A stretch of 48,054 nt of DNA from a virus (lineage: Duplodnaviria > Caudoviricetes), in the IMG/VR virus record IMGVR_UViG_3300031953_000029, positions 1 through 48,054 of that record; one strand, given 5' to 3'. Every line of letters starts with the position of its first letter. The first letter of the stretch is position 1. The position numbers and the translations under genes are program-made. Of this stretch, positions 1 through 48,054 are shown one piece after another. The notes under the pieces were generated by a model. It was not told the origin of the DNA. It was given only the letters and a program-made list of their open reading frames with translations, and did not search any database.

Positions 1-127
1 CGCAGAACCGGAATACGCGTAGAATACTGCAAGCGGTGACAGCCCGGAGAGACGGGTCCACTAATTCGCCCGATGGGGCGTACGAGCAGCCACAAACCCA
101 CGGTTCGAGTCCGTGCTTTGGGTCAAG
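1..127. repeat. Terminal exact direct repeat (copy 1); circular-assembly overlap
   Basis: 1-127 is identical to 47928-48054; 127 is a common assembler k-mer length. Confidence 0.95.
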
Positions 128-260
128 GGAAGACCGGTGGCCCGCAACCTACGGTAAATTGGTGACATCCGGAGAGACGGAAATCAGCTAGCCCTACGAT
201 TCGCAGCGGTGCGTATGGAATGCCGCTCAGAAATGGGACCGGGTTCCTAACGGGCGGCAC
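1..260 (+). ncRNA. 3' part of putative large structured ncRNA (continues from ~47630 across the origin)
   Basis: No credible ORF; repeated GGTGACA(G)(T/C)CCGGAGAGACGG modules at 35-56 and 161-180; T-arm hairpin at 99-115; several GNRA-type loops. Confidence 0.6.
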
Positions 261-263
261 TAG

Positions 264-292
264 TTGACACCTTCCCACCTTGCGGCTAGTAT
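264..292 (+). promoter_or_regulatory. Sigma70-like promoter of the head operon (near-leaderless)
   Basis: TTGACA-N17-TAGTAT with ATG at 301 and no SD. Confidence 0.65.
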
Positions 293-300
293 GCCCGCCA

Positions 301-1407
301 ATGCTCCAATTTACTGATCGAGCCCCGCTTTCCCAGACCCGCCGCACGAGCGATGGTTATTTGACCACAGTCGCCCGCAGCGTTCGCACGGGCGTCCAAC
401 TGTACGCTGGGTCCGAGGTGGGTCGCCCTGACCTTGCAACGGTCAATGTGTACCGTCCGGCCAGTGAGGTCCATTCCAAGGACTCCCTCCAGTCATTCTC
501 CCATGCGCCCGTCACGATCAACCATCCGTCTGTCGCCGTCACGGCTGACAACTGGAAGGAATTGGCCGTAGGCGAGGTCTCGACCGCCGCTCAAGTGGAT
601 TCCGAGGGGTGGGTTTCGCTCCCACTGGTCCTCAAGGACAGTGCGGCCATTGCTGCCGTCGAGTCCGGCAAGCGCGAACTATCCGCGGGTTACACCTGTG
701 AACTTGTCTGGGGTGATGGCGTAGCGCCCGATGGCACTGCGTACCAAGCCACCCAGACAAACATCCGAATCAACCATCTAGCGGTGGTCGATGCTGCCCG
801 TGCGGGCCATGAGGCTCGTATCGGTGATAACTGGGGCGTGAGCCCTATTCCTCAACCTGAACAGGAGTCCCGCACTATGTCGGACCGTACTGTACTGGTG
901 GATGGGCTCCAGGTCGTTACCAACGACGCGGGCGCTCAGGCCATCGCTAAACTAATGGCGGATGCGGCAACCGCCCGCACTGCCCATGACGCCGCTATCG
1001 CTGCCAAGGACGCGGATATCGCAACTCTCGATGCTACCTTGGCCACTACCGAAGCCAAGCTCGACGCCGCTCTCGCCAACGTACTGGACGCCGCTGCTCT
1101 GGACGCCCGTGTTGCCGCTCGCGGTGATCTGGTCGCACGGGTCAAGGCTCTTGCTCCTGCCGTTGTGGCGGATGGCAAGTCCGATCTGGACGTGAAGCGT
1201 GCCGTACTGGTCGCCCGTAAGGTGGTCATTGACGGCAAGTCCGACGCGTACATTGAGGCCCGCTTTGACACCCTCGTTGAGGATCACGCCGGTGCTGACA
1301 AGACCGCCGCTGACCTAGCCGACAAGACTATCCCCGTGTCCGATGCGGACGCAGAGGCTAAGGCCCTTGCTACCGCCAACGACCATAACGCTTGGAGGGC
1401 TGCATAA
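301..1407 (+). CDS. Prohead protease/scaffold (DUF2213-like)
   Basis: RTGVQLY, PVTINHP, ELSAGY and INHLAVVDAARAG motifs; Ala-rich coiled-coil C-terminus; first gene of head operon. Confidence 0.85.
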   Translation: MLQFTDRAPLSQTRRTSDGYLTTVARSVRTGVQLYAGSEVGRPDLATVNVYRPASEVHSKDSLQSFSHAPVTINHPSVAVTADNWKELAVGEVSTAAQVDSEGWVSLPLVLKDSAAIAAVESGKRELSAGYTCELVWGDGVAPDGTAYQATQTNIRINHLAVVDAARAGHEARIGDNWGVSPIPQPEQESRTMSDRTVLVDGLQVVTNDAGAQAIAKLMADAATARTAHDAAIAAKDADIATLDATLATTEAKLDAALANVLDAAALDARVAARGDLVARVKALAPAVVADGKSDLDVKRAVLVARKVVIDGKSDAYIEARFDTLVEDHAGADKTAADLADKTIPVSDADAEAKALATANDHNAWRAA

Positions 1408-1883
1408 TGCCTATCTCCTACGCCGCAACGCTGCCCGACTATACGGTTGGCCAGCTTATCGACATGCGCGAGTGGAATGGTACTAGCCGTATCCTCGCCG
1501 CAGGTGCCAACCTCCCGTTCGGTGTCCCAGTAGTCACCACGACCGCCGCTGACCTCGAATGTGGTCCCCTGACCGCTGCTGCCCAGAACGTCATCGGTAT
1601 TTCCCGTATGAACCACGTGCTGTATCACGAGGGCGACTACTACGCTCCCGGCGATACTGTCTCGGTGATTGACGAGGGCCCGATTGCGGTCACTCTCGGC
1701 GCTGCTGTGACCAAGGGTTCGCAGGCTCGGTTCAACGTCACTGCCCAGAACTGGACCGGTGCCGCTGCTTCCGCAACTGTCCTCACTATCCCAGGAGCGC
1801 AGTTTGAATTTGCTGGTGCGAGCGGTGCCGTTGGCGTCGTGCGTTACAAGCGCCCCATTCCTAGCCTGAGCGCGAGTTCCTAA
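1407..1883 (+). CDS. Capsid decoration/cement protein
   Basis: 158 aa between scaffold and major capsid; LPFGVPV motif; GGAGG SD; TAATG coupling. Confidence 0.7.
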   Translation: MPISYAATLPDYTVGQLIDMREWNGTSRILAAGANLPFGVPVVTTTAADLECGPLTAAAQNVIGISRMNHVLYHEGDYYAPGDTVSVIDEGPIAVTLGAAVTKGSQARFNVTAQNWTGAAASATVLTIPGAQFEFAGASGAVGVVRYKRPIPSLSASS

Positions 1884-1884
1884 T

Positions 1885-2883
1885 ATGACCCAGCACCTTG
1901 TAAACGACGCCGCCGCAATTGCCTACGTTCAGCTTCAGGCTACCGGCATCAATACGCGCGTGTACGCCACGCGCTACCCCGAGTACGACTTTGCCCGACT
2001 GATCTATGTTGAGTCGGGTGGCAACCCTTGGGCTCCAGGTGTGATGACCTTCACGTCCACCGAGTCCGGTAAGGCACGTCTACTGACCGCCTACTCTAAG
2101 GACATGCCAAAGGCCGAAATCGGTCAGTCCAACGAAATACGCACCTTCAAGCTCGCGGGTATCGGCTATGATTACAACATCGAGGAAATCAATACCGCCC
2201 TTGCTGTTGTCGGCGGCACCCTGACGGACCGCAAGGCCGCAGCTGCCCGCCGTGCCTACGCCAAGTTCATGTTCAACACGGCCATTACGGGCATCCCGGA
2301 CCTTCCGGGCAGTGTTGGTCTGACGAACTACACGGGCGTTACCGCCACTGCGGCTCCGGCTGATGGTACGGGCGGTGTTCGTACTTGGGTTGACGCTGCT
2401 GGCGTGGGCACTAAGACCCCAGCCCAGATCGTCCGTGATATCAACATCGGTATCGTGGGTATTTTTGCTGACACCTACCAGACCGAGCTTGCCGATACGG
2501 TTATGCTGCCATTGGCAGCATACGCCTACATCGCGCAGACCCCGTTCTCGCTGACCACCCAGGAAACGATTCTCTCGTTCATCCAGCGTACGAACCTGTA
2601 TACGCTCCAGACTGGCCGCCCACTCAATTTCGTCTTCCCGCCACAGGGTGTTCTGGAAGCTGCGGGCACTGCGACCGGTGCGGAAGGTGCGGGCCGTATG
2701 GTCGTCTACAAGAACGATCCTGAGTACGTGCGTCTCCATCTGCCAATGCCTCACCAGTTCTTGCCAGTCTATCAGGACGGCTGGGGTCACTATGAAGTTC
2801 CGGGCATTTTCCGTACGGGGGGTGTGGAAATTCTCTCCACCCAAGCCGTGCGCTACGTGGACGGTATCACACCGGCCCCATAG
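1885..2883 (+). CDS. Major capsid protein (DUF2184-like)
   Basis: 332 aa; GYDYNIEEI, AARRA, RMVVY and GGVEI..AVRYVDGI motifs; followed by a terminator. Confidence 0.88.
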   Translation: MTQHLVNDAAAIAYVQLQATGINTRVYATRYPEYDFARLIYVESGGNPWAPGVMTFTSTESGKARLLTAYSKDMPKAEIGQSNEIRTFKLAGIGYDYNIEEINTALAVVGGTLTDRKAAAARRAYAKFMFNTAITGIPDLPGSVGLTNYTGVTATAAPADGTGGVRTWVDAAGVGTKTPAQIVRDINIGIVGIFADTYQTELADTVMLPLAAYAYIAQTPFSLTTQETILSFIQRTNLYTLQTGRPLNFVFPPQGVLEAAGTATGAEGAGRMVVYKNDPEYVRLHLPMPHQFLPVYQDGWGHYEVPGIFRTGGVEILSTQAVRYVDGITPAP

Positions 2884-2891
2884 GACTAAGG

Positions 2892-2916
2892 ATGGGGGCC
2901 TCACAGCCCCCATTTT
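2892..2916 (+). terminator. Rho-independent terminator after major capsid gene
   Basis: ATGGGGGC-ctcaca-GCCCCCAT followed by T-run. Confidence 0.8.
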
Positions 2917-2918
2917 CG

Positions 2919-3248
2919 TTATGAGTGAAGGCGGTATGCGATAATCTCAGCGGGGTCATTGCTGCCAGAATAGAACCAGTTGTTCCCGTCATCTGACGTG
3001 TCTTTCCAGTGCGCCACGGTTTCGCCTCGGATGTCGATACCCCCGTCACGGAATTTTACATCAACACGAGTATCAAGGGTCAATCCTTTAGGGAATTCGC
3101 CTCCCCACCAAGTGACCCACCCGTCCGGTTCCTCACCCAGCCCCAACCGATCCGCAGCGAGCCGCAAGACCAGAGCGGACCCAAGGGGAAGGGTGTTGGC
3201 AATCTCGCGCAGTGCGTCCGCAAGGTCAGTATTGGTTGGACGGGTCAT
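2919..3248 (-). CDS. Hypothetical protein with W..G..P/V.V.FRDG/I.AYR micro-domain (paralog 1)
   Basis: ATG at 3248 overlaps the upstream stop (ATGA) after GAGGAG SD; C-terminal domain resembles three other ORFs here. Confidence 0.7.
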   Translation of the reverse strand: MTRPTNTDLADALREIANTLPLGSALVLRLAADRLGLGEEPDGWVTWWGGEFPKGLTLDTRVDVKFRDGGIDIRGETVAHWKDTSDDGNNWFYSGSNDPAEIIAYRLHS

Positions 3249-3415
3249 TCGGTCCACTCCTCTATTAGGTCGCCGGGATTTTTCGTGCCGATAGCTGCGG
3301 AACCACTTGGCCACCACGAAAAATTACCGTACTTAAATCCATTTCCCTCTTTGGTCATAGGTCCCACCTTTCGACTGTCTCGCGTCTTATAGTACCCGCC
3401 TTCCTTGATCTGCAC
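3245..3415 (-). CDS. Small hypothetical protein (56 aa, not in ORF track)
   Basis: MQIKEGGYYKTRDSRKVGPM...GDLIEEWTE; AAGGAG SD; resembles the N-terminus of 39656..40051. Confidence 0.7.
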   Translation of the reverse strand: MQIKEGGYYKTRDSRKVGPMTKEGNGFKYGNFSWWPSGSAAIGTKNPGDLIEEWTE

Positions 3416-3432
3416 TGCACGTCTCCTTTGTG

Positions 3433-3648
3433 TTAGTTAAAAAAGTCCCGAGCAAATGATACGCCCAGAGCAATAAACAGGGCGAACATTCCTAAGATCA
3501 TGAATGCCATCAAACCCAACCCCGCCGCCATGAACCAATCACTAATAGCCCACGGAACGCGGCTGACCGTACCGGAACAAATGTTCGTAACGGCAATCTC
3601 ACCCCAATGGGACTGACGAATGAGGCACTCTGAGAAATTTACGTCCAC
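3433..3648 (-). CDS. Small membrane protein
   Basis: AAGGAG SD; C-terminal hydrophobic helix; directly downstream of a TTGACA promoter. Confidence 0.65.
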   Translation of the reverse strand: MDVNFSECLIRQSHWGEIAVTNICSGTVSRVPWAISDWFMAAGLGLMAFMILGMFALFIALGVSFARDFFN

Positions 3649-3682
3649 TGCACGTCTCCTTGTGTTGCGTGTGGTATACCTA

Positions 3683-3729
3683 TGACAGCCGGGTCAGAAC
3701 TTGTCAACACCTCTCCCCTCGGTTATTAT
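3683..3729. promoter_or_regulatory. Overlapping divergent promoters with TGAC-N6-GTCA operator
   Basis: Operator 3683-3696; leftward TTGACA (3707-3702); rightward TTGTCA-N17-TATTAT-N6-ATG(3736). Confidence 0.7.
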
Positions 3730-3735
3730 CGGGCC

Positions 3736-4008
3736 ATGACGAAAATTCGTAACCTGACCGGCTCTCCTTATGATCTAGCCCCCGGTGTCATTCTCCCGGC
3801 GTTTGGCGAGGTTGACGCGGACTTGCCGGATTACCTCGTGGAAATTCTGTCCGCAGTTCCCGGCGTGGAAGTTGTGACGCTGGTGCCCGACGAGGACCCC
3901 CTTGACCAGTGGCGCGCGCTCTATACGGAGACAACCGGCAAGAAGCCGCATCACCTGTGGAAAGAGGCTCGCCTGATCGAAGAGATTGAGAAGCATGGGG
4001 CCGAATGA
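3736..4008 (+). CDS. Small head-associated protein
   Basis: Post-capsid position; TGKKPHHLWK...IEEI C-terminal motif; leaderless start. Confidence 0.65.
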   Translation: MTKIRNLTGSPYDLAPGVILPAFGEVDADLPDYLVEILSAVPGVEVVTLVPDEDPLDQWRALYTETTGKKPHHLWKEARLIEEIEKHGAE

Positions 4009-4306
4009 CCCTCTAGGGGTAACATTCCTCCCAGTTGCCGGTATGGAAGCTGTGCCCGTTTACGAGGCTGAAGGTGGTACGCCGGTATTCATTACCGACG
4101 AGCCCTACCTAGCTTCAGATGGGCTGAGCCTCATGGCCCCGCTATACGTGGTGGACGCGGGCGGGCCGACGTGGATGGATATGGAGGGGCAGCTTATGTC
4201 CTCCATGCCAGTATCCGGCCTCACCCCACCCGAACCCGAAGAGAACGCCGTTACTGTTGACGGCATCCCCGTAACCCATAACGGAGAGACCGTTACCAAT
4301 GCCTGA
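3995..4306 (+). CDS. Hypothetical acidic virion-module protein
   Basis: Overlaps both neighbours in the + strand operon. Confidence 0.55.
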   Translation: MGPNDPLGVTFLPVAGMEAVPVYEAEGGTPVFITDEPYLASDGLSLMAPLYVVDAGGPTWMDMEGQLMSSMPVSGLTPPEPEENAVTVDGIPVTHNGETVTNA

Positions 4307-5450
4307 GTTGTCTACACTTGGGGGCGTCATCAAGCCCGCCTATGAGTCCCAGACCAACACGAACGCATTTACCGACGCGGAGAAAGCTAAACTCGCGGGA
4401 TTAGCCCCGGTGGCCGCATCGGGCGCGTATGCTGACCTAACCGGGCGTCCGACAATCCCCACGGGTGCGTATGGCGACCTGACTGGCAAGCCCTCGTTGG
4501 ACTTTGTGCCCCTGGCTCAGCGCGGAGCCGCCAACGGTGTTGCTCCCCTAGACGCTGCGGGCCTTGTACCCATGGTCCACCTCAACGTGAGTGGCCTATC
4601 GTTCAAGGGTGCATGGAACCCTACGACCAATACGCCAACCCTGATCGACGGGGCCGGTTCTGTCGGTGACTTCTATAAGGCCAGCACTAGCGGCACGTTC
4701 AATTTCGGCAACGGGTCCTATACGTTCAATCCGGGTGACTGGGCGATCTTTGCCGCTGGGGTGTGGCAGCGTATCGGTTCTAGCGAGCTAGTTGCGTCGG
4801 TCAATGGCAAGATTGGCGACGTGGTACTGACCGCTGCGGACGTGGGGGCGCTCCCTAGCACGTATACTGCTCCCGTTACCTCTGTGAATGGCGCGGACGG
4901 GGCGGTTACTCTTAACGCTGCGTCGGTAGGGGCGCGGCCCAGTGCGTCACCTGTGCCTTGGTCAGACATAAGCGGCAAACCCGTCCTACCAACGTTTCCC
5001 ACGGGGGCTGTTATTGGCCCAGCCGTACCAGCTTTTCTAATCAGACGCGCTTCCACAGGCAGCTTTCAAGCTGGTGCGCCGCGTCATATCGCGTGGGACA
5101 GTGTGGTATATGACCCATTCGGGGGGCACGCGGGGTCCGGGCGGTACACAGTGCCAGCATGGGCGGGTTTTGCCCGTGTCACCGTAGCCATAAAACTATT
5201 GCAGAGTGTTGATACCGGCACCTATGTTTACGCCTATGCCTACGTTAATGAGGTAGAAGTGGACCAGCACGGTTCTCCGGCCCTTAACGGTACGAGGCAG
5301 AGCGAACGACTCGTTACCAGCATTTTCCCCGTGGTTCCAGGAGACTCCATATCCTCCCGCCTATGGCACAGCTATAGTGCAAACCGTGGCCTAGAATTTG
5401 GACCTACGGGTTCGTTCATGCAGATTGAGCTATTCGAGGCCATGACATGA
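4299..5450 (+). CDS. Head/collar fibre-like protein
   Basis: Fibre repeats (FTDAEKAKLAGL, GAYADLTGRP x2, VxSVNG..G.V.L.AA.VGA x2) and a beta-rich C-terminal domain. Confidence 0.65.
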   Translation: MPELSTLGGVIKPAYESQTNTNAFTDAEKAKLAGLAPVAASGAYADLTGRPTIPTGAYGDLTGKPSLDFVPLAQRGAANGVAPLDAAGLVPMVHLNVSGLSFKGAWNPTTNTPTLIDGAGSVGDFYKASTSGTFNFGNGSYTFNPGDWAIFAAGVWQRIGSSELVASVNGKIGDVVLTAADVGALPSTYTAPVTSVNGADGAVTLNAASVGARPSASPVPWSDISGKPVLPTFPTGAVIGPAVPAFLIRRASTGSFQAGAPRHIAWDSVVYDPFGGHAGSGRYTVPAWAGFARVTVAIKLLQSVDTGTYVYAYAYVNEVEVDQHGSPALNGTRQSERLVTSIFPVVPGDSISSRLWHSYSANRGLEFGPTGSFMQIELFEAMT

Positions 5451-5896
5451 CACCCGCAGAATTTAAGGCCCGCAAACCTCAGTTCGCCGCCGTACCGGAC
5501 CCCACTGTCCAAATGTACCTGGACATGGCCGCACGGTACGTATTTGACCCCGAGAACGATGACGCCCTAGCTGCCCTCACGTGCCACTTCATGACGCTCG
5601 ATGGGCTCGGCACGGACGCAGCGTCCACTAGCTGGCGCACGGGTGCCGCGTCGTACCAATCGATCAAGTCCGGCCAGCTTACCCTTACGCGCTACCAGCG
5701 GGCCGCAGCAGAGGGGACTACATGGACCTCTTGGCTCGGTCAGACCCCATGTGGCCAGTTCTATGCCCTCCTGCTCCGTATGGAGCGTGGCGGGCCGCGT
5801 GTGGTCAGTGGGGGCGTCGGGCACTGTCGGACCCCCTACTCCAAGGATGGTCTTGGCTGGCCTATTGACGGCTGGTATCCGGGCGGATTACTGTAG
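5447..5896 (+). CDS. Head-tail adaptor (DUF4054-like)
   Basis: F....PQFAAV.D, L..H...L and T..GQ.Y..L motifs; neck position. Confidence 0.75.
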   Translation: MTPAEFKARKPQFAAVPDPTVQMYLDMAARYVFDPENDDALAALTCHFMTLDGLGTDAASTSWRTGAASYQSIKSGQLTLTRYQRAAAEGTTWTSWLGQTPCGQFYALLLRMERGGPRVVSGGVGHCRTPYSKDGLGWPIDGWYPGGLL

Positions 5897-5919
5897 ACAC
5901 GTGCGCAACCAGATCATGG

Positions 5920-5955
5920 GACGCCCCCGGCTAATAACCGGGGGCGTTTTTCTTT
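5920..5955 (+). terminator. Rho-independent terminator
   Basis: GACGCCCCCGG-ctaataa-CCGGGGGCGTT then TTTCTTT, between convergent genes. Confidence 0.8.
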
Positions 5956-6293
5956 GCAGTGAGTGAATACCCCAGGACCTCAAAGACCGCACTGAGCGTA
6001 TTGATCTGAGGGTTCGCTCCTGCCATCCACCTCCGCATCGCCCATACGTCCACACCCGCGCGCGAGCATAGGGCCTTGCGATCAATACGCTGCTCATTGG
6101 CGAGGGCACACATCTGATGGATTAACGGGTGGGCGTGCGGGACCGCAGCGTAGGCTACGAACCCCACTAGCCCCTGTCCCGCCTTGTCCCTACGGATATG
6201 CCCGTTGACCGTACTGCGCGACCGTCCCAGGCGTTCGGCTATCTGGGCTTGGGTTAGACCCTCTCGATGGAGGGCCATTACCCTAGCGCGCAT
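5931..6293 (-). CDS. Double helix-turn-helix DNA-binding protein
   Basis: LTQAQIAERLGRSRSTV plus XRE-like LCSRAGV....RRW..G.NP.I.TL..V; start uncertain. Confidence 0.7.
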   Translation of the reverse strand: MRARVMALHREGLTQAQIAERLGRSRSTVNGHIRRDKAGQGLVGFVAYAAVPHAHPLIHQMCALANEQRIDRKALCSRAGVDVWAMRRWMAGANPQINTLSAVFEVLGYSLTAKKNAPGY

Positions 6294-6531
6294 CACGGCA
6301 AGCCGACTCAGCCATGGCGCCAATAGCCACGGGCGGTACGCTAGAGTAGCTATAGATGATCGCGACCATACTGGTCCACAACTGGTCGCTCTCTACGATG
6401 TCGAGAACTGCCGTAATGGGCACCCGGCTATCACGGGCGCGGGCGATACTCTCGGCAAAATCACGGGCGTCAGTACATGGGTCGGGGGTGGCTAGGGAGA
6501 GGACAGCGACGGCTAGCGTGGAAAGGGACAT
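6283..6531 (-). CDS. Small putative exported protein
   Basis: AAGGAG SD; hydrophobic N-terminus MSLSTLAVAVLSLA; two Cys. Confidence 0.6.
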   Translation of the reverse strand: MSLSTLAVAVLSLATPDPCTDARDFAESIARARDSRVPITAVLDIVESDQLWTSMVAIIYSYSSVPPVAIGAMAESACRDAR

Positions 6532-6548
6532 TGTGGTAGGCTCCTTGA

Positions 6549-6902
6549 ATGGGATTACTTGATGGCGACATTGCCAGTTTGTTTGCAGATGTGTTCGGCA
6601 CGTTCTATCTGGACGGCGTACTGACCCAGAACCCCGTTTGGGTTCCCGACGGTCAGGGTGGGGGCACATATACCCCACCGGACCCAGTTGCGGTTAAAGT
6701 GCAAGAAGATCAGGTGGACGAAGCGACCCGTGTGGCCGGTGGCTATTCGCAAGACGACGTTCGGTTCCTGATCCTCCAGAAGCCCGGATTGGTCCTTACG
6801 GGCGATTCGGAGCTTACTGCCGGGGGTAGGACCTATTTGCTCCGTACTCCCCGGCAGGACCCGGCTAAGAGTTACTGGGAGGTTTGGGGCGTGCCTATTT
6901 AG
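6549..6902 (+). CDS. Head-closure (stopper) protein
   Basis: 117 aa, neck position, C-terminal DPA..W motif. Confidence 0.65.
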   Translation: MGLLDGDIASLFADVFGTFYLDGVLTQNPVWVPDGQGGGTYTPPDPVAVKVQEDQVDEATRVAGGYSQDDVRFLILQKPGLVLTGDSELTAGGRTYLLRTPRQDPAKSYWEVWGVPI

Positions 6903-7278
6903 GCAAGGACATCTGGACCACTAGGGAAACTACATCGCCCTCCCTCTTGTGGATCGAGTAATTTTCTCCGGGTACGCCTCTGCTAACTACGCGGTCAAAG
7001 GCTTCCCGAATAGCGCCATCCCCGAGGTACATCGCGATATTTTGACCATTGTGACGTACGTGATATTCTTCTGGCTGATTTTGGGCAGCGTCAATTAGTT
7101 CTCGTGCCCTTGACTTTGTTCCACCGAAAATAGCCGCAGACTCAGTTAGTGCCGTCATGCGAAAACGGGCCTCTTTAGGTACATCGATATAGTACCCGTA
7201 ATCATCATTTTTCACGGCTACCCTCACGTATCCGTCGGGGGCTTGTCCATTGCGTATTGCTTGAATTAGATCGATCAT
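6895..7278 (-). CDS. Hypothetical protein
   Basis: GGAG SD; coupled to upstream minus-strand ORF. Confidence 0.65.
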   Translation of the reverse strand: MIDLIQAIRNGQAPDGYVRVAVKNDDYGYYIDVPKEARFRMTALTESAAIFGGTKSRARELIDAAQNQPEEYHVRHNGQNIAMYLGDGAIREAFDRVVSRGVPGENYSIHKREGDVVSLVVQMSLPK

Positions 7279-7440
7279 TTATTTGCTCCAGATTACCTTG
7301 ATGAACACTGGGCCAAGAGGGAACAGCGTACAAAATAGGAGGTTCATTGGGTATGGTGCCACTGTAGCTATCATGAATACGACCAATATTGTCCATGCAA
7401 TAGCAAAACATGTGAACAGCCATCTTTCCGAGTCACTCAC
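7279..7440 (-). CDS. Small two-TM membrane protein (53 aa, not in ORF track)
   Basis: MSDSERWLFTCFAIAWTILVVFMIATVAPYPMNLLFCTLFPLGPVFIKVIWSK; AAAGGAG SD; follows promoter at 7499. Confidence 0.6.
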   Translation of the reverse strand: MSDSERWLFTCFAIAWTILVVFMIATVAPYPMNLLFCTLFPLGPVFIKVIWSK

Positions 7441-7470
7441 TTTACGATCTCCTTTGCTTCCAATACACTC

Positions 7471-7499
7471 ACCCTACGCCCACATGACCCCGAGGTCAA
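7471..7499 (-). promoter_or_regulatory. Leftward promoter with TGAC-N6-GTCA operator
   Basis: TTGACC-N17-TAGGGT; operator 7485-7498. Confidence 0.7.
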
Positions 7500-7500
7500 C

Positions 7501-7656
7501 ATGAAAATCACTGTCCTATACAATTATGATTGGCCCGTACCCAACTCACGGTCATGGATCGCCTTCAAGGCCGGTTGGTCCGGTCGGGTCACACGAGCCC
7601 AGGGGCGCGAGATGATCGCTGCGGGCGTGGCTAAGCTTGCGGGTCGAGACGGATAG
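7501..7656 (+). CDS. Small neck-module protein (51 aa, not in ORF track)
   Basis: MKITVLYNYDW...AFKAGWSGRV...MIAAGVAK; GAGGT SD. Confidence 0.55.
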   Translation: MKITVLYNYDWPVPNSRSWIAFKAGWSGRVTRAQGREMIAAGVAKLAGRDG

Positions 7657-7882
7657 CGTGGGCGATGCGGCTGGAGACGTTCGGACCATACTCCCTGTTC
7701 CCCCATTTCGTCATCCCCGTGTAAGACTCCGCGATCTTGGAACACCGTTCACGTTCGGCAATTACAAGACGCGCTGCAAACTCCTGAACCTTACGCATGG
7801 TAGGTTCCCGCTCGTTGGCTCGGGAATACGCCTCCACGCTCGCCCACACGTCCGCAGGGCACCAGTCGGGTCTATTGCTCAT
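7631..7882 (-). CDS. Hypothetical protein (RP..P.D.W...AERERC family)
   Basis: AAGGAG SD; paralogous to 8238..8525. Confidence 0.65.
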   Translation of the reverse strand: MSNRPDWCPADVWASVEAYSRANEREPTMRKVQEFAARLVIAERERCSKIAESYTGMTKWGNREYGPNVSSRIAHAIRLDPQA

Positions 7883-7909
7883 CGTCTCTACTCCTTGTAT
7901 TGTGGCGCT

Positions 7910-8287
7910 ATGGCCGACATTGACCTCACGCTAGAAACTCGCCAATCGATCATTGCGCACCTGACGCCCCGGATTACCGGCGCTGGGGTATACGGGGAGT
8001 TTACGCCCGCCAATGTCGCTTGGCCCTTTATCCGCTATTCGTCCAGCACGACCCCATACGAGGACTCGTGCCGTGACGGGTCGGTTATTCTGGTCGATCT
8101 GCACGTCTTTGCCAACGGCCCGTCCACGGACGCTGTGCTGTTACTGGCCAAGCAGGTCCTAGCGGCCATGTCTAGCTGGGCAGGTGGTGACGCAACGTGG
8201 ACTGGTAATATTGGTCCGTTGGCGGATAATGTTGAGGCTAGTAAGTGGCACGTGGTCGTGCAACTGCGCGTGGAAACTGTCCCATAA
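7910..8287 (+). CDS. Tail terminator/completion protein (DUF3168-like)
   Basis: WPFIRY, G......HVFA and WH.VV motifs; upstream of tail tube; TTGCTC-N17-TATTGT-N6-ATG. Confidence 0.75.
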   Translation: MADIDLTLETRQSIIAHLTPRITGAGVYGEFTPANVAWPFIRYSSSTTPYEDSCRDGSVILVDLHVFANGPSTDAVLLLAKQVLAAMSSWAGGDATWTGNIGPLADNVEASKWHVVVQLRVETVP

Positions 8288-8525
8288 TCTCCTCAGCCAA
8301 ATCGTAAAACGTACCGTCCCATTGTTCCCCGTTCTGTGGGTGGTTCTCGTGTCGGGTCATTAGGATTTTGGCGCACCGTTCGCGCTCGGCTAGGATAGCT
8401 CGGGCCATACCAAGGTGCTGGACCATTGAGAACGGGCTGATTTCGTACTGCTTGCGAACTAGGGGGTGAAGCGCCTCAAACGCGGTGTCCCATATATCCT
8501 GCGGAATGTCCTCTGGTCTAGTCAC
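8238..8525 (-). CDS. Hypothetical protein (RP..P.D.W...AERERC family)
   Basis: MTRPEDIPQDIW...AILAERERCAKI; coupled operon. Confidence 0.65.
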   Translation of the reverse strand: MTRPEDIPQDIWDTAFEALHPLVRKQYEISPFSMVQHLGMARAILAERERCAKILMTRHENHPQNGEQWDGTFYDLAEEIMGQFPRAVARPRATY

Positions 8526-8704
8526 ACCTTCACCCTATAGCGCACAATATCACGCCCCTTGTCCGCCCACTTCCATTCCTTCCGATCCCACAGGTTATTG
8601 ACCCGTTCGATCCCTATTGATCCGTCCTCGCGCTCAAACTCCACCAACTCTTCCGGGTGGGCGTGTTCGGGCCAAGACTCGCCGTCGTGTTCATGCCACA
8701 TCAC
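8522..8704 (-). CDS. Micro-domain paralog 2
   Basis: WHEHDG..WP...VEFE..DG...DIVRYR. Confidence 0.65.
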   Translation of the reverse strand: MMWHEHDGESWPEHAHPEELVEFEREDGSIGIERVNNLWDRKEWKWADKGRDIVRYRVKV

Positions 8705-8880
8705 AGCCCCAACTCCTTAGCGATAGCGCACCGTAGCACATGCTCAATGCTGTTATAGTCTCGCCCCAACTGATCGAGGTAATATGTCCCGTGGCTATCC
8801 CACCCGCCATGATCGGAACTTGACGAGCGTTTACGATACCACTGTTCGTGGGTCGTGATTGGTCCGAGTGGGGCAGTCAT
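8701..8880 (-). CDS. Small hypothetical protein (59 aa, not in ORF track)
   Basis: MTAPLGPITTHEQWY...AIAKELGL; start and stop overlap both neighbours. Confidence 0.6.
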   Translation of the reverse strand: MTAPLGPITTHEQWYRKRSSSSDHGGWDSHGTYYLDQLGRDYNSIEHVLRCAIAKELGL

Positions 8881-9077
8881 TTCGTCACCACACGATAATG
8901 AGTGATGTCCAGAGGGTAAACCGGATCATCATGAACCCAATTAGATTGCCAGAATTCCACCGTTGCTCCCCATTCGCCTTTATCGGTGATCCCGTTTGCA
9001 AACTTGACTTCGACTCGCGTATCCATTGGCAAGTCCGGGTAGCGTTTGCCATGGTGTTCGATCCATTCTTCAGTCAT
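8877..9077 (-). CDS. Micro-domain paralog 3
   Basis: WIEHHG..YP...TRVEVKFANG...DITHYR; AGGAG SD. Confidence 0.7.
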   Translation of the reverse strand: MTEEWIEHHGKRYPDLPMDTRVEVKFANGITDKGEWGATVEFWQSNWVHDDPVYPLDITHYRVVTK

Positions 9078-9093
9078 GTCCGTCTCCTGTACC

Positions 9094-9140
9094 TGACCCA
9101 CCTGTCATAACTTGCTACAGAGACCATTGTCAACTATTAT
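9094..9140. promoter_or_regulatory. Overlapping opposed promoters with operator
   Basis: Operator 9094-9107; leftward TTGACA 9133-9128; rightward TTGCTA-N17-TATTAT 9112-9140. Confidence 0.65.
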
Positions 9141-9180
9141 CCGTAGCCATGTTCAACTTTCATCACTGGACCCACTAACC

Positions 9181-9912
9181 ATGGCCTCGGCTAACACGAT
9201 CAAATTTGGGGAGCAGGCTCTCCTCGTTGGCGACGGGGCTACCCCCGAAGTCTTTTCGTCCCCGTGCGGCATTACCAGCCTCACCAAGTCCACCTCGACC
9301 AACACGTCTGACATTGACATTCCGGATTGCGACGACCCCGATCTGGTAATCTGGCTCGGCATTGACGAAGTGTCCAAGCGGATGACGCTGACCTTCTCGG
9401 GCACTATCGCCCAGCAGTCCCTCGCCCTATGGCAGGAATGGGAACTCGACGGCGGTCTCCGCAACGTGCGTTGGCTCCGCAACCTGACCAATCTTGACCT
9501 ACGCGGCTATCTGGAAGGCCCAGCCCTGCTGACCGAGTTTGAAGAAACCTCCGAGGCACGCGGGCGCTATACCTTTACTGGCACGATCATCTTTGATGGC
9601 AAGCCTGTCTGGGTCCCACTGCCCGCAGCGCCCGCTAACTCCGTTGCCCCGACTTTCACCGGTACTCTGACCAGTGGTCAGGTCCTCACGACCGTTACGG
9701 GCACGTGGACCGGCACCCCGACCTTTACGTACCAGTGGGAACGTTCGCCCAATGGCGCGGGCAGCTGGACGGAAATTTCCGCAGCAACTGCCGCAACCTA
9801 TACCGCTGGCGCGCCTGACGTAGGTAACTTCCTGCGCGTTCGGGTCTCTGGAACCAATGCAGGCGGCACTACCAATGTGTATAGCGCCAGCCGTGGCCCG
9901 GTTACTGCCTGA
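9181..9912 (+). CDS. Major tail tube protein with C-terminal Ig-like domain
   Basis: GDGATPEVF..PCG and IPDCDDP motifs typical of GTA-like tail tubes; G.VLT...GTW.....TYQW C-terminal domain. Confidence 0.85.
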   Translation: MASANTIKFGEQALLVGDGATPEVFSSPCGITSLTKSTSTNTSDIDIPDCDDPDLVIWLGIDEVSKRMTLTFSGTIAQQSLALWQEWELDGGLRNVRWLRNLTNLDLRGYLEGPALLTEFEETSEARGRYTFTGTIIFDGKPVWVPLPAAPANSVAPTFTGTLTSGQVLTTVTGTWTGTPTFTYQWERSPNGAGSWTEISAATAATYTAGAPDVGNFLRVRVSGTNAGGTTNVYSASRGPVTA

Positions 9913-10310
9913 TGCGGTTGTCCGCTGAGGTTGAACTAGCATGGGGGCCGGGGGTTTATACCTTCGGCCTCAAGGCTAAACAGATCGAGGAATTGGAACG
10001 TGTCTGCAAAGAGGGGATCGGGCGTATCTGTATGCGCGCGTTTTCCGGTGTGGACTACTCCTACGCAATGCTGCGAGAGACGATCCGGCTGGGCCTTATT
10101 GGTGGTGGTTTACCACCTGTGGAGGCTTCCGAACTGGTCAAGACTTACGTTGACGGACAGCCAATTGACCCTCAGGCCGACCCGTCCAGCACGCTCAAGA
10201 CCGCAACCGCGATCCTTAAGGCAGTGCATTTTGGCTGGGAGGAATTGCCAGAAGCTCCCATGGGGGAGCCCTACCCGCCGAAGGGGACGGAAGAACAAAC
10301 TTCGGCCTGA
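9912..10310 (+). CDS. Tail assembly chaperone (GTA gp10-like)
   Basis: ELE..C..GI and RETIRLGLIGGG motifs; between tail tube and tape measure. Confidence 0.8.
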   Translation: MRLSAEVELAWGPGVYTFGLKAKQIEELERVCKEGIGRICMRAFSGVDYSYAMLRETIRLGLIGGGLPPVEASELVKTYVDGQPIDPQADPSSTLKTATAILKAVHFGWEELPEAPMGEPYPPKGTEEQTSA

Positions 10311-10495
10311 TACGTGCCGCGTTCCTTCTACGCAGCATTGACCCCCGCGCATGGGAGACCATGAGCATGTATGAATTAGAAAGCATGTGGCGCAATATGA
10401 ACCCCAAGACCAACGAACCAACCGATCAGGAATGGGAAGAGGGGATGGACCTTCTTGCGGTCGCCGTTGCGGGCATGTCGGACGTGAGGTTGTAG
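10262..10495 (+). CDS. Second tail chaperone segment, probably reached by -1 frameshift
   Basis: The -1 frame is open from G GGG GAG (10262-10268) to TAG at 10495, 1 nt before the tape-measure ATG. Confidence 0.55.
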   Translation, partial: GGALPAEGDGRTNFGLIRAAFLLRSIDPRAWETMSMYELESMWRNMNPKTNEPTDQEWEEGMDLLAVAVAGMSDVRL

Positions 10496-10496
10496 G

Positions 10497-12401
10497 ATGG
10501 CGGTAACGGCAGACGTAGTTGAGGTTCGCCTAGAGGCCAACACTACCCAGTATTTGCGTAACCTGACTACGGCGGGCACGTCCTTTGAGCGCATCATCTC
10601 GAAGATGGAAGCCGAGGCACGCACGTCCGGTCGGGCTTTCACTGCGGTTGGTCTCAATGCTCAGGGCGCTTTCCAACAGGTCGTAGACGGCGCGCAACGT
10701 GCCCAATCTGCCGTTGCTGGAGCTAATCTCCAGGTTGGCAACATTGCCGCGCAGTTCCAGGATATCGGCGTTACTGCTGCCTCGGGTATGAACCCTCTGA
10801 TTATTGCGCTCCAGCAGGGTACGCAGCTATCCGCTATTCTAAACCAGTCTCTCTCCCAAGGCGTGAGCCCCGTTCGTGCCCTTGGGGCAGCATTCGCCCA
10901 GATCGTCAACCCTATCTCCTTAGGGACCATTGCGGTCATTGCTCTTGGCACTGCGGCCATCCAGTATTTCGGCACGTTGATTACTCAGGGGCAGATTTCG
11001 GAGGAAACCCTAAAGAAACAAAACGACCTGATTCGAGACGTTGCGGACCAATGGGGCGATGCGGTCCCCGCGCTGAAGGCGTACGTGGACCAATTGGACC
11101 GTGCGGCCAACGTAGGCGACCTTAACACCGCCACGGATACCGCAATCGCTGCTCAGTACCAAGACCTCATTACCACAGTTGGCAATTTGCGTGCTGAGTT
11201 CGCAGCGGTCCGCATTGACATTCAGCAACTCGGCGGTGACGCTCAGGAGATCGACGCTCTACAGGCCGCGTTTAATGAATTGGAACGCAAGGCTCGTGAG
11301 GGTACAGCTACCGCAGAGGACCTCAATCGTGTCGTCGCACTTATTGGCAATAGTACGGCAGCAAGTGTTCCCGGCGTTGCGAGCTTGTCAGCCACTCTTG
11401 GCGGTCTGGCAACCGCGTTCGCACAAGCTGCGGCACAAGCTGCCGCGTTCGATAAACAGCGGAGAGAGGCTCTCCAACAGGGTCCTTCATTGGACTCCTT
11501 CTCGTCCAACCAAAAGTTTATTGCCGAGCAGCAGCGTATTAACGGCCTGACAGCGGAGCAACTGGCCCTTGAGAATGAAGTTGCCCGGATCAAACGGTCC
11601 GCCGAACGGGACGAAATCCCTATCGGGGATCAACAGGCGCTCGATTTGGCCAAGCAGACACTTGCCGCCGAGGAACGCCGTCGTGAAATAAAGAAAGCCG
11701 ATACGGCGGACAACCGCGCGGGGGCTAAAGCGGCAACCGAGGCCGAACGGGAAGCTGAGGCAGTCGTAAAACTAATCCAGCAACTTCAGCTAGAATACGA
11801 CCTGATTGGCGCGACAAACTCCGAACGCGCCGTAGCGAACGCCCTGCGTACAGCGGGCGCTGCTGCCACGGAGACACAGCGCGATAAAATCGAAGCTCTG
11901 ATAAACGCGACGTATGCGGAAACTGAGGCCATCAAGGCAGCGGACGAGGTTACTAAACTTTGGTCCGATACACTCCAGTCTGCCACACGGGGTTTCATTG
12001 ACGACCTGATCGAGGGTAAGTCGGCAGCAGAGGCGTTCAGTAACGTGCTGTCCAGCATTGCCAATAAGTTGATTGACGTTGGCCTTAACTCGGTGTTCAG
12101 CGGGTTCCCTGGATTTGGTACACCCACCCGTGCCACGGGCGGACCGATCTATTCTGGCGGACCTACCCTCGTTGGCGAGAAGGGGCCCGAGCTATTCGTT
12201 CCGTCTGGCCCCGGCAAGATCGTACCCAACTCGCAGATCGGCGGCGGGGGTTCTGTCGTGTTCGCCCCTAACATTGACGCTCGCGGGGCCGACGTGGCCG
12301 CAGTGGCCCGATTGGAGACGGCGGTGCAGCGCTTGGCAGCTGAGGTCGTACCGACTATACGTAAAGAAATTGCCAGTGGGCCTAAAAAAGGGCGAAGTTA
12401 A
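10497..12401 (+). CDS. Tape measure protein
   Basis: AQFQDIGV..ASG.NP..IA.QQG.Q domain, helical Ala-rich body, C-terminal RA.GG..LVGE.GPELF. Confidence 0.9.
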   Translation: MAVTADVVEVRLEANTTQYLRNLTTAGTSFERIISKMEAEARTSGRAFTAVGLNAQGAFQQVVDGAQRAQSAVAGANLQVGNIAAQFQDIGVTAASGMNPLIIALQQGTQLSAILNQSLSQGVSPVRALGAAFAQIVNPISLGTIAVIALGTAAIQYFGTLITQGQISEETLKKQNDLIRDVADQWGDAVPALKAYVDQLDRAANVGDLNTATDTAIAAQYQDLITTVGNLRAEFAAVRIDIQQLGGDAQEIDALQAAFNELERKAREGTATAEDLNRVVALIGNSTAASVPGVASLSATLGGLATAFAQAAAQAAAFDKQRREALQQGPSLDSFSSNQKFIAEQQRINGLTAEQLALENEVARIKRSAERDEIPIGDQQALDLAKQTLAAEERRREIKKADTADNRAGAKAATEAEREAEAVVKLIQQLQLEYDLIGATNSERAVANALRTAGAAATETQRDKIEALINATYAETEAIKAADEVTKLWSDTLQSATRGFIDDLIEGKSAAEAFSNVLSSIANKLIDVGLNSVFSGFPGFGTPTRATGGPIYSGGPTLVGEKGPELFVPSGPGKIVPNSQIGGGGSVVFAPNIDARGADVAAVARLETAVQRLAAEVVPTIRKEIASGPKKGRS

Positions 12402-12405
12402 TATC

Positions 12406-12984
12406 ATGCAAGATTTCCCCGGTTGGACCGTACAATTCGAGCTTCTGTACCGTCAGGAGCAGTCCCGGCACGCAAGTGGCCGTACGCGCGTCAAGGACTT
12501 TGGCACACCCATCTGGACCGCCTCTTACCAGTCGCGACAGATGCGGCCCAATGAGCTAGACGAGTGGCGCGCGCGTCTGAACCTGCTAGAGAACGGCCTG
12601 AACACCTTCCAAGCTTGGCCCATGTCCCGTTGCTGGCCTATCCGCCACCCGAACGGTGTGGGGGCGGTCAATGGTACTATCGCGGCGGTTGGTCTGGACA
12701 ATAAGTCCCTATCGATCACATGGAACTCAGGCGGACCCACCATTCTATCCGTCGGGGACTATATCAACGTCAATGGCCTGCGTTTGCATCAGGTGACGGA
12801 GCTACGTGGGGCCGGGGTGGTGGGTGTTGCACCTTTCCTGTCTACGGGTATACTTGTTGGCCAAGCGGTAGATGTGAGCCAGCCATCAGTGGCAATGACA
12901 CTTCAGCCGGGGTCTATCAATACCCAAACGGGCCTTAACGGGCGCGGATCGGTGACATTCCAAGCAATCGAGGCACGGGGCTAA
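12406..12984 (+). CDS. Distal tail (Dit-like) protein
   Basis: Follows tape measure; G.P.W.A.Y and WRA.L..L.NG motifs. Confidence 0.7.
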   Translation: MQDFPGWTVQFELLYRQEQSRHASGRTRVKDFGTPIWTASYQSRQMRPNELDEWRARLNLLENGLNTFQAWPMSRCWPIRHPNGVGAVNGTIAAVGLDNKSLSITWNSGGPTILSVGDYINVNGLRLHQVTELRGAGVVGVAPFLSTGILVGQAVDVSQPSVAMTLQPGSINTQTGLNGRGSVTFQAIEARG

Positions 12985-12989
12985 GCAAC

Positions 12990-13220
12990 ATGAACCGACG
13001 TTCCCTATTCAAAGGTCTTTTCGCTACTATTGCTGCGGCCCCTATCGTGGCATTGGTAGGTCGGGGTAAACCCTATCTCAACGGCGAACATGGGCCAGAA
13101 CTGTTCATGGCTAACTACACGCCCATGCCCCTTAGTGCAAGGGGGACGATTCGGTTCCGCATGACGGCGCTGAGTGGGCCGAACGGGTACAGCCGCACTG
13201 CAATTGGGGCACGGGGCTAA
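12990..13220 (+). CDS. Mini-protein with Tat-like signal and tail-protein-derived motifs
   Basis: MNRRSLFK plus hydrophobic stretch; fills the gap between tail genes; TAATG coupling to next gene. Confidence 0.6.
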   Translation: MNRRSLFKGLFATIAAAPIVALVGRGKPYLNGEHGPELFMANYTPMPLSARGTIRFRMTALSGPNGYSRTAIGARG

Positions 13221-13885
13221 TGCGCGCTATTTCCACAGCTAACCAAGCGGCCCTCGCTGCACGTAGGTTGGTCGCACGGGACTTCCTGTCCATCACGGCC
13301 CGTACTAGAACCACGGGTGCCCCTGTGGCACTCAACTTCTGGTCAGACATTGAGAACGTCAGCGCTCTCGTGCTTGACCCCGATACCCTTCTCCCCGTCC
13401 TGCGCAGCTATTATGGCGCGGGCGGTTTGGTGGAGATCAGCGATATCCCAGCCGTATCGGTCATCCAGGTACAGGATGTGAATATCCGCATGAGCCAGTT
13501 GGACGAGTTTGTCCAGCAAGCCGTTCGACTTTATGACGCCAAACAAGGTAGAGTTGAAATCCATAGAGGGCTTTTCGACCCCGAGACCCGAAATCTTGTG
13601 GCCCCTGCTGTCGTGCGGTTCGTCGGGTTCGTCAACGTCGTTGAAATCCACACACCCAAAGAGAACGAGGACGGGTACGTTAATTTGACCTGCGTTAGTC
13701 ATACGCAGGAACTCACCCGTTCAAACCCCGCCACCCGCAGCCACGAAGACCAGAAACTCCGCAGCGCCTCCGATACGTTTTTTGTAGACGCAGCGGTCGT
13801 GAGTGACTGGGACCTCAACTGGGGCGGCATTAAGGCTAGCGTAGGTGGGGGCAATAGCCTCGTAGGTCGTAAGGGACTAGTATGA
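13220..13885 (+). CDS. Minor tail/baseplate hub protein
   Basis: Position after Dit; RS.EDQ..R...D.FF......W...WG C-terminal motif. Confidence 0.7.
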   Translation: MRAISTANQAALAARRLVARDFLSITARTRTTGAPVALNFWSDIENVSALVLDPDTLLPVLRSYYGAGGLVEISDIPAVSVIQVQDVNIRMSQLDEFVQQAVRLYDAKQGRVEIHRGLFDPETRNLVAPAVVRFVGFVNVVEIHTPKENEDGYVNLTCVSHTQELTRSNPATRSHEDQKLRSASDTFFVDAAVVSDWDLNWGGIKASVGGGNSLVGRKGLV

Positions 13886-14295
13886 CAGCCCGCCTCGCTA
13901 CGGCCAATGACGCCCACCGTACGGCCCGTCTGCTCCTCGACTTCCACGAGGCTAGCGGGTTGCCATTCGAGACGAGTGCGGCATGGGCACTGGCACTATT
14001 TCAATCGCACCTTAACAACCCGGATAGTGTCATCATTGTCAAAGATGGGGGCGTGCTGATCGGTGCGGTCGGTCCATCACAACTGGGGCCGTTCAAGATC
14101 GCTCAGGAGATCGCGTGGTGGGTGGACCCCGCGCACCGTGGCGGGTCACTCGATATGCTATCGATGTACGAGGCGTGGGCGCTCACCAATGGCGCTAAAT
14201 TCATTGAGGTCAAGTCCCTGGCCCGCTTCCCTGGAACTGAACGGCTGTACCGCGCTAAAGGGTACGTACAATGCGAGACCAGTTGGATTAAATGA
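13882..14295 (+). CDS. GNAT-family acetyltransferase
   Basis: E.AWWVDP.HRG and LY...GY motifs. Confidence 0.75.
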   Translation: MTARLATANDAHRTARLLLDFHEASGLPFETSAAWALALFQSHLNNPDSVIIVKDGGVLIGAVGPSQLGPFKIAQEIAWWVDPAHRGGSLDMLSMYEAWALTNGAKFIEVKSLARFPGTERLYRAKGYVQCETSWIK

Positions 14296-17200
14296 CATTC
14301 TTTACCTCTATCGCTGTTGCTATCGTCGGTGCCGGTTCCTTCCTTGTGCCAATTGTGGCCGGTGCGCTCCAAGTGGCCGCAGGTATCGCCCTCTCATATG
14401 TGGCTAAGGCTATCGCGGGGCAACCCGAAGGTCCACGTTTTGAAGTCAAGGGTCAGGTTCAGGGCGGGGATGATGTGCCTCGCTCAATCCTGTTTGGCTT
14501 CAATGCCACGGCTGGTTCTATCGTCTATGCGAACACGTGGGGCCAAGCGAACGGGGTGGGCAATGCTTACCTCGTTCAGGTCATTGCCCTAGCGGACTAT
14601 CCGATCCGGGAACTGCTCTCGATTGAGGTCAATGGCATTCCCGATACACTAGGTCCGACTGCACTCGGGAACCGAGGCTTCCCCGTGCTTGGATTCCGTA
14701 AGAACGGCGTAGACCATATGTGGGTCAAGTTCTATGACGGAACGCAGACGACCGCCGACACCTACCTTACCGGCACAGTAGCTAGCGCGGCCCGCCCGTA
14801 TGATACGAACCGTGTGGGCCGTGGCATTCCCTATGCCATCGTTACCTGCATGGCACCCGAGCGCAAGGACGGCGAGCAGCAGCCACTATTTACGAGTGGT
14901 ATCCCGCGTTTCAAGTTCGTCACCAACGGGGCTCGGCTTTACGACCCTAGCCGCGACACCTCGGTCGGCGGGAGCGGCACTCAGCGATACGCCGACCCCT
15001 CCACGTGGGGTGGTGACGGTGACTTCCTGCCAGCGGTTCAGACTTACAACGTCCTCCGGGGCATTCGTTACGCTGGGGGTTGGCTGTACGGCCTACAATC
15101 GCTTCCGGCTACGCGACTTCCGGCTGCCAACTGGATCGAACAGATCAACAAGTGCCGTGCGGGCATTGCTGGCCCCTCTGGCACTGAACCTACGTACCGA
15201 ACGGGTGGTGAATTGGACGTGTCCGCACAGGTTAAGGACGCCCTTGAAGCGTTCCTGACCGGTTGCCAAGGTAAGCTATCTGAGGTCGGTGGTGTCTATA
15301 AAATCCACGTTGGCGAACCCGGCAGTCCGGTTCTTGCCTTCACCGACGGGGATATCCTCTCCACCGAGGAACAGACATTTACGCCATTCTACGGTCTAGA
15401 AGACACCATCAACGGCATTCAAGCTACTTACCCCAACCCTGCTGAAGGGTGGTCTACCAAGACCGCTCCACCGCTGATCCGTACGGACCTAGAAGCGCTT
15501 GACGGAAACCGTCGCCTAATGGCGAGCGTGGCGCTCACCTTCGTGCCTTACACGGGCCAAGTGCAGCGCATCGTCCAATCGGCCCTACGCGAGGCCCAGC
15601 GTGCCCGTAGGCATACCTTTGTCATGGGTCCGGAGTTCTGGGTCCTTGAACCGGGTGATGTGGTCCGCTGGACCAGTACCCGCAACGGATACGAGGAGAA
15701 GCTATTTCGCGTGGACGGCATGGCCGACCGTGGCAATCTGGATGTAATGCTAGACCTGACTGAGGTGGACCCCTCGGATTACAGCTGGAACCAAGACACC
15801 GACTTCCGCCCTGTCATTGATGGCCCGTTGCAGCTAGTCGGCACCCCCGCCCTTCCCGCCATCGGGTGGCAGGTGTACGGCGCGATTGTTCTCGACCAGA
15901 TGGGCCGTGCGCGCCGACCGGGCATTGAGGTTGCTTATCAGCCGGGTTTGCAGGGTGTAAGCCATGTGCGTATTCAGGTGCGTAATGTCGGCGCTACGCT
16001 ACCTTTTATCGACGTACCACCCGTGGCGTATGGCGATCCATGGCGCACGCAAATCGCTGGGGATTGGCCACCTAATACCACCTTCGAGGTTCGAGGCATT
16101 TACGTACTCGTCGGGGGCGGGGACGCAATATGGTCTGATTGGCTCACCGTAACTACCCCCGACGTTAAGTTAACGGCTGGGCTCGACTTCGATCCGTTTG
16201 AAAGTGTGGTTGGGTTCGAACAGCTGGGCGATGATCTTGGTGGGTTTATCAACTGGATCGGACAGAGCCCCCGTGAACTGATCGAGGCGATTCAGGATAC
16301 GAACACCCACGCCGCCGATCAGGAAATGGCCAACAGCGATACATTCCGTCAGGTGCGGACTGAGGTCGCCGTTACGGTGGGTGATGTCGCGGCTTCATTC
16401 CAGCAGACCATAACCGTTGCCATCGTCCCGATCCAAAATGAACTCCAAGCTCTGGCCGACTATTTGACCGAGCTTACGGCGGGTAATGGATCGGATGTGA
16501 GCACGGGCCGTTTCCGTATGACCGTACTGAGCGGGCCGACTGGGTACTCCCGCATTGGCGCTGAGACTCGTGTCGATACGGCGGACCCGTTAGCATGGCG
16601 AGGAGCGGCATGGTATCTAGACACGCCCAATAACTCCGCATTACCCACGAGGTTCCTTGTCAACGCGGATCAGTTCATTGTCGTCAATGGCACAAATACG
16701 GTCAGCCCTTTCATCGTGTCCGGTGGCACCATTCTGGCGAACAATGCGATCATTCGAGAACTTGAAGCATTGAATATCAAAACCCGTTCACTGACGGGCG
16801 ATAGGATGGTTCTGGGTTCCCTAACCTCTGCCGAAATCAACGTCACCCAACTAGTCGCATCTAGCGCGTTCGTTGACAACCTTGTCGTACGATCCGGCAA
16901 CTTCGAAAACCTGTCAGTTGGTCGTAACGCAATCGCCAATGGCGCATTCGCAGACTACTATACCGGGACTACCGGAAGTGGGCTTATTTACTACTCCGAT
17001 CCATTCATACCCGGAAACGAGCCTGTCAATATGTCTGCATCCGCGACAGTGAACATCACCGCAGGTGGTAGCAATCCAGGCGGCACTATCGGCGTTTACT
17101 TGCAAAATGACACTACGAGTGAACTCATTCTGATTGGGAGTACCATTCAGGTGGGAACTTACGTTTATGAGAGAACTTTCCTGAGAAAGCTTGTAAGTGG

Positions 17201-17303
17201 GCAAACCTATCGCGTTCGTTATCAAGCTTTCAATGTGGGAACCACGGGAACATCGTCCATAACGACCACGCCTCTTTTTAGCATTGTAGTCTTTAGAAAA
17301 TAG
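14292..17303 (+). CDS. Tail tip/central host-specificity protein
   Basis: 1003 aa; PR.I.FG, G.RLYDP and LEPGDV motifs; C-terminal RF.V.ADQF region. Confidence 0.85.
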   Translation: MTFFTSIAVAIVGAGSFLVPIVAGALQVAAGIALSYVAKAIAGQPEGPRFEVKGQVQGGDDVPRSILFGFNATAGSIVYANTWGQANGVGNAYLVQVIALADYPIRELLSIEVNGIPDTLGPTALGNRGFPVLGFRKNGVDHMWVKFYDGTQTTADTYLTGTVASAARPYDTNRVGRGIPYAIVTCMAPERKDGEQQPLFTSGIPRFKFVTNGARLYDPSRDTSVGGSGTQRYADPSTWGGDGDFLPAVQTYNVLRGIRYAGGWLYGLQSLPATRLPAANWIEQINKCRAGIAGPSGTEPTYRTGGELDVSAQVKDALEAFLTGCQGKLSEVGGVYKIHVGEPGSPVLAFTDGDILSTEEQTFTPFYGLEDTINGIQATYPNPAEGWSTKTAPPLIRTDLEALDGNRRLMASVALTFVPYTGQVQRIVQSALREAQRARRHTFVMGPEFWVLEPGDVVRWTSTRNGYEEKLFRVDGMADRGNLDVMLDLTEVDPSDYSWNQDTDFRPVIDGPLQLVGTPALPAIGWQVYGAIVLDQMGRARRPGIEVAYQPGLQGVSHVRIQVRNVGATLPFIDVPPVAYGDPWRTQIAGDWPPNTTFEVRGIYVLVGGGDAIWSDWLTVTTPDVKLTAGLDFDPFESVVGFEQLGDDLGGFINWIGQSPRELIEAIQDTNTHAADQEMANSDTFRQVRTEVAVTVGDVAASFQQTITVAIVPIQNELQALADYLTELTAGNGSDVSTGRFRMTVLSGPTGYSRIGAETRVDTADPLAWRGAAWYLDTPNNSALPTRFLVNADQFIVVNGTNTVSPFIVSGGTILANNAIIRELEALNIKTRSLTGDRMVLGSLTSAEINVTQLVASSAFVDNLVVRSGNFENLSVGRNAIANGAFADYYTGTTGSGLIYYSDPFIPGNEPVNMSASATVNITAGGSNPGGTIGVYLQNDTTSELILIGSTIQVGTYVYERTFLRKLVSGQTYRVRYQAFNVGTTGTSSITTTPLFSIVVFRK

Positions 17304-17310
17304 CACCTGG

Positions 17311-17340
17311 TTGACCCCTTAACCCCCTTACGAGTATATT
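17311..17340 (+). promoter_or_regulatory. Leaderless promoter of tail fibre/lysis operon
   Basis: TTGACC-N18-TATATT-N6-ATG(17347). Confidence 0.7.
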
Positions 17341-17346
17341 GATCCC

Positions 17347-19377
17347 ATGGCATTACCTGCAGACTACGTTTCTGGAACGATCACCCTAACCGCTGGCTCT
17401 ACGGCGTTCACTGGAACCGGAACGGGGTGGATCGCCGCCGATTTCCGCCAGGGAGACCTTATCCTCGATGTTCTAGGTGGGGGCAACCGGGTCGCGGTGG
17501 TCGCTGCGGTTACGGGGAACGGAGCGGGTACGCTCACCAAGCCATGGGAGGGGCCGACTCTTGCGAACGTAGCGTACCGTCTACGATACCAGTGGGACAG
17601 TGGGCGCGTGAGCGCTCAGACCCGCACTTTGATCGAGCAGCTGGGCAATGGGAACCTCCAGTCCCTTGCTGCAATAACGGGTGCAGCCGGTAACGTGGTG
17701 GTCTTTAATGGTCCTGGTGCCATCGGTATTGAGCCACGGACAAACTTCATTAATGGTGTGGCCTACGACGTTCAGGTGAATACTCTTGCGGACCGTGCGG
17801 CATATAACGGGCAGTCTGCGGGCTTTACTGTTCTCGTGTCAAACGTGGGCGACGGTCGCTCCGCCGTCTATAGCAAGGCTAGTAACGCCTCGGGTGATTG
17901 GACGAACGCGGCGTACGTAACTGGCCCAACTGGGCCAGCAAGTACCGTCCCCGGCATTGTATGGCGCGGAACTTACGCTGCAGGCACTACCTATGCGATT
18001 AACGAGGGTGTAACGCTAAACGGGTCATCTTTTCGCAAGCTGACCACAGCTGCAGCGGGCACATCACCTTCAACGGCGGTTCCTCCAGTAAATACAACTG
18101 ATTGGGAAGTGCTTGCGGCACGAGGTGTCAACGGCACAATTACAGGCGTTACACCTTTCTGGAATACTCGGATCACCGGAGATACTGATGCAATCCAAGC
18201 TCGTGCGGGTCTCGATACCCCCAAACGTCCAGCATCTCCATCCGCCAATACCGTTGCGACGGTAGATGCAAATGGCGATCTCTTAGCAACTCCGATTGTT
18301 GCGTCCCCTGGCGGCAATCTGTCTGGTATCAACGCTCTCAACATGAACCCCACCACTTCTAGTGGCTTTGGGATGACGAATAGTGTTGCCACAAGTGCCG
18401 CATTCGCAAGGTATCAGAACGATGTCGGCAATGGCTTTGAATTCGGTTCTCACGGGTCGGCATACACAGCAGGAACGCGGTTTGGCGTAGGCGCAGGAAA
18501 TGCGTCATTTGCATCCAACAATCTTCTCGCAATGGGGACGATTGGCAACGCCGCGCTCCAGTTTTTCACCAACAACTCCTATAGCGGTTCTTTTCTTGGC
18601 AATGGCTATTTTGTCGTTGGCCTAAATAATAGTGCTTTTGCAGTTGTTGGTGCAGGCGTCATCATCGGCCCTGACGGGACGCTGACTAGCAAAAAAGTCG
18701 GAACAGGAAGTCAGGCGCATGTTACTTTTGGTAACAACGCCGCCGTTACTCCGACACAAGTGGGCGCCATTACCACTAGCGGTTCTGCAACAGCATATCT
18801 GACCTCGTCAGACTACCGTCTCAAGTTTGATGTGGCGCCACTTGTCACATTCGAGCTTTCGGCTGATCAGTTTGACGGATTGCCTGACAACCTGCTGCGC
18901 GTCATGGCCCTCAACCCCGTTAGCCACGGCTGGCTGGTTGATCCGGATGGGCCGCGCACCCACGGACTTATTGCCCACGAAGCACAAATCGTCGTATCGG
19001 ATGCGGTTACGGGCGAAAAAGACGCTACCATTGATGTTGGGTGTGCCGTTATTCCAGCCCGGATCATTCCGGCGTCTGTAATTCCCGGCGCTATTTCAGT
19101 TCAGGCGGACGTTGAGCTTGGCATTGAGGAACAACGCGAACCTGATATCTTAGTCCCTGAGCAGATCATTCCTGAACAGGTTTTAGACGGCCTCACTGAA
19201 AGCGAATGCCCTGAAGGCGCTACATGGACTAAAACGGGTGAGCGTATCCTACCCCAAGGTATCGACACATCATTTATCGTTGCGGATTTGATCGCCGCTG
19301 TTCAAGAGCTGACACTAATGGTGCTTTCACAGAAAGAACGAATTGCAGAACTAGAGGTATACCACAATGAACCGTAA
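17347..19377 (+). CDS. Tail fibre/receptor-binding protein with C-terminal intramolecular chaperone (peptidase S74-like)
   Basis: Y..GT.....S...TG.GT.W N-terminus; Gly/Asn/Ser-rich body; SSDYRLK, GLIAHE and LIAAVQEL chaperone motifs. Confidence 0.85.
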   Translation: MALPADYVSGTITLTAGSTAFTGTGTGWIAADFRQGDLILDVLGGGNRVAVVAAVTGNGAGTLTKPWEGPTLANVAYRLRYQWDSGRVSAQTRTLIEQLGNGNLQSLAAITGAAGNVVVFNGPGAIGIEPRTNFINGVAYDVQVNTLADRAAYNGQSAGFTVLVSNVGDGRSAVYSKASNASGDWTNAAYVTGPTGPASTVPGIVWRGTYAAGTTYAINEGVTLNGSSFRKLTTAAAGTSPSTAVPPVNTTDWEVLAARGVNGTITGVTPFWNTRITGDTDAIQARAGLDTPKRPASPSANTVATVDANGDLLATPIVASPGGNLSGINALNMNPTTSSGFGMTNSVATSAAFARYQNDVGNGFEFGSHGSAYTAGTRFGVGAGNASFASNNLLAMGTIGNAALQFFTNNSYSGSFLGNGYFVVGLNNSAFAVVGAGVIIGPDGTLTSKKVGTGSQAHVTFGNNAAVTPTQVGAITTSGSATAYLTSSDYRLKFDVAPLVTFELSADQFDGLPDNLLRVMALNPVSHGWLVDPDGPRTHGLIAHEAQIVVSDAVTGEKDATIDVGCAVIPARIIPASVIPGAISVQADVELGIEEQREPDILVPEQIIPEQVLDGLTESECPEGATWTKTGERILPQGIDTSFIVADLIAAVQELTLMVLSQKERIAELEVYHNEP

Positions 19378-20119
19378 AACTTACTTTGCCACTCTCGGCA
19401 AACACACTCAGCAACAGGTAGATGGTCAGTCTGCTATCCTGGACGAAGCCGAGCGCCGTCGCGCCCCTCTAACCCTCTCGGCCTATGCGCTCGCAACGGC
19501 CCATCACGAGACGGGGGGCACCTTCGGGCCAGTCACTGAAAACCTGAACTACACGAGCGCCGCACGAATCAAGCAGGTCTGGCCCAAGCGATTCCGTACG
19601 CTCGCTAGCGCCGAGCCGTACGTCAAGAACCCGCAGGAGCTAGCCGAGAACGTATACGGGTTCCGCAAGGACCTCGGCAATAACCAGCCGCGTGATGGGT
19701 GGAAGTTCCGTGGGCGAGGTCTTGCCCAGATTACCGGGCGGGCCAACTACGCCAAATGGGGACTTGAAGCCACCCCCGACGACGCGCTCAAACTCACCGT
19801 TGCGGCCCGTATCCTGCTCGATGGGCTGGAGAAAGGCATGTTCACCGGTAAGAAGGTGGGTCAGTACGACAACTACAAGGACATGCGCGCAACGGTCAAT
19901 CCGGACAGCAATGGTGCTACCGTGGCCGTATACGCCGAGAAGTACGAACGGGCACTACGGGCCGCAGGATACGGTAAGGTGCCAGTGGGCGTACCGGAGG
20001 TCATCGGGGGCACAGCTGGCGCGGGTGCCGTAGCTGCCAATGGCGGACCGTGGTGGCTCGTTGTGGCAATAGTGGCCATCGCTATCTGCGTGGTCGTATA
20101 TCGGAGTTTCAAGAAATGA
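19367..20119 (+). CDS. Endolysin, GH19 chitinase-like, with C-terminal TM segment
   Basis: HETGG, ENLNY and RGRGLAQITGRANY motifs; hydrophobic C-terminus. Confidence 0.85.
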   Translation: MNRKTYFATLGKHTQQQVDGQSAILDEAERRRAPLTLSAYALATAHHETGGTFGPVTENLNYTSAARIKQVWPKRFRTLASAEPYVKNPQELAENVYGFRKDLGNNQPRDGWKFRGRGLAQITGRANYAKWGLEATPDDALKLTVAARILLDGLEKGMFTGKKVGQYDNYKDMRATVNPDSNGATVAVYAEKYERALRAAGYGKVPVGVPEVIGGTAGAGAVAANGGPWWLVVAIVAIAICVVVYRSFKK

Positions 20120-20412
20120 CTGACCTACTGATCCGCTGGCGCACTCTCATCCTGGGGTTTATACTCGCCGCAGCGTCCGTACTGCCCGCACTGCTCAATG
20201 CGCCTGAGATACTGGCCATTATTCCCGTTGAGTGGCGTCCGTATGTCGTAGCTGCTGGGTTCCTCGCCATGTATCTTACCCGCTGGCGTCCTGCCTCCCG
20301 CACGGCTGATCCCGAGGTACAAGTTGCCAAAGCTATCAGCGATACCCCCGGTCCGACTACGGTAGTTGTGGCCAACTCGGCGGGGGATACTCAAGCGGTG
20401 ATCCGTGCTTAG
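20116..20412 (+). CDS. Putative holin
   Basis: Two TM helices directly after endolysin. Confidence 0.6.
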   Translation: MTDLLIRWRTLILGFILAAASVLPALLNAPEILAIIPVEWRPYVVAAGFLAMYLTRWRPASRTADPEVQVAKAISDTPGPTTVVVANSAGDTQAVIRA

Positions 20413-20803
20413 CGCGGTTCTCGCATGGTTGGGAGGCGGTGCGATCAAGCAATTTACCGATCCTCTCGTGCGTGCGTTTGAGGCAAAGCAACTTGCAACT
20501 ACCAGTGAGGCCCGTCTGGCCGCAGAGCGTGATATTGCCGCTATATCCGCAGCGCGTGACATTGCCGTGACAGAAGCGGGGCGCGCTTGGTCCGCAACGT
20601 CCGTTGGGCGGTGGTTGATCGTGGTGCCGTGGGGCCTGTACTGGGCGTATGGGTGTATTATACAGATCATCAACCCGTTGACCGGCTGGGGACTTGTCCT
20701 TGTGGCACTTCCCCCCGGTTGGCCAGAAACGGCCCAAATACTGATCCCCGCTATAGTTCTCGCCGACGCGGGCGCACTTGCCATACGTGGCCGTCGCGGC
20801 TAG
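20405..20803 (+). CDS. Lysis-module membrane protein
   Basis: Hydrophobic segments; overlaps previous gene. Confidence 0.55.
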   Translation: MLSAVLAWLGGGAIKQFTDPLVRAFEAKQLATTSEARLAAERDIAAISAARDIAVTEAGRAWSATSVGRWLIVVPWGLYWAYGCIIQIINPLTGWGLVLVALPPGWPETAQILIPAIVLADAGALAIRGRRG

Positions 20804-20813
20804 TGTACGGGCC

Positions 20814-21164
20814 ATGCTCATTGAAACAACCCTAAACCTCCCCACCCTAATGACAATCATTGTAACGGTCGTGGGGGTGGTGACTTGGCTTGTCCGACTT
20901 GAGGGCCGCGTCGGAGCGGGTTCCAAAGACTTGTCAGACGCCGAGAAACGGATCGATGCGGTCCACGCGCTGACCTTACTCTCCCAAAACCAGCTTGCCG
21001 AGTATAAGACACACGTAGCGGAAACCTACGTCACCAAACAGGGCATGTCCGAACAAACCGACCGACTCATGAAGGCAGTCAATGACGTGGGTCAACGGGT
21101 CGAATCCATCGGTTCGCGCATTGACCACTTTTACGCGAACCCGCCCCGCCAAACAGGAGCCTAA
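20814..21164 (+). CDS. Membrane-anchored coiled-coil protein
   Basis: N-terminal TM, YK.HVAE.YVTK motif; TTGCCA-N17-TAGTGT promoter 7 nt upstream. Confidence 0.6.
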   Translation: MLIETTLNLPTLMTIIVTVVGVVTWLVRLEGRVGAGSKDLSDAEKRIDAVHALTLLSQNQLAEYKTHVAETYVTKQGMSEQTDRLMKAVNDVGQRVESIGSRIDHFYANPPRQTGA

Positions 21165-21166
21165 TC

Positions 21167-22334
21167 TTGCCAACACCACCTCTCGGACGCGACCTCGCAC
21201 AAGAGGCCGTAGACGCGCTTGCCTTGCATGGCTCCCAGATCGCCGCTGCTGCCGCGCTTGGTATCGCTCGTGGGACCATCCAGGGCCGCTTGGCCGCAGC
21301 GAGCCGATACGGGTTCAACCCGGTCCCCGAGGGGTTTGAGGTCTCCCAGATATCCCACGGACCCAACGGGGATTTCGTCAAGATGCGACCCGAGGGGCCA
21401 GCGACGGTCCTACCGGAGGGTTTGGTCCTCAAGGGCGCTTCGGTTCTATCGCGCGATGGGCGCGAGGTGGTCCGTTGGGACAAGTACGGTACGGACGGTC
21501 AGCTGTCCGATGGGGCGCTGGCTAAGGCCGTACGGGAAGCCATGGAGGATTGCCCGCTTACCTATGACTCCCACCCGCTATACCAGACCCGTTCGGACCT
21601 CCTGACCGTTATACCACTAGTCGATTGGCACGTTGGGCTATTAGCGTGGGAGGAGGAGACTGGCGGTAACTATGACTTGAACATTGCACAGGACACGCTA
21701 CGGCGCGCAATGACCGATCTGGTCGAGGCGACCCCGCCGTCCCAGCGGTGCGTTATTCTTGGCCTTGGAGACCTGCTCCATTTCGACGGGTACGAGGCCA
21801 AGACGGAGCGCAGCGGCAACGTACTGGATACGGACAGCCGCTACCCCAAGGTCCTACGGGCCGCACTGAAGCTAGTCAAATATACCATCGACCTCGCATT
21901 GACTCGCCACGAGCTTGTGGACGTTCGGATCACGACACTCGCGCCGCACTGGCCGTCGCTATCGCACTGGCCGAGGGGTACGAGAAACACCCGCGCGTGA
22001 CGGTCAATGACTCACCAGCGTACATCTGGTTCGAGCGCTACGGCAAGGTCCTTCTAGGTGCCACCCATGGCGACAAGGCCAAAATGTCCGATATGCCCTT
22101 GCTGATGGCCGTTGACCGTCCAGACGATTGGGCCGCATCGACACGCCGTCGGGTCTTTACGGGCCACATACACCCTGAGCGCCTACGGGAAGTTGGGGGC
22201 GTTGTGGTCGAGTCGCTGCGGTCGCCAAGGACGCGCGGCATAGCTTCGAGGGGTATCGTGCGGGCCGATCCGTGTACGCCTATACATTCTGGACCGATGG
22301 GACACGAATGGCCCGACACGAGTTTGAGATTTAA
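21167..22334 (+). pseudogene. HTH plus calcineurin-like metallophosphoesterase, doubly frameshifted
   Basis: DWHVG, GDLLH, [GN]HD, HGD and GHIH motifs split over three frames, with breaks near 21930 and 22226. Confidence 0.75.
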
Positions 22335-22531
22335 GCGGGCGGGTCAGGTGGACGACGTACCAAACTAGACAACAGTTCTTCAACCTGCCATCGCCGTTCG
22401 TCTGGGTCTAGCCGGGTTTCATGACCGCAAGCGTCACAACGTGTGTGACCCACGAGCGCATCCACCTGACTAGGTTGCCCCATTTCGGCGTCGCACTCTT
22501 CACAGTGCTTCCACAGCCAGCCCATTTGCAT
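22331..22531 (-). CDS. Small zinc-ribbon protein
   Basis: CEEC...CDAC; AAGGAG SD; promoter upstream. Confidence 0.6.
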   Translation of the reverse strand: MQMGWLWKHCEECDAEMGQPSQVDALVGHTRCDACGHETRLDPDERRWQVEELLSSLVRRPPDPPA

Positions 22532-22552
22532 CTCTCCTTGTTTCGTACTACC

Positions 22553-22581
22553 ATTATCGCACCCAATGACAGGAGTGTCAA
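22553..22581 (-). promoter_or_regulatory. Leftward promoter with operator
   Basis: TTGACA-N17-GATAAT; operator 22567-22580, whose spacer AGGAGT also serves as the SD of the + strand kinase gene. Confidence 0.7.
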
Positions 22582-22583
22582 GC

Positions 22584-23123
22584 ATGATTATCGGACTTCA
22601 GGGATACGCCGGATCGGGCAAGAGCACCGTAGCTCAATATTTGGTCGAACGGCACGGATTTGCCCGTCGGCATATTAAGGAACCTATTGCGGACATGACT
22701 TCCGTTCTGATCCAAGCGATCTACCCGGATATTGACGAGAAAGTGTACCTGTTTACGGATGGTGAGTATAAGCGCACCCCCATCCCCGAGCTTGGCAACC
22801 GGTCCGCAACGGAAATCCAACAGTTCCTTGGGACCGAGTTTGGCCGTGAGTTCATTGACCCGGACCTATGGCTCAATATCTGGCACCGATGGGCGATGGC
22901 ACAGCCGGGGCACGTGGTCCAGGAATCGGTCCGGTTTGCCAATGAGGCCGAACGGTGCGATGTGGTGTGGGAAATCCGGCGCGAGGGGTACGGCGCGCAC
23001 AATGGGCACGTATCGGAGGGGTTGCCGTGCGCGGAGCCTGTGATCCTGTGGAATAATGCGTCCGTTGAAGAGCTACACTTCACGGTTGATCTTGCACTTA
23101 GCGGAATGAAAATGGGGGCCTAG
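22584..23123 (+). CDS. Deoxynucleoside monophosphate kinase
   Basis: IIGLQGYAGSGKST P-loop; Q..GTE.GR, VRF.NE and H.SE motifs. Confidence 0.85.
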   Translation: MIIGLQGYAGSGKSTVAQYLVERHGFARRHIKEPIADMTSVLIQAIYPDIDEKVYLFTDGEYKRTPIPELGNRSATEIQQFLGTEFGREFIDPDLWLNIWHRWAMAQPGHVVQESVRFANEAERCDVVWEIRREGYGAHNGHVSEGLPCAEPVILWNNASVEELHFTVDLALSGMKMGA

Positions 23124-23286
23124 CGGCCCCCTCGTGGCTCCCTGACCCGTAGGCACCAAGTCGTTCGTTATTAAACCAAAGGATAGATAGGTCACAGTAG
23201 TTTCGTACGCATGTATAGGTCCCACGGTCGGTAATGGCAGTGAGGATTTCCAGAACCGGCTTTCTCGTCCACTCTAGCATTGTCAT
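23098..23286 (-). CDS. Hypothetical protein
   Basis: ATGA-coupled last gene of a minus-strand cassette. Confidence 0.45.
   Translation of the reverse strand: MTMLEWTRKPVLEILTAITDRGTYTCVRNYCDLSILWFNNERLGAYGSGSHEGAARPPFSFR
23109..23132. terminator. Hairpin between convergent genes
   Basis: GGGGGCC-tagc-GGCCCCC; same design as 38225-38242. Confidence 0.6.
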
Positions 23287-23468
23287 CGCTCTATCCACTC
23301 ACCGTTCTGGTCAATCTGCAAGCGCTGACCATCGAGAAATACTTTGTAACGATCCTTTGCGTAGTATGCACAATATCAAGCCACGACATATCTAATAGAC
23401 TCATATGATACGGATATTTCCATAGTCTTATCTGTAGCGTCTCTATTGGTGAAAGTCAGTCTGTGCAT
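23283..23468 (-). pseudogene. Small gene interrupted by in-frame TGA
   Basis: MHRLTF...YVVA*YCAYYAKDRYKVFLDG...; GGAGG SD; TGA at 23378-23376; frame continues to a coupled stop. Confidence 0.55.
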
Positions 23469-23545
23469 TGCTCATCCTCCACATTACCCACGCAAGCACC
23501 ATTGGGCTCGATACGGCCAGTACGATTAGAGCGGTCAGGTCGTGG

Positions 23546-23785
23546 TCAATTGGCATTTCGCACCGTCCACTTGTGGGGTTTGCGTGGTCCCTTTGGGTGC
23601 CCTACGTTCAGCCGATTGTGCAGAGCGGCCCATAGTGCCTTGCGGCGGCATACGTATCGCACCCGGTCGTCAAAATAGGCGTAGGGTGCCATGACTCGGT
23701 TTAGTTCAGTTAGTCCAAACACTTGTCCCGCTTGTTCGGTTAGCTCAGATAGCTTGCGCTGCGATACGTAACGTTTACGGCTCAC
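23546..23785 (-). CDS. Small basic hypothetical protein
   Basis: AAGGAG SD; downstream of promoter at 23841. Confidence 0.6.
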   Translation of the reverse strand: MSRKRYVSQRKLSELTEQAGQVFGLTELNRVMAPYAYFDDRVRYVCRRKALWAALHNRLNVGHPKGPRKPHKWTVRNAN

Positions 23786-23812
23786 TTCGGTTCTCCTTGG
23801 TTCAATACGGGC

Positions 23813-23841
23813 AGACTAACCCAAGCTGACTAGAGCGTCAA
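23813..23841 (-). promoter_or_regulatory. Leftward promoter with operator
   Basis: TTGACG-N17-TAGTCT; operator 23827-23840. Confidence 0.7.
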
Positions 23842-24332
23842 GCCCTTCCGTGGAACCGAGTGCTGCCATCCCCGTCCAGTGCGAACCGATACCAACAGCA
23901 ATTGTCCTTGCCGTCCATTGTGGACCCCTCGATCCACCGCAACCGACCAACACTGACAATATCGGTGCAATACGGCAGGTAGGGCGCGCTCTGCTTTGTG
24001 TGCGCCCAATCGGCGTCAAAGAGCAACCAGCACCCATCGGTCAGCCAGTGCTCGATAAGTGAGTGCAGTACTGTACGAGTCCAAGGCGGATTGGTGATCA
24101 CCAGCCCCAACGGCCCGAGACTGAGCGCGTCGATCCCCGTGGCCAGATCGGACATGTGGGTGCAAATATGGCCCGCGTCGGCCAGTTGTGCCACGAGGTG
24201 CCCTTCACCCGCGCACGGTTCGGCAAAGTGCGTTCCTGGGGCTAGGTGGGGCAGAAGGGCATGGACGGCGCGTGGGTCCCATGTCAAGTATGCATCTGCG
24301 GCACGTCGGGTGAAGTCTGAGCGTTTAGCCAT
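23838..24332 (-). CDS. Amino (N6-adenine/N4-cytosine) DNA methyltransferase
   Basis: EPCAGEG SAM-binding motif; ITNPPW catalytic motif. Confidence 0.8.
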   Translation of the reverse strand: MAKRSDFTRRAADAYLTWDPRAVHALLPHLAPGTHFAEPCAGEGHLVAQLADAGHICTHMSDLATGIDALSLGPLGLVITNPPWTRTVLHSLIEHWLTDGCWLLFDADWAHTKQSAPYLPYCTDIVSVGRLRWIEGSTMDGKDNCCWYRFALDGDGSTRFHGRA

Positions 24333-24654
24333 TAATAACCGGCACTCCTGCCTTAGTAGCAATCTCGACCATCATTCGCGTTCCGACCCCTCCGGGCATT
24401 GCCAGAACCATGTCGGGTTTGCCTTCGGTCAGCATTTGACTGTTGCGGATAAATCCTGCGCGCTTGCCATACTGGTCCCAATCTGCGGGGTATTCCTCCA
24501 GAGTGATCCCATGAGTTCGCGCGTAGGTTGCGGCCAATCGGTCCGCGCCCCGTGCTGCCCCGGCGATAATCACGGTCGGTTCTAGCCGCATGATCGCAAG
24601 GGCAAGCACCGCGTAATTGGTGAAGTCGCGCCCACCACACACAAGGAGCCTCAT
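24325..24654 (-). CDS. YspA/SLOG-family protein (DUF2493-like)
   Basis: VCGGRDF, G.ARGAD, ADW..YGK.AG..RN..M and GT..M motifs. Confidence 0.85.
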   Translation of the reverse strand: MRLLVCGGRDFTNYAVLALAIMRLEPTVIIAGAARGADRLAATYARTHGITLEEYPADWDQYGKRAGFIRNSQMLTEGKPDMVLAMPGGVGTRMMVEIATKAGVPVING

Positions 24655-26531
24655 TTTAGCGCATCCACCAATTTACGTGCCTCTTGGATGTAATAGCCGT
24701 ACTCCAATCGGTCCCAGTCGAAACCCTCGGCCCGATTACAGACCCCAACGGACCAACCCACGCTAATGCCAATCCGGCGCTCTGGTGCGTCCGGTCCATT
24801 CTTAGCAAGTGGCGGCATGATCTTGACCAGTGACGGGCCTTCCTTGGCGATAAAATAGCGGGTCGTGTTTTGCAGCACTTCCCCCTCGGTCGTTTCGAGC
24901 CGTGAGGAGCGTGGGACCTTGGCGCGCAGCATGAAATCAAACGGGTCGAAATGCAGTCGGATAATATCCTCTACCGGAACCCCACTGGTCAAATGGGACT
25001 CTACTGCACGTGGGACCACAAGCGCGCTCGGGTCTTGGTGCCAGTCCACCTGGTATTCAAATGCACCGATCCGCTTGACCTTACCGGACGTGCTGACGGC
25101 CAGATACGAGTTGACGTCTCGTATTGCCATGAACGAATACTCGGCCTCTTCAAGCTGCAAGCCCGTGACGCCTTCCCATTCGCGGCAAGCTGCACGGAAC
25201 TGCTCGACACCTGCACGTGGCACAAGGACCGAAATACCGTCGGTGTTAGCCTGGATCATTTCCAGTCCCTCGACCCGCATGGCACGCTCGGCCAGCATGG
25301 ATAACACCATCTGCCCATTGATCGTAATGGCCATGGTATATTGCGGGTCAAAGAATGGGCTATAGACGTTATTGCTGTCCCCATACACACCGTTAAGTGC
25401 TAACTTAAGCATCGCGTTCTCAGCGCTACCCTTGGGGTGTGACTTACGCTGCTCGTACAGTTCCCCATACACGTCGCAGAACCGCTCGGACAGATGGGCC
25501 GGGAATACCCGGTTGGCGATGGCGATATTCGGGTACATACTAGCCACGTCAACATCGAGGATAACGTGAGTTGCGGACGAGCGGACCACACGACCCTTGA
25601 CGGACCCGTGGATACCCCCGGTCCCATAATCAAACTGGAACCCATCGATCACGGCGGACAGGTCTTTCAGTTCCGGCGCGGCTTTCGTGTCGCGGATCGT
25701 TACGGTTCTCAGGTAATCTAGCACCCGTTGGAACTCGGGGCGCTCAAACTGCACGTAGGGGAACAGGATGTCTGCAACGGGAATACCGTCCTTGCGGTGC
25801 GTTTGGATCGCCTGCTTGCGTCCGCTCGAACGGTCAAAGCACGCCACACCCGCAGCCTCTAGCTGCATTGTGAAGTACTCTTTACCGATCTTCGTGTCGT
25901 TGAAGTTCGTGAAGTCCACACCGTACTTGGCGGTTAGTTCGGCTCGGAAGTCTACCATTGCCCGTGAGGCTCGGAAGAACTTCAGGGTCTCGCGTACGTC
26001 ATGGGCGTTGTAGGTCAGCACTTGATCGACCTGTTCGGATGTTAGGTGCGTACCCACGGCGAACGGCAAGTCCTCGACCGACTCGGACCGCATGGCAATT
26101 TCCAGGGCCTTGAGGCCAGTTGACTTGGCGCGGTTGTCGAAATGGTGAATTTTGTAGAGGTCCAGTTGCGGCACGATGCGGTCAGACGCCCACACCTGAT
26201 GCGCCCAGCGATCATCGTCCCCTTGGCTATCGATGATGGACTGTGCCTTGGCGTACGCTGCCGGTGCGGTTAACTGGCCTGTCTGGATACAATGGTGCAG
26301 GACGGGATAGTCGAACCCCTCTGAGTTGAATCCGACCATGACGGCCCGCTGGTCCCGCAGCCAGTAGATAAACTGGTACAGCTCCATTGCATCGTTGCGG
26401 CGATCACTCATCTCAAAGATGCGCGTCTCGCCGGTGTCGGCATGGATGAACACAGCGGAGAACAGGTTGGGGTAAATTTCAATGTCCCACCCCCAATACT
26501 GGACGGGCGGACGTGGGGGGCCGCTCACCAA
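24651..26531 (-). CDS. Family B DNA polymerase with 3'-5' exonuclease
   Basis: DIE and FN..FD exonuclease motifs; DVASMYP, KLALNGVYG and NTDG polymerase motifs. Confidence 0.9.
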   Translation of the reverse strand: MVSGPPRPPVQYWGWDIEIYPNLFSAVFIHADTGETRIFEMSDRRNDAMELYQFIYWLRDQRAVMVGFNSEGFDYPVLHHCIQTGQLTAPAAYAKAQSIIDSQGDDDRWAHQVWASDRIVPQLDLYKIHHFDNRAKSTGLKALEIAMRSESVEDLPFAVGTHLTSEQVDQVLTYNAHDVRETLKFFRASRAMVDFRAELTAKYGVDFTNFNDTKIGKEYFTMQLEAAGVACFDRSSGRKQAIQTHRKDGIPVADILFPYVQFERPEFQRVLDYLRTVTIRDTKAAPELKDLSAVIDGFQFDYGTGGIHGSVKGRVVRSSATHVILDVDVASMYPNIAIANRVFPAHLSERFCDVYGELYEQRKSHPKGSAENAMLKLALNGVYGDSNNVYSPFFDPQYTMAITINGQMVLSMLAERAMRVEGLEMIQANTDGISVLVPRAGVEQFRAACREWEGVTGLQLEEAEYSFMAIRDVNSYLAVSTSGKVKRIGAFEYQVDWHQDPSALVVPRAVESHLTSGVPVEDIIRLHFDPFDFMLRAKVPRSSRLETTEGEVLQNTTRYFIAKEGPSLVKIMPPLAKNGPDAPERRIGISVGWSVGVCNRAEGFDWDRLEYGYYIQEARKLVDALK

Positions 26532-26788
26532 AGGTCCTCTGAGTACAACTCACGACCATATTGAGGCTCAATCACTTGACCGGCCAGCACGGCAATTCGT
26601 GCAGCATCTTCCCGACCGACAAAACGACCAGTGCTGGTCACAAATCCCTGATTGGCCGGAATACCCTCAATGCCGCGCCCAGTTACTTGGTCAATGGCCC
26701 ATAGAATGTGATGGTGGCGGGCGGGGCGCGGCAACTGCCACACTTCTCCGTCTAGGATCACTGCGGCGCGTTCTATCGTTTCGTACAT
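26525..26788 (-). CDS. Hypothetical phage protein
   Basis: RH....QGF.TS.GRFV.R..A...LYSEDLW pattern; coupled operon. Confidence 0.7.
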   Translation of the reverse strand: MYETIERAAVILDGEVWQLPRPARHHHILWAIDQVTGRGIEGIPANQGFVTSTGRFVGREDAARIAVLAGQVIEPQYGRELYSEDLW

Positions 26789-27285
26789 TGTTCATACATC
26801 TCCATAAATTCCAACCGCGCGTACCACGGCTCCCAACCCGCCATCCGCATCTCGACCACCTCATGCCCCCGCGCCCATTCCGGGTCGCCCATGAGCACCT
26901 TGGCCTCACTGTGCAGCATGATCCGATCCGCCCGTTTGACCGACTCGGGCCAAGGGTACGTCACGCCCCACTTGTCTGCAATGACCCTTGCGAGCCTATC
27001 CTCCGCTTCGGCGTATCCGGGCAGCATAGCCTTGACGGGAGTGGCGATGTCGCACAGATACGCCTCGGTCGCATCGTGCAGCAACGCGGCCAGACGGTCC
27101 TCATGCGGCACCAGACGGGCCACACGGACGCTGTGCTCAGCGACGGAGTAGAAGGTCCGGGTATGGCCCGTAAACCGGCAAATGTGCGATAGGGCGTGGG
27201 CGATGTCTTGGATATTGAGGGTCGCGGGGTCGGGGTTGAACGGCGCTACCATCTGGCCGCTGTGGGTTTGGATGAGGCCGGTCAT
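26773..27285 (-). CDS. HD-domain phosphohydrolase (YfbR-like 5'-deoxynucleotidase)
   Basis: DIAHALS..CRF.GH...YSVAEHS and LLHDA.EAY..D motifs. Confidence 0.85.
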   Translation of the reverse strand: MTGLIQTHSGQMVAPFNPDPATLNIQDIAHALSHICRFTGHTRTFYSVAEHSVRVARLVPHEDRLAALLHDATEAYLCDIATPVKAMLPGYAEAEDRLARVIADKWGVTYPWPESVKRADRIMLHSEAKVLMGDPEWARGHEVVEMRMAGWEPWYARLEFMEMYEQCTKR

Positions 27286-27491
27286 TGCAGAGGCACCACC
27301 GAACATTCGCGGATCGTTCGGTTCATTTTACCGAAGTCATTAATTATCTCTTCATCGGGGATTTCAAGTGGGGTGTTAGTAAACCCTCGGAACCACCCCA
27401 TAAATTCTTCTTTGCTTCTGGAGGGAAGGACCATAAGAAACGTCCGGTCTTCATCGTGATACCATCCAAAATACTTAAAGCTCATATTCAA
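27282..27491 (-). CDS. Hypothetical protein
   Basis: AGGAGG SD; AT-richer; ATGA coupling. Confidence 0.55.
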   Translation of the reverse strand: MNMSFKYFGWYHDEDRTFLMVLPSRSKEEFMGWFRGFTNTPLEIPDEEIINDFGKMNRTIRECSVVPLQ

Positions 27492-27540
27492 TCCTCCTAT
27501 AGTTGAGACCCGCCCGGTTAGGGGCGGGCCGTTGGTGTCG

Positions 27541-28428
27541 CTAGGCTACGTAACCCGCCGTCTTGAGCGTGTCGAGCGTCCAGCCAGCGGCTTCCCACTG
27601 GGCCACGGTCTTACCGTCCGGCCATGCGGCCAGCGCGGCGGGGGTCAATGTTGGGCCTACTGGCACGGGGGCAGGTGGGGCCATGTGGCCACTGTAGGGG
27701 GCCGGGGCGCTAGTAGGGGATGCAATCGGCTGCGGCGCAACTGGTGTAGGTGCGGGCGCAGCGGCAGTAGGGGCGTCATCACCGAACATGGCGTCACCAC
27801 TCTTGGCAGTGCCCGAGTGGATTTCCTCGCCAAAGCCGACCAGTTCGACGCCCTGGACGTTGACGTAAATACCGGGAGACTGGAGGTTATCGTTCGACTT
27901 GGCGTCACCGAACGCACGGTAAAAATACCCCTTCTTGCAGATCGCCGCGTCCTGCGGGCCAAGTTGAATGAGGGGGCCATTTGTGCCCGGTGGGATCGTG
28001 ACACCCTGAAGGGCCGGATGGTTCGGGTTGGCCTGTGCGAGGATGGCGGCACGGACGTACACCTGTGGCGGGAACCCATTGGTCATACGGAGGACTATCT
28101 GACCGGCCTTGGCGGGGTTCTTGTCGGACAGGGGCTTACCGTACTTGTCCACGCCGTCGCCATCGTAGAACTTCCACGAGAAGTCCTTGACCGCTGCGGG
28201 CACAATGTTCTTGGGCGCCCAACCTGCCGTCGCTTCGGCGCGGAGCTTGGCTTCCAGTTCGGACCAACCGGCGTCCGTCTTGGCAGCTGCCAGACCGACA
28301 TAGTATTCTGAACGGGGCGAACCGTCCTTGTTGGTCAGTGGCTCCTTGGTTTCCCAGTTGGTCGTGTTGGGGGTGAAAACATCGCCTTCAATGAGGCGCA
28401 TTACGGGCGTGCGAAATTCGATGGGCAT
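27541..28428 (-). CDS. Single-stranded DNA-binding protein (DUF2815-like) with Pro/Ala-rich tail
   Basis: FSWK..DGD and PGIYVN...V.L...G.EI motifs; between nuclease and polymerase. Confidence 0.7.
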   Translation of the reverse strand: MPIEFRTPVMRLIEGDVFTPNTTNWETKEPLTNKDGSPRSEYYVGLAAAKTDAGWSELEAKLRAEATAGWAPKNIVPAAVKDFSWKFYDGDGVDKYGKPLSDKNPAKAGQIVLRMTNGFPPQVYVRAAILAQANPNHPALQGVTIPPGTNGPLIQLGPQDAAICKKGYFYRAFGDAKSNDNLQSPGIYVNVQGVELVGFGEEIHSGTAKSGDAMFGDDAPTAAAPAPTPVAPQPIASPTSAPAPYSGHMAPPAPVPVGPTLTPAALAAWPDGKTVAQWEAAGWTLDTLKTAGYVA

Positions 28429-28432
28429 TTGG

Positions 28433-28597
28433 TTACTTCCCGAGCTTGCGTGCGAAGTTGATGAAGTACCCGGCATTCTCAACCGGGGATGGGCTTGTTT
28501 CCGCCGAAGGGTGGCCGTCCGATTCCTTAATCCAGAGGCGGAAAATCTCAACGATGTCCTCTTCGGACAGTTCATAGACGAGGCGAGTTTTGGCCAT
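28433..28597 (-). CDS. Small hypothetical protein (54 aa)
   Basis: MAKTRLVYELSEEDIV...; GGAG SD; fills operon gap. Confidence 0.5.
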   Translation of the reverse strand: MAKTRLVYELSEEDIVEIFRLWIKESDGHPSAETSPSPVENAGYFINFARKLGK

Positions 28598-28601
28598 AGT
28601 G

Positions 28602-28892
28602 TCAGGCTCCAGTGTCGGGGGTTACTTCACGGGCTTCGTAGGTCAACCACGACTCCCGCTCTTCGTAGAAAATTTCAAGGGCGGTTTCTTCATCCACGCC
28701 CTCGGTTTCCTGAATTTCCATTGTGTCGCGTAGGCCGTTACTGCCCACGTACGATTCGTAGATTCCGCATGACATCTGGAACGCTTCTTCTTGGGCCTCA
28801 TCGAATGTCTCAGCATCCGAATCTTCCCAATCGGCATTTTTCAGCCCGCCGAAACCTCCTGCTAGGGCGGCTCGTATCTGGTATCGGGTCAC
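28602..28892 (-). CDS. Acidic hypothetical protein
   Basis: AAGGAG SD; L.GGFGG and YESY.G..GLR motifs. Confidence 0.6.
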   Translation of the reverse strand: MTRYQIRAALAGGFGGLKNADWEDSDAETFDEAQEEAFQMSCGIYESYVGSNGLRDTMEIQETEGVDEETALEIFYEERESWLTYEAREVTPDTGA

Positions 28893-28896
28893 ACTC

Positions 28897-30006
28897 TCAC
28901 TCCTTTTCAAATGCCGCAACTACGCGGCTCTTATCGAGGGGGACCAACTTGACCTCCCCCTTAGGCTTGAACGAATAGCCCGCTTTGACCTCTGGGTCAA
29001 GACCTAATTTAACGGCCTGTGCGGGCGTGATGGCCTCGGCGGGCTTGCGTAGGTCAAGACCCATCGCATCACCCAGTGCGAACACCTCCTCGGTACCCAC
29101 GGACCATTTTTCCCGCCCGTACCCCTGTTCCGTCACGTAGCCGGTTCCTGGGCCTGCCACAGTCACGTACTCTTCCAGTGCTGTCACACGGGCCTTGAGG
29201 TACTTTTGGGCCTCAGTGAGCCAACGCAGTTCCAACCCGGCCAGTACGGGCGTGGGTGCGTCTGCCGTAGTCTGCATTACTACCGTTTCGATCTGGTTTA
29301 CCGCACGGAAAAAGGCGTCACACCCGAGCCGACCGGAGCATTTGAAGCAGTGTGTTCCCGTAACCGCCGCAGCGTTCGGACTGACCAACTTTGCCGCCAT
29401 GTGCAGGGTGCGCACCCGTGCGGCATGTTCGGCACCCGTGAGCCGGTGGGTCCGCAACTGGCCTTCGGGTCCGTAGTACCCTGGCTGATGGATGGTCATG
29501 ACGACATCAAACGCACCAGGGGCTAGACCTTCAGCCTCAATGACCCCTTGCGCATAGTCGATCATCTGCCAGTTGTCGACCTCGGAGACGTACCCGTGAC
29601 CGTACTTGTAGTCCCAGATGTAGATGGTCCTCCCGGTATGATCCACAAGTGACGCATCGCACGTACCCCAATTGTCCGTTGGGTGCACGGCGGTCATGTG
29701 GAACCGTTGCTCGACGTACAGCCCGCCACCTGAGACGAGCCGTTGGGCACCTATGTCCGTGGCTAGCTCCTCAGCCGCGTACTGCATGTCACGGTCCGTC
29801 GGCGTGCCATCCGGGTCTAGCGTGCCGACGGGGTGCGTACGCCCCGCCAGTAGCTCCGATAGAACCCAGTGGGCCGCTGTGCCCTCACGGGTCGCGTCGG
29901 TGTCCTCTTGAGGGTAAGCGGCCTCCATACTGGGAGACCGCCCGCATTGTACCCACTTCTCAGCGGACGAAGGGGCTAGGGGTGCGTGTTGTGGCTCACT
30001 GGTCAC
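28897..30006 (-). CDS. PD-(D/E)xK exonuclease (DUF2800/Cas4-like)
   Basis: H..L.PSS...W..C, EGT.AH, GT.D, DYKYG and C..C.....C motifs. Confidence 0.85.
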   Translation of the reverse strand: MTSEPQHAPLAPSSAEKWVQCGRSPSMEAAYPQEDTDATREGTAAHWVLSELLAGRTHPVGTLDPDGTPTDRDMQYAAEELATDIGAQRLVSGGGLYVEQRFHMTAVHPTDNWGTCDASLVDHTGRTIYIWDYKYGHGYVSEVDNWQMIDYAQGVIEAEGLAPGAFDVVMTIHQPGYYGPEGQLRTHRLTGAEHAARVRTLHMAAKLVSPNAAAVTGTHCFKCSGRLGCDAFFRAVNQIETVVMQTTADAPTPVLAGLELRWLTEAQKYLKARVTALEEYVTVAGPGTGYVTEQGYGREKWSVGTEEVFALGDAMGLDLRKPAEAITPAQAVKLGLDPEVKAGYSFKPKGEVKLVPLDKSRVVAAFEKE

Positions 30007-30293
30007 GGCAACTCCCCCGTGTCTACAAAAGTCTGAAGAATGGGGATCAAATCTGCGACCTGATCTCGGGAGAGGTGCATTCGGTTGTTTGCTATAAATG
30101 ATACGCCCATGGGCTCCCCGCGCGTTTCGATATTTTCCCAGCCTTTGTATGGTGTAAACTTTTTAAGACCGATCTCACGTGCCCCGAGCCAGATGCAATC
30201 CTCCGTGGCGAGGGATGATTTTTGTACGGAACATTCCGTGTCGTTGTAGTCTTTAAAGGTCTCGTACTTGAAGCCCCGTTCCGTTACGGTCAC
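30003..30293 (-). CDS. Hypothetical phage protein
   Basis: CS.QKSSLA...CIWLG...RMHL pattern; coupled operon. Confidence 0.7.
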   Translation of the reverse strand: MTVTERGFKYETFKDYNDTECSVQKSSLATEDCIWLGAREIGLKKFTPYKGWENIETRGEPMGVSFIANNRMHLSRDQVADLIPILQTFVDTGELP

Positions 30294-31084
30294 GCCACCA
30301 CCTCACCGAGCAGGGCCATGAACGCAACCCGGCGCTCCCCATTATCCGGGCCGTTCAGCCCCATCGTGCTTTCCCCGGCACCGACCGCCGCACACAGTTC
30401 CTTCACCTTGGCCGTGTCGATCTTGCCGTCCTTTTGGGCCGCTGTGATCGCTTTCATAACGTCGAGGAATGAGGGGGCGTACACGGGTGGAATCGGGCTG
30501 TCAGGAAGCGTTACACTACCGTCAGGGTGTTCGACTGCAATTGGCGCGGGGGGAGCCGGTGGGGCCGACACGACAAACTGTTCAGCTTCCACGCTGACCG
30601 TACGTTCCCCAGTTTCGGGGTTCTCAGTCACGGTCATTCCAGCGCCGTCGGTTGCGGCAATACTCGCCACTTCCGCAATGTGTTCCTCTACACTTTCATC
30701 GGCAAGTGTGACCGGCTGTGCCGCCTCACGCCCCGCACGAACCGCCGCGATCTGTTCGGCAGTCACGCCGCGCTTGGCCCGCCACGTTCCGTCCTGGTTG
30801 GGCTTCGGTGGGGTCGAGTGGATGCGGGGGTCGTGGGGTTCGCCCTGCGAGTCGACAGACTGCACGGTAAGAGCGGGCGTACGTTCAGTCTGATCGTCGG
30901 TGATAGTTTCGCCCGTAAGGGTCCAGCCCTCGGCCTGCGTCTGAGCGATACGTTCCCCAACTTCCGTCATTGCCACGGGATCAACCGGGCGTGGGGTTAG
31001 TGCCGTACTGCCCCCGAGTCCGGTGAGCATGGCCCGGACTGCCGCAGCCTCGGTGGGGTTCGTGGGGTCAAATTCGATGCGCAT
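30290..31084 (-). CDS. Hypothetical replication-module protein
   Basis: AAGGAG SD; D.RIHS...DG.WR.KR motif; first gene of leftward replication operon. Confidence 0.7.
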   Translation of the reverse strand: MRIEFDPTNPTEAAAVRAMLTGLGGSTALTPRPVDPVAMTEVGERIAQTQAEGWTLTGETITDDQTERTPALTVQSVDSQGEPHDPRIHSTPPKPNQDGTWRAKRGVTAEQIAAVRAGREAAQPVTLADESVEEHIAEVASIAATDGAGMTVTENPETGERTVSVEAEQFVVSAPPAPPAPIAVEHPDGSVTLPDSPIPPVYAPSFLDVMKAITAAQKDGKIDTAKVKELCAAVGAGESTMGLNGPDNGERRVAFMALLGEVVA

Positions 31085-31102
31085 TATTTGTGTCTCCTTG
31101 TG

Positions 31103-31144
31103 TTGACAGCGGCTAGGGGTAACGTATAGTGACAGGCAAGTCAA
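31103..31144. promoter_or_regulatory. Face-to-face promoters of the two replication arms, sharing one operator
   Basis: Rightward TTGACA-N16-TATAGT; leftward TTGACT from 31144; operator 31130-31143. Confidence 0.7.
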
Positions 31145-31163
31145 CACTCATCTGGAGGGAAAT

Positions 31164-31355
31164 ATGAAGCTACGGTGTAAGATGTTCGGACATGTCCGCT
31201 ATAAAGGTTGGTGGGGTGACGGCCTGTACGGGAAGGTTTTTCAGACAGGGCGAGACGGAACGGGGCGCACCCATGCGTACATCACCGCCGAATGTGATCG
31301 TTGCGGGGAAACGTACGTTCTGGCCCGTTTTCACCCTAGTGAATTGGACCGCTAA
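31164..31355 (+). CDS. Small Cys/His (zinc-binding) protein
   Basis: C...GH and C.RCG motifs; GGAGG SD. Confidence 0.65.
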   Translation: MKLRCKMFGHVRYKGWWGDGLYGKVFQTGRDGTGRTHAYITAECDRCGETYVLARFHPSELDR

Positions 31356-31357
31356 CC

Positions 31358-33046
31358 GTGGAGTTACGTTACTACCAATCTGACCTACTGAACTCCGTAA
31401 GTGAACAGTGGGCCGCAGGTCGCCGCAACGTAGCTGTCATGGCCCCCACGGGCGCAGGCAAGACTTTGGTCATTGCCGAGGCGATCCGTCGGCACGCGGG
31501 GACCTCATGCGCCATCGCCCATCGGGATAATCTGGTCATTCAGATAGCAATGGCCCTTGCAGCGCAGGGGGTCCGTCACCGCATTATCGCGTCCCAAAAG
31601 ACCCAACGGGCCGCAGCGGCACTTCAGGCCCGTAAGCTCGGCAAGGTATGGATTGACCCCGGCGCTAAGTGCGCTGTGGCATCTGCACAAACTCTGGTCA
31701 AGCGTACCGAACTCACCAAGTGGGCTGCGTCTATTACTCTGTGGGTAACGGACGAAGGTCATCATTTGACGAAGGGGTCAGTATGGGGTCGCTGTGTCGA
31801 TCTGTTCACGCACCCCGAGTGCAATGGTATGATCCCGAGCGCTACTATGGGCCGCGCGGACGGTAAGGGTCTAGGCTCGCACCATGACGGATATGCGGAC
31901 GTTCTGGTCGCGCTGGTCGAGGACGGTGACAAATTGGCCGTACGGGTAGCTATGCCCCAAGAGTCCATCACGTGCGCACCGGCCCGCGTCCTGATGGACC
32001 AGGGGTTCCTCACGCGCTACAAGGTCGCCATCGCCAAGACACACCTTGAGCATTATTTGGGCGCGGTCGGGCCGTCGGGTGACTGGACCCCCGCCGAGCA
32101 GAAGAAAGCCGCAGCTGCCGTCAACATGGTTGGCGACGTGGTGGAGAGCTACAAGCAATTTGCTGCCGGATTGACCGCTATTGTGTTCGCACGGGACGTA
32201 GAGGAAGCGGGCAATATTGCTAAGGCGTACCGTACGGAGGATATTACCGCCGAGGTCCTGACGGGCGATACGGACCCAGCTGTCCGCATGTCTATCTTTG
32301 CCCGGTTGGAGAGTGGGGCGCTCAAGATTGTCGTCGCGGTAGATGTCATCTCGGAGGGTACGGATATTCCCGCCGTGGGGGCAATTATATTTGCTAGGGC
32401 TACGGCCTCGCTGGGCCTATTCTTGCAGATGGTCGGGCGTGGGTTGCGTCTGGCACCCGGCAAGGAGTTCTGTATCCTCATTGACCATGTGGGTAACGTA
32501 CTGCGCCATCGGGGCGGACCGGACACACCGCGCACGTGGTCCCTATCCCGTAGGGACAAGAAGGCGAGCGCGGTCCGTGATGCCATTCCGTTGCGCGTGT
32601 GCCTTGAGATTGACTGTATGCAGCCGTACGAGAAGCATCTGGACGCCTGCCCGTATTGTGGCGCACCGACCCCCGAACCGGAGAAGCGCGGACCCCCCGA
32701 GGTCGTGGAGGGCGTGCTGTCCCTGATGGACGATGAGACCCTGGCTCGGTTGCGGGGAGAGACGCCAAAGTCGGTCGAGGAGTTCAGCCGGGAGATATAC
32801 GCCAGTGGACTGCCCGGACGGTTCGCGGGGGCCAATGTCAAGCGCCACAAGGAGCGGCTGGATACGCTCGATGCGCTACGGGACGCGATGGCCGTGTGGG
32901 CGGGTCCGTACCATGCGGCGGGTGAGAGCGACACGGAGATACAGCGCAGGTGGTGGCTGACTTACGGGTGTGACGTGATGACGGCCCAAACATTATCGCG
33001 CGAGGACGCAGAAAAGCTATTGACGCGCGTGTCAGATGCTATATAA
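31358..33046 (+). CDS. SF2 DExH helicase with C-terminal zinc ribbon
   Basis: LR.YQ, APTGAGKT, DEGHH, SAT, EGTD.P and Q.VGRGLR motifs; CPYCG. Confidence 0.92.
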   Translation: MELRYYQSDLLNSVSEQWAAGRRNVAVMAPTGAGKTLVIAEAIRRHAGTSCAIAHRDNLVIQIAMALAAQGVRHRIIASQKTQRAAAALQARKLGKVWIDPGAKCAVASAQTLVKRTELTKWAASITLWVTDEGHHLTKGSVWGRCVDLFTHPECNGMIPSATMGRADGKGLGSHHDGYADVLVALVEDGDKLAVRVAMPQESITCAPARVLMDQGFLTRYKVAIAKTHLEHYLGAVGPSGDWTPAEQKKAAAAVNMVGDVVESYKQFAAGLTAIVFARDVEEAGNIAKAYRTEDITAEVLTGDTDPAVRMSIFARLESGALKIVVAVDVISEGTDIPAVGAIIFARATASLGLFLQMVGRGLRLAPGKEFCILIDHVGNVLRHRGGPDTPRTWSLSRRDKKASAVRDAIPLRVCLEIDCMQPYEKHLDACPYCGAPTPEPEKRGPPEVVEGVLSLMDDETLARLRGETPKSVEEFSREIYASGLPGRFAGANVKRHKERLDTLDALRDAMAVWAGPYHAAGESDTEIQRRWWLTYGCDVMTAQTLSREDAEKLLTRVSDAI

Positions 33047-33047
33047 G
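33020..33047 (+). promoter_or_regulatory. Rightward promoter with operator
   Basis: TTGACG-N16-TATAAG; operator 33021-33034; followed by conserved 24-bp leader. Confidence 0.7.
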
Positions 33048-33073
33048 TAGGGACAACGAAACGGAGATACCAA

Positions 33074-33235
33074 ATGTTTGAAATCAACCTGAACGATCAG
33101 ACCGTAGCAATCAAGGCTTGGTTCGATGACGAGACCAACGAATGGTTGGCTAGCAAGTCCATCAATGGCCATATCGTGGCTATCGTTGAGGGGTTCGGCA
33201 CTAAGGAAGAAGCCGAGGAGGCCGTCCGTGGCTAG
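33074..33235 (+). CDS. Small acidic hypothetical protein (53 aa)
   Basis: GGAG SD within the conserved leader; MFEINLNDQ... Confidence 0.6.
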   Translation: MFEINLNDQTVAIKAWFDDETNEWLASKSINGHIVAIVEGFGTKEEAEEAVRG

Positions 33236-33385
33236 TAAGGACTGGTGGGAAGCAGTGAAGCTCTATCGTGAGAAACGGTGGGGCTTTGCTAGTCGGAAAC
33301 TATACCTTGAACATCTGGCCAAGGGTGACCCAGAGCGAAAAGACGTTCAAGTGGGAATATCACTACTCACTAAGGATAGGTACAA

Positions 33386-33610
33386 ATGAACACAGGTATT
33401 CGCTACGCTCCTCTGTCGCGCAGAATCGTTCTTGCCCGATTTGGCAAAGACCCGCACGTTGCGTTAGAGACCAAGGATGCCATGAGTGAGTTTTGGAAAA
33501 CACTCGTGCAATATGCGTTCGACGGAGAGACTCCTAAAGTCGGCCAGACGGCCGAGGTTTCATTCGGCGGGGGTGGTGAACAGTTCACTCTGACGGTGAC
33601 GCGCGGATGA
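33386..33610 (+). CDS. Hypothetical protein
   Basis: ATGA-coupled; I...PLS.RI...R motif. Confidence 0.6.
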   Translation: MNTGIRYAPLSRRIVLARFGKDPHVALETKDAMSEFWKTLVQYAFDGETPKVGQTAEVSFGGGGEQFTLTVTRG

Positions 33611-34026
33611 CTGACCCCCTTACCCAATGGGAGCAGGCGCACCCCACCGCTGCACGTGCCCTATGGTCCCTACTGACCCCCACGAGCCCAGAGCCCCCCG
33701 GTGCTGGCAGTGAGGCACGGGTCCAGAGTGCCGTACGGTTGGAAGCTGCCAGCAAGGGCTATTGGCTCGGACGGAACAACTCCGGCGCGCTACTGGACCA
33801 ACGGGGCGTCCCGGTCAGGTTTGGCCTTGGTAATGAGTCGGCCCGCGTGAATGCTGTGATGAAGAGTGCCGACTTGATCGGTATCGGCCCCAGCGGTCAG
33901 TTTGTGTCGGTCGAGGTTAAGCGGCCCGGGGGGGTGATACATCCCGCACAGCACGCATGGGCCGCACTGGTGAATAAGCGGGGCGGTTTGGGCCTCATTG
34001 TGGATAGGGAAGGAATGTTGCCGTGA
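33607..34026 (+). CDS. VRR-NUC-like nuclease
   Basis: E..VQ, RNNSG, S.DLIGI and EVKRP.....Q..W motifs. Confidence 0.8.
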   Translation: MTDPLTQWEQAHPTAARALWSLLTPTSPEPPGAGSEARVQSAVRLEAASKGYWLGRNNSGALLDQRGVPVRFGLGNESARVNAVMKSADLIGIGPSGQFVSVEVKRPGGVIHPAQHAWAALVNKRGGLGLIVDREGMLP

Positions 34027-34280
34027 ATGAGACTCAGGTACTAGCTAATGAAATGATGAACATAGCCCGGCAGGTCGGAGAGCCAGACGACCCATTCGCC
34101 GCATGGGAAACTGTTGACCTACTCTTGCGCCGCTCCAAGAAGTGCGAAGAGCTAGAAGCTGCCAATACCGCACTCATGACCGAGCTCGCCAATCTGATCG
34201 CCACGAAGCGTGATCAGTTGGACGCACTGACCGCCGAACGGGACATGTGGCGCGCTCGGGCCCTGCGGGGTGCGCAATGA
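34023..34280 (+). CDS. Hypothetical coiled-coil protein
   Basis: Coupled operon. Confidence 0.55.
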   Translation: MNETQVLANEMMNIARQVGEPDDPFAAWETVDLLLRRSKKCEELEAANTALMTELANLIATKRDQLDALTAERDMWRARALRGAQ

Positions 34281-34624
34281 CGACCCTCCCCAGTTGGGCC
34301 GTTCCGGGTCGCAAGGTTGTGTGTGTCAAGGTACCAAGCGGAAAGATGACCGACACCACTGGTAGAGTACGACCAGTCTCTCACTGGGGATACGAGTTCC
34401 CTGTCGTCAAAGAGGTGTATACGATTCGAGAGGCGTTCATCGTTTCAGAAGGGGCGGGGTTGTACCTACGTGAGATCAGGAACGATCACGCACCGAATGC
34501 GGGCGGCAGGGAGTGCGGCTTCCCGTTGCAGATTTTCCGTCCCGTCGTCACGCTCGAAGAGGACATGTTGACTTTCAGGTCACTACTCAATACGGTCCCC
34601 GCTACCAAGGAGCTAACGCAATGA
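34277..34624 (+). CDS. Hypothetical protein
   Basis: G.KVVCV...YTIR...FRP pattern; coupled operon. Confidence 0.6.
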   Translation: MTTLPSWAVPGRKVVCVKVPSGKMTDTTGRVRPVSHWGYEFPVVKEVYTIREAFIVSEGAGLYLREIRNDHAPNAGGRECGFPLQIFRPVVTLEEDMLTFRSLLNTVPATKELTQ

Positions 34625-34854
34625 GACGCACAATTACATGCGAAACGGCTGTTGACGTGACTATCGACCAGATGGCCGAGTGGTTCTCTGAAATGGACGA
34701 CGCGGAGCAAGTTAATTTCTTGAACGCCGCTGTCAAACACATGGATCGTTGGCCTCTTCAGTGGGACGCTATCTCCCGTAAACTAGACGAACCTGAGAAC
34801 CACCCTACCCGCGCTATCCTACGCGCCCTGACGGAGACTATTAATGTCGAATGA
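34621..34854 (+). CDS. Hypothetical protein
   Basis: AAGGAG SD; ATGA coupling. Confidence 0.55.
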   Translation: MRRTITCETAVDVTIDQMAEWFSEMDDAEQVNFLNAAVKHMDRWPLQWDAISRKLDEPENHPTRAILRALTETINVE

Positions 34855-35116
34855 TACCAATCGTGGCGCAGGCATCCTCGCCGCAGCCGTAACCCTCGCT
34901 CGCGAAACCCATTACCACCGTGTCTCACGGGCCGATGTTGCCCAGCGGGCAGGGTGTGGCGCAGGGACCGTCAATCTCTATTTTGGCGACATGGAGGGCC
35001 TCCGTGATGCGGTAGTGGCCGAGGCGGTCCGACTGGGCGATACGGACATTATTGCACAGGCTATTGTGAGCAAGCACCCGGCCGTAGCGGGCAAGCGCGT
35101 GCAGGTTATAGGTTAG
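34844..35116 (+). CDS. TetR-like HTH transcriptional regulator
   Basis: IL.AA..LA......VSRADVAQRAGC..GTV..YF...L. Confidence 0.75.
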   Translation: MSNDTNRGAGILAAAVTLARETHYHRVSRADVAQRAGCGAGTVNLYFGDMEGLRDAVVAEAVRLGDTDIIAQAIVSKHPAVAGKRVQVIG

Positions 35117-35142
35117 GCCCTCACGGGTAGAGGGGCGGACTA

Positions 35143-35964
35143 ATGAACGTCGTATCACTTTTCGACGGGATTTCGTGCGGGCAATTGGCGCTTCGCAAGG
35201 CGGGAATTCCGGTCACTACATACTTTGCGTCCGAGGTGGATAAGAATGCCATAAAGGTCACACAGCACAATTTCCCCGACACGATTCAACTTGGTGATGT
35301 GACGGCCCTTGATGGAACGATGCTGGCCGGTGCGGACCTGTTGATCGGTGGGAGTCCGTGCCAGGGTTTCTCATCAGCTGGTCTAGGTTTGAACTTTGAG
35401 GACCCACGTTCTGCACTGTTTTTTGAGTTTGTACGGCTGCGTGACGAGATTGGCCCGAAGTACTTCCTACTCGAAAACGTCAACATGAAAGCCGAACACC
35501 GAGACGTCATAACCCAATTCCTCGGCGTGGAACCAATACGAATAAATTCTTCCGATTTTGTCCCCGCCCTACGCGACCGCTGGTATTGGACAAACATCCC
35601 CATTGAACCGTGGGTGCCGAATGGGTCAATCCTGGCCGACGTTCTGGAAGACGGGTTCGTTGACAGAGAAAAGTCGCGTCGGAAGTTAGTTTTCATGAAG
35701 CAGCTACCGCACGGGTGGAACAAAGGCTTTGAACAAGAGACTGAGAAGGCTCCGACACTTACTACATCGGGGTGGCAGCATAATAATTTCGTCTCGCGCG
35801 ACAAGGTAAAGTGGCGCAAATTAACCCCACGTGAGTGTGAGCGCTTGCAGGGCGTACCGGACGATTACACGGCTTGCGTATCCGACACCGCCCGCTATCA
35901 TGCGCTCGGCAATGGATGGACGGTTGATGTGATCGCGCATATTTTTAAGGGGCTAGCCGCATGA
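35143..35964 (+). CDS. C5-cytosine DNA methyltransferase
   Basis: SLFDG, GGSPCQ, ENV, R.R..W, LTP.ECERLQG and GNGW motifs. Confidence 0.92.
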   Translation: MNVVSLFDGISCGQLALRKAGIPVTTYFASEVDKNAIKVTQHNFPDTIQLGDVTALDGTMLAGADLLIGGSPCQGFSSAGLGLNFEDPRSALFFEFVRLRDEIGPKYFLLENVNMKAEHRDVITQFLGVEPIRINSSDFVPALRDRWYWTNIPIEPWVPNGSILADVLEDGFVDREKSRRKLVFMKQLPHGWNKGFEQETEKAPTLTTSGWQHNNFVSRDKVKWRKLTPRECERLQGVPDDYTACVSDTARYHALGNGWTVDVIAHIFKGLAA

Positions 35965-38234
35965 TTATTGCCATCCACCCCGAGCCGGGGCACCCTATCG
36001 TTGCGCTAGCGCCGCATGATGTCGAGGCCCGTAACGCCGATGGCTTCGGTATCTACTGGTCTATTAATGCCGTGCGCGAGGGTCTCACGACAAAGGCGAC
36101 CAAAGCTGACATCACGGCGATCCGGTACGCCCACGTGGATATTGACCCACCCAAGGTGGGGACGTGGGACCGTGCGGCGGTGCTGGCGGACCTACTGTCC
36201 CAGCGGCCATCCAAGGTCATTGACTCCGGTAACGGGCTCCAGGGGCTATGGGCGCTCCAACCGGGCGCAACGGTCGAGCAAGTGGAGCTTGTCAATAAGG
36301 GCCTCATCCAGCGCTTTAATGCCGACAAGGGCACGTGGAATGTGGACCGCGTGTTCCGCCTCCCCGACACGATCAACTGGCCCAATGCGCTCAAACGTGC
36401 CGCTGGGCGCGAACCTGTCATGGCGTCCCTACTTCTCGATGAGCCGGGGCTTACCTATGAGATTGGTTCGCTTCTGGCTGCATGGCCGTACGTGGCACCC
36501 GTGGCGCGCGCTGGCGCGGATGAGATTGACCCCATCCTGTATGAGATTATCTCACTGCCCGCACGTGCCAGCGCTGCGACGGCTGATCTGGTTATGCACC
36601 CGGCAGGGGCGGACCGATCGGTTGATGTGTCGCGCGCTGTGACCGCCATGGCCCGTGATGGCCTATCGGACTCCGAGATTATGGGGGTCATTCTCAACCC
36701 TGCTCTCCCCATCTCTGGTCATTGCCTTGACCAGAAGGACCCGGAGCGGGCCGCACGTCGCAAGTGCAGTCTGGCCGCTACTCACCGATTTGACCCAGAG
36801 CGCATGTTCCCTGACGAGCCTGTGGTCCATGCGGGCGTGCTTACCGAGCCGCCTGTCAGAACCAAGGCTAAGCTAGGTGGGTATGGATCGCGGGACATTC
36901 CAACCACGAACGGTATTCTCCCGGTCGAAGATCAGATGGACCACTTTGCGGGTTGCGTCTACATTAAGAAACACAAGCTGGTCATGATGCCCGATGGGTC
37001 CGAATCCGATCACTCGCAGTTTGACGACGAGATGGGCGGTTACAAATTCGTATTTACGGATGATGGCAAGACTACCAAGTCGGCGTGGGAAGCCTTCATG
37101 CGGAACGAACGATACGCTGCGCCCCGCGTACATGACACATGCTTCCGGCCCGAACTGGAGCCCATGGCTATTGTCGCAGAGGAGGGGTGGTCGCTGATCA
37201 ATGCGTACGTGCCGATCCAAACGGAATGCAAACCCGGTGACCCGTCTCCTTGGCTGGACCATCTGACCCGAATGTATCCTGTCGAAGATGACCGAAAGAT
37301 ACTTCTATCTTGGATGGCGTCTTGCCTACGTAACCCAGGAAAGAAGTTCCAGTGGTGGCCGGTCCTCATCGGTGCCAAGGGAAATGCTAAAACCATGATC
37401 CTAAACATCATGGAGTATTGCATCGGCGCTCGGTACACCCACCTACCAAACGCGGGTAAAATGACGCGCAACGGAATTAACTTCAATGGGTGGATTCGCA
37501 ACAAGCTATTCCTTGGCGTCGAGGAGGTTTATTCGGCCAACCGTCGGGACTTTCTGGAGGAGTTCAAACCGTATGTGACGAACCGCCGTTTGCCTATCGA
37601 AGGTAAGGGAATCGAGGAATACACGGGTGATAACCGAGCCAATGGTATGCTCACCTCGAACCATTGGGATGGGGTGCCTATCGATGCCAACGAGCGCCGG
37701 TACGGCATCTTTTTTACGGCCCAGCAGACGGCAGAGGATTGCTTCAGGGATGGTCTGACCAGTGCGTACTTCTCAAAGCTATGGAACTGGCTGGACAAGG
37801 GGGGGTTTGCTATCGTGAACCATTACCTGCGCAACTTCCCACTTGAGCCTACATATGACCCCGCCACGCTCTCTACACGGGCTCCGCGTACTTCAAGTAC
37901 GGATCAGGCCATCGCGGCCTCGCTAGGTACGATTGAGCAGGAAATTCTTCATGCTATCGAAGAGGATCGTATGGGATTCAAGGGGGGCTGGATTAGCTCC
38001 AAGGCGCTCGATACCCTATTTGCCGAGAAGAATATAAAGCTAGCCCGTAACAAGCGCATCTCGCCCATACGGGCTATCGGGTATGATCTGCACCCCGGGT
38101 TACCAGAGGGTAAGACTGCTAAACCCGTGCCCCCCGATGGGGTTCGGTGTAGGCTCTATTGTCTCAAGGACGGGCCGGGGTGGGACGCTATAGACCCAAC
38201 GGAACGTTACATGGAAGCGCAGTTGGGGGCCTAG
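35961..38234 (+). CDS. DNA primase-helicase (RepB-like primase plus SF3-like NTPase)
   Basis: D.D, SGNG...W and R..RLP...N primase motifs; GAKGNAKT Walker A-like; VEE, SNH and RRY motifs. Confidence 0.85.
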   Translation: MIIAIHPEPGHPIVALAPHDVEARNADGFGIYWSINAVREGLTTKATKADITAIRYAHVDIDPPKVGTWDRAAVLADLLSQRPSKVIDSGNGLQGLWALQPGATVEQVELVNKGLIQRFNADKGTWNVDRVFRLPDTINWPNALKRAAGREPVMASLLLDEPGLTYEIGSLLAAWPYVAPVARAGADEIDPILYEIISLPARASAATADLVMHPAGADRSVDVSRAVTAMARDGLSDSEIMGVILNPALPISGHCLDQKDPERAARRKCSLAATHRFDPERMFPDEPVVHAGVLTEPPVRTKAKLGGYGSRDIPTTNGILPVEDQMDHFAGCVYIKKHKLVMMPDGSESDHSQFDDEMGGYKFVFTDDGKTTKSAWEAFMRNERYAAPRVHDTCFRPELEPMAIVAEEGWSLINAYVPIQTECKPGDPSPWLDHLTRMYPVEDDRKILLSWMASCLRNPGKKFQWWPVLIGAKGNAKTMILNIMEYCIGARYTHLPNAGKMTRNGINFNGWIRNKLFLGVEEVYSANRRDFLEEFKPYVTNRRLPIEGKGIEEYTGDNRANGMLTSNHWDGVPIDANERRYGIFFTAQQTAEDCFRDGLTSAYFSKLWNWLDKGGFAIVNHYLRNFPLEPTYDPATLSTRAPRTSSTDQAIAASLGTIEQEILHAIEEDRMGFKGGWISSKALDTLFAEKNIKLARNKRISPIRAIGYDLHPGLPEGKTAKPVPPDGVRCRLYCLKDGPGWDAIDPTERYMEAQLGA

Positions 38235-38248
38235 TGGCCCCCTTCTTT
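38225..38248 (+). terminator. Rho-independent terminator
   Basis: GGGGGCC-tagt-GGCCCCC-TTCTTT. Confidence 0.75.
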
Positions 38249-38468
38249 ATGCTGCGGTCATCGCGTACTTTACAGCATCTTCACGGAACTTGCGGTTGAA
38301 CATCTTGGCGAAGGTAGCGTCGAATCCGCTTACCTCTGCTGCGCATTCACAGACTGCGAGAGAAACGTCCTGATACTTGAAGGCCCAACCGGAAGCACCG
38401 CTCTTGGCAATCGCAGTGAGGTTAGCGATCATGGTTTCGACTTCGCTCTGGAACTGTTCGTAGGTCAT
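38247..38468 (-). CDS. Hypothetical protein (stand-alone cassette)
   Basis: Own promoter/operator (38510-38524) and conserved 24-bp leader. Confidence 0.7.
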   Translation of the reverse strand: MTYEQFQSEVETMIANLTAIAKSGASGWAFKYQDVSLAVCECAAEVSGFDATFAKMFNRKFREDAVKYAMTAA

Positions 38469-38495
38469 TTGGTATCTCCGTTTCGTTGTTGACCC

Positions 38496-38524
38496 TTTGT
38501 CGCATGTCCTGACACGTATGTCAA
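38496..38524 (-). promoter_or_regulatory. Leftward promoter with operator
   Basis: TTGACA -35; operator 38510-38523; weak -10. Confidence 0.6.
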
Positions 38525-38589
38525 CACCTAATTGCAGCCGCCGTTAAATTTACTGAGCGCCCTTTATCGTCACTTACCGATGGAGTACC

Positions 38590-38840
38590 AACCGGACGGC
38601 GTACCGGACGATTCTATCGGACGTAATGATTTCAATGGGTTAGTTGGGTTTTGTCCGATTGTCCGATTGTCCGATACTTTTGCATATCCTATCCTGCGCA
38701 TATGCGCGCACATACACATGCACACACATACATTATATTATCATTATTTATAGGACAATAGGACGGATCGTATATAACCCCTTGCTGCATATGGCATTTT
38801 TGCCGTCCGACCGATAACGTCCGATAGATTCTACTGGACG
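38590..38840. repeat. Putative replication origin with iteron-like repeats and AT-rich core
   Basis: (TTGTCCGA)x3 at 38651-38674; further GTCCGA/GGAC copies in both orientations; AT-rich run ~38728-38776. Confidence 0.55.
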
Positions 38841-38877
38841 ACTTGCCCCCCGGCCCCCACGGCCCTATACTAGCCGC

Positions 38878-39642
38878 ATGACTTTCGACCTCATCAAAGC
38901 CCAGAACGCCCTTACGGAAAAACAGCGCAATTTCGTGGAATTGTGGCTGGTGCACCGCAATGCACACTATGCGTATGAGCATGCGTACGAGGCGAGTCGG
39001 ATGAACCCGGCGACCAGTTACGTAAATGGGTGTAAGTTACTAAAAAATACTAAGATCGCACCAGTCATCGAGGCGCGCCTAGCTGCTCTTGGTGAGACGA
39101 TGGACGAGGAGACCGGTTTCTCCGTCCAGGCCGCATGGCGCGAGTTCATGGCCTTGGCCTCGGCTAACCCCGACGAGGTGACGGGCGTTCGGGTCGGTGC
39201 GTGCCGCTACTGTCACGGAGCGGACCACATGTACCATTGGACCCCCGCAGAATACGCCATGGCAGTGCGGGAAGCTGAAATTAGGGAAATCAAGGGCGGT
39301 GAGGCCGTCATGTACCCTGACCCCCAAGGCGGGCTCGACTTCGACCGTACGGCCCCCCCTGACCCCGCGTGCCCAGAATGTCGTGGCGAGGGTCAGTTGC
39401 GTCAGGTGCCCGTTGACACCTCAAAGCTATCCCCAGGGGGCCGCGCACTGTTCGCGGGGGTCAAGCCGACCGCCAATGGCCTAGAGATCAAACTGCGCGA
39501 CCGCGACAAGGCGCTGGAGAATGCCGCCAAAATTATCGGTGCGTTCCGAGAGACTATTGACTTGAATGTCAAGGGTAAGGTATTGGTAGGTAAAGTGACA
39601 GCAGAGAATGCCGCTGACGTGTACGCTCAAATGTTGAAGTAG
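38878..39642 (+). CDS. Terminase small subunit
   Basis: LT.KQ..FV, A..AY and LL....I N-terminus; CRYC and CPEC.G.G; TTGCCC-N17-TATACT-N6-ATG promoter. Confidence 0.8.
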   Translation: MTFDLIKAQNALTEKQRNFVELWLVHRNAHYAYEHAYEASRMNPATSYVNGCKLLKNTKIAPVIEARLAALGETMDEETGFSVQAAWREFMALASANPDEVTGVRVGACRYCHGADHMYHWTPAEYAMAVREAEIREIKGGEAVMYPDPQGGLDFDRTAPPDPACPECRGEGQLRQVPVDTSKLSPGGRALFAGVKPTANGLEIKLRDRDKALENAAKIIGAFRETIDLNVKGKVLVGKVTAENAADVYAQMLK

Positions 39643-39655
39643 GAGAGAACGTGCC

Positions 39656-40051
39656 ATGGAATTGCAAACGGGCAAGACCTATCGTGACGAACATGGGAAC
39701 CGTGTCGGCCCGTTGAAGGGCAGGATGTTCAAATGGGTTGATGGGAAGGGCCATGGTCCGGACGCTGAGTGGGGTAACGATGGCAAAGTGCGCATGCGCG
39801 GACCTGAGGGCTATGGCGACCTCATCGCCGAGTGGACCGATGGACCCGTACACACCATTACGCGTCGTGAGATCGTAAGGGGCCAATACGCAGATGTGGA
39901 CGTAGGTGAGCAATTGGAAATCCCGGACTGCAATAATCCAGACCTGACGCCAGTCCGCAAGGTCGCCGTGGCGTACGCTGGCTTCCGGTCCAGCGCTGAA
40001 CTCAAGGCCGCTGCTGCCGTACTGCTCGAACTGGCGGGGGCTTTGGAATGA
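39656..40051 (+). CDS. Hypothetical two-module protein
   Basis: AGGAG SD; modules shared with 3245..3415 and 42419..42784. Confidence 0.7.
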   Translation: MELQTGKTYRDEHGNRVGPLKGRMFKWVDGKGHGPDAEWGNDGKVRMRGPEGYGDLIAEWTDGPVHTITRREIVRGQYADVDVGEQLEIPDCNNPDLTPVRKVAVAYAGFRSSAELKAAAAVLLELAGALE

Positions 40052-40207
40052 GCCGGTTCGTAAAGCTCGGGGGTACGTATTTCCGACCAGAGGACGTTAG
40101 GGTAATCGAGTCTATTTCTGAACGGTCTGACCATTGTCGGATTACCATGACCGACGGGGGATCATGGACGATACCGATTAGCCCCTCTGCGGCTGCGGAG
40201 GCCCTCA

Positions 40208-40513
40208 ATGCCCGAGACTGACGACCTATACGCGATCATTGCGGACCAATCCGAGACCCTTGACCAGTTGCGGGCCGAATTGAACCGTACCCGAGATGGG
40301 CTAGGAGAGGCACGTACGCGGCTCCATAGTTACGAACGGGGCGGTGTTGAGGAAGCGGACAATGGGGACCGTCTGTACTGGAGCGGCGTCTATGACCGCA
40401 TCCGGGCCGCATGGGACCGTTGGGCTCTCACGGAGCTAGGGACGGCCAGTCCGAGCCCATTGGACCTGACGGGCCGACCGGAGTTGGCTGACCTATGGCA
40501 ATCAATTAAATAG
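40208..40513 (+). CDS. Hypothetical protein
   Basis: GGAGG SD; coiled-coil N-terminus. Confidence 0.6.
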   Translation: MPETDDLYAIIADQSETLDQLRAELNRTRDGLGEARTRLHSYERGGVEEADNGDRLYWSGVYDRIRAAWDRWALTELGTASPSPLDLTGRPELADLWQSIK

Positions 40514-40522
40514 GAAATACAT

Positions 40523-40786
40523 ATGAAAATTATCCATAAGACCCTCGATAACGAACGAATCGCCATGATGCTAGACATACTTCGGCGTAATCTCGGGGAA
40601 GAGTTCAACGCCGACAAATTGGTGATCTATGTAGACGGAGGGCAAGTAATTTTCACGCATCCTTCTACAGAGGAAGGGGGAGGTTACTTGTCGTGCGGCT
40701 GGGACGGACCTACTAACGCCCGAGCAGATGATCCTTGGTGGCTAGATCATGCGAAAGCGGATGGTGCTGCCCTACGTGCGTCCTGA
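40523..40786 (+). CDS. Hypothetical protein
   Basis: AGGA SD; overlaps TerL start. Confidence 0.55.
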   Translation: MKIIHKTLDNERIAMMLDILRRNLGEEFNADKLVIYVDGGQVIFTHPSTEEGGGYLSCGWDGPTNARADDPWWLDHAKADGAALRAS

Positions 40787-42371
40787 GAGTACCTTCGACT
40801 TCCGCAACCCCGACTACCGGCCCATTTTCCAAGCACGGGTCCAGCGGCTAGCCAAGATACGTGAGAACCCCGACGCGATGTTGCCGGGGCTTTTTGCGTA
40901 TTACCGTGAGAACCCGTGGGACTTCATTTCAGATTGGGGGATGACATACGCACCCAAGGCCAATGACGGCCAGCCTATCGTCCGCCCCATGGTCCTATTC
41001 CCCAAACAGGTCGAATGGCTCAAGTGGGTCGTTAACCTGTGGCAAACCCAACAGCGCGGGTTGACCGAAAAGAGCCGAGAGTCGGGCGTTACGTGGCTGG
41101 CTGTGGAGCTTGGGGCCACCCTTTGCCTGTTCTATGACGACCTGACCGTTGGGTACGGTGCGAACCTTGTGGAGCTTGTGGATAACCTAGGCGACATGGA
41201 CAGCATCTTGGAGAAGGGGCGGTTCTTCCTCGACAATCTCCCCCCGGAATTTACGGGCGGGTGGCACTCGGGGGATAGTCAGTACAGCAAGGAAAAGCTA
41301 CTCAGGTTCCCCCTAACCAGTTCCCGCATGAAGGGTCAGGGCGGCGACAATATTGGTCGTGGTGGCCGTGCGTCCCTGTATTTCGTTGACGAGTTTGCGC
41401 ATATCCAGCGAGCCAAGGGTGTAGATCAGGCACTATCCGCCAACACCGACACGCAGATTGACATATCGACCGTTAAGGGCCTAGCGAACGCCTTTGCTGA
41501 GAAACGCCATTCGGGCCGGGTTCCCGTGTTTACCTTCCACTGGCGCGATGACCCTCGTAAGGACGAGGCATGGTACGCCAAACAGCTGGCTCAGTTTGAC
41601 CCGGTTCTAGTCGCTCAGGAAATTGACATCAACTACAGCGCCAGTGTCGAGGGCGTACTGATCCCCTCCGAATGGGTCCAGAGCGCCGTGAACGCGGACC
41701 GTAAGCTCGGGTTTACCATCACCGGCCAGAAACGGGCCGCACTGGATGTGGCGGACGAGGGGCGCGACAAGAACGCGCTGTGCATCGGTCAGGGCATTGC
41801 CGTCGAGCAGGTGCCCGAATGGTCCGGCAAGGGTAGCGACATCCTAGGGACCGTTCAGCGCGCATTCGCCCTATGCGACGAGGCGGACGTTACGGACATG
41901 CGGTTCGATTCGGACGGTCTGGGCGCTGGGGTTCGTGGGGATGCGCGGGTCCTGAATGAGAACCGGGAAGTCAAGCTCCGCGTGTCCCCATGGCGCGGTT
42001 CGGCAGCGGTGGCATTGCCGGACAAGGCGATCCCCACGGCCAATCCAGGGCAGCGCAAGGACCGCACGAACAGGGACTACTTTGCCAACGCCAAAGCCCA
42101 AGGTTGGTGGGAGTTGCGCGTACGGTTCCAGCGGACCCATCGGGCCATTACGGAGCTGGATTACAAGTACGACCCGGACGACCTGATCGTGTTACGTGAG
42201 GGCCTCGGGGGCCTGTACTCGGAACTGAGCCAGCCAACCTATACGGTCAACACGGCGGGTAAGATCATCGTGGACAAGGCCCCCGACGGCACGCCGAGCC
42301 CCAACAAGGCGGATAGCGTAATGATCTGGGCTGCACCTCGCCAAGGCGGCGCGTACGAGATGAATCTATAG
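40761..42371 (+). CDS. Terminase large subunit
   Basis: KSRESGVTW Walker A; FVDEFA Walker B; LDVA..G.D and SP..AD nuclease motifs. Confidence 0.92.
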   Translation: MVLPYVRPESTFDFRNPDYRPIFQARVQRLAKIRENPDAMLPGLFAYYRENPWDFISDWGMTYAPKANDGQPIVRPMVLFPKQVEWLKWVVNLWQTQQRGLTEKSRESGVTWLAVELGATLCLFYDDLTVGYGANLVELVDNLGDMDSILEKGRFFLDNLPPEFTGGWHSGDSQYSKEKLLRFPLTSSRMKGQGGDNIGRGGRASLYFVDEFAHIQRAKGVDQALSANTDTQIDISTVKGLANAFAEKRHSGRVPVFTFHWRDDPRKDEAWYAKQLAQFDPVLVAQEIDINYSASVEGVLIPSEWVQSAVNADRKLGFTITGQKRAALDVADEGRDKNALCIGQGIAVEQVPEWSGKGSDILGTVQRAFALCDEADVTDMRFDSDGLGAGVRGDARVLNENREVKLRVSPWRGSAAVALPDKAIPTANPGQRKDRTNRDYFANAKAQGWWELRVRFQRTHRAITELDYKYDPDDLIVLREGLGGLYSELSQPTYTVNTAGKIIVDKAPDGTPSPNKADSVMIWAAPRQGGAYEMNL

Positions 42372-42400
42372 TTGACGGCCCGGTCGGCGCGTGCTAGTCG
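42372..42400 (+). promoter_or_regulatory. Rightward promoter with near-perfect operator
   Basis: TTGACG-N17-TAGTCG; TGAC-GGCCCG-GTCG at 42373-42386. Confidence 0.6.
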
Positions 42401-42418
42401 TTACGAACAACATAGGAG

Positions 42419-42784
42419 ATGAAGATGTTCAAAGTAGGCGATAAGGTCGAGAGTATCCCATGCCCAGATGCGGGCGTTGGGGTAGTGACTGAAGTATGTG
42501 ATAATGGGGACATTAGGGTCACTTTCCCGACATGGTTTGGTAAGTGCCGCGATGCGCCTTCTGCGTTGCGGCTCGTAAGCCCCGCCCCCACTGGACCCGT
42601 CGTGACCGAGACTGTCACCAAGACCCGCATCGTGCCGGGTGTTTATGGTCAGGTGGTCGTAGGGGCGCATATGACGCCGGGTTGGGTTGATATCCGCTGG
42701 CGTACGCCGGGGACCACAGCCGACGAACTCGACGCCGCCGCTGCCGTACTGTCCGCACTGGCCAAGGGGTTGCGGGATGCTTAG
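42419..42784 (+). CDS. Hypothetical two-module protein
   Basis: AGGAG SD; FKVGDKV N-terminus; C-terminus paralogous to 39656..40051. Confidence 0.7.
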   Translation: MKMFKVGDKVESIPCPDAGVGVVTEVCDNGDIRVTFPTWFGKCRDAPSALRLVSPAPTGPVVTETVTKTRIVPGVYGQVVVGAHMTPGWVDIRWRTPGTTADELDAAAAVLSALAKGLRDA

Positions 42785-42956
42785 CACCATCATAGCGTGG
42801 ATCGCGGCTCTGTTCTTCCTTCTTATGGCCGGGGCGTTTCTCGTGTGGGTTCTAACCCGTAGCCGCATAACGCCATCGGAATCAGTCGTAGCGATAGGGT
42901 ATATTGTTATCTTCCTCACCATGGCATGGGGCGCTGCGGCCCTTGGGGGTGTGTGA
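42777..42956 (+). CDS. Small two-TM membrane protein
   Basis: Two hydrophobic helices; coupled operon. Confidence 0.55.
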   Translation: MLSTIIAWIAALFFLLMAGAFLVWVLTRSRITPSESVVAIGYIVIFLTMAWGAAALGGV

Positions 42957-43153
42957 TGTGGGTTGACCACGACGGCAAGTTCCTCCCGACCCATGCGCGC
43001 CTGACTGACCGTGTGCGCGTGCGGTTCCGGGATGGTCAAGAGACCAATGTAGCCGAGCAGGTCCGCTATTGGGCCGGGACGGCTAGTAACTGGTCGTGGG
43101 ACCCTCGTTGGCCGGGGGATAGTGAGATTGTGGCGTACGAGGTGGTGAGATGA
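42956..43153 (+). CDS. Micro-domain paralog 4
   Basis: WVDHDG..LP...RVRVRFRDG...EIVAYE. Confidence 0.65.
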   Translation: MWVDHDGKFLPTHARLTDRVRVRFRDGQETNVAEQVRYWAGTASNWSWDPRWPGDSEIVAYEVVR

Positions 43154-43353
43154 CCTATACACTAAGCCCGGATGGGTTCTACTATAAATTTACCCCCAAC
43201 GCCCCGGCTGGCGAGCGGCTTACCCGTAAGCGCCACCTTGAGCAGGCATGGGAGGTCGGTAAGCCGGAGTTCAGTATCCAGACCATGACAGGCGAGGAGT
43301 TGCGATTCGTGGCGGCGCTGATCGATGATGCACGCGTGGGGGCGGTGAAGTAA
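43150..43353 (+). CDS. Hypothetical protein
   Basis: Coupled operon. Confidence 0.5.
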   Translation: MTYTLSPDGFYYKFTPNAPAGERLTRKRHLEQAWEVGKPEFSIQTMTGEELRFVAALIDDARVGAVK

Positions 43354-43931
43354 TGTATGACGAGCGGTTACGTAAGGCCGAATGGGAAGTTAGGGACACG
43401 CCGCTATCCGTAGGTCGTAACCTAGTCGAACAGTACCACTACTCCCGTGGTGGATCGAACACCCGCACATACATGCACGGCCTATACCGCATCGGTTCGG
43501 AGGAATGCGTGGCGGTTGCGTGGTGGATACCCCCAACCAAATCCGCCGCACTGGCTACATACCCTGATCGGTGGCAGGGGGTTCTCGCCCTATCCCGACT
43601 TGTCGTTCACCCAGACGTGCCTAAGAACGCATGTACTTTTCTTTTATCCCGAAGCGTGAAGATGATTGACCGGACCAAATGGCCTTGTTTGGTCACGTAT
43701 GCTGACACGTGGCGCGGACACACGGGCGGCATTTATCGTGCGTGTAACTGGGAGTTTGTTGGAATGACCAAACCCGAACGCACATACGTTAAGGATGGAA
43801 GAATGATCGCTCGAAAAGCGGGGCCGAATACTAGAACCCACGCTCAAATGCTGCAGATGGGTGCGGAGATGGTGGGGTCATTCTCGAAACACAAATACGT
43901 GGATATTGCTCAATTGGCTCGGGTGGTTTAG
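43353..43931 (+). CDS. Mom-like DNA modification protein
   Basis: HYS, L.RL....P.N....LS...K and VTYAD...GH.G.IYRA.NW...G motifs. Confidence 0.75.
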   Translation: MYDERLRKAEWEVRDTPLSVGRNLVEQYHYSRGGSNTRTYMHGLYRIGSEECVAVAWWIPPTKSAALATYPDRWQGVLALSRLVVHPDVPKNACTFLLSRSVKMIDRTKWPCLVTYADTWRGHTGGIYRACNWEFVGMTKPERTYVKDGRMIARKAGPNTRTHAQMLQMGAEMVGSFSKHKYVDIAQLARVV

Positions 43932-43940
43932 TGTAGGGAT

Positions 43941-45284
43941 ATGACCACTACCCCCCTCATCGATGGCTTCGCCAACTTCGTAACCAACCTTGGCGCGACG
44001 AACCCCGCCGCCCAAGGCCGCTACGTTCCGCGACTGACCACCCAGCACGAGGTGGAGACGACGTACGACACGTCTACGTGGTTCGGCAAGATCATCGATA
44101 TCCGTGCGGACGATGCGACCCGTGAGTGGCGTTCGTGGAAGGCTGAGCAGGACGAGATTGAGGACCTAGAGGGCCTAGAGAAGCGTCTGGGCGTACAGGC
44201 CAAGATTAACCAAGCGCTCAAGTGGGCCGATCTGTACGGTGGGGCCGTCATTATCCCCGACCTGCCCGGCAACTCTGCGGCCCCCCTACGGCCCGAGTCG
44301 GTCAATGGGTGGAACATGCGGTTCCTGACCGTGCTTCACCGCTGGCAGATCAGCCCCCAAGGCCAGATCAGGAACCCACTCGACCCTAATTACGGCAAGC
44401 CTGAGAAATGGCAAGTACCCGTTCAGAGTGGGGTCCAGCTGAACTTCCACCCGTCACGGGTCATCCTGGTCAATGGTCGGTCCCATGGGCACCAGACGGA
44501 CATTTGGGGCAAGTCCATATGGGAGCATATGGCCGATTCGGTCCTATCTGCCGACGGGGCCGCTGCGGTCATTTCCGCTCTGCTCAAAGAGGCCAAGATT
44601 GACGTGATCCGGCTGGATGGCATGGCGGACAGCATGGCTAATGACGCGTCTGAGGCTAAGTTACTCAAACGCTGGCAGCTAGTCGCACAACTTAAGTCTA
44701 TTGCCAATGTCACCCTGTTGGACAAGCAGGACGAATGGGACCAAAAGAGCGTTGATTTCTCGGGCCTCCCCGCCGTCATCGAGCAGCTATTGACCATTAT
44801 GGCCGGTGCTGCCGACATCCCCGTTACGCGCCTGATTGGCACGTCTGCCAAGGGGTTGAACGCGACGGGCGATGGGGACTTGCGGAACTACTATGACGGG
44901 ATCAAGGCCAAGCAGGACCTTAGCCTCGCCCCGCAACTGGCCCCGCTGGACGATATGCTCATCCGGTCCGCACTGGGCGACCGGCCCGACAATATCTGGT
45001 ACGACTGGAAGCCCCTGTGGCAACCCGACGAAAAGACCAAATGGGAAACCGAGAAGCTGCGGACCGAGACGTTCCAGATTGCCCTTGCGACCGCTGCGGT
45101 GGATGAGGAAGTACTGACCAAAACGTACCTGAATGGTTCCGTCGAGACCGGGCTGTACCCAGGGATTGAGCAGGCCATTGCGGACGCATCGGACGATGGG
45201 CTTGCGGCGGGGAGTGAAGAACCAGAGGACCCTAGCGCCATAGTGGCGGGGGCGGAACAGGAGACTAACAATGTGGCCGTTTAG
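43941..45284 (+). CDS. Portal protein (DUF1073-like)
   Basis: IID..A.DATR.W, HPSR, AGAADIP.TRL.G.S..GLNATG..D..NYYD motifs; TTGCTC-N17-TAGTGT-N6-ATG promoter. Confidence 0.88.
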   Translation: MTTTPLIDGFANFVTNLGATNPAAQGRYVPRLTTQHEVETTYDTSTWFGKIIDIRADDATREWRSWKAEQDEIEDLEGLEKRLGVQAKINQALKWADLYGGAVIIPDLPGNSAAPLRPESVNGWNMRFLTVLHRWQISPQGQIRNPLDPNYGKPEKWQVPVQSGVQLNFHPSRVILVNGRSHGHQTDIWGKSIWEHMADSVLSADGAAAVISALLKEAKIDVIRLDGMADSMANDASEAKLLKRWQLVAQLKSIANVTLLDKQDEWDQKSVDFSGLPAVIEQLLTIMAGAADIPVTRLIGTSAKGLNATGDGDLRNYYDGIKAKQDLSLAPQLAPLDDMLIRSALGDRPDNIWYDWKPLWQPDEKTKWETEKLRTETFQIALATAAVDEEVLTKTYLNGSVETGLYPGIEQAIADASDDGLAAGSEEPEDPSAIVAGAEQETNNVAV

Positions 45285-45440
45285 TAAGAAAGACTACCGC
45301 TACCCGAACTTTGCTTGGGCGGACCTCGCTCAGCAGCGGCTGGACGTGATCATTGACCAGAGCCACGAGATTGAGGACCTGAAGGACAGTAACGAACGTC
45401 TGGCCGATGCGCTTGCTGCGGCTAAGGAGCGCGCGGGTGA

Positions 45441-45638
45441 ATGACCAAGCGCCAACACTTCATTGCGTTTCTTTTAATGCTCCCCGGCGTACCATTCGCC
45501 TTGCCCTTGGCTCTGTTGGGGCTGTTCTTCAGGTATGGCCTTATCGCAGTTGAGTGGCTCTATGACGTAGTGGGAGTGCCATTCCTATGGGTTAATCGTA
45601 TGTGGGCGATCCGTTGCGAGCGGGTGAACCGTGGCTAA
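45441..45638 (+). CDS. Small membrane protein
   Basis: Hydrophobic; between portal and minor head gene. Confidence 0.5.
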   Translation: MTKRQHFIAFLLMLPGVPFALPLALLGLFFRYGLIAVEWLYDVVGVPFLWVNRMWAIRCERVNRG

Positions 45639-46431
45639 CCTTGACCTCCGCTCCCTCCTGCGCCAACAGGGTCGCAAGCGGCCCTTAGCCCTTCGCCCTA
45701 TCACAACCACACAGGCGCAACAGCGTGCCTTGTACCGCCTGTACCTACCTGCCGTACAAGCATGGGTAGATGGGTCAGAGCGAATTGTTGCCGAGTATGG
45801 GCGTACCTTTTCCCAATTATCCCTTGACTCTCCTTCAGACGTTGCTGCGGAGATTTCCGCTACTGATGAGGGGGCCGTAAAGGCTACGTTTGACTTCCGG
45901 GCGTTCTTTGTCGAGTGGGCTCAAGCTCTCCAACTTTGGCATATTAACCGCATTGGCTCGCAACTGACCTATGCCACCGGCTTACAGCTAACGCAGTTCC
46001 TCGGTCCCGTCGATCTGACCGTGGAGGATTACCTAGAACGGAACACCGCGCTCATTCGGGACATCTCAGACCAAGCGCGCGGGCGGATCGCGGACATTGT
46101 ATTTCGCGGGCTGTCCAACCGTACGCCGACCCGTGAGGTTGCCAAGGAGATTGCGGAAGCGACGGGACTCGCGCGCAAACGGGCGATTCGGGTTGCCATT
46201 GACCAAACTGTCAAGCTAAGTGCTGCATTGGACCGCCAACGTCAATTCGACCTGGGTTTTCGAGCGTTCACATGGTTCCACAGCGGAAAACGGCACTTCC
46301 GTCCGGTACACAAGGAGCGTGATATGAAGGTGTTCTCGTGGGAGTCCGACATCGCCAAGGACGACCCCCCCGGCTACCAGCCATTTTGCGGTTGCCGTGC
46401 CGCTGGATATCTGGACCCGAACGAGGAATGA
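45631..46431 (+). CDS. Head morphogenesis protein (Mu gpF/SPP1 gp7-like)
   Basis: RA...A.DQT.K, W.....R..H and PG....CGC motifs. Confidence 0.85.
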   Translation: MANLDLRSLLRQQGRKRPLALRPITTTQAQQRALYRLYLPAVQAWVDGSERIVAEYGRTFSQLSLDSPSDVAAEISATDEGAVKATFDFRAFFVEWAQALQLWHINRIGSQLTYATGLQLTQFLGPVDLTVEDYLERNTALIRDISDQARGRIADIVFRGLSNRTPTREVAKEIAEATGLARKRAIRVAIDQTVKLSAALDRQRQFDLGFRAFTWFHSGKRHFRPVHKERDMKVFSWESDIAKDDPPGYQPFCGCRAAGYLDPNEE

Positions 46432-46501
46432 TGCTAGGTTGAGCGGACCGGGGAGCATGTGGAGTGCTCAACCCGGCCCTTAAACACCGTGGGAGAACAC
46501 G

Positions 46502-47230
46502 ATGCCTAAAGATACGATATGCTCAATTGACGGCTGTGGCAAGCGAGCTAAAGGGCGCGGCTGGTGCGCTGCCCATTGGTGGCGTTGGAAGAACCACGGC
46601 GACCCACTGGTCTTGAAACCAAAGGCGGTTAAGTCTGACTTTTGCAATGTGGAGGGCTGCCAAAATCCACCGAGTGGCAAGAAGGGGATGTGCAACGCCC
46701 ACTATTTGCGTCAGTACCGCCACGGTGACGTACATCACACAGAACGCGCGGCTAATGGGACTATTCAAAAATGGTTCTTCGATCATATGAGCTACGACGG
46801 GGAACAATGCCTCACGTGGCCATTTACTGTAGGTCATGATGGACGAGGCAGGATCGCAGTCGGTGAGTTTAGACAAGCCCATCGATACATGTGCTTCCTC
46901 TTAAATGGACCTGCGCCCTCCACTATACATGAAGCGGCCCATTCATGCGGAAAGGGCCATGAAGCCTGCGTACACCCAAAGCACCTTCGCTGGGCAACGC
47001 CAGTAGAGAACGCAGCGGATCGTGAAATTCATGGTACTCAGGCAAGAGGTGAAAAGCACCACTCTTCTAAACTTACCCGGGACCAAGTAGACCTGATCAG
47101 GGATATGCGGTATTCTGGTCTAGCCAACGGGGAAATTGGTGCCCTATTTGGGGTTCATGCCGAAACAGTAGGCGACATCTACAGAGGTATCACATGGCAA
47201 CCGGCTCCAAACGTCACTCGGACCGACTGA
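46502..47230 (+). CDS. Free-standing HNH homing endonuclease
   Basis: Two C...GC...G.C..H...HGD repeats; H.CG....CV.P.HL.W.T..EN nuclease core; C-terminal HTH. Confidence 0.85.
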   Translation: MPKDTICSIDGCGKRAKGRGWCAAHWWRWKNHGDPLVLKPKAVKSDFCNVEGCQNPPSGKKGMCNAHYLRQYRHGDVHHTERAANGTIQKWFFDHMSYDGEQCLTWPFTVGHDGRGRIAVGEFRQAHRYMCFLLNGPAPSTIHEAAHSCGKGHEACVHPKHLRWATPVENAADREIHGTQARGEKHHSSKLTRDQVDLIRDMRYSGLANGEIGALFGVHAETVGDIYRGITWQPAPNVTRTD

Positions 47231-47589
47231 AGCGTATGGCGCAGCGTACACCCCAAGCAGTAGCGCGCGCCCTATACGCTGCTGGTCAAATTATCGAGCT
47301 TGATTGGGAGAAGTCTATCACAGCCGGGTCCATTTCTGGCAAGGGACATATCCCATCCCTGCCCGGTCAACCCTCGAACTCTGACACTCACCACTTGGAC
47401 TCCAATATTGAAACCCGCATCGGCGGTCCGGGACTAGTCGTGGTGGAATCCCTTGCGGAATATGCTGCCGCCCAGGAGTTCGGCACCTCAAAAATTGCGC
47501 CTAGACCAGCAGCTAGACCCGCTACGGAACGCAACCGCAAGAAGGTCGTTCAGATGGTTGGTGACGCGGTGAACATTACGATCAGATAG
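47194..47589 (+). CDS. Neck/tail-completion protein (HK97 gp10-like)
   Basis: S.PG.P...DT..L..NI and YA...EFGTS...PRP..RPA motifs. Confidence 0.75.
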   Translation: MATGSKRHSDRLKRMAQRTPQAVARALYAAGQIIELDWEKSITAGSISGKGHIPSLPGQPSNSDTHHLDSNIETRIGGPGLVVVESLAEYAAAQEFGTSKIAPRPAARPATERNRKKVVQMVGDAVNITIR

Positions 47590-47593
47590 GGTG

Positions 47594-47623
47594 TTGACAC
47601 GCCCGACAACCTGTGGCCATATG
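47594..47623 (+). promoter_or_regulatory. Promoter upstream of putative ncRNA locus
   Basis: TTGACA-N18-CATATG with no credible downstream CDS. Confidence 0.55.
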
Positions 47624-47629
47624 GCGTCA

Positions 47630-48054
47630 ACGGGGTGGGCATGCAAGCTTCCCCAAGGGGCCGTAACCTCCAAAGTCCGGCTCCTACCTAACAAGACCCG
47701 ACACGCTGATCGTAGCGCACCCGTCGGGTTACTAATACGCAGCGCCCTCCCTGTGGCGCGCGTTTCCCCGACCGGGCAAGTGCCCCTCCTCGCTTAGTCC
47801 GGTCGGGGCTTTCAAATTTGCCGAAGGGCCGATGTGTTGGCCTTCATTCAGTAGCGCCCCGTCCGTGAAATGCGGCAAAGAGACGGGAACTAGTTTCATA
47901 GCGAGAAAACGGTAACGAGACCAGCAACGCAGAACCGGAATACGCGTAGAATACTGCAAGCGGTGACAGCCCGGAGAGACGGGTCCACTAATTCGCCCGA
48001 TGGGGCGTACGAGCAGCCACAAACCCACGGTTCGAGTCCGTGCTTTGGGTCAAG
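47630..48054 (+). ncRNA. 5' part of putative large structured ncRNA
   Basis: Dense stems (47695-47730, 47738-47762, 47766-47808, 47823-47845; CAGTA/TACTG and CCCGTC/GACGGG pairings); GNRA and CCTCC loops. Confidence 0.6.
47928..48054. repeat. Terminal exact direct repeat (copy 2)
   Basis: Identical to 1-127. Confidence 0.95.

Follow-up and report, generated by a model that had tools for sequence, protein, structure and literature searches.

Why does a phage tail operon carry, between the genes for its distal tail protein (Dit) and its hub, a gene of 76 codons which begins like an export signal and continues with pieces of tail proteins? The window, i.e., the entire stretch of DNA analysed here, is a complete virus record of 48,054 bp with direct terminal repeats. 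A sequence-only reading had described the small open reading frame (ORF) as a twin-arginine signal followed by motifs of three of the phage's own tail proteins. It had offered two explanations, an exported decoy for superinfection exclusion or against defence sensors, or a new gene born from recombination debris. The ORF itself is borne out as described. The insertion, two of the motifs, the coupling to the genes on either side and the repeated occurrence of the design are directly observed. We propose that the mini-gene is an optional accessory gene of the tail operon whose product may be a decoy which binds bacterial or prophage defence proteins recognizing tail parts. Judged by sequence comparisons, we give this proposal somewhat less than an even chance.

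An optional gene at the Dit/hub junction

According to PHROG matches the tail module is of the siphophage type and comprises genes for a major tail protein, a chaperone, the tape measure, Dit, a hub-like protein, a GNAT acetyltransferase, the central fibre and a further fibre (Table 1). The acetyltransferase gene (13882-14295) lies between hub and central fibre, the place it also occupies in those related loci whose maps were examined. The phage encodes its own DNA polymerase, helicase and primase (PHROG). It is probably lytic because a PHROG scan of 75 window ORFs returned no integrase match. The host is likely a member of the Hyphomicrobiales since relatives of the hub gene reside in genomes of Devosia, Pelagibacterium, Agrobacterium, Rhizobium, and Mesorhizobium. 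The sequencing runs that match best are metagenomes of brine, some of which may be the source of the record; no RNA run was among those listed, a result without bearing on expression.

Table 1. Coordinates of the mini-gene, its parts and the tail genes to which it relates
Feature	Position	Strand	Remarks
Tape measure gene	10497-12401	+	PHROG match; holds donor motif 12162-12197
Dit (distal tail protein) gene, upstream neighbour	12406-12984	+	phrog_1302, E 1e-28
21-nt repeat, first copy	12964-12984	+	last 7 Dit codons; 19/21 nt vs second copy
Optional insertion, 236 bp	12985-13220	+	skipped in X14 and X18; absent from X20 and X21; covered in X19
Mini-gene, 76 aa	12990-13220	+	start 5 nt past Dit stop; stop overlaps hub start (TAATG)
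Predicted twin-arginine (Tat) leader	12990-13061	+	N-R-R-S-L-F at residues 2-7, then 16 uncharged residues, mean hydropathy 2.11
Copy of tape-measure C-terminal motif (GExGPELF)	13071-13106	+	vs 12162-12197
Copy of central-fibre segment, lineage-specific	13152-13196	+	vs 16509-16553; predicted beta-hairpin in donor
21-nt repeat, second copy	13200-13220	+	restores gene end ahead of hub gene
Baseplate hub-like gene, downstream neighbour	13220-13885	+	phrog_2048; relative annotated 'hub protein' in PP232116
Central tail fibre / tail tip gene	14292-17303	+	lambda gpJ-type (PF13550, PF09327); holds donor segment 16509-16553

Three further observations concern the window outside the tail module. Small paralogous ORFs are scattered at 2919-3317 (-), 8877-9101 (-), and 42926-43153 (+), and two of them match phrog_9174, a family of unassigned function. 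The ORFs 21167-22000 and 21748-22368 overlap in different frames and match phrog_704 (DNA repair exonuclease) in consecutive stretches; they read as one split or frameshifted gene. A perfect 24-nt inverted repeat (33053-33076 and 38466-38489, 5.4 kb apart) is probably a shared gene-start or regulatory element.

The mini-gene is optional among close relatives. In contigs of two runs, X14 (compost) and X18 (abattoir), whose identity over these genes is about 93%, Dit is joined to hub with exactly 236 nt missing, and at the junction 13-19 letters fit both sides. In two other compost runs (X20, X21) the Dit sequence runs directly into position 13200. In a fermentation run (X19), diverged by about 7% in the flanks, two overlapping contigs cover the whole insertion with no listed indel. 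The insertion is absent from the contigs of four runs of close relatives and present in one, a count from which the X13 contigs were left out as the junction lies outside their coverage, and to which X12 adds nothing since it yielded no contig aligned to the window. The two copies of the 21-nt repeat are the sole pair of such similarity in the genome at a spacing of 30-1000 nt. Among 112 related loci the gap between Dit and hub is at most 60 nt in 80 and above 60 nt in 32, and of the 15 loci whose hub genes are most similar, seven have Dit and hub overlapping by one base. A direct Dit/hub junction is therefore likely the ancestral state, which the repeat restores ahead of the hub gene.

The junction of tape measure and Dit (12400-12415) is a second hot spot for small inserts: about 250-257 extra letters are found there in close relatives of runs X14 and X19, and the X13 contigs have loose ends. 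Several related prophages (L018-L023, L095) carry opposite-strand accessory genes at either junction, including small ORFs which by eye resemble lipoproteins.

The mini-gene lies on the same strand as its neighbours and starts 5 nt past the Dit stop; no promoter match was found there. Because the gene is co-oriented with the tail operon, tightly coupled within it and lacks a promoter match, it is probably expressed late and together with the tail proteins.

The X19 allele has 14 listed changes in the ORF, in codons up to about 59 when those near contig ends are set aside. They amount to 7.5 nonsynonymous and 6.5 synonymous changes, i.e., a pN/pS of 0.42, which at p about 0.14 is not significant. 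The four listed changes in codons shared with the tape measure (G32, G35, L38) or in the fibre motif (R55) are all synonymous; the replacements, A17V, L22I, G26D, N31T, H34R, T44K, and R51K, fall outside the donor-shared residues. For the window mini-gene alone purifying selection is suggested, but below significance.

Composition of the mini-protein

The tape-measure likeness, 9/12 aa and 23/36 nt, holds up. It is weak in a pairwise comparison (E 0.12). A profile of 53 tape-measure relatives, from which the window protein was excluded, scores the mini-protein at 14.6 bits; none of 5000 shuffles reaches this value and it is the top score among 517 short ORFs. The fibre likeness is stronger, with 13/15 aa and 35/45 nt, and includes the serine encoded by AGC in one copy and by TCC in the other. 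At E 6e-9 it is the sole match of a short ORF to a structural protein in an all-against-all comparison of 563 window ORFs. A corresponding profile of fibre relatives, again excluding the window protein, yields 21.1 bits, a score reached by 0/5000 shuffles and by no other of the 517 short ORFs. The third likeness, to Dit, exists as a DNA repeat. The similarity at the protein level (L..RG...F and AIGARG) was rejected as not significant since a Dit C-terminal profile scores -0.3 bits and 787/5000 shuffles do as well. Consequently, of the mimicry of three tail proteins that had been claimed, tape measure and central fibre stand and Dit does not: in the mini-gene two protein motifs are borrowed, and the third likeness is a junction repeat in the DNA.

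The donor segments are located about 0.9 kb upstream (tape measure) and 3.4 kb downstream (fibre) of the mini-gene, in which the copies are fused in frame. They differ in character. The tape-measure motif is among the top 5% of the most conserved windows in 53 homologues. The fibre segment, at the 57th conservation percentile, is specific to the lineage of the window phage. The tape-measure donor region weakly matches residues 1126-1169 of T5 pb2 (E 0.02), a protein whose C-terminal piece, after cleavage, remains in the tail and contains a muralytic motif (bioRxiv 2022.09.20.507954). Within 13083-13100 the copy reads H-x-x-E. The histidine is a lysine in the phage's own tape measure, T5 pb2 also has a histidine, and in the X19 allele it is an arginine; hence the position is not conserved.

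When fibre residues 680-880 are modelled with AlphaFold (29 sequences, pLDDT 85), the copied segment falls on a strand-loop-strand hairpin within a beta-meander. Foldseek searches with this fragment gave weak matches, with a virion chain of phage SU10 at rank 1 and lambda gpJ713 at ranks 2-4 (E 6e-3); a wide fold search returned generic beta-sheet matches only. The donors are thus a lambda gpJ-type central fibre and the C-terminal region of a siphophage tape measure, the region corresponding to T5 pb2C. Only 12-15 residues of each are copied, so the mini-protein is no structural substitute for either. A single-sequence model of the mini-protein has a mean pLDDT of 59, with low confidence past the leader.

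That the copies differ from their donors mostly by synonymous changes is confirmed. A different codon is used at 10 of the 22 shared residues, and synonymous differences from the phage's own donors greatly outnumber replacements (Fisher p 0.0005). This pattern reads as conservation at the protein level and would fit either selection on the copy or its capture from a gene of another phage. An assembly artefact was ruled out since many synonymous sites distinguish the copies from the donors and there is also a diverged allele.

The leader, predicted to be helical over residues 3-25, has the features that the sequence-only reading had assigned to it. It fits the Tat consensus Z-R-R-x-phi-phi (PMC13673990) and continues with a hydrophobic h-region, both as in bacterial Tat signal peptides. 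However, a Pfam/NCBIfam search gave no match of the window ORF to the curated Tat families TIGR01409 or PF10518. Among 14 other leader-bearing mini-proteins one is above the TIGR01409 cut-off (L341, 18.7 vs 16.7 bits) and three more match at weaker scores, whereas the window leader remains below curated detection. Against a profile of nine periplasmic leaders of the host it ranks first of 563 ORF N-termini (20.7 vs 9.2 bits), a result which is partly circular as those leaders were found via a profile that includes the ORF. A six-member family profile finds the leaders of MdoG, beta-lactamase-like, solute-binding and OmpA proteins. The translocase gene tatC is present in 5/5 host-related genomes. 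Typical Tat cargo is a folded enzyme, whereas the cargo here is a predicted unstructured mosaic of 52 residues; Tat tolerates substrates which are small, unfolded and hydrophilic (PMC13673990, PMC6708511). Export of heterodimers with a signal on only one partner is stated for Tat as well (PMC10924467).

Mini-proteins of the same design in other phages

The mini-protein as a whole is solitary. A search of a 5.8-billion set returned the mini-protein itself only, and 1.84 billion representatives yielded itself and three unrelated repeat-rich proteins. No whole-length homologue was found in IMG/VR; GenBank phages gave only weak tape-measure and unrelated matches, and an Atlas search gave no usable match. 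The mini-protein belongs to no PHROG, Pfam, NCBIfam or PADLOC family, and the mini-gene has no Rfam match. The search for intact homologues, then, has a divided outcome: a whole-length homologue was not found, yet an apparently intact copy exists in the 7%-diverged relative of run X19.

A different picture emerges when the design is searched for. Scanning 113 hub loci for short twin-arginine ORFs uncovered four with fibre-like bodies (L004, L058, L079, L101). In L079 and L101, the latter from a prophage in Rhizobium subbaraonis, the mini-gene follows the phage's own fibre gene, with whose C-terminus it shares 60-65% identity; copying of the extreme fibre C-terminus is seen in many family members. 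An ORF of 186 aa in L048 (4507-5067) resembles the body of the L058 mini-protein and fibre pieces, possibly as a longer or leaderless relative.

A strict DNA pattern, leader plus tape-measure motif, matched three times in IMG/VR, and 3/3 are in-frame leader-bearing ORFs in morphogenesis regions, one of them cut by the contig end (L117). Another strict DNA pattern gave 0 matches. Loose DNA patterns produced mostly chance matches: from 119 metagenome loci four were in frame and two true, one identical to the window gene and one to L118; from 65 viral loci four were in frame and none was true. Profile searches across the order and the Devosia family returned mainly fibres and ordinary periplasmic proteins. 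Altogether 43 distinct candidate ORFs, many of them spurious, passed a loose filter, and 18, including that of the window, were kept by tail match or by eye. These 18 mini-proteins with twin-arginine leaders form 15 body clusters (<60% identity). About 11 have scored tail matches; in L117, L118, L335, and L350 the tail likeness is weak or judged by eye.

Individual members are instructive. L118 combines a tape-measure-like piece with a fibre-like piece, the latter weaker (E 0.025), and is thereby a two-donor mosaic like the window gene. L345 occupies the same Dit/hub junction in an unrelated prophage, is coupled to the hub gene by TGATG and lacks the Dit repeat; its body, unrelated to that of the window gene, is composed of two pieces of its own fibre in permuted order. 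In L341 there is a motif of its own tape measure (14/19, E 3e-8), in L348 the same fibre segment as in the window gene and in L116 the same tape-measure motif. L348 and L335 directly precede what by eye are probable small-terminase genes. The class traits, a short ORF, a twin-arginine leader, a body from structural proteins of the phage and a location among morphogenesis genes, are all present in the window gene. Two further short ORFs with twin-arginine leaders, L388:5001 (+, 95 aa) and L389:5110 (-, 73 aa), have bodies unlike the tail tip; by their motifs the first looks like part of a lectin-type fibre and the second like part of a capsid protein.

Comparing rates of change, the window gene by itself remains without significance, as stated above, and the sister lineage L079 is under purifying selection: dN/dS is 0.26-0.43 and among close pairs the leader has no replacement (p 0.002 and 0.012 for the lineage). 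In these pairs the body has a dN/dS of 0.3-0.8 vs 0 for the leader, which is the most constrained part. Decay occurs elsewhere in the family: L329 and L330 are frameshifted and in L331 the hydrophobic stretch is shortened. When mini-proteins are ranked against fibres, the phage's own fibre is top or tied in 7/8 correctly assigned cases, which derive from about four independent lineages; L325 and L355 are omitted because the own-fibre ORF was wrongly assigned. For the window gene 4/46 other fibres outscore its own.

A literature search, which reached few subscription papers, did not find phage Tat-leader proteins with virion fragments. The 2026 Tat review, in its phage sections, describes no Tat substrate from a phage (PMC13673990), and PMC12409349, in its available text, discusses Ocr-type decoys only. 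What the window case contributes is the design with pieces of tape measure and central fibre, a precise polymorphism for presence or absence of the insertion, a junction at which insertion occurred independently, and one lineage under selection.

Possible functions

Were the mini-protein a decoy, it would be made late, alongside tape measure and fibre. Its unstructured body would show tail epitopes to a tail-assembly inhibitor or a sensor, and by way of the leader the bound factor would reach the Tat translocase, to be retained at the membrane or exported as a hitchhiker. The same route would clear the unbound mimic, and the phage's own tail assembly would be spared poisoning.

Known systems offer precedents by analogy. 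DSAD1, a protein of Bacillus phage SPbeta, acts against DSR2: it mimics the tail tube and blocks the sensor, whose pocket it occupies (PMC10973363). As a phage protein which imitates a tail protein it is a precedent for tail mimicry in counter-defence. In contrast to the mini-protein, its target is known and its mechanism proven, and the available text of that source reports no export leader; the mini-protein is pieced together from short, literal copies of two tail proteins. [quoted passage not shown] At the level of regions, those copied into the mini-gene match the ones linked to these defences, and the counter-defences anti-Tab and Ati are lytic or late genes (PMC10884400, PMC11364771), anti-Tab being a late gene (PMC10884400). 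The likeness has limits. Anti-Tab and Ati adjoin their cognate defence gene and, in the available parts of the sources, are not described as tail copies; for the mini-gene no partner gene was found, and a PADLOC search with nine proteins gave 0 matches (library of 2023). Tab is located on the opposite strand with its own promoter (PMC10884400); opposite strand, own promoter and prophage expression, as in Tab and Tai, are not seen with the mini-gene.

For a decoy speak, besides these analogies, the optional nature of the gene, the synonymous changes of X19 in donor-shared codons, the synonymous excess over its own donors, the 15 body clusters, the selection in the L079 lineage, the self-likeness of the bodies, and a translocase which tolerates small unfolded substrates and is encoded in all host-related genomes. 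Against it stand that selection on the window gene alone is not significant and that the synonymous excess could reflect capture from genes of another phage. Most relatives do without the mini-gene, family copies decay and the leader lacks a curated match. The self-likeness comes from few lineages, and some other fibres beat that of the window phage. Fast export would also clear the unbound decoy from the cytoplasm before its target is met.

The main alternatives use the same observations differently. Classical superinfection exclusion, one of the functions suggested from the sequence, is less likely because of the very features which point to late expression: orientation, coupling inside the tail operon and the lacking promoter match. 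An exported protein might nevertheless act in the periplasm. There, envelope partners of fibre or tape measure would be occupied by its tail-like peptides, which would block superinfection or keep progeny off the lysing cell. The resemblance of the leader to those of periplasmic host proteins is consistent with this, as are the weak match of the donor motif to the tail-retained muralytic piece of the T5 tape measure (bioRxiv 2022.09.20.507954) and the frequent copying of the extreme fibre C-terminus. Yet little protection of lysogens is to be expected from a gene which lacks a promoter match and is coupled within the late operon, peptides of 12-15 residues would hardly rebuild a trimeric binding surface, and the same leader type occurs with non-tail bodies (L388, L389). 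We consider this proposal unlikely. Tolerated recombination debris, i.e., a leader-bearing cassette which picked up tail fragments and is kept only for its translational coupling to the hub gene, we hold to be more unlikely still. The flanking repeat which restores the junction, the missing whole-length homologue, the insignificant pN/pS and the frequency of inserts at the Dit/hub junction agree with it. However, fragments from donors on either side are fused in frame, the design recurs in many body clusters, once at the same junction without the Dit repeat, and the sister lineage is under purifying selection. Together with the apparently intact copy in X19 this disfavours pure debris, the second explanation originally offered.

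Two other possibilities have, in our estimate, a slim chance each. The mini-protein could poison assembly in co-infecting relatives by inserting into their fibre trimer or tape-measure complex and dragging it to the membrane. The copied fibre segment, modelled as a beta-hairpin in a beta-meander, is a plausible strand-swapping unit and the targets would parallel those of Tab and Tai, but the motifs are self-like and would be made beside the phage's own tail proteins, and Tab, unlike the mini-gene, has its own promoter on the opposite strand. Alternatively, the leader alone may act by jamming or modulating the host Tat translocase late in infection, with the body as filler. Its constraint in the L079 lineage and the free variation of bodies between members argue for this; filler, though, need not come repeatedly from the phage's own tail proteins.

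Returning to the decoy, its most specific form, in which epitope baits from the phage's own tail proteins, joined to a twin-arginine leader, would evict the biting defence protein via the Tat translocase and the copied segments would list the tail epitopes under immune recognition, is a conjecture from sequence to which we assign a low probability. Were it true, it would be a counter-defence not met in the literature searched, which combines literal mimicry by self-fragments with the export machinery of the host. It can be tested directly with natural relatives that have or lack the insertion, and with cultured hosts which carry family members in prophages. In that case the tail epitopes under attack could be read from the copied segments, which may also serve as baits for unknown sensors and assembly inhibitors in rhizobia and their relatives.

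Follow-up and report, generated by a model that had tools for sequence, protein, structure and literature searches.

A modular phage RNA cassette ahead of the head genes contains two covarying modules uncatalogued in Rfam, one of them with a permuted tRNA-elbow domain

The ORF-poor interval that precedes the head genes of this phage raises the question of whether it specifies one large structured RNA, a set of small RNAs, or a protein. The window, i.e., the whole stretch of DNA analyzed (48,054 nt), represents a complete phage genome carrying 127-nt direct repeats at its termini (47928-48054 = 1-127), and the interval runs across the join; the parts of the interval described below and its two boundaries lie on the plus strand. 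Portal, head morphogenesis, HNH, and neck genes are found before the interval and the genes for the head protease and the major capsid protein after it, in the genome of a long-tailed phage. Named relatives were few among the 120 capsid homologues listed and belonged to Rhizobium, Agrobacterium, and Novosphingobium (57-58% identity), which makes an alphaproteobacterial host likely. The best-matching public sequencing runs are brine metagenomes, six of them being possible sources of this DNA, and no RNA run was listed among the matching runs. The initial annotation had described a locus spanning the origin. In agreement with this proposal, the joined interval was recovered unbroken in a separate contig (L001; 668/668 nt identical), and contigs from two public runs (X7 and X10) spanned the join with zero differences. 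The interval is genuine and is not an artefact of the terminal repeat. The HNH endonuclease gene (46502-47230), located between the head morphogenesis and neck genes, is likely mobile, since it is 37% identical in the close relative L002 and was not detected at the same place in the relative L003.

The interval is bounded upstream by a neck or tail-completion gene (47194..47589; phrog_5, E 3.7e-11) and downstream by the predicted head-operon promoter (264..292), which the promoter scan called (10 of 12 positions). The ATG of the protease gene, at 301, is located 8 nt past the -10 box of this promoter and is not preceded by a Shine-Dalgarno sequence (264-301), as also found in L002 and L003; the head-operon mRNA is therefore likely to be leaderless. 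Hairpins at 186..263 (z = -0.64) trail the interval; no intrinsic terminator was called in this segment and no homologue of it was found. The interval had been described as the largest gene-free stretch of the genome. It is indeed ORF-poor, but the 617-nt gap ranks fourth at a threshold of 100 codons: the three larger gaps (824, 714, and 643 nt; 8288-9111, 23124-23837, and 38235-38877), stretches of 640-820 nt that likewise lack ORFs of at least 100 codons, contain ORFs of 60-97 codons. The predicted fold of the whole interval was more stable than those of shuffled sequences (z = -2.72; 0/100 shuffles as good). All of the stems previously named are present at the positions given, two copies of the repeated module were counted as compared to 0 in 200 shuffles, and a third AGAGACGG is present at 47879. 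GNRA words are enriched (32 in 558 nt versus a shuffled mean of 20.8, with 15/2000 shuffles as high); these are words, not demonstrated tetraloops. Comparison of the whole window to Rfam 15 revealed nothing at gathering thresholds, and the proposed cmscan search of the rejoined interval returned no match above threshold, the best being Poribacteria-1 with 17.9 bits versus a cut-off of 74.2. ARAGORN detected 0 tRNA or tmRNA genes in the window.

Comparison of 50 head-protease loci revealed interval-like sequences only in L001 (the same phage) and in two relatives, L002 and L003 (protein identity of 89% and 61%, respectively), and the whole interval was kept in a single one of the 50, L001, which is this phage itself. 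In L002 and L003, the promoter and a 5' module, referred to as unit 0, are kept up to ~47814. Further downstream, the slot of L003 contains another hairpin set and a tRNA-Leu(TAA), and that of L002 contains small ORFs together with a fold in which the 5' arm of unit 1 (see below) recurs and the 3' end differs. In more distant relatives whose gene order is the same, the contents of the slot are unrelated. Since its contents differ among relatives, the slot takes exchangeable cargo, tRNA included. Thus, the interval is a patchwork cassette of modules rather than one conserved ornate RNA. The suggestion of an RNA array, possibly representing a new family, was borne out by covariation in two modules that have no Rfam match, although the interval as a whole is not conserved among homologous intervals. 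In L003 (3785-3975), two other hairpin modules and the tRNA-Leu(TAA) directly precede the head promoter.

The 5' part of the cassette begins with a putative promoter (47594..47622) composed of TTGACA, a 17-nt spacing, and a weak -10 box, the transcription start being predicted near 47630. This promoter had been proposed in the initial annotation; it was missed by the scan owing to the weakness of the -10 box, yet TTGACA is found at the same place in L002 and L003, and transcription from 47594 is highly probable. Both promoters (47592-47630 and 264-301) contain TTGAC followed ~30 nt further by a (G/C)CAA word; at 47594, the two words form a near-perfect inverted repeat, which is kept in L002 and could be an operator or a hairpin. 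According to alignment and hairpin z scores, unit 0 (47630..47812) is kept by both close relatives and ends with a strong hairpin (47766-47808) followed by a short U tract (z = -5.87 for 47738-47820). One compensatory change, from C-G to A-U, was observed in this last hairpin in L002. Another hairpin (47695-47730) represents an insertion with no counterpart in L002 or L003. A pattern scan for unit 0 identified 3 loci, all originating from this phage, L002, and L003. The loop of the terminal hairpin is reminiscent of the L3 word of HDV; an HDV-like reading was rejected, as no P3 helix is possible and, owing to the covarying pair, the stem continues past the position at which cleavage would take place. 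The C/U-rich loop (47783-47790) is complementary to a Shine-Dalgarno sequence. Since the strong hairpin displays this loop, unit 0 could act on its own as an sRNA that base pairs through an anti-Shine-Dalgarno loop, a proposal that we regard as somewhat unlikely. The Cuckoo/CcsR sRNAs of Alphaproteobacteria (RF02791) are similar in exposing a C/U-rich hairpin loop complementary to a Shine-Dalgarno sequence, and the likely alphaproteobacterial host matches their setting. In contrast to these sRNAs, the loop of unit 0 occurs as a single copy and not as a CCUCCUCCC repeat, and no Rfam match was obtained for unit 0 at E values of up to 10.

Unit 1 (47849..47986) is separated from unit 0 by an AU-rich spacer with a 5' hairpin (47814..47845). 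It comprises a closing stem (47849-47856/47943-47956), an arm, a pseudoknot pair, a GACA linker, and a GAGAGA hairpin. The closing stem resembles the kink-turn of helix 23 of the 16S rRNA. In the pseudoknot, the loop ACCG (47934-47937) pairs with CGGU (47961-47964), and the GACA linker and GAGAGA hairpin follow. The terminal repeat duplicates the 3' part of the unit at 1-59. As a single sequence, unit 1 has an unremarkable fold (z = -1.08). Two pattern scans for homologues retrieved this phage and L002 only, 5 further matches being due to chance, and it is the 5' domain that the two phages have in common. The variant of L002 (3838-3990), with the same 5' arm and a different 3' end, has a loop able to form 6 bp with the loop of a hairpin located downstream (z = -3.08). 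The arm of unit 1 (47858-47887) displays an apical UGAAA T-loop word and an AGAGA bulge on its 3' side, and the counterpart in L002 has AUAGA, the comparison being limited to these two sequences. UGxRA and AGAGA are the consensus words of the T-loops of the T-box elbow reader (PMC7583486). In this respect, the arm is similar to the interdigitated double T-loop found in T-box stem I, in RNase P, and in the L1 stalk (PMC7583486, PMC4810234). A T-box-like elbow reader is a lead suggested by these words, and it stays a lead because only one relative is available. Ahead of unit 1, a GNCGAAG word (47821-47827), as found in the Ro-binding motif of YrlA, is partly kept in L002; ~0.3 such words are expected by chance in an interval of this size.

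Units 1 and 2 share a 3' core consisting of a pseudoknot helix, a GAC(A) linker, and a hairpin with a GARAGA loop. An exact pattern designed for the repeated module retrieved at least 119 loci, and ~310 stretches are estimated to be present in IMG/VR. The RNA bodies located upstream of the core are of dozens of kinds, unrelated to one another. Both core pairings were scored at positions that the search pattern leaves free. In a first set of 77 non-redundant loci out of 122 matches listed, the free base closing the core hairpin paired in 76/77 (shuffled mean of 36, maximum of 49), some of the pairs being G-U, and an upstream ACCNN paired over at least 5 bp with NNGGU before the linker in 31/77 (control of 9.5, maximum of 18). 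A second scan, in which the linker was left free, retrieved at least 120 loci (~190 estimated) and 97 non-redundant matches, overlapping the first set in a few contigs. GAC was in register in 61 of the 97 and in a shifted register in 10, GGCA was present in 6, and the other 20 were mostly chance-like. In this set, the hairpin-closing pair was formed in 48/50 and the upstream helix in 21/49 (control of 6.3, maximum of 14). A helix that crosses the upstream pair and ends just before it was found in 23/47 sequences with a 40-nt window (control of 9.9, maximum of 18), was marginal with a 90-nt window, and was not significant without the position constraint (24/47 versus 18, maximum of 29). Since the crossing helix is present in 23/47, support for the pseudoknot topology extends to about half of the bodies. 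The core differs from the double T-loop in that its linker is UGAC(A) and never UGxRA. A double-T-loop reading of the core was rejected on this basis: with the linker left free, 61 of 62 matches starting with GA read GAC, and the single GAAT looks like chance.

The core was detected, unannotated, in Ralstonia phage GP4, Rhodobacter phage RcCWillis, and Planktothrix phage Pag-Yong1, and under a hypothetical ORF call in RHph_N2, the hosts of cultured phages with a core being Sinorhizobium, Rhizobium, Rhodobacter, Ralstonia, and cyanobacteria. It recurs in tandem within loci, as ~207 kb of core loci contained 13 further copies in relaxed form; head-region loci (~403 kb) contained zero relaxed copies besides the two of this phage. 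A tRNA or tmRNA gene was located within 600 nt of the core on the same strand in 12/53 loci and on the opposite strand in 0, as compared to 0/128 loci retrieved with chance patterns and 0/224 head-region windows, two controls that are not matched to accessory regions. No tRNA was nearby in the other loci (41/53). The base after the core was A in 77/105 and was followed by a G-poor spacer (16% versus 29% G). RNWUU words were weakly enriched behind the core (17/77 versus a background mean of 12%, maximum of 20%). Intrinsic terminators as a general feature behind the core were rejected (1/53, the same as controls), and CCA ends after the core were not clearly enriched (18/105 versus 8%, maximum of 18%). 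A relationship of the interval to the capsid genes had been suggested; the finding that the head operon has its own promoter (264) and that the genes neighboring the modules elsewhere are unrelated, no family being common among 123 flanking ORFs, lends it no support. L051, L055, L056, L060, L066, L097, L114, and L163 form a recurring family in which a long AT-rich hairpin precedes the core and the ACC/GGU helix is absent; a C4 antisense RNA is nearby in L056. Genes for Thoeris anti-defence (Tad2-like) proteins are found directly upstream of core-bearing RNAs in L088 (752-1138) and L095 (1510-2016). A viral contig (L084:715-1222) contains, in this order, a permuted tmRNA, a tRNA-like element with a long insert, and a core-capped unit, and L120 has core-capped units on both strands.

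Unit 2 (82-181) follows an AU-rich spacer with a small 5' hairpin (61..80, also present at 47988-48007), and starts similar to this spacer and hairpin were found in L271, L188, and L202. Unit 2 matches an intergenic stretch of Sinorhizobium phage phiM9 (79% identity, E 3e-14), a cultured T4-like phage in which the unit is alone between two genes (KP881232, 142,736-142,837) and is unannotated. At least 16 distinct sequences were assembled: 12 from one pattern scan, in which 14 of 21 loci were true, and two from each of two further scans. One of the sequences is also present in a genome titled Brucella tritici. Among the matches listed in metagenome and genome scans, 3/120 and 1/121 loci were true, the rest being mostly due to chance. 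Unit 2 was not found in the plasmids searched or in 120 further genomes from the family of G002, and its 3' part, searched for on its own, was not found in the E. coli genomes searched. The 16 sequences are related (68-98% identical), so the counts reported for them are not independent events.

The core of unit 2 (142..181) contains a hairpin (143-145/152-154) whose loop ACC (147-149) pairs with GGU (161-163), followed by GACA and the GAGAGA hairpin (168-181). RNAalifold, unprompted, returned this loop-to-tail pair (columns 90-103) in 16/16 sequences, 9 of them by double change, together with four of the helices. With the structure named, 93.8% of the cells were paired versus 80.0% in shuffled alignments, which related sequences can beat, and 24-38% in slid controls. 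Double changes were observed in 13/24 pairs. The terminal hairpin had a low score (68.8%) because of register shifts in the alignment. An alternative pairing of the 5' flank with the strand before GACA was dropped in favor of the pseudoknot, which is paired in 16/16. Like unit 1, unit 2 on its own has an unremarkable single-sequence fold (z = -0.54).

Alignment of the 16 sequences revealed that the 5' domain of unit 2 (89..141) corresponds, position by position, to a tRNA opened at the anticodon loop (numbering assigned in this analysis, with the elbow contacts of PMC4810234). In order, the domain comprises a 5-bp stem equivalent to the anticodon stem (89-93, with its partner strand at 137-141), a 5-nt variable loop (94-98), and a T arm (99-115) with a 5-bp stem and a canonical T loop. 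The acceptor stem is replaced by a linker of 3-6 nt ending with U8-R9 (5 nt in this phage, between 99-115 and 121-135). The D arm (121-135) has a 4-bp stem closed by C13-G22 and a 7-nt loop with A14, G18, G19, and A21, and the domain ends with purine 26 and the partner strand. C13-G22, A14, G18, G19, A21, and U54-U55-C56-G57-A58 are present in 16/16 sequences, as are purines at positions 9 and 26; U8 is present in 15/16, and the variable loop always has 5 nt. A15 faces C48 in 16/16, unlike the usual 15-48 pair. The mapping was not produced by the search, since the 12 distinct sequences retrieved with a pattern located outside the tRNA-like domain all have the T and D arms. Unit 2 has no acceptor stem, anticodon, or tag reading frame; ARAGORN found 0 genes in it, and the Rfam tRNA model did not match over the unit. 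A tRNA gene was found on the same strand near 7 of the 15 other unit 2 loci and on the opposite strand near none, and in L208 unit 2 begins right after the 3' end of a tRNA. Another locus (L219:940-1085) contains a tRNA-like element with an unclosed acceptor side followed by a D-loop-like hairpin, and matches the unit 2 model weakly (23.8 bits).

YrlA provides a precedent for elbow mimicry (PMC4201824). Like YrlA, unit 2 has a tRNA-like domain with the T arm before the D arm, a variable region, and conserved elbow bases, and it is phage-borne. Unlike YrlA, in which an acceptor-stem hairpin separates the T and D arms, unit 2 has the 3-6-nt linker in 16/16 sequences and carries a pseudoknot core at its 3' end. 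The gene for YrlA adjoins that for Ro60, and the RNA contains a motif for Ro binding (PMC4201824), whereas the genome containing unit 2 has no TROVE gene: Ro60 was found in 0/1 own complete genome and in 0/5 other unit 2 records (5 of 15 searched, 2 of them near complete), in a search whose control was positive in 2/14 genomes. The stable RNAs of T4 (rnaC and rnaD) and T5 (RNAI, III, IV, 1, 2, 2H, and X) are similar to the cassette in forming 100-170-nt units among tRNAs or in place of them, and some carry T-arm words, as does unit 2; none of them has the core or matches the unit 2 model. No description of the core or of unit 2 motifs was found in the literature searched, including the parts of the supplements of PMC8040213 and PMC10690425 that were covered. 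The latter study, by Fremin and Kyrpides, reports 8,495 candidate RNAs from IMG/VR (PMC10690425), and it is quite possible that the modules are already listed in that catalogue. Both modules are uncatalogued in Rfam, and the interval is a real modular phage RNA cassette whose proposed functions are putative.

Overall, the best explanation for these features, which we put forward tentatively, would be a processed small-RNA cassette residing in a tRNA or accessory slot, protected at its 3' ends and carrying an elbow decoy. The cassette would be transcribed from its own putative promoter, and the modules are predicted to fold as separate RNAs rather than as one giant RNA. The transcript would be cut into separate small RNAs at the AU-rich spacers, on balance probably by a host RNase E-type enzyme. 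RNase E has the consensus RNWUU (PMC5222698) and cuts at such AU-rich sites in Salmonella and Rhodobacter (PMC5222698, PMC6238624). RNWUU words are found at 47814 and 47815, in the spacer preceding unit 1, and 0 such words were found in the spacer between units 1 and 2. The core of units 1 and 2 would shield the 3' ends of the RNAs, a role that we consider slightly less likely than not. Finally, the elbow of unit 2, devoid of acceptor stem and anticodon, would tie up host tRNA-binding proteins. Phage tRNAs reportedly counter tRNA-targeting defences, namely, PARIS and retrons. The elbow may act outward and lure, e.g., nucleases or sensors of tRNA-targeting defences, and not as an internal brace, a view to which we attach limited confidence. 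This step is argued by analogy, since neither a protein partner, a target, nor a phenotype was found. Many tRNA-cutting nucleases read the anticodon loop, and the absence of this loop from unit 2 counts against the decoy reading. It is also conceivable, albeit doubtful, that the ~45-nt core is a common functional head (catalytic, ligand binding, or nuclease blocking) mounted on dozens of unrelated phage small RNAs, one of which would be an elbow-only tRNA decoy.

Other explanations assign the interval to a different product or to a higher-order structure. The frame at 47591-47797 is open over 68 codons and might be the real product, the folds being incidental; since it has no match in PHROG or Pfam, is broken in both relatives (in L002 the frame shifts past codon ~33, and in L003 a stop codon occupies the start position), starts on the -35 box, and leaves units 1 and 2 uncovered, this is extremely improbable. 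The single ~560-nt ornate RNA of the initial annotation, likened to GOLLD, ROOL, and manA, draws on the low ORF content, the better-than-shuffled fold, the phage origin, and the presence of a tRNA in the slot of a relative. GOLLD, ROOL, and manA are phage-borne and structured, and GOLLD and ROOL are often near tRNAs (PMC12286853; bioRxiv 10.64898/2026.07.01.735769), but each of them has a single conserved fold represented in Rfam by a model, whereas the interval is a patchwork without an Rfam match. No relative keeps the whole interval, the two closest relatives retaining its 5' part only; the modules travel separately and occur singly elsewhere; covariation supports no long-range helix; and neither the core nor a unit 2 match is present in one true GOLLD locus (L472, 207.8 bits; n = 1). 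A single ornate RNA is thus improbable. The units could alternatively be the blocks of an RNA-only assembly, in which the elbow of unit 2 would offer a docking surface, the unit 1 arm would read it by forming an interdigitated double T-loop, and the core would provide an assembly contact, as in the cages of manA, ROOL, and GOLLD. The arm containing both T-box words, UGxRA and AGAGA, directly precedes the elbow mimic, and manA RNAs of less than 200 nt form 8- to 60-mers (bioRxiv 10.64898/2026.07.01.735769). Against assembly, the arm is known from two sequences, of which L002 has AUAGA and no unit 2, and unit 1 is missing beside unit 2 in the other 15 sequences. In addition, the order of UGAAA and AGAGA in the arm is the reverse of that in T-box stem I. 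We consider such an assembly quite unlikely.

The remaining alternatives concern the core itself, which could be a cis-acting leader for the genes behind it, either a put-like antiterminator or an enhancer of translation or stability. The put RNAs of HK022 (PMC9378689) have two adjacent helical elements, as found here, and both types of elements are sometimes promoter-proximal in phages. By eye, the core is promoter-proximal in GP4, RcCWillis, and Pag-Yong1, and the phiM9 copy is located just ahead of a ribosome-binding site. However, a Shine-Dalgarno sequence and an ORF were found within 60 nt downstream of the core in 10/55 loci, inside the control range of 1-11, and core loci, unlike put, were not enriched behind promoters (4 versus 2-4 of 53). 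No core or unit 2 match was detected in the whole HK022 genome (NC_002166), which contains putL and putR at unannotated coordinates. A terminator-like hairpin with a U tract directly follows unit 2 in 4/15 loci (by eye), and the head genes of this phage are served by their own promoter. A leader function has a similarly small probability. The core could instead be the center of a new self-cleaving ribozyme or of an aptamer, freeing the units or sensing a small molecule. Its invariant unpaired GAC linker and GARAGA loop set on a pseudoknot, its freely exchanged peripheral domains, and its tandem copies speak for this proposal, but no Rfam ribozyme or riboswitch matched the core, even below threshold, no Rfam family of any kind covered it in the 40 of 119 core loci scanned, no known ribozyme adjoined it in 20 loci, and the shared class of downstream genes required for a riboswitch was not found. 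A catalytic or ligand-binding center is likewise of low probability.

The processed small-RNA cassette that we favor bears on the role of the stable phage RNAs that are annotated in the tRNA clusters of T4 and T5. The locus offers two well-defined, covarying, and uncatalogued modules, and the core is present in hundreds of viral contigs. With the unannotated copy of phiM9, a laboratory host is available in which expression, processing, structure, and the phenotype of a knock-out can be tested. If the elbow-only tRNA mimic is real, it would mean that selection can act on the tRNA elbow independently of decoding and charging.
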